Shown: in pieces, positions 1 to 31,855 of the stretch
Numbering within the stretch: the first letter of the stretch is position 1
Layout of the letters: each line of letters begins with the position of its first letter
Source: a virus
Taxonomy: Duplodnaviria > Heunggongvirae > Uroviricota > Caudoviricetes
Virus record (IMG/VR): IMGVR_UViG_3300049048_000035
Coordinates: 1-31,855 of that record
DNA: 31,855 nucleotides
Strand: one strand, 5' to 3'
Notes under the pieces: generated by a model
What the model was told of the DNA's origin: nothing
Seen by the model: the letters and a program-made list of their open reading frames with translations, nothing else
Databases searched by the model: none
Program-made: the position numbers and the translations under genes

Positions 1-18
1 TCCATGAAAGGGTTCGTT

Positions 19-339
19 ATGTCTTCTGTCATTGTTGATCGTAAAGCCGGGCTGAACAAGGGAAAACGCCGCCTTTGGCTTGAGGGTAAGGAACTGCTAG
101 CGGCAGGCTTCACCAAGGGAGCTACCTTTACTGTCGGCTTTGCCCCGGGCTATGTAGTGCTTGAGCTAGACCCTAACGGGAAGCGTCGCGTTAGCGGGAA
201 AATCAAGCCGTCCGGGGAGTTTCACCCGATTATTGATTTGACCGGGGATAAGCTAGCCGAAGCTTTGCCCGGGACGGGGGATTTTGTCCCCGTGCAAGTG
301 ACGTTTACGAATGGGCGGATTGTTGCCCGGAAGGTTTAA
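19..339 (+). CDS. Hypothetical protein resembling the N-terminal region fused to C5 DNA methyltransferases of conjugative elements, here standalone
   Basis: ORF (ATG 19 after GAAAGGG; alternative start 4); motifs NKGKRRLWLEG, GKRRVS and PIIDLT recalled from such fusions. Confidence 0.5.
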   Translation: MSSVIVDRKAGLNKGKRRLWLEGKELLAAGFTKGATFTVGFAPGYVVLELDPNGKRRVSGKIKPSGEFHPIIDLTGDKLAEALPGTGDFVPVQVTFTNGRIVARKV

Positions 340-349
340 GGGGGGAAAC

Positions 350-655
350 ATGCCTAAACCAGTCGCACGCTATGCTGTCACTTTCGGCCTGCAAGGTTGC
401 TACATGCCCGATAGCCACTCCGGGGCGTTTGAATGTTACACCCGAAGGGAGTTAGCGCAATTCATCCGGGGAGAATTGGAAGCTTACAATTTACCTAAAC
501 GATTGTTTAGGGAAGTACGGATTAACCGGCTTTGGAGTTTCATTAAAAGGAACGGGTCTAGCTGCGCACACTTTCACCTAACGCACGGGAGTGACGTGCT
601 TTCTTTCCACGGGTTGACCGAGGAAGAATACGAACAACAAACCCGCGACGAATGA
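350..655 (+). CDS. Hypothetical early protein
   Basis: ATG 350 after AAGGGGGG RBS; 101 aa. Confidence 0.75.
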   Translation: MPKPVARYAVTFGLQGCYMPDSHSGAFECYTRRELAQFIRGELEAYNLPKRLFREVRINRLWSFIKRNGSSCAHFHLTHGSDVLSFHGLTEEEYEQQTRDE

Positions 656-672
656 GAATCCCCCCTTCGGGG

Positions 673-736
673 GATTTTCAATAATGTAATTCCAGGGTTA
701 ATACCCTCGGAAACCTGGGTTGCATTATTGAAAATC
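673..736 (+). other. Long intergenic inverted repeat (about 23 bp stem)
   Basis: GATTTTCAATAATGTAA (673-689) pairs with TTGCATTATTGAAAATC (720-736), plus TCCAGG/CCTGGG; preceded by a UUCG hairpin. Confidence 0.8.
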
Positions 737-766
737 AATTTCTCACGCCAAACGAAAGGGGCAAAT

Positions 767-1078
767 ATGCAAAACATTTTTACGCTTGCGGAAGCTATGG
801 CGCTAGCCCCTTCCGAGGTAGCGGAAGCCCGGGAATACTGCGCTAAGACTTTCGGCCCGGAATACTGGGATAAAGCCGTCGCGCACCATGAAAAGCGGAA
901 GCTAAGGGCCGATATTGCAGAGGGTACTACCCGGGATTGTGACGGGTGGAAAAGCGGGTTCGTTGGCTATGATTGGAGTCACGAATATCAGGACCGGAAA
1001 GAATGGATTTTCTATGATTTTTTCCGGGGTTTCATTTGCAATAGTGTTTCCCGTATGGCACGGGGACTGCAACCCTAA
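767..1078 (+). CDS. Hypothetical early protein
   Basis: ATG 767 after GAAAGGGG RBS. Confidence 0.75.
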   Translation: MQNIFTLAEAMALAPSEVAEAREYCAKTFGPEYWDKAVAHHEKRKLRADIAEGTTRDCDGWKSGFVGYDWSHEYQDRKEWIFYDFFRGFICNSVSRMARGLQP

Positions 1079-1090
1079 AGGGGCACACGA

Positions 1091-1333
1091 ATGACTATCG
1101 CAAAGCAAATTGCCGACAAATTGAACGGGCAAGCATGGGCAGCATTTACCCTTTACGGGGGTTATGCGTCCGGGTATGACGGGACAACTTACCGCTTCCC
1201 TACGGGGGTGCAAGAGCTAGAGAAACGGAACGATAAGGGGCGGGTTATCCATGCTCGCTACCGCTATGCGGATAATTCCGTTTTGACGTACCGCTACAGC
1301 GAAGCCCGGGGTTATTCTTTGGAGTGCAAATAA
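1091..1333 (+). CDS. Hypothetical early protein
   Basis: ORF with AAGGGG RBS; TAATG overlap with next gene. Confidence 0.75.
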   Translation: MTIAKQIADKLNGQAWAAFTLYGGYASGYDGTTYRFPTGVQELEKRNDKGRVIHARYRYADNSVLTYRYSEARGYSLECK

Positions 1334-1665
1334 TGGGACAAAAATTCTATGCCGATGAATCTAGCCCCTATCGGCACCTAAACGGGGCGATTAGTTATCC
1401 ATCCCCGGGGCCGTTCAGGCTTACGTCATTAGCCAAAGTGAAGAATTGTCCAATTGCAGGGACGGACGATGGAAGGGGCCAGCCCCTACGGCTTACGGCT
1501 TACGCCACGGGGGACGCTGATACGTGGTTTTCCGTCCCCGCTTGCACCCGCTACAAACAAAAGCATATAGGCGGGTATTTCACACAATCCAATATGTACG
1601 GGGAAGGGGTTATCTTTTGCCCGTATGACCGCTACACGGATTTTCTGCCCATGAAAGGGGAGTGA
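1333..1665 (+). CDS. Hypothetical phage protein (TAYATGDADTWFSVPA motif)
   Basis: ATG overlaps upstream stop; RBS GGAG. Confidence 0.75.
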   Translation: MGQKFYADESSPYRHLNGAISYPSPGPFRLTSLAKVKNCPIAGTDDGRGQPLRLTAYATGDADTWFSVPACTRYKQKHIGGYFTQSNMYGEGVIFCPYDRYTDFLPMKGE

Positions 1666-1667
1666 CA

Positions 1668-1997
1668 ATGCCGATTCTTGTTAATCGTTATTTCTCCGAA
1701 ATTACCCCGGAAAGCGCGGAGAATGGTGAAGCTTCCGATAACGGGGTTATCGTTGAAAATGAGGAATGCACGTTTCGGGAGCTAGTGCGGATGATGCGGG
1801 AGCATTGGCAGTGCTCGTGCTATCCCGTCCGGGGGGAAGTTTACGAATGGCTTTCCACGGGGTTCTATACGTCAGACTATCGGACGGGAACGGAACGGGA
1901 AGAAACGCTACATTACAGCCGGGACAATCCACCCAAGAATGAGAAGTATTGGAAATGGGCGATGCGTGCCGCTGGCATTCTAAAAGGGGGTGATTAA
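1668..1997 (+). CDS. Hypothetical phage protein (EITPESAENGE motif)
   Basis: ATG 1668 after AAGGGGAG. Confidence 0.75.
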   Translation: MPILVNRYFSEITPESAENGEASDNGVIVENEECTFRELVRMMREHWQCSCYPVRGEVYEWLSTGFYTSDYRTGTEREETLHYSRDNPPKNEKYWKWAMRAAGILKGGD

Positions 1998-2206
1998 TGC
2001 CGCGCTTTAGCGTCATCGTTGGAAACATCGGGCAAGCATTTGCAGGGGATGACTACGCCCAAGCGTGCCGGGTGTATGAGGAATACGTCAGCCAAAGTGA
2101 ATACAGCACGGGTAGGGCGGCAGGGGAAGATATAACGCTTTTTGATAACGTCCACGGGGAACCCGTTCTAGAGTATGAGGGTTATCTCAGCAGGCAAGGG
2201 GAATGA
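1997..2206 (+). CDS. Hypothetical early protein
   Basis: TAATG coupling; RBS AAGGGGG. Confidence 0.7.
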   Translation: MPRFSVIVGNIGQAFAGDDYAQACRVYEEYVSQSEYSTGRAAGEDITLFDNVHGEPVLEYEGYLSRQGE

Positions 2207-2640
2207 TTATGGAATTCAACGGTTTTGATTTTGACGCTTTCGTCCGGGGATATATGGTTTGTGCTTTGTGGAGTACGAACGATGAAAGCACGCCCCAAGG
2301 GGGCGAACCAATGGACGCAAATTACAGCGTTGATGACATAGCCCCGTCAGCCGTGGAAAGCATGCGCTCCGATTGTGCGGAGTTCGTGCGGGATAACCTG
2401 CCGGATTTGCTGGCGTATTGCGAAGCATTGCAGCGCGACGGGGTTAGATTGTCTAAAGCCGTCCGCCTTTCCCAAGCGGCAGAAAGTGCAGGCCACGACT
2501 ATTGGCTAACCCGTAACGGGCATGGGGCCGGCTTTTGGGATCGGGGCTTGGGGGAGCTAGGCGAACGGCTTTCCAAAGCTTGCAGGCATACGGACGTTTA
2601 TTTGTACGTCGGGGACGATGAACGGATTTATCAAGGTTGA
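2203..2640 (+). CDS. Conserved phage hypothetical protein (GHDYWLTRNGHGAGFWDRG motif)
   Basis: ATGA coupling; motif recognised as recurring in phage early regions, function unknown. Confidence 0.75.
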   Translation: MIMEFNGFDFDAFVRGYMVCALWSTNDESTPQGGEPMDANYSVDDIAPSAVESMRSDCAEFVRDNLPDLLAYCEALQRDGVRLSKAVRLSQAAESAGHDYWLTRNGHGAGFWDRGLGELGERLSKACRHTDVYLYVGDDERIYQG

Positions 2641-2762
2641 CGCCGACGCATTAGCCCCTATCAGGGGCCATCCTATATAGCCCCTAGGGGCCATTCTTTC
2701 TAAGTTGCCCGGGGTTTGTATATGTATGCAAACAAACCCCGGAATAGCTTAGTCTAAGGATG

Positions 2763-2783
2763 GCCCCTAGGGGCTTTTCTTTT
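2763..2783 (+). terminator. Possible intrinsic terminator of the early gene cluster
   Basis: GCCCCTAGGGGC followed by TTTTCTTTT, downstream of the last early ORF. Confidence 0.45.
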
Positions 2784-3091
2784 GGCCCCGTCCGGGGCTA
2801 TATAAGGTCAAAAAGATTAGCAGTATCAATAACTTAGGGTTTGTGGAGCTAGCCCCCTTGGGGCCATCCCCTGCCAGTGTGTAAACCTTAAGTTATTTCA
2901 TATTGTGAGAATGCGATTAAAGCCCCGGTAGGGGCTATCTAGGCAGGCCCGGGACCGGGCTAGTAGGGCCAAGGTCTATAGCTCAGGATAGAAAAGGGGG
3001 CGGGTGGTTTGACAGCTAGCTATTTAATGACCGACCGGTCATTAACGCTAGCCCCTGCCCCGAAGGGGCTAACCCCTTGAGATACCCTGGA

Positions 3092-3110
3092 AATGATAAT
3101 CATTCGCATT
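3092..3110. promoter_or_regulatory. Fur-box-like operator
   Basis: AATGATAAT-C-ATTCGCATT matches 16/18 of the 9-1-9 AATGATAAT-N-ATTATCATT consensus. Confidence 0.55.
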
Positions 3111-3400
3111 TATGCTTAGGATCGCCCCCTGAAAGGGGGCAGCCCTGCACTAGCCCCTACCCGGGGCCTATCAGCTAGCCCCCTTGGGGTCGTCCCCTTG
3201 TGAGCATCAATCAACGCCCGTTGACGGGTGTTCATAGAGCTAGGGCAGGGCCAGCATGGGCACGGCAGGCCCCCTAGGGGCAGGCTAGGAAGGGGGCTAG
3301 AAGCCCCTGCAAGGGGCAAACGCACCCCGGTAGGGGGTGAGCTATGCCTAGACTAGACCGGGCAGGCGGCCCACGGCCGCTATATTCCGGGGACGTAGTA

Positions 3401-3419
3401 ATTGAGAATGATTCGCATT
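3401..3419. promoter_or_regulatory. Fur-box-like operator
   Basis: ATTGAGAAT-G-ATTCGCATT matches 14/18; right half identical to the copy at 3092. Confidence 0.45.
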
Positions 3420-3718
3420 CAGCCCCCGTTAAACACCACGATGGAAAAATGCCTAAAATCGGCATTGACCTACCTGCACTAGCATTTGCCACTAGCTGCT
3501 TATAGCCGTGTCCACGGCCCTCCATATTCCCGCTAGCGGGTATCCCTAAATAGCCGCAAGTCGGCCTACCCCTCCAAATTTTTTTTTTTAATTTCAGAAG
3601 GCTGGCTGTTTTCACATATACACAGCCAGCCATATTCCGGTCCCAAGGGGACTATCCGGGGAATGGCCCTTACAGGGCTAATACGTCGTATTCGATCACA
3701 CAGGTTACTTCCTGTTAC

Positions 3719-3747
3719 TTTACAACCAGGTTATAGTTTAGTATAAT
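3719..3747 (+). promoter_or_regulatory. sigma70-type promoter
   Basis: TTTACA-17 nt-TATAAT upstream of ORF 3798. Confidence 0.8.
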
Positions 3748-3797
3748 GACTCTAATAAGCTGGAAATGGATACTAGCTTATAACAACGGAGGCAAGT

Positions 3798-4061
3798 GTG
3801 ATTTTGACATTGCAAGGCATCATGGGCAGGGAATACACGGAGCTTGCCCAAGCAATTGATGACTGGGAATGTGGCTTGGAATTCTTGACGAAGCCTAGCT
3901 TCGCAACAGACCCTCGGCTTGCTGACAGGGTTTGTACAAGGGCAGCAGAGAACAACTTGAGAATGCTGGGCCTGCACGTCCTTTGCTTCATCGACAGGGG
4001 TAGCGTCCCGCTGGGCTACTACAGCATCCGAAGGAAGCAGCCGATTGTGTTGGACAGCTAA
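3798..4061 (+). CDS. Hypothetical protein
   Basis: GTG start, ACGGAGG RBS, own promoter and terminator. Confidence 0.75.
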   Translation: MILTLQGIMGREYTELAQAIDDWECGLEFLTKPSFATDPRLADRVCTRAAENNLRMLGLHVLCFIDRGSVPLGYYSIRRKQPIVLDS

Positions 4062-4067
4062 AGAAGA

Positions 4068-4102
4068 AGCCCCGGAGCCGTTAGGCTGCCGGGGCTTTGT
4101 TT
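4068..4102. terminator. Bidirectional intrinsic terminator
   Basis: AGCCCCGG...CCGGGGCT stem between convergent genes, A-rich left flank and T-rich right flank. Confidence 0.75.
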
Positions 4103-4349
4103 ATGCTAGTTGGAGGTACGTGTGTCGGCAAGTCTTGCTTCCACTACGGCTTTGCTTAATCTTCCCCTGCTTCAGCAGCTTGCGTAGGTCGGGGTCTTTG
4201 GTAGAAGCACACCACTTCCTGTTGACGCATAGCTGGGCATCAGGGAAGGCTTCAAACAAGGCAAGCAGGATTTCCCTTCGGTATTTTCCTGGCTGCATAC
4301 GCCAGTAGGTGTCTTGCCACCTTTGCAGTTGGGAGAGGAATACAATCAT
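4101..4349 (-). CDS. Hypothetical protein
   Basis: ATGA overlap at 4346-4349 suggests start MIVFLSQ. Confidence 0.65.
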   Translation of the reverse strand: MIVFLSQLQRWQDTYWRMQPGKYRREILLALFEAFPDAQLCVNRKWCASTKDPDLRKLLKQGKIKQSRSGSKTCRHTYLQLA

Positions 4350-4555
4350 GGCAGCTTGTCCCAAAAATACGTAATGGCAAGCAGGGCACCACACAGGGCA
4401 GGTAAGAACCGAATGAGGCTCTTAGGCGGGTCTGGTCGAGGCGTCGGAACGTAGAGCATCCGATACTCATTACCGTGCATATCCCAGCAACGCTTGTTGT
4501 CCATGTCCCACTTAACGATTGTTTTGACTAGGGGAGACTTAGCGGCTCTCATCAT
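4346..4555 (-). CDS. Hypothetical protein with hydrophobic C-terminus
   Basis: Coupled ORF in minus-strand run. Confidence 0.65.
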   Translation of the reverse strand: MMRAAKSPLVKTIVKWDMDNKRCWDMHGNEYRMLYVPTPRPDPPKSLIRFLPALCGALLAITYFWDKLP

Positions 4556-4761
4556 CCACTCCGTAGCATGTCAATGAACTTGAATGCCTTGTGTGGGTCA
4601 TCGTAATGCACTAGACCAAACCAAAGTGTGCCTGCAATGTAAGCCTGAGCCTCAGCATAAGCCTCTTCATACTCCTTGACAATGCCATCCCTGTACTTCA
4701 CTTCGTTGGCTACGTCTTGGATCATTCGTCGCTTAGCTCTACGTTCGTCAGCCGTCAGCAT
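4552..4761 (-). CDS. Hypothetical protein
   Basis: Coupled ORF. Confidence 0.65.
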   Translation of the reverse strand: MLTADERRAKRRMIQDVANEVKYRDGIVKEYEEAYAEAQAYIAGTLWFGLVHYDDPHKAFKFIDMLRSG

Positions 4762-4936
4762 TCATGCTCTCCGCATACGAGATAGCCCGAAGGTCTTCCT
4801 CTAAGCTGTCAACCCTATCCAGCAGACAATCAATCTCGTCAGCAGCCTCCTGAAGCAGAGGGATGAGCGTAGACAATGGAAGGCTGTTGGTGCGTAGGCT
4901 CTCTGCGTACTTACGCAGACGTTCTTGTAGAGTCAT
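4748..4936 (-). CDS. Hypothetical protein (helical/coiled)
   Basis: Coupled ORF. Confidence 0.65.
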   Translation of the reverse strand: MTLQERLRKYAESLRTNSLPLSTLIPLLQEAADEIDCLLDRVDSLEEDLRAISYAESMNADG

Positions 4937-5109
4937 TTCTTCTTCGCCTCGAATTCTAGGTTCTGCGCCATATAGCCTAGCTGAAGCAACTTAGCCACGT
5001 ATGCCATAGCTTCATCATCAATGAAGCCATCTAGTGTGATTACCTTGTCTCCGTAAGGAATGTCAATCTTGCTACGGGCAGGGTAGGTGGTGATCTTTAC
5101 TTCTGTCAT
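4933..5109 (-). CDS. Small hypothetical protein (58 aa, MTEVKITTYP...)
   Basis: Translated by hand; ATGA overlaps at both ends fill the gap exactly. Confidence 0.7.
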   Translation of the reverse strand: MTEVKITTYPARSKIDIPYGDKVITLDGFIDDEAMAYVAKLLQLGYMAQNLEFEAKKK

Positions 5110-5324
5110 CCCTTCGGCTCCAACTGTACGTCAATCCCTTGAAATGAGGCAGGATAGCCTTGGTCACGCCAATCCCCGTTGTACCCATTCTTTACTTTGT
5201 AATTGATCGTCTTCACCTTGTACGTAGGGTGAGTCTTCTCAAAGTAGTCGCGGATTAGTACGTCAAGTTGCAGCGGAGCAATATGAGCCGTAATGGCTAC
5301 GTTGACTTTGATTTCTGCTGTCAT
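5106..5324 (-). CDS. Hypothetical protein
   Basis: Coupled ORF with GGAGG RBS. Confidence 0.65.
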   Translation of the reverse strand: MTAEIKVNVAITAHIAPLQLDVLIRDYFEKTHPTYKVKTINYKVKNGYNGDWRDQGYPASFQGIDVQLEPKG

Positions 5325-5458
5325 TCCATTCCCTCCTTAATTGCAGCAGCGGAAAGCTCTGCATCATACCAGCCCGAAGTGTCATCGCTGCGCCAGCAAT
5401 GCACTACGAAGGCGACGACTAGCAGGGCTAGTAAGCCTAGGATGAATAGCCAGATCAT
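5321..5458 (-). CDS. Small membrane protein (45 aa, MIWLFILGLLALLVVAF...)
   Basis: Translated by hand; N-terminal hydrophobic helix; GGAG RBS. Confidence 0.6.
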   Translation of the reverse strand: MIWLFILGLLALLVVAFVVHCWRSDDTSGWYDAELSAAAIKEGME

Positions 5459-5553
5459 CCCCACTCCTTATCATCAACTGACGTGTACCAAGCCAGGGCA
5501 AACATCCCAACCACTCCACAGGCAGCACCTACGAAAAATCCAATCAGGAACAT
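5455..5553 (-). CDS. Small membrane protein (32 aa, MFLIGFFVGAACG...)
   Basis: Translated by hand; AAGGAG RBS; ATGA coupling. Confidence 0.55.
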   Translation of the reverse strand: MFLIGFFVGAACGVVGMFALAWYTSVDDKEWG

Positions 5554-5759
5554 TGCTTCTCCTTTGAATTGAAATACCTTCGGATGGCATAGCCTCGTGC
5601 AAGGCTCCAAACTGTGCAAGCTAGCGTTGTTGCTGTGGCTGCCTTGGGAATGGAGCTAATGCAGGAGAAACTGACGACTGTAATCACCCAGCTTCCCGCC
5701 ATGCCTACGAACGTGTTAGTTAAGACTTCAGCTACAGTCTGACGTTTCGACTGACTCAC
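5544..5759 (-). CDS. Small two-helix phage membrane protein (MSQSK...E...NT..G family)
   Basis: Hydrophobic profile; RGYAIRRYFN C-terminus. Confidence 0.65.
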   Translation of the reverse strand: MSQSKRQTVAEVLTNTFVGMAGSWVITVVSFSCISSIPKAATATTLACTVWSLARGYAIRRYFNSKEKQCS

Positions 5760-6223
5760 AGGGACTTAGCTTCCCAGCTAGCATCAGTCTCATCCATAAG
5801 GATGTTGTGAATGCCATAGCGAAGCGTTTTCTCAGGCACTAGGCCGAACTTCTGCTGCACCAAATGGATGAACTTACAGACTTCAGCAGCCTGCATGAAG
5901 CTATCATACCATTCTTTACTGTCAGTCAGCAGCAAGTTGACTTCCCTGCCACACGTAAACTTCTTCCAGCTACCCCAGTGACTATCGGCTTCAGGGCCGG
6001 GGTCAGAGCCTCCATACAGCCACCCGCTTTCAGGATCAAAAGCCCACTCTCCGAGGTACTTACCCGGTTCCTTTTTGACTAGAACAAGTACGTCAACATC
6101 ACCTTCTGTGCTGTCAGCAATGTAGCTGCTACCGACGATGATGGACTTGATAACCGTGAAGCCTTCGTTCTTTGCAGCGTCTTCTGCAATAGTCGTCCAC
6201 TTGATATCTTCATCAATAGTCAC
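5756..6223 (-). CDS. Minimal nucleotidyltransferase (Pol-beta superfamily)-like protein
   Basis: IIVGSS...GDVDVLV signature (GS...DxD). Confidence 0.6.
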   Translation of the reverse strand: MTIDEDIKWTTIAEDAAKNEGFTVIKSIIVGSSYIADSTEGDVDVLVLVKKEPGKYLGEWAFDPESGWLYGGSDPGPEADSHWGSWKKFTCGREVNLLLTDSKEWYDSFMQAAEVCKFIHLVQQKFGLVPEKTLRYGIHNILMDETDASWEAKSL

Positions 6224-6646
6224 TTATATTTCCTCCGTTGCCCACATTAAGTGGCATGTATACGCTTTGACGACTAAGCCCTTTTGTCGAGCGTAGTCAA
6301 TCATCCCTTTGGTCCCGTTGCTCTGTCCATCCCACAGAGCTAGTAAGCCATCAGCGAAGTCGCCCATTTGTCTATTGCGAATGTGCCCAGCCGACTTCCC
6401 GAGGGTCCAATCAGCAGGGAACTCCCACAGCTTCAGCTTGTTTGCCTTAGCGAATTGCACACCCAAGGCATCGACGCCTTTAGCCATGCCAGAGACAATC
6501 TCTAGCTTCTTGCCATATTGTTTCCAGAGTCCGCTTTTGACAATCAGGTGTTTCAGTAAGTCGTAGTCCGTGATGGATCGGCTACCAGCGATGATTAGCT
6601 TCAGAACAGCATACCCTCTCGGTAGAGCCCGAGGATGAGTACCCAA
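6224..6646 (-). CDS. SLOG-family (YspA/DUF2493-like) protein; true start probably near 6604
   Basis: IIAGSR, IVSGMAKGVD, GKSAGHIRNRQM, LALWDGQSNGTKGMI motifs. Confidence 0.8.
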   Translation of the reverse strand: MGTHPRALPRGYAVLKLIIAGSRSITDYDLLKHLIVKSGLWKQYGKKLEIVSGMAKGVDALGVQFAKANKLKLWEFPADWTLGKSAGHIRNRQMGDFADGLLALWDGQSNGTKGMIDYARQKGLVVKAYTCHLMWATEEI

Positions 6647-6720
6647 GTAAGGATCAAACCCAAAAGCGCAGCTACACCTAGAACGAAGACAATGACACCC
6701 ATTATCACTTTATCGAACAT
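6601..6720 (-). CDS. Small membrane protein (39 aa, MFDKVIMGVIVFVLG...)
   Basis: Translated by hand; long hydrophobic stretch; GAGG RBS. Confidence 0.55.
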   Translation of the reverse strand: MFDKVIMGVIVFVLGVAALLGLILTWVLILGLYREGMLF

Positions 6721-6859
6721 CCTCGTGCCCCTCCCTCAGTTGTCGCCAAATCCTGTCTGTTTCAGCTTGCCAGAGGCGATTGCCTCCTAGCAGCATTCCG
6801 GCGAGCTTAACTTGCCACTCAAGCCAGGTATCTAGACAACTTTCAATCAGCTTCAACAA
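6710..6859 (-). CDS. Small hypothetical protein (about 49 aa)
   Basis: TTG start with GAGGG RBS; fills the gap. Confidence 0.4.
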   Translation of the reverse strand: MLKLIESCLDTWLEWQVKLAGMLLGGNRLWQAETDRIWRQLREGHEDVR

Positions 6860-7046
6860 TTTCACCCTCAAGGTTGTAAAAGCTCAGTAGCGTTTCCGCT
6901 GGAATTTGCCAAACATGAACCATTGCCCCGAGCGTGTTCAACGTTTCGATGGTAACCCAGTTTTTGTCTACGGAGACAACGCATACATCAACGTGCCCGT
7001 CTACGTGCTTCCAAACTTGTCCTTCTTTAATTCCGTGCATCCCCAA
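6843..7046 (-). CDS. Hypothetical protein (SH3-like beta pattern; start may be 7040)
   Basis: ORF track; IKEGQVWKH motif. Confidence 0.6.
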   Translation of the reverse strand: MGMHGIKEGQVWKHVDGHVDVCVVSVDKNWVTIETLNTLGAMVHVWQIPAETLLSFYNLEGEIVEAD

Positions 7047-7224
7047 TCCTCCAATTCAGTAAGTGTTTCTTGTCAGCAGGCCAATGGAAGAACTGGTGTG
7101 CCTTGTCATAGCATTGCTTGGCTTTCTTCTCTCGCAGAGGGTCTTTCGTGTCTGCAAGGATCAAAGCTAGCTCGCTGTTCTTAGCGACTAGGGTGTCTTT
7201 GTACTTCAGCATTGGTTTTCTCAA
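7027..7224 (-). CDS. Hypothetical protein
   Basis: ORF track; probable start at MLKYKD. Confidence 0.6.
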   Translation of the reverse strand: MRKPMLKYKDTLVAKNSELALILADTKDPLREKKAKQCYDKAHQFFHWPADKKHLLNWRIGDARN

Positions 7225-7267
7225 ATTTCTGATTCCGTGGCTGGAACAGCGCTGGAATCTTCCTAGA

Positions 7268-7293
7268 AGGGGCAGGCTGAGTTGCCCGCCCCT
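7268..7293 (-). terminator. GC-rich hairpin, possible terminator
   Basis: 10 bp stem AGGGGCAGGC/GCCCGCCCCT; weak U tract. Confidence 0.4.
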
Positions 7294-7326
7294 GTTTCAT
7301 GCACAGCCGTCCGATTTTCTGCAAGT

Positions 7327-7557
7327 CTACTCCTTCTTAGGTTCGGAAGCAGCAGGCGAAGCCGGTTGGGCTCCGATGGGCTTGCATTCCGCTGTGATTA
7401 CAGGGCCACGTCGAGGCGAGTCAAGCATAATGTCCAAAGCAATCTTTGAACACTCTTGTTGAGTGACAGGCAAGATTTGCTGCGAAGTTGGAACTCCGTC
7501 CGTCTTGACAATCAGGAGTTGCATTGCGACAGCAGCAGTAGCGACGACGATGGACAT
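7327..7557 (-). CDS. Hypothetical protein with hydrophobic N-terminus
   Basis: ORF with AGGAG RBS. Confidence 0.65.
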   Translation of the reverse strand: MSIVVATAAVAMQLLIVKTDGVPTSQQILPVTQQECSKIALDIMLDSPRRGPVITAECKPIGAQPASPAASEPKKE

Positions 7558-7606
7558 TTCAGACTCCTACAATGAAGGTTAAGGAGTCCCGAGTATCCAC
7601 AAGTTA

Positions 7607-7837
7607 TCAACAGTCGTCAATAACCCTCACCTTAGTAGGTGTTTCACGTACCTTCTTGAGTCGCTGGAAAACTCTTTCGTACTTGTCTTTGTAGTGGACT
7701 CCCACACCATTAGTGAAAACCACAAGAGTACATTCTTCCCCATCTTTGGAGTCTGCGGTAAAAGCTGCAACAGTGTCAAAGTTGACAAGTACAGGAGCCC
7801 CTGTAGCTGGGTTAGTTAGTTCAAGCCAAGGCATCAA
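7607..7837 (-). CDS. Hypothetical protein
   Basis: Coupled ORF. Confidence 0.65.
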   Translation of the reverse strand: MMPWLELTNPATGAPVLVNFDTVAAFTADSKDGEECTLVVFTNGVGVHYKDKYERVFQRLKKVRETPTKVRVIDDC

Positions 7838-8073
7838 TCCTCCCGTGTAATCTTTCCTTTAAACCAGAGTTGCCGTAGTCCCGGCTTCTCAACCATATCG
7901 ACTGGCTTGAATGACAACAAAGTCAGTCGTCCGTCTTTTCGACGCACCATCACTCCCATGTGGGAGACTGCACCCTTAGCCCGGCTTTGCCGAATTGTTA
8001 TGTAGGGTTCCAAGCCTTTCTTGTGCAGTCTCCACCAAAAGCGTAGTGCGAAGACTACGCAGTTGGATTTCAC
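7834..8073 (-). CDS. Hypothetical protein
   Basis: Coupled ORF. Confidence 0.65.
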   Translation of the reverse strand: MKSNCVVFALRFWWRLHKKGLEPYITIRQSRAKGAVSHMGVMVRRKDGRLTLLSFKPVDMVEKPGLRQLWFKGKITRED

Positions 8074-9392
8074 TCGTACACGAACCAGCGTTCGTCAGGC
8101 GCAACCTGAGACTTGTTGTACAGCTTGTAAGCGTCCTGAAGCTGCTTACCCGTAGCCCGTGCGTATTGGCGGGCTTGCTCTCGGGTGTCAAAGAACTTGA
8201 CAGGCTTACCTTGGATCGTCGGCAGGTTGTACGTAGTGCTGGTCTTCTGAGCCGTCACAGAAGCCGGATTCGGCGTCGGACGGTTGGTAGGTGCAACAGC
8301 AGGCAACTGTACCACAGCAGGGGTTGCAGGTGCAGCAGGCTTCGTGAACTTTTCCACTTCAGCTTGCGTGAACGGCACACCTTGCTTTTCCCAGTACACG
8401 ACACCAGTGCCAGCCACCAGCTTACGGTTCCACGACTCCGATTGGATGAAGATATCGAAGTTGCCGTGGTCACCAGGATGCAGGCGTGCGTTGCTGTGAC
8501 GCGGAAGGCCGATCATGTCCCGAGCTTCGTTGCCAGCATAGACCTTGCCAGTGGTGCGGTCACGCACAAGGATGAGCTTGGTCGGCTGCACACGAGGTTC
8601 AGTCTTCGTCAGTTGGTAGAATGCAGCACCCTTCAGGTAGTTCATGCGCTTGCCAAGGATGAAGTCACTGATAAGGATGCCCATTTGATCGTTCGGCACG
8701 ACGTACAGGCTGAATTCCTTCGGGTCCAGTTCCTTAAGGGCTTGCGTGTTGACAGACTGAGCGTTAGCGTAGAACACGTTGGACGACTTGGCACCAGCCG
8801 TGCGGGCAGCGTAGTAGTTGCTCACAGCAGCAGTGGTCTGTGCAGTTGCAGCAGCCATACCAGCCGACGAGGTTTCCCACTCAACAATGTTACCAGCAGG
8901 AATGCCAAGGTCTTGCACGTTACGGGTGTAGCCACGGGGTACACGCATAACGAACGTCCACCGACCAGTTTGCTGAAGCGTCAGGATGCGACCACGCAGG
9001 TAGTTCTTGTCCTTGTACTTCGTAACAGAGTGCATTTCCTCACCGTCCGTCGTCACCATCACCAGGAAGGAGACATTCGGGTCATTGTAGTCAGGAAGCG
9101 ACTCGAACAGTTCAATCATGTGGCCGATGCCATCATACAGGGGCGTGCCACCGGGGCACGGCCAGTCAGTGACAGGCTTCAGAACGTGGGGGTTCGAGAT
9201 AACGACTTGACGCTGCACACCATGAGTACCACCTAGACCAACCCCGACGACAGAGACAACAGTGTCCAGCATTTCACGGCTGGCAGCGTCTTTGAAAGCT
9301 GTGATGTTTGCGTTGTAATCTTGGATGGCTGCCCGTGCGAGCGAAGCCATAGAACCCGAGTGGTCATTGACGAAACCGATGTAATTCTTCAT
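8070..9392 (-). CDS. vWA-domain protein with uncharacterised C-terminal domains
   Basis: MIDAS motifs DHSGS, GGTPLYD, VTTDGEE; Pro/Ala/Thr linker near the C-terminus. Confidence 0.85.
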   Translation of the reverse strand: MKNYIGFVNDHSGSMASLARAAIQDYNANITAFKDAASREMLDTVVSVVGVGLGGTHGVQRQVVISNPHVLKPVTDWPCPGGTPLYDGIGHMIELFESLPDYNDPNVSFLVMVTTDGEEMHSVTKYKDKNYLRGRILTLQQTGRWTFVMRVPRGYTRNVQDLGIPAGNIVEWETSSAGMAAATAQTTAAVSNYYAARTAGAKSSNVFYANAQSVNTQALKELDPKEFSLYVVPNDQMGILISDFILGKRMNYLKGAAFYQLTKTEPRVQPTKLILVRDRTTGKVYAGNEARDMIGLPRHSNARLHPGDHGNFDIFIQSESWNRKLVAGTGVVYWEKQGVPFTQAEVEKFTKPAAPATPAVVQLPAVAPTNRPTPNPASVTAQKTSTTYNLPTIQGKPVKFFDTREQARQYARATGKQLQDAYKLYNKSQVAPDERWFVYE

Positions 9393-9685
9393 TCATTCTC
9401 CTTCTTGATGTTAATGTGTGATGGGCACGTATAGACTTTGCGCTCCCATCGGTCTTTACACGTATCCATTGAACAACTCTTGGCAGTATTCGGCATCCAT
9501 TGTAGGTTGCCTACGCTGTCGCACCCACACGAGGCGAGAGGGATAACGTGATCTATTGCCCAACCCGGGCAGCTTCCTCTTGTGCTTCCTGTGCTTGGAC
9601 AGGGGTGGAGTTTTTGGAACTCCCTAAGCACCGTCTTGCTTCTTTTGATCTTCCCGTCAGCCGTCCTAGCTGGCTGACCAAACAT
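9389..9685 (-). CDS. Small HNH-motif protein
   Basis: HPCPSTG...CPGWAIDHVIPLASCG...NLQW...KDRWER. Confidence 0.75.
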   Translation of the reverse strand: MFGQPARTADGKIKRSKTVLREFQKLHPCPSTGSTRGSCPGWAIDHVIPLASCGCDSVGNLQWMPNTAKSCSMDTCKDRWERKVYTCPSHINIKKENE

Positions 9686-9694
9686 ACACGCGGG

Positions 9695-9883
9695 TCAATC
9701 CCCGTAGATGCGATGGACGTGGTACACAACGCTAGCCATGTCACGACCACTAACAGCCCGTGCAGGACGCGGGCTCTGCTTTTGCTCAAATGTGATCCCC
9801 TCCTTCTTCACTTTCCTCTTAGGCATCCCCGGGTAGTTCTGCTTCCACGGGTGTGTAGACTTCGGCTTTACAGGTGTACCCAA
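9695..9883 (-). CDS. Small basic hypothetical protein
   Basis: ORF with GGAGG RBS. Confidence 0.55.
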   Translation of the reverse strand: MGTPVKPKSTHPWKQNYPGMPKRKVKKEGITFEQKQSPRPARAVSGRDMASVVYHVHRIYGD

Positions 9884-9894
9884 GTGCCCTCCTT

Positions 9895-10011
9895 TCAGAA
9901 GTTGTCATCGTTTGCTGCCTTCTCTGGCAGCAGTTCAACGCTGGCCTTCGCCAGTCTATGCTTTTCGCCAACCTCGCGCAAGAGGTAGGCCAGTCTCATC
10001 CAGAGGCTCAT
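9895..10011 (-). CDS. Small hypothetical protein (38 aa)
   Basis: Translated by hand; GGAGG RBS; downstream of the promoter at 10065-10092. Confidence 0.55.
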   Translation of the reverse strand: MSLWMRLAYLLREVGEKHRLAKASVELLPEKAANDDNF

Positions 10012-10064
10012 GCAACCTCCCTTCGTAGTAAGCTGGGGCGTTCCCCAACACAAGCAACAACGCG

Positions 10065-10092
10065 ATCATAGCAAAGAAATTTTTCATGTCAA
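10065..10092 (-). promoter_or_regulatory. sigma70-type promoter
   Basis: TTGACA-16 nt-TATGAT on the minus strand. Confidence 0.7.
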
Positions 10093-10101
10093 TAGCTTTC
10101 C

Positions 10102-10131
10102 AAAAGAAAAAGCCCCGGCGACTGCCGGGGC
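10102..10131 (-). terminator. Intrinsic terminator after the ClpP-like gene
   Basis: GCCCCGGCAGTCGCCGGGGC followed by TTTTTCTTTT on the minus strand. Confidence 0.85.
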
Positions 10132-10149
10132 CATAGTTGACTTAAATTG

Positions 10150-10887
10150 TCAGGCTTCTTCGTCAGCAGTCTTCTTGCGACGACGAGGCGGGGGAGTGGT
10201 CTTCACCTTCTCAATCAGGCTCTCAAGCTGTTCCTGTGCTTCTCCAAGCTGTTCTAGCACGTCAGCTTGCTCCTGCGCAGCGAACCACTCATTGCGACGT
10301 TCATGCCGCTCACAGAACTCCTTGGGACCAAACCAGAAATCCTTACCTTCAATCAGACGTTGAATTTCATCATCAGTCAGGAAGCCCTCATAGGTTTTCT
10401 TCATGAGTTCTTCCATGTAGTGACTCGTGAAAGCTGTCTCAGCTTTGTAGTCACTCATCTTTCCCCAAGTGCCCGTAGACCCATTGTGGATCAAAGCATA
10501 GAAGTTGTCAGACAACGTGAAGCTCTGAGCATTCATGAGGATGATCGTTGCTGCACTGTGGCATCCGCCAGTGGCTACGATATGCACCGGAGCCTGACAG
10601 TTGTGCATCGCATGCAGGAAGGCGTCTGTAGCGTCCACAGAGCCTCCCGGTGACTGAAGATGCACCAGCACCTTGTCATCGGGTTGGGCACGCTCAAAGG
10701 CTTCAATAGCACTAGCGAACTGTTGAGGCTCTTCGATTGCACCAAACAGCTTGATCTTGTAGATGACGCTGTGCATGGGTTGCACTGTCACTTCAAACTC
10801 TCGGGGGTCATCACCCCAACCTGCACGGAGTTTTTCGACTCCCATGTCTGCCAAAGACTTAATCATACTACTCATTCCTTTCGTCAT
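10150..10887 (-). CDS. ClpP-like protease subunit
   Basis: LQSPGGSV, GCHSAA (catalytic Ser), ALIHNG (His); acidic/basic tail. Confidence 0.8.
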   Translation of the reverse strand: MTKGMSSMIKSLADMGVEKLRAGWGDDPREFEVTVQPMHSVIYKIKLFGAIEEPQQFASAIEAFERAQPDDKVLVHLQSPGGSVDATDAFLHAMHNCQAPVHIVATGGCHSAATIILMNAQSFTLSDNFYALIHNGSTGTWGKMSDYKAETAFTSHYMEELMKKTYEGFLTDDEIQRLIEGKDFWFGPKEFCERHERRNEWFAAQEQADVLEQLGEAQEQLESLIEKVKTTPPPRRRKKTADEEA

Positions 10888-11677
10888 TGTGGTAGTACAT
10901 GGTCACGAATGCACGGGTAAGACCAGAACGAACAACGTCTTCAGGCTTGAACTTGATGATTGCAACGCAGTCGTCAAGCATATCCAAATCATCGTGTGTC
11001 ATGTAATTCGGATGGGTCTGAAGCATGCGCTCAATCAGTTCCATCGTGGTTTTCAGACCAGAAGCAGTCCGAAGGTCATTTTGCTTAGTGTCCCCAGTGA
11101 AGATCAATTGAGCGTTCTCGCCTAGGCGTGTCAGCATCATTTCCATTTCTTCGTGTGTGAAGTTCTGGCACTCTTCGGCAATAACCAAGCAGTCTTCAAA
11201 GCTCATGCCACGTAGGTATTCCACGGGCATCATTTCAATCTTGCCTTCGTTCAGGAAGGCTTCAACATGACCCTTACCTAGAAACTTTTCAAGGTGGGCA
11301 ATGGTTTGGCGGAAGTAGGGAGTTAGTTTTTCTTTAATGTCACCAGGCAGCATACCAACAGACTTGCCGACACTGACGGCAGGACGCACCAGCCATACCT
11401 TGTCAACTTTCTTGTAGTGGAGTTGGTTAGCAGCCCTGTGCGCTGCAATCATCGACTTACCAGTACCAGCGGAGCCGGTGAGCATTACGACTTCTGTACC
11501 TCGTTGCAAGGCAGCAATCGCGTTCTTCTGGTTGTGATTCTTGGGGGTGATTGGGGCGGGTGGATGACCTTTTGGCTCTGAAGCTTCAATTACTTCTCTG
11601 AGCCTTGTGTGTTTGTCATCCCAAGCTTTTTGGGCACGTTCTCTACGGGTTTGTTGGCGAACTAGTTTTCGACCCAC
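10868..11677 (-). CDS. phoH: PhoH-family ATPase
   Basis: GSAGTGKS Walker A, RPAV, LPG, YLRGMSF, EECQN, TRLGEN, GDTKQND. Confidence 0.93.
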   Translation of the reverse strand: MGRKLVRQQTRRERAQKAWDDKHTRLREVIEASEPKGHPPAPITPKNHNQKNAIAALQRGTEVVMLTGSAGTGKSMIAAHRAANQLHYKKVDKVWLVRPAVSVGKSVGMLPGDIKEKLTPYFRQTIAHLEKFLGKGHVEAFLNEGKIEMMPVEYLRGMSFEDCLVIAEECQNFTHEEMEMMLTRLGENAQLIFTGDTKQNDLRTASGLKTTMELIERMLQTHPNYMTHDDLDMLDDCVAIIKFKPEDVVRSGLTRAFVTMYYHNDERNE

Positions 11678-11740
11678 TAGGCTACCTCCTGTTCGAGTTG
11701 TTTGTTGGGCAAGCCTGTTGGCTTGGCTACATTTACTGAC

Positions 11741-11769
11741 ATTCTACTCGCCAAGCTGAGATATGTCAA
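11741..11769 (-). promoter_or_regulatory. sigma70-type promoter for phoH
   Basis: TTGACA-17 nt-TAGAAT on the minus strand. Confidence 0.8.
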
Positions 11770-11772
11770 TGA

Positions 11773-11970
11773 TTACGACTGTAGAAGCGCAGGTTTGGAT
11801 TTACGTTCTTCCAGACGTTTCCTACCCCATTGTGCGAAAATCATATGCTTGAGGCTGGAATAGTGTGGGTCAACTTCACCTGTGTCAAAAGCTTCAACCA
11901 AGGAGCGGTAGTAATCCCGTTCTGCTTCAGCCTCTTGCACACGTTCCTTCAACTGGGCAATATTGCTCAT
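11773..11970 (-). CDS. Hypothetical protein
   Basis: ATGA-coupled ORF. Confidence 0.65.
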   Translation of the reverse strand: MSNIAQLKERVQEAEAERDYYRSLVEAFDTGEVDPHYSSLKHMIFAQWGRKRLEERKSKPALLQS

Positions 11971-12251
11971 TCTGAGGCGTCTGAAGCTTCAGCAGCAGCT
12001 TTCTTAGCTGCCTTCTTTGCACGGGCATCAGCCAGGATTTCTGCACGGGAAGGCTTTTCCAGTTCAGCCTTATCCTTGGCTACTTGTTCATCCGAGGCGT
12101 CACGTTCCATTTCCACAACGTACAGTCGCCCGTAGAACGTCGGGAGGCTATGGCTGGCAATCTTCCACCCGTTCTCCACATGGTCTAGAACTTCTTGCAC
12201 GAAGTCATGTAGGCTGTAAGCCTGAACTTCCTTAGATTGTTTCGTCGTCAT
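11967..12251 (-). CDS. Hypothetical protein with Ala/Lys-rich tail
   Basis: Probable start MTTKQSK at 12251 after GAGG. Confidence 0.7.
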   Translation of the reverse strand: MTTKQSKEVQAYSLHDFVQEVLDHVENGWKIASHSLPTFYGRLYVVEMERDASDEQVAKDKAELEKPSRAEILADARAKKAAKKAAAEASDASE

Positions 12252-12393
12252 TTTCATCATCCTCGTAGTTAAATTCATCGTTGAGAGCTTCACGAAGCTC
12301 GATTCTGGAAATCGCGTCATACAGGTCTACAACGTCCTGTTCGCCCACGTCATCCTCATTCCATTCGTCGCTGCACCTAGGCTTACTGGGCAT
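12232..12393 (-). CDS. Small very acidic protein (53 aa)
   Basis: Translated by hand: MPSKPRCSDEWNEDDVGEQD...EDDENDDETI; GGAGG RBS. Confidence 0.65.
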   Translation of the reverse strand: MPSKPRCSDEWNEDDVGEQDVVDLYDAISRIELREALNDEFNYEDDENDDETI

Positions 12394-12420
12394 TGATCCT
12401 CCTGTTCGACCCGACGGGTC

Positions 12421-12449
12421 TTGACAAAATTTGAAACATGTGATATCAT
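12421..12449 (+). promoter_or_regulatory. sigma70-type promoter pointing into the AT-rich tract
   Basis: TTGACA-17 nt-TATCAT. Confidence 0.7.
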
Positions 12450-12594
12450 CTGCTTAGTTTTAAGCTGAGTTTATAGCTAAAGCTATAGCTTAGTTAACTA
12501 TGTATATAAATTTATACATAAACTAAGAAGAATAACTAAGCTATACAACTTAGCTTACAACTAAGCTTTACAACTCAGCGGCTGTCTTGAACCG
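12450..12594. repeat. AT-rich tract with short direct and inverted AACT(A/T/C)AGC repeats
   Basis: TAACTAAGCT, ACAACTTAGCT, ACAACTAAGCT, ACAACTCAGC in tandem, with inverted GCTTAGTT/GCTGAGTT copies upstream. Confidence 0.7.
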
Positions 12595-12623
12595 ATGATA
12601 CACCCATTTACACATCCTGTCAA
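12595..12623 (-). promoter_or_regulatory. sigma70-type promoter for the minus-strand block
   Basis: TTGACA-17 nt-TATCAT on the minus strand. Confidence 0.8.
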
Positions 12624-12742
12624 GCCCCTTCCGGGGCCAGAGTCCAAATTTTGAGAATCTGGCGGCATCCGCCGCTAGTAGCCGATGGTCTTTGGTAGGT
12701 GCAACGAGGGCGCAGCCCACGACGACAGGCCCCACCTGGGGC

Positions 12743-12771
12743 TTGACAAAATTTGTTTCGTAGTGTAAAAT
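12743..12771 (+). promoter_or_regulatory. sigma70-type promoter upstream of ORF 12796 and the tRNA array
   Basis: TTGACA-17 nt-TAAAAT. Confidence 0.8.
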
Positions 12772-12795
12772 GGCGAACTATAACGATAAAGGAGG

Positions 12796-13140
12796 ATGTT
12801 AGTGACCACAAACAATGAAGTTCTGATTGCTGAAGACCCCAGCTTTGTGCGTGACAGCATCGACCTCAAGGCTCTACACTCTCAGCTAAAGAAGGTGAGC
12901 AAGCAAGCCATTGACGTGCTTGTAGCCCTGCTTGAGAGCAAGGATGAAAAAAATCGCTTGCAAGCAGCCAAGATGCTGCTAGAATTCCAGATCACTGTTG
13001 CCAAGGAGTTGTCTGCGGACCAGATGCAACGGTTGATTGCTGAAATCAAGATTGCAAAAAATTCGCAAGGGCAGTTGACAGACGAACAAAGTCGTGCTAA
13101 CATGCCGCTTGTTGACTTTACGAACATTCGTGAAGTCTGA
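12796..13140 (+). CDS. Helical protein, candidate terminase small subunit
   Basis: AAGGAGG RBS; AIDVLVALLES...RLQAAKMLLE helical pattern; position ahead of the tRNA array and TerL. Confidence 0.5.
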   Translation: MLVTTNNEVLIAEDPSFVRDSIDLKALHSQLKKVSKQAIDVLVALLESKDEKNRLQAAKMLLEFQITVAKELSADQMQRLIAEIKIAKNSQGQLTDEQSRANMPLVDFTNIREV

Positions 13141-13155
13141 AATTTGAGAATACAT

Positions 13156-13242
13156 GGAGAGGACACCCATTAGGCAGGGTACCGGGCTGTAACCCCGTGG
13201 TCGGCTAGTTCCGTGCAGGTTCAAATCCTGCCCGCTCCACCA
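13156..13242 (+). tRNA. tRNA-Tyr(GTA)
   Basis: Loop CTGTAAC, long variable arm, TTCAAAT T-loop, CCA end. Confidence 0.9.
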
Positions 13243-13251
13243 GAACAATTT

Positions 13252-13327
13252 GCCCTTGTAGCTCAGTGGTAGAGCAATCCCCTTGTAAGGGATAGGTCGT
13301 CAGTTCAATTCTAGACCTGGGGCACCA
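13252..13327 (+). tRNA. tRNA-Thr(TGT)
   Basis: ATCCC-CTTGTAA-GGGAT, CCA end; bulged A in T stem. Confidence 0.9.
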
Positions 13328-13346
13328 GAACAAGGAGGAAGAACGT

Positions 13347-13733
13347 TTGCCGTTAGTAGGAGAAGAAAAGCGTGAGTACCAAAGACGCTGGTATGCTGCT
13401 AGACGAGAATCGTTCTTTCGTGATAAAGTTTGTGTCAGGTGCGGCTCTCGTGATAGGCTTGAGTTAGATCACGTAGACAGATCAAACAAGACCACTCACA
13501 ACATTTGGTCTTGGAGTGAAGAAAGAAGGCAAGATGAGATTGCAAAGTGTCAAGTGCTTTGCTACACTTGCCACAAAGAGAAGACAAAACTAGAATTTAC
13601 TGCGACTGAAGTTCCTCATGGAACTCCTGTAGGGTATAAGAAACGAGGGTGTAGGTGTATGCTTTGTTCTAAAGCATTTGCTGCTTATCGTAAAAACTTC
13701 CCAAGCAGGCAGTCAAAGACAATGCGAGTATGA
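13347..13733 (+). CDS. HNH endonuclease (homing type) within the tRNA array
   Basis: CVRC...LELDHVD...CQVLCYTCH plus C-terminal HGT...GCRCMLC; AAGGAGG RBS. Confidence 0.85.
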   Translation: MPLVGEEKREYQRRWYAARRESFFRDKVCVRCGSRDRLELDHVDRSNKTTHNIWSWSEERRQDEIAKCQVLCYTCHKEKTKLEFTATEVPHGTPVGYKKRGCRCMLCSKAFAAYRKNFPSRQSKTMRV

Positions 13734-13809
13734 CGTAATTGGTAGCCGTGCGGTCCTTAGAAGTCCGTGTCCTAGTGGCGTGGGGGTTCAAATCCCTCTA
13801 CTCGCACCA
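13724..13809 (+). tRNA. tRNA-Leu(TAG)
   Basis: Loop CTTAGAA, long variable arm, CCA; 5' end overlaps the HNH stop codon. Confidence 0.88.
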
Positions 13810-13815
13810 ATCAAT

Positions 13816-13890
13816 GTGAAAGTGACGGGAATCGGCATACCTACTAGGCTCAAACCCTGGTGTTTGTGGGTTCGAAGCCCACCTTTCACA
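13816..13890 (+). tRNA. tRNA-Leu(CAA), short variable loop, no encoded CCA
   Basis: CTAGG-CTCAAAC-CCTGG; GTGAAAG/CTTTCAC acceptor stem. Confidence 0.8.
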
Positions 13891-13894
13891 CAAA

Positions 13895-13971
13895 GTCACA
13901 TTAGCTCAATGGACGAGAGCAACCGGCTTCTACCCGGTAGGTTGCAAGTTCGACTCTTGCATGTGGCTCCA
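13895..13971 (+). tRNA. tRNA-Arg(TCT)
   Basis: ACCGG-CTTCTAC-CCGGT; CCA. Confidence 0.92.
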
Positions 13972-13985
13972 AAGTACGATACAAT

Positions 13986-14059
13986 CCGTTGCTGACAGAG
14001 AGGTTATGTACCCGGCTCTTACCCGGTGTAGCGAGGTTCAATTCCTCGGCGGCGGACCA
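13986..14059 (+). tRNA. tRNA-Lys(CTT)
   Basis: Loop CTCTTAC; T arm CGAGG-TTCAATT-CCTCG; CCA; atypical D arm. Confidence 0.8.
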
Positions 14060-14076
14060 GTGATGAATTTTTAGGT

Positions 14077-14149
14077 GTGGCCTTAGCTTAACCGTTAGAG
14101 CCCTAGGATGTGACCCTAGCCGGTGTGGGTTAGACTCCCACAGGCCACC
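14077..14149 (+). tRNA. tRNA-His(GTG), atypical
   Basis: CTAGG-ATGTGAC-CCTAG; C73 present; no G-1, T-loop TTAGACT, no CCA. Confidence 0.7.
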
Positions 14150-14162
14150 CCTAAGAATTTGA

Positions 14163-14237
14163 TGCCGGCTAGCTCAGTGGTAGAGCAACCGCCCGATAAG
14201 CGGTAGGTCGTTGGATCGTTCCCAACGCTGGCAACCA
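14163..14237 (+). tRNA. tRNA-Ile(GAT), atypical
   Basis: ACCGC-CCGATAA-GCGGT (C33); T-loop ATCGTTC; CCA. Confidence 0.8.
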
Positions 14238-14241
14238 AACT

Positions 14242-14316
14242 AGCCCTTTAGCTCAGAGGCAGAGCAACGCTTTTACACAGCGAAGGCCGGGGTTTCGAAA
14301 TCCTCAAGGGCTACCA
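14242..14316 (+). tRNA. tRNA-Val(TAC)
   Basis: Loop TTTACAC; CCA. Confidence 0.88.
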
Positions 14317-14324
14317 GAGACAAT

Positions 14325-14403
14325 GCGGGTAAACAAGCGCAAGGGACGCGCAGCAGCCTTCCAAGCTGAAGAACGTGGAGTTCGACTCTCCTTGCCCGCT
14401 CCA
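14325..14403 (+). tRNA. tRNA-Gly(TCC)
   Basis: Loop CTTCCAA; U73 and CCA; extended acceptor-to-D linker. Confidence 0.82.
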
Positions 14404-14411
14404 AAATTTAT

Positions 14412-14506
14412 GGATGGTCAACCCGATTGGCGACGGGGCCGGACTTGAAATCCGTGTGAGCCACTAATCCTGGCCTTGGGAGTTCGACTCTACCCACCAT
14501 CCACCA
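14412..14506 (+). tRNA. tRNA-Ser(TGA)
   Basis: Loop CTTGAAA; long variable arm; bulged A in T stem; CCA. Confidence 0.85.
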
Positions 14507-14515
14507 AAAAAGCTA

Positions 14516-14543
14516 TTGACAAGGAGAAAAGTTCGTGTATCAT
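14516..14543 (+). promoter_or_regulatory. sigma70-type promoter
   Basis: TTGACA-16 nt-TATCAT. Confidence 0.55.
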
Positions 14544-14669
14544 AAGCATCTTGAGACAGTGAAGGGCGCTAAGGCTCTTTACGACGAAGCCCACAAGGCA
14601 GCCGCTGCAAAGCGTCTTGCTGAAGTGAAAGTCAAACAGAAGCTGAAGAAGCAACAAAAAGCTTCTTGA
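14535..14669 (+). CDS. Small Lys/Ala-rich protein (44 aa)
   Basis: AAGGAG RBS, GTG start, MYHKHLETVKGAKALYDEAHKAAAAKRLAEVKVKQKLKKQQKAS. Confidence 0.55.
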   Translation: MYHKHLETVKGAKALYDEAHKAAAAKRLAEVKVKQKLKKQQKAS

Positions 14670-14693
14670 CAAACGGGGCCTGACCCGTATAAT
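14666..14693 (+). promoter_or_regulatory. sigma70-type promoter driving tRNA-Ala, the ncRNA array and the TROVE-like gene
   Basis: TTGACA-16 nt-TATAAT. Confidence 0.75.
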
Positions 14694-14708
14694 TCAGGCA
14701 AGAACAAT

Positions 14709-14783
14709 GGGCCGCTAGCTTAACTGGGAAAGCGCTGCACTTGCAATGCGGAAGATAGGGTTCGACTCCCTGCGTGTCCACCA
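14709..14783 (+). tRNA. tRNA-Ala(TGC)
   Basis: CTGCA-CTTGCAA-TGCGG; G3:U70; CCA; bulge in acceptor stem. Confidence 0.88.
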
Positions 14784-14790
14784 AAGAACA

Positions 14791-14848
14791 TAGGATGCTT
14801 CCAGCAAACAACTTACCTTTTTATTGGAAAAAGCAAAACAGCATCCTG
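14791..14848 (+). ncRNA. CAGCA-stem ncRNA copy 1 (Y-RNA-like, short form)
   Basis: TAGGATGCT pairs with AGCATCCTG; CAGCAA at position 12; internal CTTTT-TATTGGA-AAAAG hairpin. Confidence 0.7.
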
Positions 14849-14855
14849 CTAATTT

Positions 14856-14977
14856 TGGGATCATTTCAGCAACTAATACGCACAGGAACTGCGATACGTA
14901 GGTTCGACTCCTACCCACTGGCGTAATGCACGGTGGTAGCCAAGCGGTAAGGCAGCAGTAGCAAAAAGTTGATCCCG
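14856..14977 (+). ncRNA. CAGCA-stem ncRNA copy 2 with a circularly permuted tRNA domain
   Basis: TGGGATCA/TGATCCCG stem; order inside is T arm, closed acceptor stem, D arm. Confidence 0.8.
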
Positions 14978-14984
14978 TGAGTTT

Positions 14985-15050
14985 TGGGTTCGTTTCAGCA
15001 AACCTTTAAACATCAAACTTGTAATTTGAAACGTTGAAAACGCGAACCCG
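14985..15050 (+). ncRNA. CAGCA-stem ncRNA copy 3 with a Thr(TGT)-like anticodon arm
   Basis: TGGGTTCGT/GCGAACCCG stem; TCAAA-CTTGTAA-TTTGA. Confidence 0.75.
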
Positions 15051-15057
15051 TTAGTTT

Positions 15058-15189
15058 TAGGATCGTTGCAGCACACAATAATATACTCAGCCTGTTAAGC
15101 TCGTGGGCCGGGTTCGATTCCCGGTGTCTCCGTATCAGGGGAGACATGGTGTAGTGGACAGCACACGTAATGTAGAAAAAGCGATCCTG
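15058..15189 (+). ncRNA. CAGCA-stem ncRNA copy 4 with an Asn-like anticodon hairpin and a permuted tRNA domain
   Basis: TAGGATCGT/GCGATCCTG stem; AGC-CTGTTAA-GCT; T arm, TGTCTCC/GGAGACA acceptor, D arm. Confidence 0.8.
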
Positions 15190-15234
15190 TTATCCAACCA
15201 TGTCCTGTAAAGGACTCATTTCAAGGAGAGAGAA

Positions 15235-16656
15235 ATGAACGCATTTGTTAAGGGTGTTGTGTCGTCGTCTAACAAGACGCGCACTGAGAACGGCATGGCT
15301 TCGTTGAAGTCGTCGTTGAACGCTAACGTTGATCTGTTTTTCGCCATTGGGGCTTCCCGTGGCAAGGATTTGACTACGGCTTTCGACCGTGCATATGCCG
15401 AAGACCCGGATATGGCTATCCGCTGCCTGTTGTGGGCGCGTGATGCTCGTGGTGGTGCTGGTGAGCGTGATATGTTCCGCAACCTGATGCAACACCTTGA
15501 GAACACTGGCCGTCAGCACCTGGTTGAGCGCATCCTGCCGCTGGTTCCTGAACTGGGCCGCTGGGATGACCTGCTGGTGTTCAAGACGGAAGCAGTGAAG
15601 AACAAGGCTATGTCTTTGATCGGTCAGGCTCTGTTCGAGCAAAATCAGCTTGCTGCTAAGTGGATGCCCCGTAAGGGCAAGATCGCTCAGGAGCTTCGCA
15701 CGTTCTTCGGTCTGACTCCGAAGCAGTACCGTAAGGGGCTGGTTGCGCTGTCTAACACTGTTGAACAGCGTATGTGTGCAAAGCAATGGGACTCCATTGA
15801 GTTTGGTAAGCTGCCGTCACTGGCTTCTGCCCGCTACCAGAAGGCTTTCCTGCGCAACGCTGCTGAAAAGTATGCGCTGTACAAGAATGCTCTGGTGAAG
15901 GGTGAAGCGAAGATCAACGCATCCGTGGCATACCCGTATGACGTGACTCGTTCACTGAATTACGGGGACGCAACTGTGGCTGACGCTCAGTGGAAGGCTC
16001 TGCCTAACTACTTGAGCAAGGATGCCAAGCTGCTGCCGATGATCGACGTGTCTAGCTCTATGGGTGTGAAGGTCGGGGACAACCCTAACCTTACTTGCAT
16101 GGAAGTAGCTATCGGTCTTGGTCTGTATGTTGCAACGAAGCAGGAAGGCCCGTTCGCGGGTATGTACCTGACGTTCCACGATCATCCGACACTTGAAGTG
16201 CTGAAGAAGGGCAACCTGAAGACTCAGTACAATCAAGTCAAGTCGTCTGCTTGGGGCGGTTCCACCAACTTTGAGGGTGCGTACATGCGTATCCTGCAAG
16301 TTGCGGTTCAGAACAACGTCAAGCCGGAAGACATGCCAGATTACATGATCGTGTTCAGCGACATGCAGTTCAATTCTGCCCAAGGCTACTACGGCCTAGC
16401 CGGCCGCAACGACACGGCTTTCACGGCTGCCAAGAAGGCTTTTGCCAACGCTGGTTACAAGCTTCCGAAGATCATCTTCTGGAACCTTGCAGCCCGTGCT
16501 GGTCAAACTCCGGTCACGTATGACCAAGATGGAACGGCTCTTGTGTCGGGCTTCAGCCCTTCGCTGATGACCTCCATCCTGTCTGCAAAGACCGTGACGC
16601 CTGAAGGGATTATGCGTGAAACGCTGATGAAGCCGCGCTATAATCTGCCGGCTTAA
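15235..16656 (+). CDS. DUF2828-type TROVE/Ro60-like helical domain plus vWA protein
   Basis: RDARGGAGER, GRWDDL, AAKWMPR, YPYD, QWKAL, MIDVSSSM (MIDAS), WGGSTNF, VFSDMQF, IFWNL, VSGFSPSL; AAGGAG RBS. Confidence 0.8.
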   Translation: MNAFVKGVVSSSNKTRTENGMASLKSSLNANVDLFFAIGASRGKDLTTAFDRAYAEDPDMAIRCLLWARDARGGAGERDMFRNLMQHLENTGRQHLVERILPLVPELGRWDDLLVFKTEAVKNKAMSLIGQALFEQNQLAAKWMPRKGKIAQELRTFFGLTPKQYRKGLVALSNTVEQRMCAKQWDSIEFGKLPSLASARYQKAFLRNAAEKYALYKNALVKGEAKINASVAYPYDVTRSLNYGDATVADAQWKALPNYLSKDAKLLPMIDVSSSMGVKVGDNPNLTCMEVAIGLGLYVATKQEGPFAGMYLTFHDHPTLEVLKKGNLKTQYNQVKSSAWGGSTNFEGAYMRILQVAVQNNVKPEDMPDYMIVFSDMQFNSAQGYYGLAGRNDTAFTAAKKAFANAGYKLPKIIFWNLAARAGQTPVTYDQDGTALVSGFSPSLMTSILSAKTVTPEGIMRETLMKPRYNLPA

Positions 16657-16667
16657 AGAGAGAAAGT

Positions 16668-16685
16668 CTAGGGCTTCGGCCCTAG
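16668..16685 (+). other. UUCG-capped hairpin after the TROVE-like gene (processing or stability element)
   Basis: CTAGGGC-TTCG-GCCCTAG with no U tract. Confidence 0.6.
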
Positions 16686-16695
16686 CAAGAACAAC

Positions 16696-16770
16696 TGCGA
16701 GGTAGTTCAAAGGAAGAACAGGAGTCTCATAAGCTCCCCGGTGACAGTTCGAGTCTGTCCTTCGCAACCA
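16696..16770 (+). tRNA. tRNA with CAT anticodon (elongator Met or Ile2)
   Basis: GGAGT-CTCATAA-GCTCC; lacks the three G:C initiator pairs; CCA. Confidence 0.85.
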
Positions 16771-16775
16771 ACAAT

Positions 16776-16851
16776 GGCCCTATGATCTAGTGGTATATGA
16801 TGCCTCTCTGTCTAAGAGGAAGTCGGAGTTCGATTCTCCGTAGGGTCGCCA
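16776..16851 (+). tRNA. tRNA-Asp(GTC)
   Basis: CCTCT-CTGTCTA-AGAGG (U37); G73 and CCA. Confidence 0.88.
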
Positions 16852-16859
16852 GAAAGTCG

Positions 16860-16888
16860 TTGACAAAGATAAAGTCAAGCCGGATAAT
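16860..16888 (+). promoter_or_regulatory. Probable sigma70-type promoter
   Basis: TTGACA-17 nt-GATAAT. Confidence 0.55.
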
Positions 16889-16900
16889 CGTAACCGGATT

Positions 16901-16982
16901 CATTGCTCAGCCCTACCTGCACATATCGCGCGAGTGCAAGGTCGGTGGTATGCTAGGTTCGACTCCTAGGGGCTGAGCAATG
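16901..16982 (+). ncRNA. tRNA-like element with acceptor stem and T arm but no D or anticodon arm
   Basis: 13 bp CATTGCTCAGCCC/GGGCTGAGCAATG; CTAGG-TTCGACT-CCTAG. Confidence 0.55.
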
Positions 16983-17069
16983 GAAGTATGGCAGAGTGGA
17001 CGATTGCACCGCATTGCTAATGCGCAGACTCGCAAGGGTCCGAAGGTTCAAATCCTTCTACTTCCACCA
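16982..17069 (+). tRNA. tRNA-Ser(GCT)
   Basis: Loop TTGCTAA; long variable arm; CCA. Confidence 0.88.
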
Positions 17070-17075
17070 AACAAC

Positions 17076-17150
17076 ATACCGTGGGACGGCTGGTGTGGTC
17101 AGCAGGCTTTCACCCTGCGCAGATGGGATCAAAACCCATACGGTATACCA
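17076..17150 (+). tRNA. tRNA-Glu(TTC), atypical T loop
   Basis: GCAGG-CTTTCAC-CCTGC; T-loop ATCAAAA; CCA. Confidence 0.8.
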
Positions 17151-17160
17151 TAAACGAATT

Positions 17161-17225
17161 TAGGATGCTTCCAGCAAACTTTATACATTTCAAGCCATTA
17201 TTTTGAAAAAGTAAAAGCATCCTGT
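17161..17225 (+). ncRNA. CAGCA-stem ncRNA copy 5
   Basis: First 18 nt (TAGGATGCTTCCAGCAAA) and 3' AGCATCCTG identical to copy 1; internal TTTCAAG-CCATTAT-TTTGAAA hairpin. Confidence 0.72.
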
Positions 17226-17233
17226 TATACAAT

Positions 17234-17311
17234 GCCTGGGTAGCTGAGTTGGCTTTAGCGCTGGTTTGAAAGTCCAGAGTACGGTGGTTCGATCCCACCC
17301 CGCAGGCACCA
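17234..17311 (+). tRNA. tRNA-Phe(GAA)
   Basis: Loop TTGAAAG; canonical T arm; CCA; bulge in acceptor stem. Confidence 0.82.
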
Positions 17312-17431
17312 GAATGCGTTGTGGACGCACAACGAAACTTGCGTACCCGTAGGTTCCCTCCCTTAAAGAGCGAAAGCGGGTTGGATGACTACGCAAGCAC
17401 GCTACCAAGACCCGAGGGTAGCACTAACAAT

Positions 17432-17508
17432 TGACCATGAGCAAGCAAGGTGAACGCGCTCCGCTGTTAACGGAGATATGCTGGGTTCGATTCCTAGATG
17501 GTCAGCCA
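17432..17508 (+). tRNA. tRNA-Asn(GTT)
   Basis: CTCCG-CTGTTAA-CGGAG; G73 and CCA. Confidence 0.87.
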
Positions 17509-17514
17509 TATAAT

Positions 17515-17591
17515 CCGAGCATAGCTCAGTCTGGTAGAGCTACTGGTTTGGGGCCAGAGGGCCGGAGGTTCGAATCCTTCTGCTCGGACCA
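17515..17591 (+). tRNA. tRNA-Pro(TGG)
   Basis: Loop TTTGGGG; canonical D and T arms; CCA. Confidence 0.92.
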
Positions 17592-17682
17592 AAATGATGC
17601 GCTGGGTAAGTCAACCCATAAGGGAGCCCCAGTGTGAAGGGTGCAGTCCGAGGTACGGCACATTAAAAATTCCTCGGGCCGT

Positions 17683-17758
17683 GGTAGCCAATGTTCCAAG
17701 GCTGGCGAGCGGGACTCCAAATCCTGCTGGTGGAGTTCGATTCTCTAGGTTACTGCCA
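17683..17758 (+). tRNA. tRNA-Trp(CCA)
   Basis: CGGGA-CTCCAAA-TCCTG; G73 and CCA. Confidence 0.82.
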
Positions 17759-17799
17759 AATTCATTATACAACATCCTCAACTTTGTTGTATAACCTGT

Positions 17800-17874
17800 T
17801 GGGGACAAATCGACAAGGGCAGATACTAGTCTTTGAAACTAGGTGGTCAGGAGCGTTACCTGAGTCCCCTGCCA
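17800..17874 (+). tRNA. tRNA-Gln(TTG), atypical T loop
   Basis: CTAGT-CTTTGAA-ACTAG; T-loop AGCGTTA; 1:72 mismatch; CCA. Confidence 0.8.
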
Positions 17875-17881
17875 AAACAAT

Positions 17882-17957
17882 CTCGCCTTCGTACAAGGGA
17901 ACAGTACGCAACGCTACGAACGTTGAAATAGGAGTTCGAATCTCTTAGGCGGGTCCA
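17882..17957 (+). tRNA. tRNA-Arg(ACG)
   Basis: CAACG-CTACGAA-CGTTG; CCA. Confidence 0.9.
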
Positions 17958-17959
17958 AT

Positions 17960-18035
17960 AGCTCCGTGCCGGAATGGCAATCGGTACTGCCTGCAAAGCT
18001 GATATACGTGGGTTCGATTCCCACCGGAGCCTCCA
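17960..18035 (+). tRNA. tRNA-Cys(GCA)
   Basis: Loop CTGCAAA; U73 and CCA; weak anticodon stem. Confidence 0.8.
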
Positions 18036-18040
18036 TCTAT

Positions 18041-18118
18041 TCGGTTAAAGCCTGAGCCCTCTTCGGGGTTTCTCTCTTCTCCTTGACCGGAGTTGGGTTC
18101 AGGCTTTAGCCGATTTTT
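18041..18118 (+). terminator. 19 bp inverted repeat plus U tract closing the tRNA array
   Basis: TCGGTTAAAGCCTGAGCCC pairs with GGGTTCAGGCTTTAGCCGA, followed by TTTTT. Confidence 0.6.
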
Positions 18119-18142
18119 GTCGTTTGAATTTTACGGAGAGAT

Positions 18143-19606
18143 ATGAGCGAAGACCGACTAGTCTTCGGCCCATGCAGCGAAAAGCAACGTCTAATCCTAA
18201 TGGATGATGAGACTGATATTCTGCTTTGCGGTGGTGGAGCCGGGGGCGGAAAATCACGTACCTGTCTGACAAAGGCTCTAAGGTACATCAATGATCCAAG
18301 TGCCCGGATTATGATTGTACGTCGATCCTACCCTATGCTGAAGCTGTCGGGTGGTCTGATTGACGAATCGAAGTCGATTTACACGCACTTCAAGGGCATC
18401 TTCAAAGTCCAAACCTCAACTTGGCACTTCCCCAACGGAGCTACAATTCAGTTTGCTCCTATTCCTGACGACGTTAAGGAATGGCAAGGGGCTCAGATTA
18501 CTCACTTCCTTGTAGACGAGGCTGCTGAGTTTACTGAAGATGAAATTCTTTTTCTTATCTCACGTCTGCGTTCTGCGACGTTTAAGGGTCACAAGTCTAT
18601 CACACTGACTTGCAACCCATCCCGAGAATCGTTCCTATACGATTGGGTGCAATACTCCCTTGACGAGAATACTGGTGTTCCTTTGCCTGGCACTGAGAAC
18701 CGTATTCGATACATGGTCAACATCGGAGGCAAGACTAAGTTTGCCGACTCAGCCGATGAACTATGGGAGCGCTACGGAGAGCCGGGAGGCTACTGCCGTG
18801 ACCCAGCGAAGGGCAAGGTCAACTTCATCGTTCGTACCTTCCGCTTCATCCCTCTGACGATCTATGACAACCCGATCCTTCTGAAGAACGATCCGGGCTA
18901 CCTAGCGAACCTGCTAGCTCAGAACCGTGTTGACCAGCTACGCTACCTGCATGGCTCTTGGACGGCCCGTGCTACAGGCTCTGGCTTCTTCCGTAGAGAG
19001 TGGGTTAAGTTCGTGGAGCCCCACGAGGTTCCGACCAACGTGACCAGTCGAGTGCGTTCATGGGACTTGGCTGCCTCCGTTGTGTCAGAGGCTAACAAAG
19101 ACCCTGACTGGACAGCCGGTGTCAAGATGAGCCGGGACAAGCTGGGCAGATACTATATCGAAGACGTTAGACGATTCAGAAAGCTAACTGACGGTGTAGT
19201 TAAAGAGATTATTACAACAGCTATTAGCGATGGGTTGGATGACTGCAAGGTCACGATTCCTAAAGACCCCGGCGCTGGTGGTAAGACAGCTAATTCATTC
19301 TTCCTGAAGACTCTTGCTGAGAATGGCGTATACGCCCGCTCCGTACAGGTATCAGGTCACGTAGGCAAGATTAAGCGTTTCCTTCCATTCTGCACATTGG
19401 CAGAATCAGGATTCGTTTATGTTGTACGTGGAGATTGGAATGAGGAATGGCTGACTGAGTTGGAATTCTTTGAAGGCGAGCGTAATCAGAAAGACGACCA
19501 AGTTGACGCAACTGCGGATGCTTTCAATACGCTATCAAAAGAAATCATGCTCCCTACATTTGCAGTTCCTATTTTGGAGCAAGCTTCTCCAATTCCAACT
19601 GCGTAA
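18143..19606 (+). CDS. terL: Terminase large subunit
   Basis: GGGAGGGKS Walker A, HFLVDEAAE Walker B, TCNP coupling motif, RSWDLA and KDDQVDA nuclease motifs. Confidence 0.95.
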   Translation: MSEDRLVFGPCSEKQRLILMDDETDILLCGGGAGGGKSRTCLTKALRYINDPSARIMIVRRSYPMLKLSGGLIDESKSIYTHFKGIFKVQTSTWHFPNGATIQFAPIPDDVKEWQGAQITHFLVDEAAEFTEDEILFLISRLRSATFKGHKSITLTCNPSRESFLYDWVQYSLDENTGVPLPGTENRIRYMVNIGGKTKFADSADELWERYGEPGGYCRDPAKGKVNFIVRTFRFIPLTIYDNPILLKNDPGYLANLLAQNRVDQLRYLHGSWTARATGSGFFRREWVKFVEPHEVPTNVTSRVRSWDLAASVVSEANKDPDWTAGVKMSRDKLGRYYIEDVRRFRKLTDGVVKEIITTAISDGLDDCKVTIPKDPGAGGKTANSFFLKTLAENGVYARSVQVSGHVGKIKRFLPFCTLAESGFVYVVRGDWNEEWLTELEFFEGERNQKDDQVDATADAFNTLSKEIMLPTFAVPILEQASPIPTA

Positions 19607-19609
19607 GTA

Positions 19610-19638
19610 TTGACAAAATACGTTTCATAATGTATAAT
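19610..19638 (+). promoter_or_regulatory. Consensus sigma70 promoter for the head genes
   Basis: TTGACA-17 nt-TATAAT. Confidence 0.85.
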
Positions 19639-19664
19639 GAGCATCAATTGAAGGAGTAGCAAAT

Positions 19665-21179
19665 ATGCCTGAAGCGAAAACGCCAGAAGGCGTAAGCTCC
19701 GCTGCTATGGCTCCTGATGACGGTAATATCATCCCTCGTATTCGACTAGGTGAGCAAGGTATTACAGGTCTGAAGACCAGCGCAAACAGAATTATCGAAG
19801 AAACGCAGCGTGCGTTCCGCTACCCTGAGTTTATCAGAACAGTCGCAGAAATGAGCCATAACCCCACAGTGGGAGCGGCTACAAACGTTTGGCGAATGAT
19901 GATTTCTCGGGTTGAATGGGATGTGGAGGCACCGAAGGGTGCCGACGACAAGCTGAAGGATCGTGCCAAGCTCGTCCGCACAATGATGGACGACATGGAC
20001 AATCAATCATGGTCTGCGTTCATTGAAGAAGTCATCCCCTACCTGTGGTATGGCTTTGATGTACACGAGATTGTACTACGTCGCCGTCTGAAAGCCAATG
20101 GTTCCAAGTTCAATGATGGACTGGTTGGAATCAAGAAGCTAGCCCCTCGTGCCCAAGACACTATCTGTGGTTGGGTGTTCTCTGAGGATGGCTCTGAGCT
20201 AATGGGCTGCCAACAGACAATCGCCTACGTCGAAAACAATCAACGATTTGCTAATCGTGTTGACCCTGCGACTGGAAAGATTTTCATTCCCCGCAAGAAG
20301 TTCCTGCTGTTCTCAGCATCGGCAACTAAGGGCAACCCCGAAGGCAACAGTATTTTCAAGAATATCTACCTTGCTTACAAGCAGCTAAGCCTGCTGCAAG
20401 ATCAAGAGCTTCTTGGCATTGCCAAGGATGTTCAAGGGATTCTGAAAATTGAGATTCCTCCCCGATACCTGGCTATCGACGCCAGCCCGGAGGATAAGGC
20501 TGCTGTTGCTGCATTCCAGCAAATCATCGACAACTACAATGCTGGGACACAACGCGGTCTGCTTGTTCCCAACATGCACGATCCTGATACGAAGCTTCCA
20601 CTATTTACCTACGAACTCATGGAGTCCAAGGGTGGAGCTAAGTATGACACGGAAAGCGTCATTCGTCGCCTACAAGGTGACATTCTTTCAGCCCTGTCTG
20701 TTGACATTCTGAAGCTGGGTGCCGAAGGCTCTGGCTCATTCTCGCTTGCTGAGAGCAAGTCTTCTGTGCTTGCCCTAGCGATTGATTATCGCCTGCGCGA
20801 GATTGCGGAAGTCCTGAATAACCACCTGATGCGTCTGATCTTTGAAATGAACGGCTGGGATACAACGTCCCTTCCTAAGTTCGTTTATAAGGACGTTGAA
20901 GAGGTAAGCCTAGAAGAATTCTCTAAGGCAATTCAGCGTGTTGCTTCTACAAGCATGATCGAACTTGACCGTCCTGTGATGAACCGCATTCGTGAGGTTC
21001 TACGCATCCCGCTAAAGGGTGAGGATGAGGAAGTTGATAAGGACGCACTACCGACCTCCATTGCAGGAGTAGCTAGCGCAGCCGGTAAGGGAATGGAAGT
21101 AGGAACGACAGGCGACGGAACTAGCAAGTCTTCGTCCGGTAAGGACAGGTCTTCTAGCAATTCCGATCATTCTGCCTAA
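19665..21179 (+). CDS. Portal protein (DUF935-like)
   Basis: Position after TerL, 504 aa, GFDVHEIV, KGNPEGNSIF and GSFSLAE motifs. Confidence 0.88.
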   Translation: MPEAKTPEGVSSAAMAPDDGNIIPRIRLGEQGITGLKTSANRIIEETQRAFRYPEFIRTVAEMSHNPTVGAATNVWRMMISRVEWDVEAPKGADDKLKDRAKLVRTMMDDMDNQSWSAFIEEVIPYLWYGFDVHEIVLRRRLKANGSKFNDGLVGIKKLAPRAQDTICGWVFSEDGSELMGCQQTIAYVENNQRFANRVDPATGKIFIPRKKFLLFSASATKGNPEGNSIFKNIYLAYKQLSLLQDQELLGIAKDVQGILKIEIPPRYLAIDASPEDKAAVAAFQQIIDNYNAGTQRGLLVPNMHDPDTKLPLFTYELMESKGGAKYDTESVIRRLQGDILSALSVDILKLGAEGSGSFSLAESKSSVLALAIDYRLREIAEVLNNHLMRLIFEMNGWDTTSLPKFVYKDVEEVSLEEFSKAIQRVASTSMIELDRPVMNRIREVLRIPLKGEDEEVDKDALPTSIAGVASAAGKGMEVGTTGDGTSKSSSGKDRSSSNSDHSA

Positions 21180-21189
21180 AGGAGTTCTG

Positions 21190-22035
21190 ATGAATCATAG
21201 CCTATTCCGGCTAACTCAAAAGGTTTACAACACTCCGCACCTGATTACCCCGGAAGCATTCGGGGTTATCCTAGATTACCTTGAAGCCCGCAACAGCGGG
21301 CTTTCTTCTGTCAACTCGAACCCTTACGGGGACGTAGAGCCAGTAGAAAAGGATAAGCCGTATTCTGACGGTCTAGGTCTTCTTCAAGTGTCGGGTTCTC
21401 TAACCTACAAGCCTGTTATGACTTTGTGTGGAGAGGCTGGTACATCGTACCAATCCCTTGTCCAACAAGTTGAAGAAATGGCTGAAGCTGGTGTACGAAC
21501 AATCGTCATGGAGGTTAACTCCGGTGGTGGTGAAGCGTCCCACGTTTTCCAAGCCTGTGAAGATATTCGTGCAATCTGCGACGAACACAATATCAAGCTA
21601 ATCGGCTACGCAGACACTATTGCTGCTTCTGCTGCCTACGCTCTGATTTCTATTTGCGACGAAGTGATTGCCAACCCCTCTGCCTGCCTAGGCTCAATTG
21701 GTTGTGTGGTAGCGCTAATGGATGCGTCCAAAGCCTACGAACAAGCTGGCCTAAAGCGCATCTTTATTACCTCCGGGGAAAACAAGGTGCCGTTTGCAGA
21801 GGACGGGTCTTTCAAGAAGTCCTTCTTGGATGACATTCAGGAAAGTGTTGATCGCCTAAACGACGAGTTTGCTGCACACGTTTCCAAGTTTACGGGCCTT
21901 GATACCAAGACTATTAAGGGCTTTCAAGCCAAGGTATTCGACGCTGACAAGGCTGTTGAAGTAGGTCTTGCAAACAAGGTTATGACTAACAAGCAATTCA
22001 TCGCCTATGTGGCGAAACTACACAAAGGATTCTGA
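21190..22035 (+). CDS. Prohead protease, S49 family
   Basis: VNSGGGE, AASAAYALIS, LGSIGCV, SGENK motifs. Confidence 0.9.
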   Translation: MNHSLFRLTQKVYNTPHLITPEAFGVILDYLEARNSGLSSVNSNPYGDVEPVEKDKPYSDGLGLLQVSGSLTYKPVMTLCGEAGTSYQSLVQQVEEMAEAGVRTIVMEVNSGGGEASHVFQACEDIRAICDEHNIKLIGYADTIAASAAYALISICDEVIANPSACLGSIGCVVALMDASKAYEQAGLKRIFITSGENKVPFAEDGSFKKSFLDDIQESVDRLNDEFAAHVSKFTGLDTKTIKGFQAKVFDADKAVEVGLANKVMTNKQFIAYVAKLHKGF

Positions 22036-22556
22036 TGCTAGACGCAATTAAGAAGCTGGCGGGTGCCCCTGAAACTGTTCTGCTTTCGGAACACACAGCC
22101 CTGCAAGCGGAATTCGAGAATTTTAAGACCAACGCTAACGAACTGCAAGCGATGGTTGAAGCTGACCTGGCTGAAGCTACTTCTAAGCTTTCTGAAGCTC
22201 TAGAGGCTCTGGCTGCTGCACAGGCTCAAATCGCTGAACTACAAGCTCAACTAGACGCAACTACAGCAATTGCTGAAGAGGCTGTTGAGTCGGCTGAAGA
22301 ACTGCGTGCCAAGGCCCGCAAGGAAAAGCTAGAAGCTCTTGTTGGAACTGACAAGGCTGCAACTTTGATGGTTGCTCTGGCTGACACGGAAGACGCCCAA
22401 TTTGATGCCGTACTGGTTGCCCTAGGTGCCAAGGTTGAAGAAGAGGCTGCTTCTGAAATGTTTACTGAGACTGGCGCGACGGCTTCTGTCGATGCCTCTA
22501 ATGTGGTTGAAGAATCTGAAACCATGAAAATTCTTAAGGCTCGCTGGGGCCGCTAA
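22035..22556 (+). CDS. Scaffolding protein
   Basis: Acidic coiled coil between the protease and capsid genes. Confidence 0.7.
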   Translation: MLDAIKKLAGAPETVLLSEHTALQAEFENFKTNANELQAMVEADLAEATSKLSEALEALAAAQAQIAELQAQLDATTAIAEEAVESAEELRAKARKEKLEALVGTDKAATLMVALADTEDAQFDAVLVALGAKVEEEAASEMFTETGATASVDASNVVEESETMKILKARWGR

Positions 22557-22586
22557 GAACTCCTAATCTAGATAAAAGGAAATCAA

Positions 22587-22991
22587 ATGGCTGTTATTGC
22601 TACTGATTCGACTCGCTTCAGCGCTGTCGTTAAGTATGAATTTGAACCCCAACTGAGCATTTGCCGCGAGTCTGTTGTTATCAACGATACGGCTCAAACG
22701 CTGAAGGTTGGTGCTGTGCTGGGTAAGGTTACTGCCACTGGCAAGTACCGTCTGTGCCTGTCGGCTTCTGCTGACGGCTCCCAAACTCCTGCTGCGATTC
22801 TGATTGCAGACGGGCTTGGTCATTCTGGCGACATTACGCTGGCTAACGCCACGGACACTAAGGCTATCGTGCTTGTGCGCGGTCCTGCCATTGTAGCCGA
22901 CGCTGGCCTGCAACTGGGCACAGGTACTACTCTCGCTGCCGTTAAGACTGCTCTGGAACCCAAGGGTATCCTAGTCGAAACTGCTGTCTAA
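22587..22991 (+). CDS. Head decoration protein (lambda gpD-like)
   Basis: LKVGAVLGKVTATGKY...ADGSQTPAAIL; position before the MCP gene. Confidence 0.85.
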   Translation: MAVIATDSTRFSAVVKYEFEPQLSICRESVVINDTAQTLKVGAVLGKVTATGKYRLCLSASADGSQTPAAILIADGLGHSGDITLANATDTKAIVLVRGPAIVADAGLQLGTGTTLAAVKTALEPKGILVETAV

Positions 22992-23011
22992 TTAAATAAG
23001 GATTAACTAAC

Positions 23012-24025
23012 ATGATTATCCGTAGTTTTGGCAATGCCTTTGAGGTACAAGACTGGACCCAAGAAATCAACGTCATCCCTAATCAGTGGGGTACGATTGG
23101 TAAGATGGGCCTGTTCCAAGAGGAATCGGTTGCCGAGCATGTGGTGGTTTTTGAAGAAATCATCAAGGATGGCGCTCTGATCGTTGACCGTGTACGTGGT
23201 GACCGTGCTCAGGTTGGTAAGGACGCTACTCGTAAGCTGCATACCTTCGCTGTGCCGCACTTCCCGTATGACGACGCTATCAGCCCGCAAGACCTGCAAG
23301 GCAAGCGTGCTTATGGATCGGCTGCTGGTGTGGAAACGCTGGATGCTGTGCGTGCCCGTAAGATGGAGCGCATCGTTCAGAACCACGCTTGGACGCTGGA
23401 ATACGCTCGTGCCCAAGCCCTGACGGCTGGTACAGTTTACGCCCCTAACGGCACTGTGTCTCAAAACTGGTATACAGAGTTTGGCGTAGCCAAGAAGACT
23501 GTTGACTTCCTGCTGGGTACTGCTGGCACTGAAGTTCTGGCTAAGATTGAAGAAGGTATCGCCCACATTCAGGACAACACCCAAGGTGAAAATGTCACTG
23601 GCGTTGTGGTGCTTTGCTCGCCTCAATTCTTCGCTAAGCTGATCGCCCACGCTGGTGTGAAGGCAGCTTACCAATACTACAGCAGCACTCAAGAGCCGCT
23701 TCGTCAACGTCTTGGTGGTGACTTCGCCATCCAGCGTGTGTTCGAGTACGGTGGTGCCCGCTTCGTGGAACTGCGTGACAGCTATGCTGGTAACCCGCTG
23801 ATCCCCGCTGGTAAGGCTTTCATGGTGCCGCTGGGTACGTCTGCTTTCAAGACCTACTACTCGCCTGCCAACCGCTTCGGTCTGGTGAACACACTGGGCG
23901 AGAAGATTTATATGTTCGAGTCGGCCGATAACAAGGGTACGAAGATCGAGATTGAAACGGAGTCTAACTTCGTGAACGCTCTGCTTCGCCCTCAACTGGT
24001 TGTCGAGTTCACAAGCTCGAACTAA
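23012..24025 (+). CDS. Major capsid protein (lambda gpE-like)
   Basis: 337 aa; PHFPYDDAISPQDLQG, TLEYARAQAL, IETESN motifs. Confidence 0.9.
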   Translation: MIIRSFGNAFEVQDWTQEINVIPNQWGTIGKMGLFQEESVAEHVVVFEEIIKDGALIVDRVRGDRAQVGKDATRKLHTFAVPHFPYDDAISPQDLQGKRAYGSAAGVETLDAVRARKMERIVQNHAWTLEYARAQALTAGTVYAPNGTVSQNWYTEFGVAKKTVDFLLGTAGTEVLAKIEEGIAHIQDNTQGENVTGVVVLCSPQFFAKLIAHAGVKAAYQYYSSTQEPLRQRLGGDFAIQRVFEYGGARFVELRDSYAGNPLIPAGKAFMVPLGTSAFKTYYSPANRFGLVNTLGEKIYMFESADNKGTKIEIETESNFVNALLRPQLVVEFTSSN

Positions 24026-24054
24026 TCGGTTAGGCCCGATGGGGCTTGAATCTG

Positions 24055-24086
24055 GCCCCCTCCACCCGGAGGGGGCTTTCTTGTTT
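24055..24086 (+). terminator. Intrinsic terminator after the MCP gene
   Basis: GCCCCCTCC-ACCC-GGAGGGGGC followed by TTTCTTGTTT. Confidence 0.85.
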
Positions 24087-24097
24087 ATGGAGTCTAC

Positions 24098-24481
24098 ATG
24101 ATTATCGACCCAACAACCCCTGTCGGCAAGATTCGTCTTCGTGTTGGTGATTGGCTTGACTTGCCGATCCTATCTGACGCAGTGATTGAGTCAGCACTTG
24201 CTGAGTGCAACGATAGCATTCCTCGTGCTGCCGCCCTGTGTGCTAATTACATTCTAGCCATTCTTACGCACAAGACGCATAAGAAGATGGCTCAGCTTGA
24301 AACTTGGTCTGACCAGCAATTTGACAACTACGTCAAGTTCATTCGCATGACCATCAACAATCCTCACCACATGGGAATCTCCCCGATCCCATACAACAAT
24401 ACTGGTGACGGACACCCAATCATCGACTTTATCGAAGAGTGGAATAGCGAGTATTCAAGCAACAAGTATTTGACGCTGTGA
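24098..24481 (+). CDS. Head-tail adaptor-like protein
   Basis: IDPTTPVGKIRLRVGD...ILSD N-terminus; position after MCP. Confidence 0.7.
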   Translation: MIIDPTTPVGKIRLRVGDWLDLPILSDAVIESALAECNDSIPRAAALCANYILAILTHKTHKKMAQLETWSDQQFDNYVKFIRMTINNPHHMGISPIPYNNTGDGHPIIDFIEEWNSEYSSNKYLTL

Positions 24482-24488
24482 GGTTTGA

Positions 24489-24881
24489 ATGTTTGAAGAC
24501 TTCGACCACACAGTTCTACATTTTATGAATGAGTGGGGGTCAGACTTCCAATACATCCGCAGCGTGGATGGGGAATACAACCCTGCAACTGGTTCAACAA
24601 GTTCTACAGAAAAGAAGTTCCTTGTACGTGGAATCATGATGGACATGACTCTGCAAAGCAACGGCTTGGGTACCAGGTACGGTACACAAATTCTTGCTGG
24701 GGACAAACAATTCTTCATGCAGCCGCCTAACAAGGCGACAGACGGCGCTCCTGCTTTGGTAGTCAACCCGACGACTGATCGAATTAAGCTGGGCAATGTT
24801 CTCTACTCAATCGTAACTTTCAAAGAAGTTAATCCAACAGGCGCAGACCCAATCGTATTTGAATTGGTTCTCCGTCGTTAA
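24489..24881 (+). CDS. Head closure/stopper-like protein
   Basis: GEYNPATG, ILAGDKQ and ELVLRR motifs. Confidence 0.7.
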   Translation: MFEDFDHTVLHFMNEWGSDFQYIRSVDGEYNPATGSTSSTEKKFLVRGIMMDMTLQSNGLGTRYGTQILAGDKQFFMQPPNKATDGAPALVVNPTTDRIKLGNVLYSIVTFKEVNPTGADPIVFELVLRR

Positions 24882-24900
24882 TCCTAAAGGAATATTGAAA

Positions 24901-25299
24901 ATGGCAAAGTGGGTTCACTCCGACGTGCTTGATAACGGTCTGAACGCTATCAAGACCAACGCTAACCGCATGGTGCTGCTGAAGGCATATACGGCTGGCG
25001 ACTCTTACGCAACGGTCTACACGACCAACAACATCGCTGAAGCAACGATGGCTTCTGGCGACTACACCCTAGCTGGTGCTGCCAACGGTCCCCGCACGCT
25101 GACGGTTGCCTCGGGTAAGACTGCCACGGCTGGTAACGGCGGTTCTGGTGCTTCTCCTGACCTTCACATTGCTTTCGTTGACACTGCAACCAGCAAGGTT
25201 CTGTGGGTGACGGACGAAACCTCTAACCAAGTGGTTACGGCTGGCAATACAGTCAACTTCCCGTCTGGTCTTGTTTACACAAGCAACCAACCAACCTAA
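24901..25299 (+). CDS. Virion-associated hypothetical protein
   Basis: ATG 24901 after AAGGAA; beta-rich; first gene of the accessory cassette. Confidence 0.7.
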   Translation: MAKWVHSDVLDNGLNAIKTNANRMVLLKAYTAGDSYATVYTTNNIAEATMASGDYTLAGAANGPRTLTVASGKTATAGNGGSGASPDLHIAFVDTATSKVLWVTDETSNQVVTAGNTVNFPSGLVYTSNQPT

Positions 25300-25313
25300 T
25301 TAGGAGCCTTTAA

Positions 25314-25751
25314 ATGACCCCGCAACAAATCCGTGATGCCGTGACGGCTGACCCTGCTCTGCTTGCGGCGGTGAAGGCTGAGAATCCTGACTGGGCAGCA
25401 ATCGCTGCCCAAGTCGCAGCAGGTAAGACTCGTGCTCGTGAAATGGAAGTCGGCAACGGCACGATCATCGAGACAATCGGCATGACAGTTGGCAATGCCC
25501 TGCTGGACGTGCTGATGAGTTCTGACCCTGCCAGCCCTTATCGCCACATCAAGCCCCTGCTTGAGCAAGGTCGCCTGAAGGCACATTCCCCGCTAATTGC
25601 AGGAGCACTGGTTCCCTTGGTTGGTGTTGTCCCTGGGTTCACTGCTACTCACTGTGACATGCTTATCAATCTTGGCAAGCAACCTGAAGTTGTGTCAGTA
25701 CATGAGTTGACCTCTGCCGTGTTCAACACTGATGGCACTTATGCTGTTTAA
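25314..25751 (+). CDS. Hypothetical virion-associated protein
   Basis: AGGAG RBS; 145 aa. Confidence 0.7.
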   Translation: MTPQQIRDAVTADPALLAAVKAENPDWAAIAAQVAAGKTRAREMEVGNGTIIETIGMTVGNALLDVLMSSDPASPYRHIKPLLEQGRLKAHSPLIAGALVPLVGVVPGFTATHCDMLINLGKQPEVVSVHELTSAVFNTDGTYAV

Positions 25752-25761
25752 GGAGTAATAC

Positions 25762-26148
25762 ATGGCAAAGACAATTGACACAGCAGTCAACGTAGTTACG
25801 AGCCAGTCTCTTGCTGCTACTGGTACTGTTCGTGGCACTGCTGACGTTCGTACTAAGGATGGCGGACGACTGACTCTGAAGATCACTAACGGTGGTACTG
25901 GCCCAACTGCACAATGCGAAGGCCGAGTTCTCATTTCTCATTCTGACGGTGCTACCCCTACTGCTGCTTCGGCAGGCGTGGATTGGAAGACCGTCTTCCG
26001 CTTCGGTGGTGGTACCACAGCCTCTACTGTGACTGAACAGTCATGGGTATTTGGCCCTGATGTTCGCCACATTGAAGTTGAATTCACTGGCAACACTGCA
26101 CAAGCAGTAACTGTTGAAGCTGTTCTAAGCACATTCACATACACCTAA
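25762..26148 (+). CDS. Small beta-sandwich-like virion protein
   Basis: AAGGAG RBS; Thr/Gly-rich beta pattern. Confidence 0.7.
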   Translation: MAKTIDTAVNVVTSQSLAATGTVRGTADVRTKDGGRLTLKITNGGTGPTAQCEGRVLISHSDGATPTAASAGVDWKTVFRFGGGTTASTVTEQSWVFGPDVRHIEVEFTGNTAQAVTVEAVLSTFTYT

Positions 26149-26160
26149 TTCGGAGGGGCT

Positions 26161-28788
26161 ATGGGCATCCTTGATTACGTTTACAGAGTTAAGCCGCAAG
26201 CAGGGGATGCCGCCCCTCACGATGAGGTCGGTGGTGGGCAGTTTGCAATGTCGTCGGGCATTGGTTCGGCACAGATTGTTGAAGCGGATGGCCGCTGGGG
26301 TTGGCGCTTCACTCGCAGCTACTGGCGTCACTATGGAGCTATCAGCAAGGAAGTCTCTGGTGGTGTGGCAAGAGAAGACTCAGTGACCATCGCTGTCCGA
26401 ATGAAGATTGTTGCCTACGATACTTCCAACGACTTCGACCCCTTGGCTAGCTACATGGCAGGTACAGGCATTTCAAGCGGCTTGACAATCGCCCAAGCTG
26501 GTTCGTCTAACCAGTTCGTACGTTCTCGCTATAACAACGCTGGCGCACCGACGTACAACCGACGCACTGACAGCTTCTACACCTATGTCTTGCGTGTCAA
26601 CACAGTTAATGCCTCTGGACAAGACACTCTAAGGACATGGCGCAGTGACGGCAACGTTAACTCCACCACAGAAGATAACCTACTAACAGGGGTCAACTTC
26701 GCCACACAGACTCTCGACGCAGTTCATTTGGGGTCGAACAACGGGACGCTCATCGTCACTGACTTCGTAATCTGGCATGAGTCGTTGTCAGATGAAGACT
26801 GCCGAGCGTTGGCTAACAACATTCAACTGGTGGATGGCCCGTCTGCTGGTGCATCACCTGTACGCGAGATTCGTGTTCCTTGGTACAGCCAACCACCCTA
26901 CTACGTCCCCATCGACCGTTCAAATCGATTTGGCAGCAAGCTGCGCCTCCTGTATTGCCCATCTATGGGCTTTCAGAACTTGGCTAACCCTGCTGAACCG
27001 CTGAAGTCCGTTCTGGGCTCTGACAGGGTCTTCTCTCGTGATGAGGGGATTGCGCTCTGCCCAAATAACTCGCTCTCTGGCGGCAAGGTCTTCTTCGCAA
27101 ACAACCGCACTGAGACTCAGCCTAATGCTCTTACTGTATTTGCGCTCTGCCGCTCTGTCGGTGGTGGAAACAACGGCTTCGTCATCGCCCGCCAGATGGG
27201 AACCTCGCAGCCTTCCATCGGCATTGGGGTTCACCGTGGGAGCATGAACGGAATTTCCTTCTCCATCAGTGCGGTTGGAGGCGACGGTTACCTTGGTCTG
27301 CCAATGTCAAACCTTGGCTCTGCCGCAATTGAGGGCAAACTGCTGTTTATCGTTGCGACTACCTTGTATGACCCGTCTAGCGGGCTCACATTCTGGACGC
27401 TGTACCTCAACGGGCAGTATCAAGCTGGCGGCAACATCGTCGGGCGCATCGACTACAGTCGCACGGATCAAGGCTGGGCGATTGGGGAAGGCTTCGCCAA
27501 TAGCTCCACTGGCTTCTCTGGGGATATCTTCCTGGCCGGGGTTATTGAAGACTTCTTTGATGCTGATGGTTTCAGCGGTGGCAACATCGAGAAAGAGTTC
27601 TCGATTAAGAGTTTGCAGCGCAACCCGTGGCAAATCTTTGAGCCTCGTACTGAGATTCGCAGAGTCATCAGTGCCCCTGCTGCGCCTTCTAAGCAACGGC
27701 AACTGCGCAGCAGGTCTATCAGAACTACGCAACCGCAAGAACGGGTCGAAATCAAACCTGAGTACAATGTCAAGGCAGCCTTCTCGCCGTTTGGATGGGA
27801 TGACGCTGGCATTCATTCTCAAAACATCACCCTAGAAGCTGCTACAGGAGGGCTGGGGTGGGTTGGCGGAATCTCTAGAACAAGAGACATTTCAGGGATT
27901 CACAACCGATCTAAGGTGACGGTTGTGGCTCATATGTCTAGACCGCTAGACACTGTTAACAATTTGTGCAAGGTTTCCGGTGGAGGCTATGGTTGGCGAG
28001 TGGCCATCGACAACTGGACAGCTTCAGCCGCCCGCCTTACGGTGTATGGTGCTTGGTCAGGCGCAGGCGCAGGCGTAACTGTCCCTTGGACCCAAGGGGC
28101 CGCAAAGACAGTTGTGTTTGAACTTGATATGACGGACAACGCCAATGCTAAAGCTAAAATCTACGTGAGCACAGGCGAAACTTATGACCTGAACATTAGC
28201 AATAATGTTACAGACCCTACTCCGTCTTCTAACCTTGGGGCTGGTACTGTCGAGTTTGGCTCAAGTAATAGTTCACCTATCCATTTGGTTGCTGTCATCC
28301 AAGGCACAAATCCTGAAATGTCAGTAAGTCTTGTTCAAAATCCTTGGCAGATTTTCACAGACATTGAAGGTGCTTCGTACAGTTTCCCTGGCGGTGTCGT
28401 TGAGCCTCCCGGCCCTCCATACCGACCAACCAGCGACGTACTGACAACTGGCTGGGTGGCAACACCCACTGGCGATCTGTACGCAGTGTTGGATGACGCT
28501 GTAGAGGATGATGCCGACTACGTGACCAGCCCACCTGTGTCCGGTACTCCTGCCCCCGCCACCTTCGGTGTTGGGCCAGTCGATGCTGGTACATGGTCTG
28601 TCAAGGTAAGGGCTAAGAAGCAGGGCGGGGATACTGCGGTGCTGAGAGTGAAGCTGCTAGATTCCGGTGACGTAGTTATCGGTACAGCAGGCCCGTTCAC
28701 GCTAACACCTGACATGCAAACCTTCCAAGCCAACGTAACTACAATTGGAACGGCTGTAAAGGCAAGTCTTGAAGTAACCAACTCGTAA
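26161..28788 (+). CDS. Multi-module LamG/ConA-like lectin protein
   Basis: 875 aa; FVIWHESLSDEDCRAL LamG-type ending; repeated NPWQIF module ends. Confidence 0.65.
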   Translation: MGILDYVYRVKPQAGDAAPHDEVGGGQFAMSSGIGSAQIVEADGRWGWRFTRSYWRHYGAISKEVSGGVAREDSVTIAVRMKIVAYDTSNDFDPLASYMAGTGISSGLTIAQAGSSNQFVRSRYNNAGAPTYNRRTDSFYTYVLRVNTVNASGQDTLRTWRSDGNVNSTTEDNLLTGVNFATQTLDAVHLGSNNGTLIVTDFVIWHESLSDEDCRALANNIQLVDGPSAGASPVREIRVPWYSQPPYYVPIDRSNRFGSKLRLLYCPSMGFQNLANPAEPLKSVLGSDRVFSRDEGIALCPNNSLSGGKVFFANNRTETQPNALTVFALCRSVGGGNNGFVIARQMGTSQPSIGIGVHRGSMNGISFSISAVGGDGYLGLPMSNLGSAAIEGKLLFIVATTLYDPSSGLTFWTLYLNGQYQAGGNIVGRIDYSRTDQGWAIGEGFANSSTGFSGDIFLAGVIEDFFDADGFSGGNIEKEFSIKSLQRNPWQIFEPRTEIRRVISAPAAPSKQRQLRSRSIRTTQPQERVEIKPEYNVKAAFSPFGWDDAGIHSQNITLEAATGGLGWVGGISRTRDISGIHNRSKVTVVAHMSRPLDTVNNLCKVSGGGYGWRVAIDNWTASAARLTVYGAWSGAGAGVTVPWTQGAAKTVVFELDMTDNANAKAKIYVSTGETYDLNISNNVTDPTPSSNLGAGTVEFGSSNSSPIHLVAVIQGTNPEMSVSLVQNPWQIFTDIEGASYSFPGGVVEPPGPPYRPTSDVLTTGWVATPTGDLYAVLDDAVEDDADYVTSPPVSGTPAPATFGVGPVDAGTWSVKVRAKKQGGDTAVLRVKLLDSGDVVIGTAGPFTLTPDMQTFQANVTTIGTAVKASLEVTNS

Positions 28789-28799
28789 GGAATTGAGAA

Positions 28800-30935
28800 A
28801 TGGCATTTACCGCAGTTGGTTCTAGAGGGACTGGGGTAGCATCCACAGCCGGTGGGCAGTTGCAGTTGTCCCCTAATGCTGCTGTAGCGGCCGACCGGCT
28901 ACTGGTTCTAGTTGTGCAGGGGGATAACAGTTCTGAGCTAGACGGCTCCAACTCAGAAACGGTGTCCTCTGTCACTGACAGTGTGGGTAACACTTGGACT
29001 AAAGTAAGGGAGTTTACTTGCTCCCCTACTGCCCAACCCCGGGACGGTACGTTCGTCAGCTTGTGGTATACGGTTACTACCGCTCCACTGGCAACTAGCG
29101 ACACAATCACCGCTACGTTTATCACATCATCCCTCGTTCACAGGACGATGGGTGTGTTTGAGTTTTCTAAGGGTGCTGGTACTGGCGTCACAGTAGCGAC
29201 GACCCGTGCAGACAGAATTTACGCTTCCGTAGATTTCCCTAGTGCCCTGGCTTCTAGCCTAGCGTCCAAAGAATACCTAGCCTTCGTCGGTTATGGTAAG
29301 CAGGCCAACGCGCTTGGTGCTATCACTCCTAGCAATAATTACACCAACACGGGTTGGAACACTAGAAGTGCCAACGTTAATGAAGCTCAAGCAATGCGGG
29401 CCGAGTACCGTATCTTTACGGGCACTTCCACTGGGACTGCTGCGGCTACTCTGAGCGCTACAGGGGATAGTGTTACTGTGATGGGGGTGCTGCAAGAAGT
29501 TACACCGCACGACCTCACAACGTCAAACTCTAGCCAGATTAACGAATCAAGTGATGGGTCACTAATTACCAATGCCCAAATCTCTTGGTTTGAGATTGGT
29601 ACCCCTGCGTCAGCCCATGACCTGACGGGAACAGATTCTAGTCAATCAGCCTCATCTGGCACAGCAGCAATTTCTAGTGTGCATGTCTTGCTAGGAGCGT
29701 TGTCTACACAAGTCAACGTTTCATCAACGCAAGTCATCACGCAGGTTCATCAAACAGCAGGAACTACAGCCTCACAAACTGCCTCTAGCAGTACAGGGTC
29801 TGTAAGTCAAGCGCATACCCTAGCAGGGGCTAACAGCAGCCAAAGTGCATCTAGCTCGACAGCAACTGTCTCTCAAGTTCAAATCCTTCTAGGAGCGAAC
29901 TCAACGCAGACAGCAGCATCTAGCTCTGGTTCAATCGGCGGCTCTAGCGCTCTAACAGGTGCAAACAGCACACAGGCGGCAACGTCGGGTACTGGCGCTA
30001 TTACGCTGACGCTGACTCTAATTGGGGCAGCAGCAGCACAGGCAGCTAATAGCAGCACGGGTGCTATCACCCAATCCCACGCTCTAGCAGCAAGCAACTC
30101 CGCTCAAGCAAGCACTTCGCTCGCAGCAGGCATTACACAGACTCACATTCTGATTGGTGCTAATGCAACGCAGGGAGCTACAAGCAGCACGGGTGCCCTT
30201 GGGGCTGGTGCTAACAACCTGACAGGTGCCAACTCTACGCAGTCTGCGGCAAGCGGTACAGGCGGTGTTGGACAAATTCATGTCCTGATTGGTTCTAACG
30301 CTTCTCAGGCTTCTACAAGCTCTACAGGCTCTGCAACTCAAGTTCACACCCTAGTTGGTACGAACAGCACGCAGGCAGCTAACAGCAGCACAGGAAGCCT
30401 TGGCGGGGTGGCTATCAACCTGATCGGTGCAGGAAGCAGCCAAGCAGCTACAAGCACAACAGGGGCCTTGGCTCAGGTTCATGCTTTGATTGCTGCAAGC
30501 GCTCTTGCTACGGCTACGTCGGGTACTGGCACGGTTGTTCAGGTACAGCTTCTAACTGGTGCCTCCGCTGCCCAACTAGCAACGTCTGCTGCTGTAGTGA
30601 TTGGTCAAGACCATCTTCTACAAGCTGCTGCTTCGCTGCAAGGCAACGCTGTAATTGCTATCACGATTACTCAGGCTCACGCTCTGGTTGGTGGCAATAG
30701 CACACAACAGCCTTTGTCTGTTTCTGGCGTTCTAACTGCTGTTCAGGCACTCTTTGGGTCTAGCGCAAGTCAGACCAACGAATCGGGAATCGGTGCAATT
30801 GCAATGGGTGTTCTATACCCTGTGCCAGTTGTCTCTGTCCTGATCGTGTCTAACCCTTACAGAGTTGGAATTAGCTCGAACCCATACAACGTGCTGGTTC
30901 AATCCAACCCTTACAACATCAAGTGGACAAGGTAA
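28800..30935 (+). CDS. Fibre-like protein with about 19 tandem 22-aa repeats
   Basis: HxLxGANSTQAAxSSTGAIxQ repeats; C-terminal triple SNPY. Confidence 0.75.
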   Translation: MAFTAVGSRGTGVASTAGGQLQLSPNAAVAADRLLVLVVQGDNSSELDGSNSETVSSVTDSVGNTWTKVREFTCSPTAQPRDGTFVSLWYTVTTAPLATSDTITATFITSSLVHRTMGVFEFSKGAGTGVTVATTRADRIYASVDFPSALASSLASKEYLAFVGYGKQANALGAITPSNNYTNTGWNTRSANVNEAQAMRAEYRIFTGTSTGTAAATLSATGDSVTVMGVLQEVTPHDLTTSNSSQINESSDGSLITNAQISWFEIGTPASAHDLTGTDSSQSASSGTAAISSVHVLLGALSTQVNVSSTQVITQVHQTAGTTASQTASSSTGSVSQAHTLAGANSSQSASSSTATVSQVQILLGANSTQTAASSSGSIGGSSALTGANSTQAATSGTGAITLTLTLIGAAAAQAANSSTGAITQSHALAASNSAQASTSLAAGITQTHILIGANATQGATSSTGALGAGANNLTGANSTQSAASGTGGVGQIHVLIGSNASQASTSSTGSATQVHTLVGTNSTQAANSSTGSLGGVAINLIGAGSSQAATSTTGALAQVHALIAASALATATSGTGTVVQVQLLTGASAAQLATSAAVVIGQDHLLQAAASLQGNAVIAITITQAHALVGGNSTQQPLSVSGVLTAVQALFGSSASQTNESGIGAIAMGVLYPVPVVSVLIVSNPYRVGISSNPYNVLVQSNPYNIKWTR

Positions 30936-31264
30936 TGATTATCGAAAGACGCAGGGGCGACACAGCCCCTGACATTTTTACACTGACAGAAAAGGCAACA
31001 GGTGACCCAGCCAACTTGGCTGGTTGCTCAGCAGTTCTGACAGTGGATACCCGAGAGAACCCCACTGATGCTACTACCCAGCAGTATCAGCTTGTAGGGG
31101 TTATTTCCAATCCTGTTGATGGGGTGATTAAGTTCTCCCCGTCTGCTGCACAGGCTGACAAGCTAGGAACGTTCTATTTTGACGTACAGCTTACGGATGC
31201 TACAGGAGCAATCCTGACAGTATCCAAGGGCCAGTATATCTATAAGCAGGACATTACCAAGTAA
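30935..31264 (+). CDS. BppU-N-like Ig-fold fibre attachment protein
   Basis: RRGDT...NLAGCSAVL...GVIKF...GTFYFDVQLTD pattern; TAATG coupling. Confidence 0.6.
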   Translation: MIIERRRGDTAPDIFTLTEKATGDPANLAGCSAVLTVDTRENPTDATTQQYQLVGVISNPVDGVIKFSPSAAQADKLGTFYFDVQLTDATGAILTVSKGQYIYKQDITK

Positions 31265-31289
31265 CGGGCTGTGCTAGCTGTAAGCAGAT

Positions 31290-31318
31290 TTGACAAATTA
31301 GCTTCTATATTGTATAAT
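31290..31318 (+). promoter_or_regulatory. Consensus sigma70 promoter restarting the neck/tail genes
   Basis: TTGACA-17 nt-TATAAT. Confidence 0.85.
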
Positions 31319-31325
31319 GGCAACA

Positions 31326-31805
31326 ATGCAAGGGGGGTTCGCCTCCCAAATTCGAGTTTTTAAGGCTAAGGCAGCCGTAGCCATTAACAAGCAGTGCTAC
31401 GCAATCAGCCGACAGCTTTTCCTGTTCATTGTAGAACTATCTCCCGACAACGATACCACATTCCCTCAGAAGGCAAATTTTGCCAAGGGGTATTTGAAAA
31501 ATAACTGGTATCCAACTGACGGGGCAGCTTTTAGTTCGGATGAAGGGTCTTCTGCCGACCAGAGCGGCAGCGCAAGCAAAGCCCGTATCTTGGGCCTTAA
31601 AGGCTCCCAATTTCTTCTTAGGGACGGCACTGTCACCCTAGCCAACAACGTCAAATATGCCTTCCGGGCAGAGTACGACGGCTGGCCTGAAGGGGGTGGA
31701 CCGCTTGGATTGTGGAAGGGCACTAGAAAGCCCTACGCAATGATTGCCCGTTCCCTGATCCTCATGCAAGGCAAGTACCCCTATGTGGGAGGTAAGGCTG
31801 ACTAA
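31326..31805 (+). CDS. Neck/tail-completion protein (HK97 gp10-like)
   Basis: GFASQI..., GYLKNNW, LANNVKYAFRAEYDGW motifs; ATG 31317 overlaps the -10 box so 31326 is preferred. Confidence 0.65.
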   Translation: MQGGFASQIRVFKAKAAVAINKQCYAISRQLFLFIVELSPDNDTTFPQKANFAKGYLKNNWYPTDGAAFSSDEGSSADQSGSASKARILGLKGSQFLLRDGTVTLANNVKYAFRAEYDGWPEGGGPLGLWKGTRKPYAMIARSLILMQGKYPYVGGKAD

Positions 31806-31855
31806 TGAGCAACACGCTAATTAGAGCCGAGCTAGAAGCCCGGCTAAAGACTTGG
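31805..31855 (+). CDS. Probable tail terminator protein, N-terminal fragment
   Basis: TAATG coupling; MSNTLIRAELEARLKTW runs off the window. Confidence 0.5.
   Translation, partial: MSNTLIRAELEARLKTW

What the first reader, a model, noticed from the sequence alone, without database searches (positions are those of the whole stretch)
14817..15101. Stand-alone anticodon-arm mimics inside the ncRNAs: possible decoys for anticodon nucleases
Copy 3 holds a perfect 5-bp stem with a 7-nt loop, TCAAA-CTTGTAA-TTTGA (15013-15029); the loop is identical to that of this phage's tRNA-Thr(TGT). Copy 4 holds AGC-CTGTTAA-GCT (15089-15101), with the same loop as the phage tRNA-Asn(GTT). Copies 1 and 5 also have hairpins with 7-nt loops (TATTGGA, CCATTAT), though these lack U33. 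Established knowledge: host anti-phage nucleases such as PrrC and RloC cut anticodon loops, and Rsr/Y-RNA loci are linked to tRNA damage responses. Inference: the RNAs may be decoys, substrates or sensors for tRNA-cleaving defences.
Basis: inference. Interest (0 to 1): 0.75.

Follow-up and report, generated by a model that had tools for sequence, protein, structure and literature searches.

The report
Anticodon-arm mimics on phage Y-like RNAs
Small RNAs beside a phage's Ro60-like protein gene carry hairpins that copy the anticodon loops of threonine and asparagine tRNAs; many related phages keep such hairpins, which may bait host enzymes that cut tRNAs, but that role is untested.

Summary
Copy 3 holds TCAAA-CTTGTAA-TTTGA (15013-15029) and copy 4 holds AGC-CTGTTAA-GCT (15089-15101). 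[quoted passage not shown] Two such matches never occurred in 5000 shuffles.

Of 164 unique homologous "handle" RNAs beside DUF2828 genes in IMG/VR phages, 40 carry a hairpin of at least 4 bp with a 7-nt C-U-NNN-A-A loop. Shuffles give 1.2. The Thr-type loop is nearly invariant (one U32 variant) while its stem covaries.

The same arm also occurs inside acceptor-less tRNA bodies mounted on the handle. In copy 4's orthologues it sits at the anticodon-arm position of a permuted tRNA.

The protein models as a Ro60 fold.

The decoy or sensor function remains an inference. Thr(UGU), Lys(UUU) and Asn(GUU) are the published targets of PARIS AriB, and P2 Old prefers Thr(UGU). However, no experiment exists, the hairpins are thermodynamically weak, and the window's stems lack the published cleavage motifs.

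Earlier AI notes of this scan report the same phenomenon in at least 8 other genomes. I found no paper that describes it.

The parts
14666..14693 (+). Consensus sigma-70-type promoter (TTGACA, 16 nt, TATAAT) upstream of tRNA-Ala, the four handle RNAs and the Ro60-like gene
   Evidence: 12 of 12 consensus matches. No terminator-like site on the + strand before the gene end. That these form one transcription unit is inferred.
14791..14848 (+). Handle RNA copy 1 (short). Its interior hairpin at 14817-14833 is not anticodon-like.
   Evidence: Orthologous CUUUU/AAAAG hairpins with variable loops occur in other phages. Weak full-length hit to Rfam RF01414.
14856..14977 (+). Handle RNA copy 2 (long), a circularly permuted tRNA-like module. 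The hairpin CGCA-CAGGAAC-TGCG at 14879-14893 sits 4 nt before the T arm. Its loop has 7 nt but A33.
   Evidence: Weak YrlA hit of 19.3 bits.
14985..15050 (+). Handle RNA copy 3 (short), carrying the stand-alone anticodon-arm mimic
   Evidence: Member of the Thr-type alignment A1.
15013..15029 (+). Anticodon stem-loop mimic of copy 3: 5-bp stem, loop CUUGUAA (Thr UGU). It is extended by an outer 3-bp helix, 15009-15011 with 15033-15035.
   Evidence: Loop identical to tRNA-Thr(TGT). Covariation in 17 sequences: the 5-bp helix is 92.9% paired and 3 of 5 pairs change on both sides; all six anticodon-loop columns that have a letter in every row are invariant, and the first loop position shows one U32 variant (L135). 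For cells paired and for covariation, 0 of 500 shuffles reach the score.
15058..15189 (+). Handle RNA copy 4 (long), a permuted tRNA-like module: T arm 15108-15124, closed acceptor hairpin 15125-15146, D arm 15149-15165
15089..15103 (+). Anticodon-arm mimic of copy 4: 3-bp hairpin with loop CUGUUAA (Asn GUU), then CG (15102-15103). This CG can pair with CG at 15166-15167 after the D arm, giving a composite 5-bp anticodon stem.
   Evidence: Loop identical to tRNA-Asn(GTT). The orthologues L073, L161, L190, L146, L160, L162 and L163 keep a 3-bp hairpin, and all but L160 keep both CG dinucleotides, at the same place. Their stems covary (AGC/GCT, ATC/GAT, TGC/GCA).
15235..16656 (+). Gene for a 473-aa Ro60-like protein (helical repeat plus vWA), the presumed protein partner of the handle
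   Evidence: Pfam DUF7788 at 2e-49 and DUF2828 at 7e-23. phrog_850 'RNA-binding protein'. The AF2 model has pLDDT 86 and matches Ro60 structures at TM 0.62-0.65. Binding to the RNAs is inferred.
17161..17224 (+). Handle RNA copy 5 (short), between tRNA-Glu and tRNA-Phe. Its hairpin at 17188-17208 is not anticodon-like.
   Evidence: A similar hairpin stem, with a longer loop, lies in an RNA of Escherichia phage adrianh.
13252..13327 (+). Phage tRNA-Thr(UGU), anticodon arm ATCCC-CTTGTAA-GGGAT
17432..17508 (+). Phage tRNA-Asn(GUU), anticodon arm CTCCG-CTGTTAA-CGGAG

Best explanation
The five elements are small RNAs built on one conserved 'handle'. The handle is an 8-9 bp closing stem, then UUNCAGCAA just inside the 5' strand, then an A-rich 3' side.

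The handle most likely binds the adjacent Ro60-like DUF2828/vWA protein, as Y RNAs bind Ro60. This is inferred from fold and co-location.

The interior of each RNA is a displayed cargo. In copy 3 the cargo is a stand-alone tRNA anticodon stem-loop with a Thr(UGU) loop. In copy 4 it is a whole rearranged tRNA look-alike whose anticodon arm carries an Asn(GUU) loop. That these are selected anticodon-arm mimics is shown by comparison with other phages; I put that part at about 0.9.

The most likely use, which is inferred, is as bait. The particle would present uncleavable or expendable anticodon arms to host proteins that read anticodon loops. The first candidates are tRNA-cutting defence nucleases of the OLD/PARIS, PrrC or related kinds. 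Binding would titrate them or hold them on the Ro60-like protein, while the phage's own tRNA-Thr and tRNA-Asn, which have altered stems, keep translation going.
For: Shown here:
- The loops are identical to the phage's tRNA loops and are not chance.
- 211 handle RNAs lie on the gene strand against 4 on the opposite strand around DUF2828 genes in 208 loci.
- 40 of 164 unique RNAs carry a hairpin of at least 4 bp with a C-U-NNN-A-A loop, against 1.2 +/- 1.1 (maximum 5) in shuffles. Among short forms it is 30 of 92 against 0.4.
- In the Thr-type alignment the loop is invariant apart from one U32 variant, with covarying stems.
- The same arm and scaffold (TTTGA/TCAAA) occur between a D arm and a T arm in acceptor-less tRNA bodies on the handle.
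- The arm lies at the anticodon-arm position of permuted tRNA modules.
- One scaffold carries anticodons UGU, UUU, UCU and CUU.
- Named phages have such units. Aeromonas phage LAh_8 has a Lys(UUU) and a Met(CAU) arm.
- The protein has a Ro60 fold.

From papers:
- AriB of PARIS cuts tRNA-Lys(UUU), Thr(UGU) and Asn(GUU) at U36AAUC|A41, and phage tRNAs with altered stems rescue infection (PMC12409363).
- P2 Old prefers tRNA-Thr(UGU) (PMC12445682).
- The Ro60-like gp130 of Bas63 counters the Ppl defence (PMC11482910).

Links between the two:
- 13 of the 40 mimics read UAAUCA at positions 36-41, as do E. coli lysT and thrU.
- The phage's own Thr and Asn tRNAs read UAAGGG and UAACGG there.
- No Rnl2-type RNA ligase or RtcB was detected in this genome, which CheckV rates complete. 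This argues against a phage-borne repair role.
Against: - There is no expression, binding or phenotype data for any of these RNAs.
- The window's hairpins are marginally stable.
- Copy 3 reads UAAUUU and copy 4 reads UAAGCU at positions 36-41, not the AriB site.
- Neither stem has the paired CNG motif that P2 Old needs (PMC12445682).
- The AriB model also contacts the D loop (PMC12409363), so a bare arm may bind poorly.
- The handle RNAs found in the stretch examined of E. coli Felix O1-type phage adrianh, a relative of Bas63, show no anticodon arms. The anti-Ppl effect of the Bas63 protein may therefore not need them.
- Almost every anticodon is the target of some known nuclease, so the overlap is weakly specific.
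- Mimic anticodons are not enriched for tRNAs encoded within 3 kb (7 found against 5.1 expected).
- The 20 Thr-type cases are orthologues, so they are not independent.
Confidence: 0.4

Rival explanations
1. Tether for tRNA-handling enzymes. The displayed arm recruits a host or phage protein that normally reads anticodon loops, and brings it to the Ro60-like protein. Candidates are the A37 or wobble-base modification enzymes and threonyl- or asparaginyl-tRNA synthetase. This would parallel Y RNAs tethering PNPase to Ro60.
For: 32 of the 40 mimics have U36-A37-A38 and 7 have A36-A37-A38. By established knowledge these are the contexts of t6A37 and i6A37 modification. YrlA is modified by tRNA enzymes (PMC4201824). 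The phiLo Ro60 and its Y-like RNA assemble with host PNPase (PMC12135203). ThrRS and AsnRS read the anticodon (established knowledge).
Against: No benefit to the phage is evident. The anticodon varies among orthologues of copy 4 (UGA, UGG, UAA, GUU), which fits one fixed enzyme partner poorly. The filter CU-NNN-AA itself favours position 36 being U or A.
Confidence: 0.2
2. Generic U-turn module or evolutionary relic. The RNAs arose from tRNA genes of the island. The arm is kept as a stable folding or docking unit, for example docking on the Ro60-like protein itself, and the anticodon triplet has no meaning.
For: The handle RNAs sit in tRNA islands and include whole tRNA bodies. Copies 1 and 5 and many relatives carry other hairpins. 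The anticodon varies in the orthologues of copy 4.
Against: The full 7-nt CUUGUAA loop is kept in 16 of 17 aligned sequences (one U32 variant) while the stem and the rest of the RNA diverge. A fold-only constraint would not fix all three anticodon bases. The stems are too weak to be stabilising modules.
Confidence: 0.15
3. Cleavable sensor. The arm is a true substrate of a host anticodon nuclease, and its cleavage changes the RNP so as to signal attack on tRNA and switch a phage response.
For: The Salmonella rsr-yrlBA-rtcBA operon responds to damaged tRNAs (PMC7790460). 13 mimics keep the exact AriB site UAAUCA.
Against: The window's own arms lack that site. No downstream effector is evident beside the gene.
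Confidence: 0.1
4. Part of a tRNA quality-control or repair particle. The Ro60-like ring handles damaged tRNAs, and the mimics gate or guide it.
For: This is the role of Ro60 in bacteria and animals, and jumbo-phage ROT/TROVE proteins are discussed with RNA repair (PMC7824862). LAh_8 has an RNA ligase 2 gene about 4 kb away.
Against: This phage has no detectable Rnl2-type ligase or RtcB. The Rnl1 search was uninformative because its control did not ring.
Confidence: 0.1
5. The loop identities are chance matches in AU-rich RNA.
For: The stems are short and weak. Copy 4's hairpin has only 3 bp.
Against: Two matches were never seen in 5000 shuffles. The enrichment in homologues is about 30-fold. 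The stems covary.
Confidence: 0.01

Closest known systems
YrlA/YrlB Y RNAs with Ro60 (Rsr) of bacteria and mycobacteriophages (Rfam RF02553; Chen et al. 2014, PMC4201824)
   Same: Small RNAs encoded on the same strand next to a ring-shaped Ro60-fold protein. A 5'/3' closing stem carries a conserved protein-binding motif. The cargo imitates tRNA (T arm, D arm, closed acceptor stem) in copies 2 and 4.
   Different: The handle motif is UUNCAGCAA, not GNCGAA. The score is 19 bits against a gathering score of 69. The protein is Pfam DUF2828/DUF7788, not TROVE. As I recall it, YrlA has an anticodon stem that runs into the Ro-binding stem without a loop; the passages read show only that it has V and AS arms, and that the single anticodon arm described, in D. 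radiodurans Yrn1, has a 6-nt loop. Here canonical 7-nt anticodon loops are displayed, some on RNAs with no other tRNA part.
Thermus phage phiLo Ro60 with Yrl1/Yrl2 (PMC12135203; PDB 9KOP, 9L5Y)
   Same: A phage-encoded Ro60-fold protein with phage-encoded partner RNAs upstream of the gene. It was proposed to hijack a host enzyme as anti-defence. Its structures are among the best matches to the model.
   Different: Its RNAs use the CGAA motif, and no anticodon-arm mimic is described.
Phage T5 tRNA-Lys(UUU), Thr(UGU) and Asn(GUU) variants that neutralise PARIS (PMC11464382, PMC12409363)
   Same: They concern the same three anticodons. They are phage RNAs in tRNA islands whose anticodon-arm sequence decides the outcome of a nuclease attack.
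   Different: Those are working tRNAs that replace cut host tRNAs. The elements here cannot be aminoacylated (no acceptor end), so they could act only as bait, sensor or tether.
Class I RNAs of dictyostelid amoebae (Rfam RF01414; PMC7919456)
   Same: A short 5'/3' stem starting with G, the motif CCUUACAGCAA next to the 5' strand, a variable interior, a length of about 60 nt and a 3' end CUGU. Copy 1 matches the full model at 26.9 bits. Relatives carry the exact 11-mer.
   Different: The score is below the gathering score of 41.5. The host is different. The known amoebal binder is an RRM protein (Rnp1A). No anticodon arms are reported there. Homology is untested.
thrS operator of E. coli, an mRNA that mimics the tRNA-Thr anticodon arm to bind ThrRS (own knowledge, not checked here)
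   Same: It is a precedent that an isolated anticodon-arm look-alike of tRNA-Thr is enough to capture a tRNA-binding protein.
   Different: It is a cis-acting mRNA leader that regulates translation, not a phage RNP.

Membership tests
YrlA / bacterial Y RNA (RF02553) | Encoded near, and on the same strand as, a Ro60 orthologue | tested here: met
   Four copies lie 46-444 nt upstream of the gene, on the same strand. The protein model matches Ro60 structures at TM 0.62-0.65 and E about 1e-9. By sequence it is DUF2828/DUF7788, not TROVE.
YrlA / bacterial Y RNA (RF02553) | Ro-binding motif GNCGAAN0-1G near the 5' end (PMC4201824) | tested here: not met
   All five copies instead have UU(C/U/G)CAGCA after the 5' stem strand.
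YrlA / bacterial Y RNA (RF02553) | Score at or above the Rfam gathering threshold (69 bits) | tested here: not met
   Copy 2 scores 19.3 bits, E 0.37. The other copies give no hit.
YrlA / bacterial Y RNA (RF02553) | tRNA-like domain with T arm, D arm and closed acceptor-like stem | tested here: met
   Present in copies 2 and 4. Absent from copies 1, 3 and 5.
tRNA anticodon stem-loop (mimicry, not membership) | 7-nt loop with pyrimidine 32, U33, purine 37 | tested here: met
   Copies 3 and 4 read C-U-NNN-A-A. Copies 1, 2 and 5 fail at position 33.
tRNA anticodon stem-loop (mimicry, not membership) | 5-bp stem | tested here: met
   Copy 3 has a perfect 5-bp stem. Copy 4 has 3 bp plus a conserved CG:CG closure by the strand after the D arm. 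That closure is conserved but invariant, so the 2-bp part has no covariation support.
tRNA anticodon stem-loop (mimicry, not membership) | Position relative to D arm, variable loop and T arm | tested here: met
   Copy 4's arm is followed by 4-6 nt and then the T arm. In relatives the same arm lies between a D arm and a T arm.
Functional tRNA | Acceptor stem with a free 3' end; recognised by tRNA finders | tested here: not met
   Neither ARAGORN nor Rfam tRNA calls any of the five. The acceptor is closed by a loop or is absent.
Dictyostelid Class I RNA (RF01414) | Terminal stem, 11-nt motif, about 60 nt, 3' CUGU; score at or above 41.5 bits | tested here: inconclusive
   The layout is shared and copy 1 aligns over the full model, but at 26.9 bits and E 0.013. 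Features taken from PMC7919456.
Decoy or substrate of anticodon nucleases (PARIS AriB, P2 Old, PrrC) | Binding to, cleavage by, or inhibition of the nuclease | not testable with these tools
   Only sequence comparison was possible. The AriB site UAAUCA is present in 13 of 40 relatives and absent in the window. The CNG motif of Old is absent from copy 3's stem.

The most novel reading that the evidence does not exclude
Phage Ro60-like particles are a programmable RNA bait platform. One protein-binding handle displays interchangeable anticodon arms; the UNU series Lys, Thr and Arg occurs on a single scaffold, and Asn, Met, Ser, Tyr and others also occur. The platform would neutralise tRNA-cutting immune nucleases of the OLD/PARIS, PrrC and related kinds. 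That would be a new RNA-based class of anti-defence, complementary to phage tRNA replacement. The shared handle would also give the unexplained Class I RNAs of social amoebae a candidate relative.
Probability: 0.3. Interest if true: 0.9.

Novelty: new variant of a known kind. Interest (0 to 1): 0.78.

Why it matters
tRNA cleavage is now recognised as a common bacterial immune strategy. The known phage answers are replacement tRNAs and RNA repair enzymes. If these RNAs are baits, they would be a third answer, carried by a gene family present in at least 710 sequenced phage genomes.

The idea makes the function of phage Ro60-like proteins directly testable in cultured phages such as Aeromonas phage LAh_8.

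Even without the decoy role, the finding extends tRNA mimicry by Y-type RNAs from the elbow (T and D arms) to the anticodon arm. It also defines an apparently undescribed RNA handle.

Tried and rejected
1. Unconstrained single-sequence folding did not predict copy 3's arm. It was kept only because of the comparative evidence.
2. Is copy 3's arm copied from a host tRNA? I scanned 185,579 species genomes for the exact 17-mer followed by a T loop. The scan gave one hit, which is not a tRNA. The stem is therefore not borrowed; only the loop is tRNA-like.
3. Do mimic anticodons coincide with tRNAs encoded within 3 kb? 7 were found against 5.1 expected, so there is no signal. The flanks are short.
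4. BLASTN of a Thr-type RNA against named phages gave no match because the query is too short.
6. A profile of the protein against PDB sequences found nothing relevant. Only the fold search found Ro60.
7. RNA repair genes in the phage: none for Rnl2-type ligase or RtcB. The Rnl1 search was uninformative.
8. A kissing interaction between the loop UUGUAA and the handle UUACAG was considered. The fourth motif base varies (A, U, C, G) while the loop stays invariant in alignment A1, so I rejected it.
9. The Protein Atlas look-up returned only viral DUF2828 clusters and gave no view of eukaryotic relatives.
10. No paper in the held library describes the handle or anticodon-arm display.

Full report
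**Setting.** The window is the first 31.9 kb of a 95.9-kb IMG/VR phage record that CheckV rates complete. Its GC content is 51%. Its terminase is only about 41% identical to those of 95-99-kb Pseudomonas myoviruses. The host is unknown.

Positions 13.1-18.0 kb form a tRNA island with 20 ARAGORN tRNAs. Inside it lies a 473-aa gene (15235-16656) with Pfam DUF7788 and DUF2828 and PHROG 850 'RNA-binding protein'. An AlphaFold2 model of the protein (pLDDT 86, pTM 0.86) matches Ro60 structures over its whole length: Xenopus Ro at TM 0.62-0.65, Thermus phage phiLo Ro60, and Deinococcus Rsr.

A perfect consensus promoter at 14666-14693 precedes tRNA-Ala, four small RNA elements and this gene. A fifth element lies between tRNA-Glu and tRNA-Phe. 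A whole-genome scan finds only these five, plus one implausible minus-strand hit at 83 kb.

**The elements.** All five share a handle. It consists of an 8-9 bp closing stem (GGAUNNN.../...NNNAUCC), the motif UU(C/U/G)CAGCA just inside the 5' strand, an A-rich 3' side and a YGU tail. Copies 2 and 4 are long and hold circularly permuted tRNA look-alikes: a T arm, an acceptor stem closed by a loop, and a D arm. Copies 1, 3 and 5 are short.

**Observation check.** The quoted hairpins are at the stated coordinates. [quoted passage not shown] In 5000 dinucleotide-preserving shuffles of the five interiors, a hairpin whose 7-nt loop equals any of the phage's 22 anticodon loops appeared in 1.7% of shuffles. 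Two such hairpins never appeared.

The hairpins are thermodynamically weak, at -0.7 and -0.6 kcal/mol. Free folding of copy 3 prefers to pair the handle motif. The sequence of this phage alone would therefore not be convincing.

**Comparative survey.** I fetched 208 IMG/VR loci around DUF2828 homologues of 41-100% identity to one of the three query proteins. A strict handle scanner found 211 elements on the gene strand and 4 on the opposite strand, giving 164 unique sequences.
- 40 of the 164 have a hairpin of at least 4 bp with a 7-nt C-U-NNN-A-A loop. Shuffles give 1.2 +/- 1.1, with a maximum of 5.
- Among the 92 short forms the figures are 30 against 0.4.
- Loops of 7 nt are over-represented as such, 128 RNAs against 80.
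- The anticodon triplets are UGU (20), UCU (4), UGA (3), UUU (3), CUU (2) and eight singletons. Position 36 is U in 32 cases.

The 20 Thr-type cases are orthologues of copy 3. In an alignment of 17 of them the loop is invariant apart from one U32 variant, while the stem changes: TTTGA/TCAAA, TTCAA/TTGAA, TAGA/TCTA, TCGA/TCGA, and the flipped TCAAA/TTTGA of the window. The 5-bp helix is 92.9% paired and 3 of 5 pairs change on both sides. No shuffle of 500 reaches the observed covariation, and slid controls fall to 21-44% paired. An outer 3-bp helix also covaries.

**Why these are anticodon arms and not just hairpins.**
1. In several relatives (for example L208:4450-4543, L176:702-801, L202:1050-1149, L125:888-1002) the handle replaces the acceptor stem of an otherwise ordinary tRNA body. 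A D arm, then the same AU-rich arm with a C-U-NNN-A-A loop, then a variable loop and a T arm follow in the normal order. ARAGORN calls none of these four a tRNA.
2. In copy 4 and its orthologues (L073, L161, L190, L146, L160, L162, L163) a 3-bp hairpin with a 7-nt loop is followed by CG, 4-6 nt and the T arm. The D arm is followed by CG. Together these make a composite 5-bp anticodon stem at the right place in the permuted fold. The 3-bp part covaries (AGC/GCT, ATC/GAT, TGC/GCA). The loops read N-U-NNN-A-N with varying triplets. The permuted fold is therefore opened in the 5' strand of the anticodon stem, and the loop stays intact.
3. One scaffold carries several anticodons that differ by single bases.

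**Named phages.** tblastn finds the protein in 710 phage records: Felix O1-type, T4-type, mycobacteriophages annotated 'Ro-like RNA binding protein', Listeria, Staphylococcus, Campylobacter and others.
- Aeromonas phage LAh_8 has at least eight handle RNAs upstream of the gene. They include a Lys(UUU) arm on the TTTGA/TCAAA scaffold and a Met(CAU) arm.
- Escherichia phage adrianh has four handle RNAs among its tRNAs but no anticodon arm.
- Cronobacter phage S13 has handle RNAs just downstream of the gene, one overlapping elements annotated as oversized tRNAs.

**Function.** Nothing here tests function. The bait reading rests on three published facts.
- PARIS AriB depletes tRNA-Lys(UUU), Thr(UGU) and Asn(GUU), cutting at U36AAUC|A41. 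Phage tRNAs with changed stems rescue infection (PMC12409363).
- P2 Old preferentially severs the anticodon stem of tRNA-Thr(UGU) (PMC12445682).
- The Ro60-like gp130 of Bas63 counters the Ppl system (PMC11482910).

The window displays Thr(UGU) and Asn(GUU) loops, and relatives display Lys(UUU). Thirteen mimics read UAAUCA at positions 36-41, as do E. coli thrU and lysT. The phage's own Thr and Asn tRNAs differ there.

Against the bait reading:
- The window's arms lack both published cleavage motifs.
- The AriB model also contacts the D loop.
- The Felix O1-type RNAs lack arms.
- Nearly every anticodon is some nuclease's target.
- The mimic anticodons are not enriched for neighbouring tRNAs.

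A phage-borne repair role is unlikely here because no Rnl2-type ligase or RtcB is detectable.

**Comparison with known systems.** The closest is Ro60 with YrlA-type Y RNAs. The elements work like Y RNAs in layout and in tRNA mimicry, but they fail membership. They lack the GNCGAA motif, score 19 bits against 69 required, and accompany a different protein family by sequence. The passages of Chen et al. that I read describe only a 6-nt-loop anticodon arm in D. radiodurans Yrn1; that YrlA itself has no anticodon loop is my recollection. I found no paper describing this handle or anticodon-arm display.

Earlier AI notes of this scan report the same phenomenon in at least 8 other genomes. I reached the points above independently, before reading those notes, and they agree.

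**Verdict.** Anticodon-arm mimicry is well supported (about 0.9). The bait or decoy role is the leading but untested mechanism (about 0.4).

Noticed in passing
window 14793-14848; loci L004-L047, just downstream of the DUF2828 gene (e.g. L017:4566-4619): Copy 1 aligns over the whole Rfam model of Dictyostelium Class I RNA (26.9 bits, E 0.013). Many relatives carry the exact amoebal 11-mer CCUUACAGCAA after the 5' stem, and end in C-UG(U/G) like the amoebal CUGU. This is a possible link between an unexplained amoebal RNA class and Ro60-like phage RNPs.
   Followed up: partly
window 14328-14397 and 14412-14502: Two likely tRNAs missed by ARAGORN. One is Gly(UCC)-like, at 22.6 bits on the tRNA model. 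The other is a long-arm tRNA with a UGA anticodon loop (Ser) that scores 44.6 bits on the tRNA-Sec model.
   Followed up: no
window 16890-16982: After a near-consensus promoter (16860-16888) lies a tRNA-like piece with a long acceptor-type stem and a T arm, but no D or anticodon arm and no handle.
   Followed up: no
L043:767-1486, L045:999-1338, L060:1625-2280, L070:4660-4733: Relatives with large handle-RNA arrays also encode a tmRNA (called permuted by ARAGORN) and a tRNA with anticodon CUA (amber suppressor type) within 1-2 kb of the Ro60-like gene.
   Followed up: no
L043:2523-2686, L045:2253-2416, L053:2302-2448: A handle RNA of about 150 nt with a conserved cargo that is not tRNA-like (shared block GGGCUUCUCCGAAUAGAAGAAGAG). 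It points to further cargo classes beyond tRNA parts.
   Followed up: no
L211:4872-5114 (Cronobacter phage S13): Two features annotated as oversized tRNAs (121 and 113 nt, 'tRNA-Ser' and 'tRNA-OTHER'). A 119-nt handle RNA carrying a permuted tRNA-like module (4923-5041) overlaps both, and a second handle RNA lies just beyond them at 5130-5264. The annotation looks wrong.
   Followed up: partly
window 14535-14669: A 44-codon ORF with its own near-consensus promoter (14516-14543) sits between tRNAs just upstream of the array promoter. Its function is unknown.
   Followed up: no

What the first reader, a model, noticed from the sequence alone, without database searches (positions are those of the whole stretch)
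14888..15167. Two circularly permuted tRNA folds opened at the anticodon loop
Copy 2: ACTGC (14888), T arm GTAGG-TTCGACT-CCTAC (14898-14914), CCACTG paired with CGGTGG across a 10-nt linker, TA, D arm GCC-AAGCGGTAA-GGC, A, then GCAGT pairing back to ACTGC. Copy 4: T arm CCGGG-TTCGATT-CCCGG (15108-15124), TGTCTCC/GGAGACA acceptor closed by GTATCAGG, TG, D arm GTGT-AGTGGACA-GCAC. The 3' tRNA half precedes the 5' half, the acceptor end is covalently closed and there is no CCA, so these cannot be charged as transcribed. This T-before-D order is the YrlA-type architecture. The two cores share little sequence, suggesting independent capture from different tRNAs. Standard tRNA scanners would probably miss them. 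An alternative is that they are permuted tRNA precursors matured via a circular intermediate.
Basis: partly seen in the sequence, partly recalled or inferred. Interest (0 to 1): 0.85.

Follow-up and report, generated by a model that had tools for sequence, protein, structure and literature searches.

The report
Permuted tRNA mimics on Y-RNA handles
Two small RNA genes in a phage's tRNA cluster fold like tRNAs whose ends have been moved to the anticodon side. They belong to a widespread, apparently undescribed branch of Y RNAs that travels with a Ro60-shaped phage protein; a Ro60-like protein in the same position in phage Bas63 is reported to defeat a bacterial defence.

Summary
Units U2 (14856-14977) and U4 (15058-15189) each contain a T arm, a loop-closed acceptor helix, U8-N9, a D arm and an anticodon-like stem, in the order T before D. 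ARAGORN and the Rfam tRNA model miss them as transcribed. After in-silico rotation at the acceptor loop, ARAGORN of 14 family members, including both window units, as tRNAs. Covariation is strong: 94% of cells pair in ten seed sequences, and acceptor pairing is 95% in 27 independent cores.

Most likely these are partner RNAs of the Ro60-like protein that present a tRNA elbow as an effector module. "Permuted tRNA precursor" is rejected because there is no anticodon loop. "Independent capture" cannot be decided.

This scan has already noted the same handle/DUF2828 family in at least 104 other genomes. I found no published description of it.

The parts
14666..14693 (+). Sigma-70-type promoter (TTGACA-16-TATAAT, 12 of 12) ahead of tRNA-Ala and the unit array
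   Evidence: That it drives one precursor through to the protein gene is inferred.
14709..14779 (+). tRNA-Ala(UGC), the first gene of the inferred transcription unit
14791..14848 (+). U1: short handle-only unit (terminal stem, then UUCCAGCAA, A-rich 3' side, ends CCUG)
   Evidence: Matches Rfam Dicty_Class_I_RNA at 26.9 bits, below its gathering score of 41.5.
14856..14977 (+). U2: handle unit (stem GGGATCA/TGATCCC, motif UUUCAGCAA) enclosing permuted tRNA-like core 1
   Evidence: CM R1 scores 69 bits. Rfam YrlA scores 19.3 bits.
14888..14959 (+). U2 core: AC-like stem 14888-14892/14955-14959; T arm 14898-14914; closed acceptor hairpin 14915-14936 (6 bp); U8-A9; D arm 14939-14953
   Evidence: ARAGORN calls it a tRNA after rotation.
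14985..15050 (+). U3: short handle-only unit (stem GGGTTCG/CGAACCC, motif UUUCAGCAA)
   Evidence: It is 97% identical in the relative L005.
15058..15189 (+). U4: handle unit (stem AGGATCG/CGATCCT, motif UUGCAGCA) enclosing permuted tRNA-like core 2
   Evidence: CM R1 scores 57.8 bits.
15093..15172 (+). U4 core: weak AC-like stem 15093-15097/15168-15172; T arm 15108-15124; closed 7-bp acceptor hairpin 15125-15146; U8-G9; D arm 15149-15164
   Evidence: In the orthologue in L005 the acceptor helix is wholly replaced yet still pairs.
15235..16656 (+). 473-aa DUF2828+DUF7788 protein with a Ro60 fold (helical-repeat ring plus vWA with DxSxS MIDAS); the presumed protein partner
   Evidence: Pfam; PHROG 850 'RNA-binding protein'; model pLDDT 82.7; Foldseek and VIA-align top hits are Ro60; invariant D271, S273, S275
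17161..17224 (+). U5: detached short handle unit between tRNA-Glu and tRNA-Phe
   Evidence: It is 97% identical in L005.

Best explanation
U2 and U4 are Y-RNA-like non-coding RNAs of the YrlA design. Each has two modules.

(1) A 'handle': a 7-9-bp terminal stem joining the 5' and 3' ends, followed on the 5' strand by UNCAGCAA and preceded on the 3' strand by an A-rich stretch. All five units of the window share it. It is most likely the docking site for the Ro60-fold protein encoded 45 nt downstream.

(2) A tRNA-like L-shaped module (T arm, loop-closed acceptor, D arm, anticodon-like stem) that joins the handle where a tRNA would have its anticodon loop.

Proposed sequence of events:
- The units are transcribed with tRNA-Ala and the protein mRNA from the promoter at 14666 (inferred).
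- They are cut apart in the 7-nt U-rich spacers (inferred).
- They are bound through the handle by the ring protein (inferred from co-occurrence and from the Ro60-Y RNA analogy).
- They present an intact tRNA elbow, without CCA or anticodon, as an effector module. That module recruits or occupies a factor that recognises tRNA, in RNA surveillance, repair or anti-defence during infection (inferred).

Shown here: the fold elements, their covariation, the shared handle, the Ro60 fold of the neighbouring protein, and the two-way genomic association.
For: Anatomy and covariation:
- Seed set: 94.1% paired; 17 of 21 pairs change on both sides; covariation score 0.73 against 0.25 for shuffles (0 of 500 reach it).
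- 27 distinct non-seed cores, found through the handle alone: T 100%, acceptor 95%, D 97%, AC 79% paired, with 4-6 pair types at every acceptor position.
- tRNA-invariant residues are kept: U8, GG in the D loop, T-loop TTCRA.
- Rotation test: 0 of 14 called as tRNA before, 12 of 14 after.

Handle:
- 137 signature units lie on the gene's strand against 15 on the other, with peaks just upstream and downstream of the gene.
- Consensus U-A-G-G-A-U-n-n-n-U-N-CAGCAA.

Association tested from the RNA side:
- 49 of 120 loci picked by the handle pattern hold the gene, against 0 of 118 for a reversed pattern.
- 57 of 57 handles are on the gene's strand, at a median distance of 348 nt.

Protein:

The same pairing recurs in Mycobacterium phage Lolly9 (Rfam YrlA 37.7 bits), Felix O1 and Cronobacter phage S13.

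Functional leads:
- Bas63 gp130, Ro60-like and directly upstream of the tRNA genes, counters the Ppl defence (preprint 10.1101/2024.10.10.617714). Bas63 is in the same genus as Felix O1.
- One natural fusion joins the family to a 2H phosphoesterase / 2'-5' RNA ligase domain.
Against: - Nothing here shows expression, processing sites or protein binding.
- Rfam YrlA scores are far below the gathering score (19.3 bits for U2; nothing for U4), and YrlA's GNCGAAN0-1G motif is absent.
- T and D stem sequences vary, whereas they are highly conserved in YrlA proper. Any effector need not be the same one.
- The protein resembles Ro60 only at fold level. There is no Pfam TROVE hit, and the profile against PDB gives only E 0.06 over 44 vWA residues.
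- U4's anticodon-like stem is weak (two G-U and three A-U pairs). Folding energies of U2 and U4 are unremarkable (z about -1.4).
- The covariation alignments were selected by, or fitted to, the structure. Controls reduce this bias but do not remove it.
Confidence: 0.72

Rival explanations
1. Protein-independent tRNA decoys. The closed, anticodon-less tRNA mimics act alone as sponges or decoys for host factors that recognise the tRNA body, such as tRNA-targeting defence nucleases or modification and processing enzymes. On this reading the handle only stabilises or processes the RNA.
For: The tRNA elbow is intact, and the molecule can be neither charged nor decode. The setting is a 22-tRNA phage array, where tRNA-directed host defences are the usual rationale (established knowledge). 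U5 and many units in other phages lie away from the protein gene.
Against: The handle is the most conserved part. It is shared by units with no tRNA-like content (U1, U3, U5 and the 150-200-nt modules). That fits a common binding partner better than a stabiliser. Handle and Ro60-fold gene co-occur tightly (49 of 120 against 0 of 118; 57 of 57 on the same strand).
Confidence: 0.12
2. Processing punctuation. The tRNA-like folds serve only as RNase P/RNase Z-type cleavage signals that cut the polycistronic precursor and release the downstream mRNA and neighbouring RNAs.
For: The units sit between tRNA-Ala and the mRNA in one inferred transcript. U4 has a 7-bp acceptor, the length that makes M. 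smegmatis YrlA an RNase P substrate (PMC4201824). In a minority of family members the closing loop begins NCCA (4 of 14; 1 of 28).
Against: Three of the five units have no tRNA-like part yet keep the handle. The acceptor is closed by short loops (tetraloops are common) and lacks CCA in most members. The units are conserved as discrete stem-closed modules both upstream and downstream of the gene, and far from it.
Confidence: 0.1
3. True circularly permuted tRNA genes. They would mature, through a circular or re-ligated intermediate, into decoding tRNAs.
For: The 3' half precedes the 5' half, and rotation yields ARAGORN tRNA calls.
Against: After rotation the anticodon position holds a 43-45-nt handle that ARAGORN must treat as an intron. 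The reported 'anticodon' CAG is simply part of the CAGCAA motif. There is no 7-nt anticodon loop. Natural unpermuted versions in phage S13 also carry the handle hairpin in place of the anticodon loop. The same handle encloses non-tRNA interiors. By the scanners run here, the phage carries 22 tRNAs or tRNA-like genes.
Confidence: 0.02
4. Decayed junctions of tandem tRNA genes (the 3' half of one pseudogene plus the 5' half of the next), with no function.
For: A covariance model of the permuted core also scores real tRNA-tRNA junctions, at 17-43 bits. Chen et al. gave the same warning.
Against: True junctions differ. Their acceptor strands pair at 75% against 95%, and 38 of 74 carry NCCA against 1 of 28. 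U2 and U4 score 69 and 58 bits, their acceptor strands are mutually complementary, and orthologues keep pairing through complete sequence replacement.
Confidence: 0.02

Closest known systems
YrlA-type bacterial and phage Y RNAs bound by Ro60/Rsr (Rfam RF02553; Chen et al. 2014, PMC4201824; structure in Wang et al. 2018, bioRxiv 10.1101/312249)
   Same: Modular design: a terminal stem forms the protein-binding module, and a tRNA-like effector module follows in the order T arm, loop-closed acceptor, D arm. tRNA tertiary-contact residues are kept and there is no free CCA. The RNA is encoded within a few hundred nt of, and on the same strand as, a Ro60-fold gene. It is accompanied by shorter YrlB-like units and sits next to tRNA genes.
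   Different: - The conserved motif after the 5' stem strand is UNCAGCAA, not GNCGAAN0-1G.
- Rfam scores are 19-39 bits against a gathering score of 69.
- T and D stem sequences vary instead of being highly conserved.
- The partner protein is Pfam DUF2828+DUF7788, not TROVE.
- Up to five units occur per locus here.
- The same handle also carries non-tRNA interiors and occurs in an unpermuted topology (S13).
Thermus phage phiLo Ro60 with Yrl1/Yrl2 (PMC12135203; PDB 9KOP, 9L5Y)
   Different: Identity is 17-18%. As described, Yrl1/Yrl2 are stem-bulge-stem RNAs with a CGAA motif and no tRNA-like module. Binding to PNPase was shown there and is untested here.
Bas63 (Escherichia phage JohannRWettstein) gp130, a counter of the Ppl defence (preprint 10.1101/2024.10.10.617714)
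   Same: A Ro60-like protein directly upstream of a phage tRNA block. Bas63 is in the same genus as Felix O1, whose homolog is 39% identical to the window's protein.
   Different: That gp130 is the orthologue is inferred from position and genus; I did not align it. The preprint only guesses that some annotated tRNAs may be Y RNAs, and it does not describe the handle or the permuted cores.
Circularly permuted tRNA genes of red and green algae, and two-piece (permuted) tmRNA
   Same: At gene level the 3' acceptor/T half comes before the 5' acceptor/D half.
   Different: Those mature into molecules with an open, chargeable acceptor, and permuted tRNAs also restore an anticodon loop. Here the acceptor is closed, there is no anticodon loop and no tag reading frame was found. 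ARAGORN finds no tmRNA, and RF04321 scores 14.6 bits against 47. The comparison with algal permuted tRNAs rests on my own knowledge.
Dictyostelid Class I RNAs (Rfam RF01414; Kjellin et al. 2021, PMC7919456)
   Same: This applies to the short units (U1, U3, U5), not to the tRNA-like cores. Both have a 5' G, a 6-9-bp terminal stem with covariation, the motif (U)UACAGCAA right after the 5' strand, a variable A/U-rich interior, an end in CUG(U), and a length of 42-68 nt. The Rfam model aligns full-length to six phage units at 24.8-31.5 bits.
   Different: All scores are below the gathering score of 41.5. Class I RNAs are reported only in Dictyostelia, and the one protein shown to bind them directly there is the RRM protein Rnp1A. 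I could not establish a Dictyostelium DUF2828 partner.

Membership tests
YrlA (Rfam RF02553; Chen et al. 2014) | Effector module ordered T arm, loop-closed acceptor-like stem, D arm, joined to a terminal stem through an anticodon-like stem | tested here: met
.
YrlA (Rfam RF02553; Chen et al. 2014) | tRNA-invariant residues for the elbow and core (U8, G18-G19, T-loop UUCRA) | tested here: met
   U2 has TA, D-loop AAGCGGTAA and T-loop TTCGACT. U4 has TG, D-loop AGTGGACA and T-loop TTCGATT.
YrlA (Rfam RF02553; Chen et al. 2014) | GNCGAAN0-1G motif near the 5' end (the presumed Ro60 contact) | tested here: not met
   The units carry UNCAGCAA instead. The published motif is quoted.
YrlA (Rfam RF02553; Chen et al. 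2014) | Reaches the Rfam gathering score (69 bits) | tested here: not met
   U2 scores 19.3 bits (E 0.37) and U4 is not reported. Relatives score 37.7 (Lolly9) and 39.1 (L055).
YrlA (Rfam RF02553; Chen et al. 2014) | Encoded within about 4 kb of, and on the same strand as, a Ro60 (TROVE) orthologue | tested here: inconclusive
   U4 ends 45 nt before a gene on the same strand. Its product has a Ro60 fold but is Pfam DUF2828+DUF7788 with no TROVE hit.
YrlA (Rfam RF02553; Chen et al. 2014) | Bound by Ro60/Rsr; modified by TruB and DusA | not testable with these tools
   Needs immunoprecipitation or EMSA, and modification mapping.
Ro60 / TROVE proteins (for the neighbouring gene) | Helical-repeat ring followed by a vWA domain with a MIDAS motif | tested here: met
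Ro60 / TROVE proteins (for the neighbouring gene) | Sequence-level membership (Pfam TROVE, or a significant profile match to solved Ro60) | tested here: not met
   Pfam gives only DUF2828 and DUF7788. The profile against PDB gives E 0.063 over 44 residues of phiLo Ro60.
Circularly permuted tRNA genes | The 3' half lies upstream of the 5' half in the gene | tested here: met
Circularly permuted tRNA genes | Joining the transcript ends restores a 7-nt anticodon loop and a decoding tRNA | tested here: not met
   Rotation leaves a 43-45-nt handle at the anticodon position, and the 'anticodon' ARAGORN reports is part of CAGCAA.
Two-piece (permuted) tmRNA | Recognised by tmRNA models; has a tag reading frame | tested here: not met
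   ARAGORN finds no tmRNA. RF04321 scores 14.6 bits against 47. A tag frame was not looked for separately.
Dictyostelid Class I RNA (RF01414), short units only | Reaches the Rfam gathering score (41.5 bits) | tested here: not met
   U1 scores 26.9 bits. Five units in other phages score 24.8-31.5 bits, all full-length matches.

The most novel reading that the evidence does not exclude
The stem-plus-UNCAGCAA handle and the DUF2828-type Ro60-fold protein form an ancient RNA-protein particle that spans viruses, prokaryotes and eukaryotes. On this reading the orphan 'Class I' RNAs of dictyostelid amoebae are its eukaryotic branch, and a eukaryotic DUF2828 protein is their missing partner. One candidate to check is DDB_G0281243, the uncharacterised protein pulled down with Class I RNA DdR-21. 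The phage units with tRNA-like cores would then be one cargo type on a universal docking handle.
Probability: 0.07. Interest if true: 0.9.

Novelty: new variant of a known kind. Interest (0 to 1): 0.6.

Why it matters
Ro60 and its Y RNAs are a conserved RNA-surveillance particle and a human autoantigen. What the tRNA-like module of bacterial Y RNAs binds is still unknown. This locus belongs to a very large Ro60-fold family (7,284 proteins pass among the 8,000 candidates scored; 710 phage records) that Pfam files as two domains of unknown function. Its partner RNAs use a different handle and go unannotated, even in classic phages such as Felix O1. In the Felix O1-like phage Bas63, a Ro60-like protein in the same genomic position is reported to defeat the Ppl defence system, so the RNAs are likely part of a phage counter-defence or tRNA-protection device. 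That gives a genetically tractable system for asking what a tRNA-mimicking Y RNA recruits. It also shows that phage tRNA arrays hide non-decoding tRNA mimics that standard scanners miss, or call as over-long tRNAs.

Tried and rejected
- Chen et al. 2014 supplementary phage table: not held. I could not tell whether cluster-L mycobacteriophages such as Lolly9 were among their 22 phages.
- Avesson et al. 2011 (the Class I pull-down paper): not held.
- Whether DDB_G0281243 or any Dictyostelium protein is DUF2828-type: the only paper holding the identifier is the preprint, organism names are masked in afdb_clusters, and the 'longer' protein search gave EukProt transcripts but no Dictyostelium names.
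- Donor tRNA for U2 or U4 among the phage's own 22 tRNAs: none stands out. The best summed scores are 24 and 20, within a background of 14.8 +/- 3.5 with a maximum of 29.
- Sequence-level link of the protein to solved structures: phmmer found nothing, and the profile gave only marginal vWA hits.
- Near-identical phage genomes: megablast found only the tRNA-Ala segment, in KVP40-like Vibrio phages.
- RNAfold z-scores of single units are weak (-1.4 to -2.9), so thermodynamics alone does not separate them from background.
- The CM R1 picks up many tandem-tRNA junctions. These were separated out by handle context and set aside.
- Considered and rejected: permuted tRNA genes, permuted tmRNA, and decayed tRNA junctions (see the rival explanations).

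Full report
**What is there.** The window comes from a complete 95,855-bp viral record. It holds a dense tRNA array on the + strand (13156-14780 and 16696-18035), followed by the large terminase gene. Between the two tRNA blocks lie four tandem units separated by 7-nt spacers, and a fifth lies between tRNA-Glu and tRNA-Phe: U1 14791-14848, U2 14856-14977, U3 14985-15050, U4 15058-15189 and U5 17161-17224. Each unit is closed by a 7-9-bp stem that joins its ends. On the 5' side the stem is followed by UU(C/U/G)CAGCA(A), and on the 3' side it is preceded by an A-rich stretch. The finding concerns the interiors of U2 and U4.

**Check of the observation.** In 5'-to-3' order both interiors read: 3' strand of an anticodon-like stem, variable region, T arm with loop TTCGAYT, acceptor 3' strand, a closing loop of 8 nt (10 unpaired in U2 with its 6-bp helix), acceptor 5' strand, U8-N9, D arm with GG in its loop, N26, and the 5' strand of the anticodon-like stem. 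ARAGORN and the Rfam tRNA model do not report them. When 14 such units from different phages are rotated in silico at the acceptor loop, ARAGORN as tRNAs, both window units included. It calls none as transcribed. In each case it has to treat the handle as a 20-45-nt 'intron' at the anticodon position, and the 'anticodons' it reports are artefacts; CAG, for example, comes from CAGCAA.

**More than chance.**
- A parser that demands all four helices passes 11 of 60 long handle units. It passes a mean of 0.01 after full shuffling, 0.26 when the T arm is kept and the flanks shuffled, and 0 for reverse complements.
- On ten cores, 94.1% of cells pair, against about 41% when the partners are slid and 68% when shuffled. 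Seventeen of 21 pairs change on both sides, and the covariation score is 0.73 against 0.25 (0 of 500 shuffles reach it).
- Those ten were chosen for pairing, so I built a covariance model (R1) and applied it to loci selected only by the 14-nt handle pattern. The 28 hits (27 distinct sequences) that lie inside handle units pair at T 100%, acceptor 95%, D 97% and AC 79%, with four to six pair types at every acceptor position.
- The 74 hits outside handle units are mostly junctions between tandem tRNAs. They pair at only 75% in the 'acceptor', and 38 carry NCCA there, against 1 of 28 inside units.
- In the closest relative (protein 86% identical, L005), orthologous U4 keeps its handle and D arm, but its acceptor helix is completely replaced and still pairs at 7 of 7. 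In U2 the D stem changes from GCC/GGC to GCTC/GAGC.

**The neighbouring protein.** The gene 45 nt downstream of U4 (15235-16656) encodes a 473-aa protein. Pfam splits it into DUF2828 and DUF7788 with no TROVE hit. PHROGs calls the family 'RNA-binding protein'. An AlphaFold model (pLDDT 82.7) matches Ro60 structures over both domains:

**RNA and protein travel together.**
- Starting from the protein, across 80 IMG/VR loci and several GenBank phages, units with the handle signature number 137 on the gene's strand and 15 on the other. They peak just upstream and just downstream of the gene.
- Starting from the RNA, 49 of 120 loci chosen by the handle pattern alone contain the gene in the stretch fetched, against 0 of 118 for the reversed pattern. 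Of the pattern matches, 83 of 131 are stem-closed against 3 of 118. All 57 handles in gene-bearing loci share the gene's strand, at a median distance of 348 nt.
- The pairing is present in Mycobacterium phage Lolly9, which has three units; the middle one has a permuted core that Rfam YrlA scores at 37.7 bits.
- It is present in Salmonella phage Felix O1, which has unannotated units in two gaps of its tRNA array, one with a permuted core.
- It is present in Cronobacter phage S13. S13 also has two unpermuted versions, annotated as 121- and 113-nt 'tRNAs'. Their acceptor is open and ends in CCA, and the same handle, closed by a small loop, replaces the anticodon loop. So the handle is a self-contained module that joins tRNA-like bodies at the anticodon position in either topology.
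- The same handle also encloses short interiors (42-68 nt) and large non-tRNA modules of 150-200 nt.

**How it most likely works.**
- Shown: the fold elements and their covariation, the shared handle, the Ro60 fold of the neighbour, and the two-way association.
- Inferred: transcription from the perfect promoter at 14666-14693 as one precursor with tRNA-Ala and the protein mRNA; cleavage in the U-rich spacers; docking of the handle on the ring protein, as Y RNA stems dock on Ro60; and presentation of a tRNA elbow without CCA or anticodon as an effector module that recruits or occupies a tRNA-recognising factor.
- Two leads point to RNA repair or counter-defence: the Bas63 phenotype, and one natural fusion of the family to a 2H phosphoesterase / 2'-5' RNA ligase domain (P0123).
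- U4's 7-bp acceptor could make it an RNase P substrate, like M. smegmatis YrlA. U2's 6-bp helix probably stays closed. This is untested.

**What remains open.**
- 'Independent capture from different tRNAs' cannot be decided. U2 and U4 are as unlike as unrelated tRNAs, but no donor stands out.
- The resemblance of the short units to dictyostelid Class I RNAs is real at the level of layout and motif. Six full-length matches score 24.8-31.5 bits, and the published Class I features are. But all are below the gathering score, and no Dictyostelium partner was established.
- No expression data could be obtained.

Noticed in passing
window 14328-14397 and 14412-14502: ARAGORN misses two tRNA-like genes. 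One scores 22.6 bits on the Rfam tRNA model, with anticodon loop CUUCCAA (UCC, Gly?). The other has a long variable arm and scores 44.6 bits on the tRNA-Sec model, with anticodon UGA, so it is probably tRNA-Ser(UGA).
   Followed up: partly
L001 (Cronobacter phage S13, KC954775.1) 4371-4491 and 4501-4613: Two features annotated as 121- and 113-nt tRNAs are unpermuted tRNA bodies with an open acceptor and CCA. A hairpin carrying the same handle (A-rich strand, stem, small loop, stem, UAUUCAGCA) replaces the anticodon loop. This is the circular permutation of the window's U2/U4 topology.
   Followed up: partly
L003 (Salmonella phage Felix O1, NC_005282.1) 4216-4282 and 4924-5048: Unannotated handle units sit in two gaps of the Felix O1 tRNA array. 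The second encloses a permuted tRNA-like core with acceptor ACTCGGC/GTCGAGT closed by AGGT.
   Followed up: partly
window 14791-14848, and short units in L010, L026, L043, L045 and L055: Short handle-only units match the Rfam Dictyostelium Class I RNA model over its full length at 24.8-31.5 bits (gathering score 41.5). They share its layout: 5' G, short covarying stem, (U)UACAGCAA, variable interior, CUG end.
   Followed up: partly
e.g. L010 3903-4064, L013 2026-2190, L022 4071-4256: Many loci carry 150-200-nt units with the same handle but large, conserved interiors that are not tRNA-like. They have recurring CTGGAGC...TTGAAGG and GTTTCGATATT segments. These may be further cargo or effector modules.
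   Followed up: no
P0123 (1,045 aa, from a 99-kb JGI contig): A natural fusion: an N-terminal 2'-5' RNA ligase / 2H phosphoesterase domain (PF13563, residues 92-233, 80 bits) followed by DUF2828 and DUF7788. It links the Ro60-fold family to RNA-end healing.
   Followed up: partly
closing loops of cores in L049, L054 (two) and L001: In 4 of 14 permuted cores the acceptor-closing loop begins NCCA (ACCA or GCCA). After cleavage these would have a ready-made 3' end. This is rare in the larger set (1 of 28).
   Followed up: partly
window 14535-14669: A 44-aa lysine- and alanine-rich ORF lies between tRNA genes, with a near-consensus promoter of its own at 14516-14543 (11 of 12). It has no Pfam hit.
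   Followed up: no
window 14702-14785: The tRNA-Ala gene is 92-94% identical to a tRNA (annotated as tRNA-Ala, or as a pseudo-tRNA) of KVP40-like Vibrio phages. This is the only megablast match of the region to GenBank phages.
   Followed up: no
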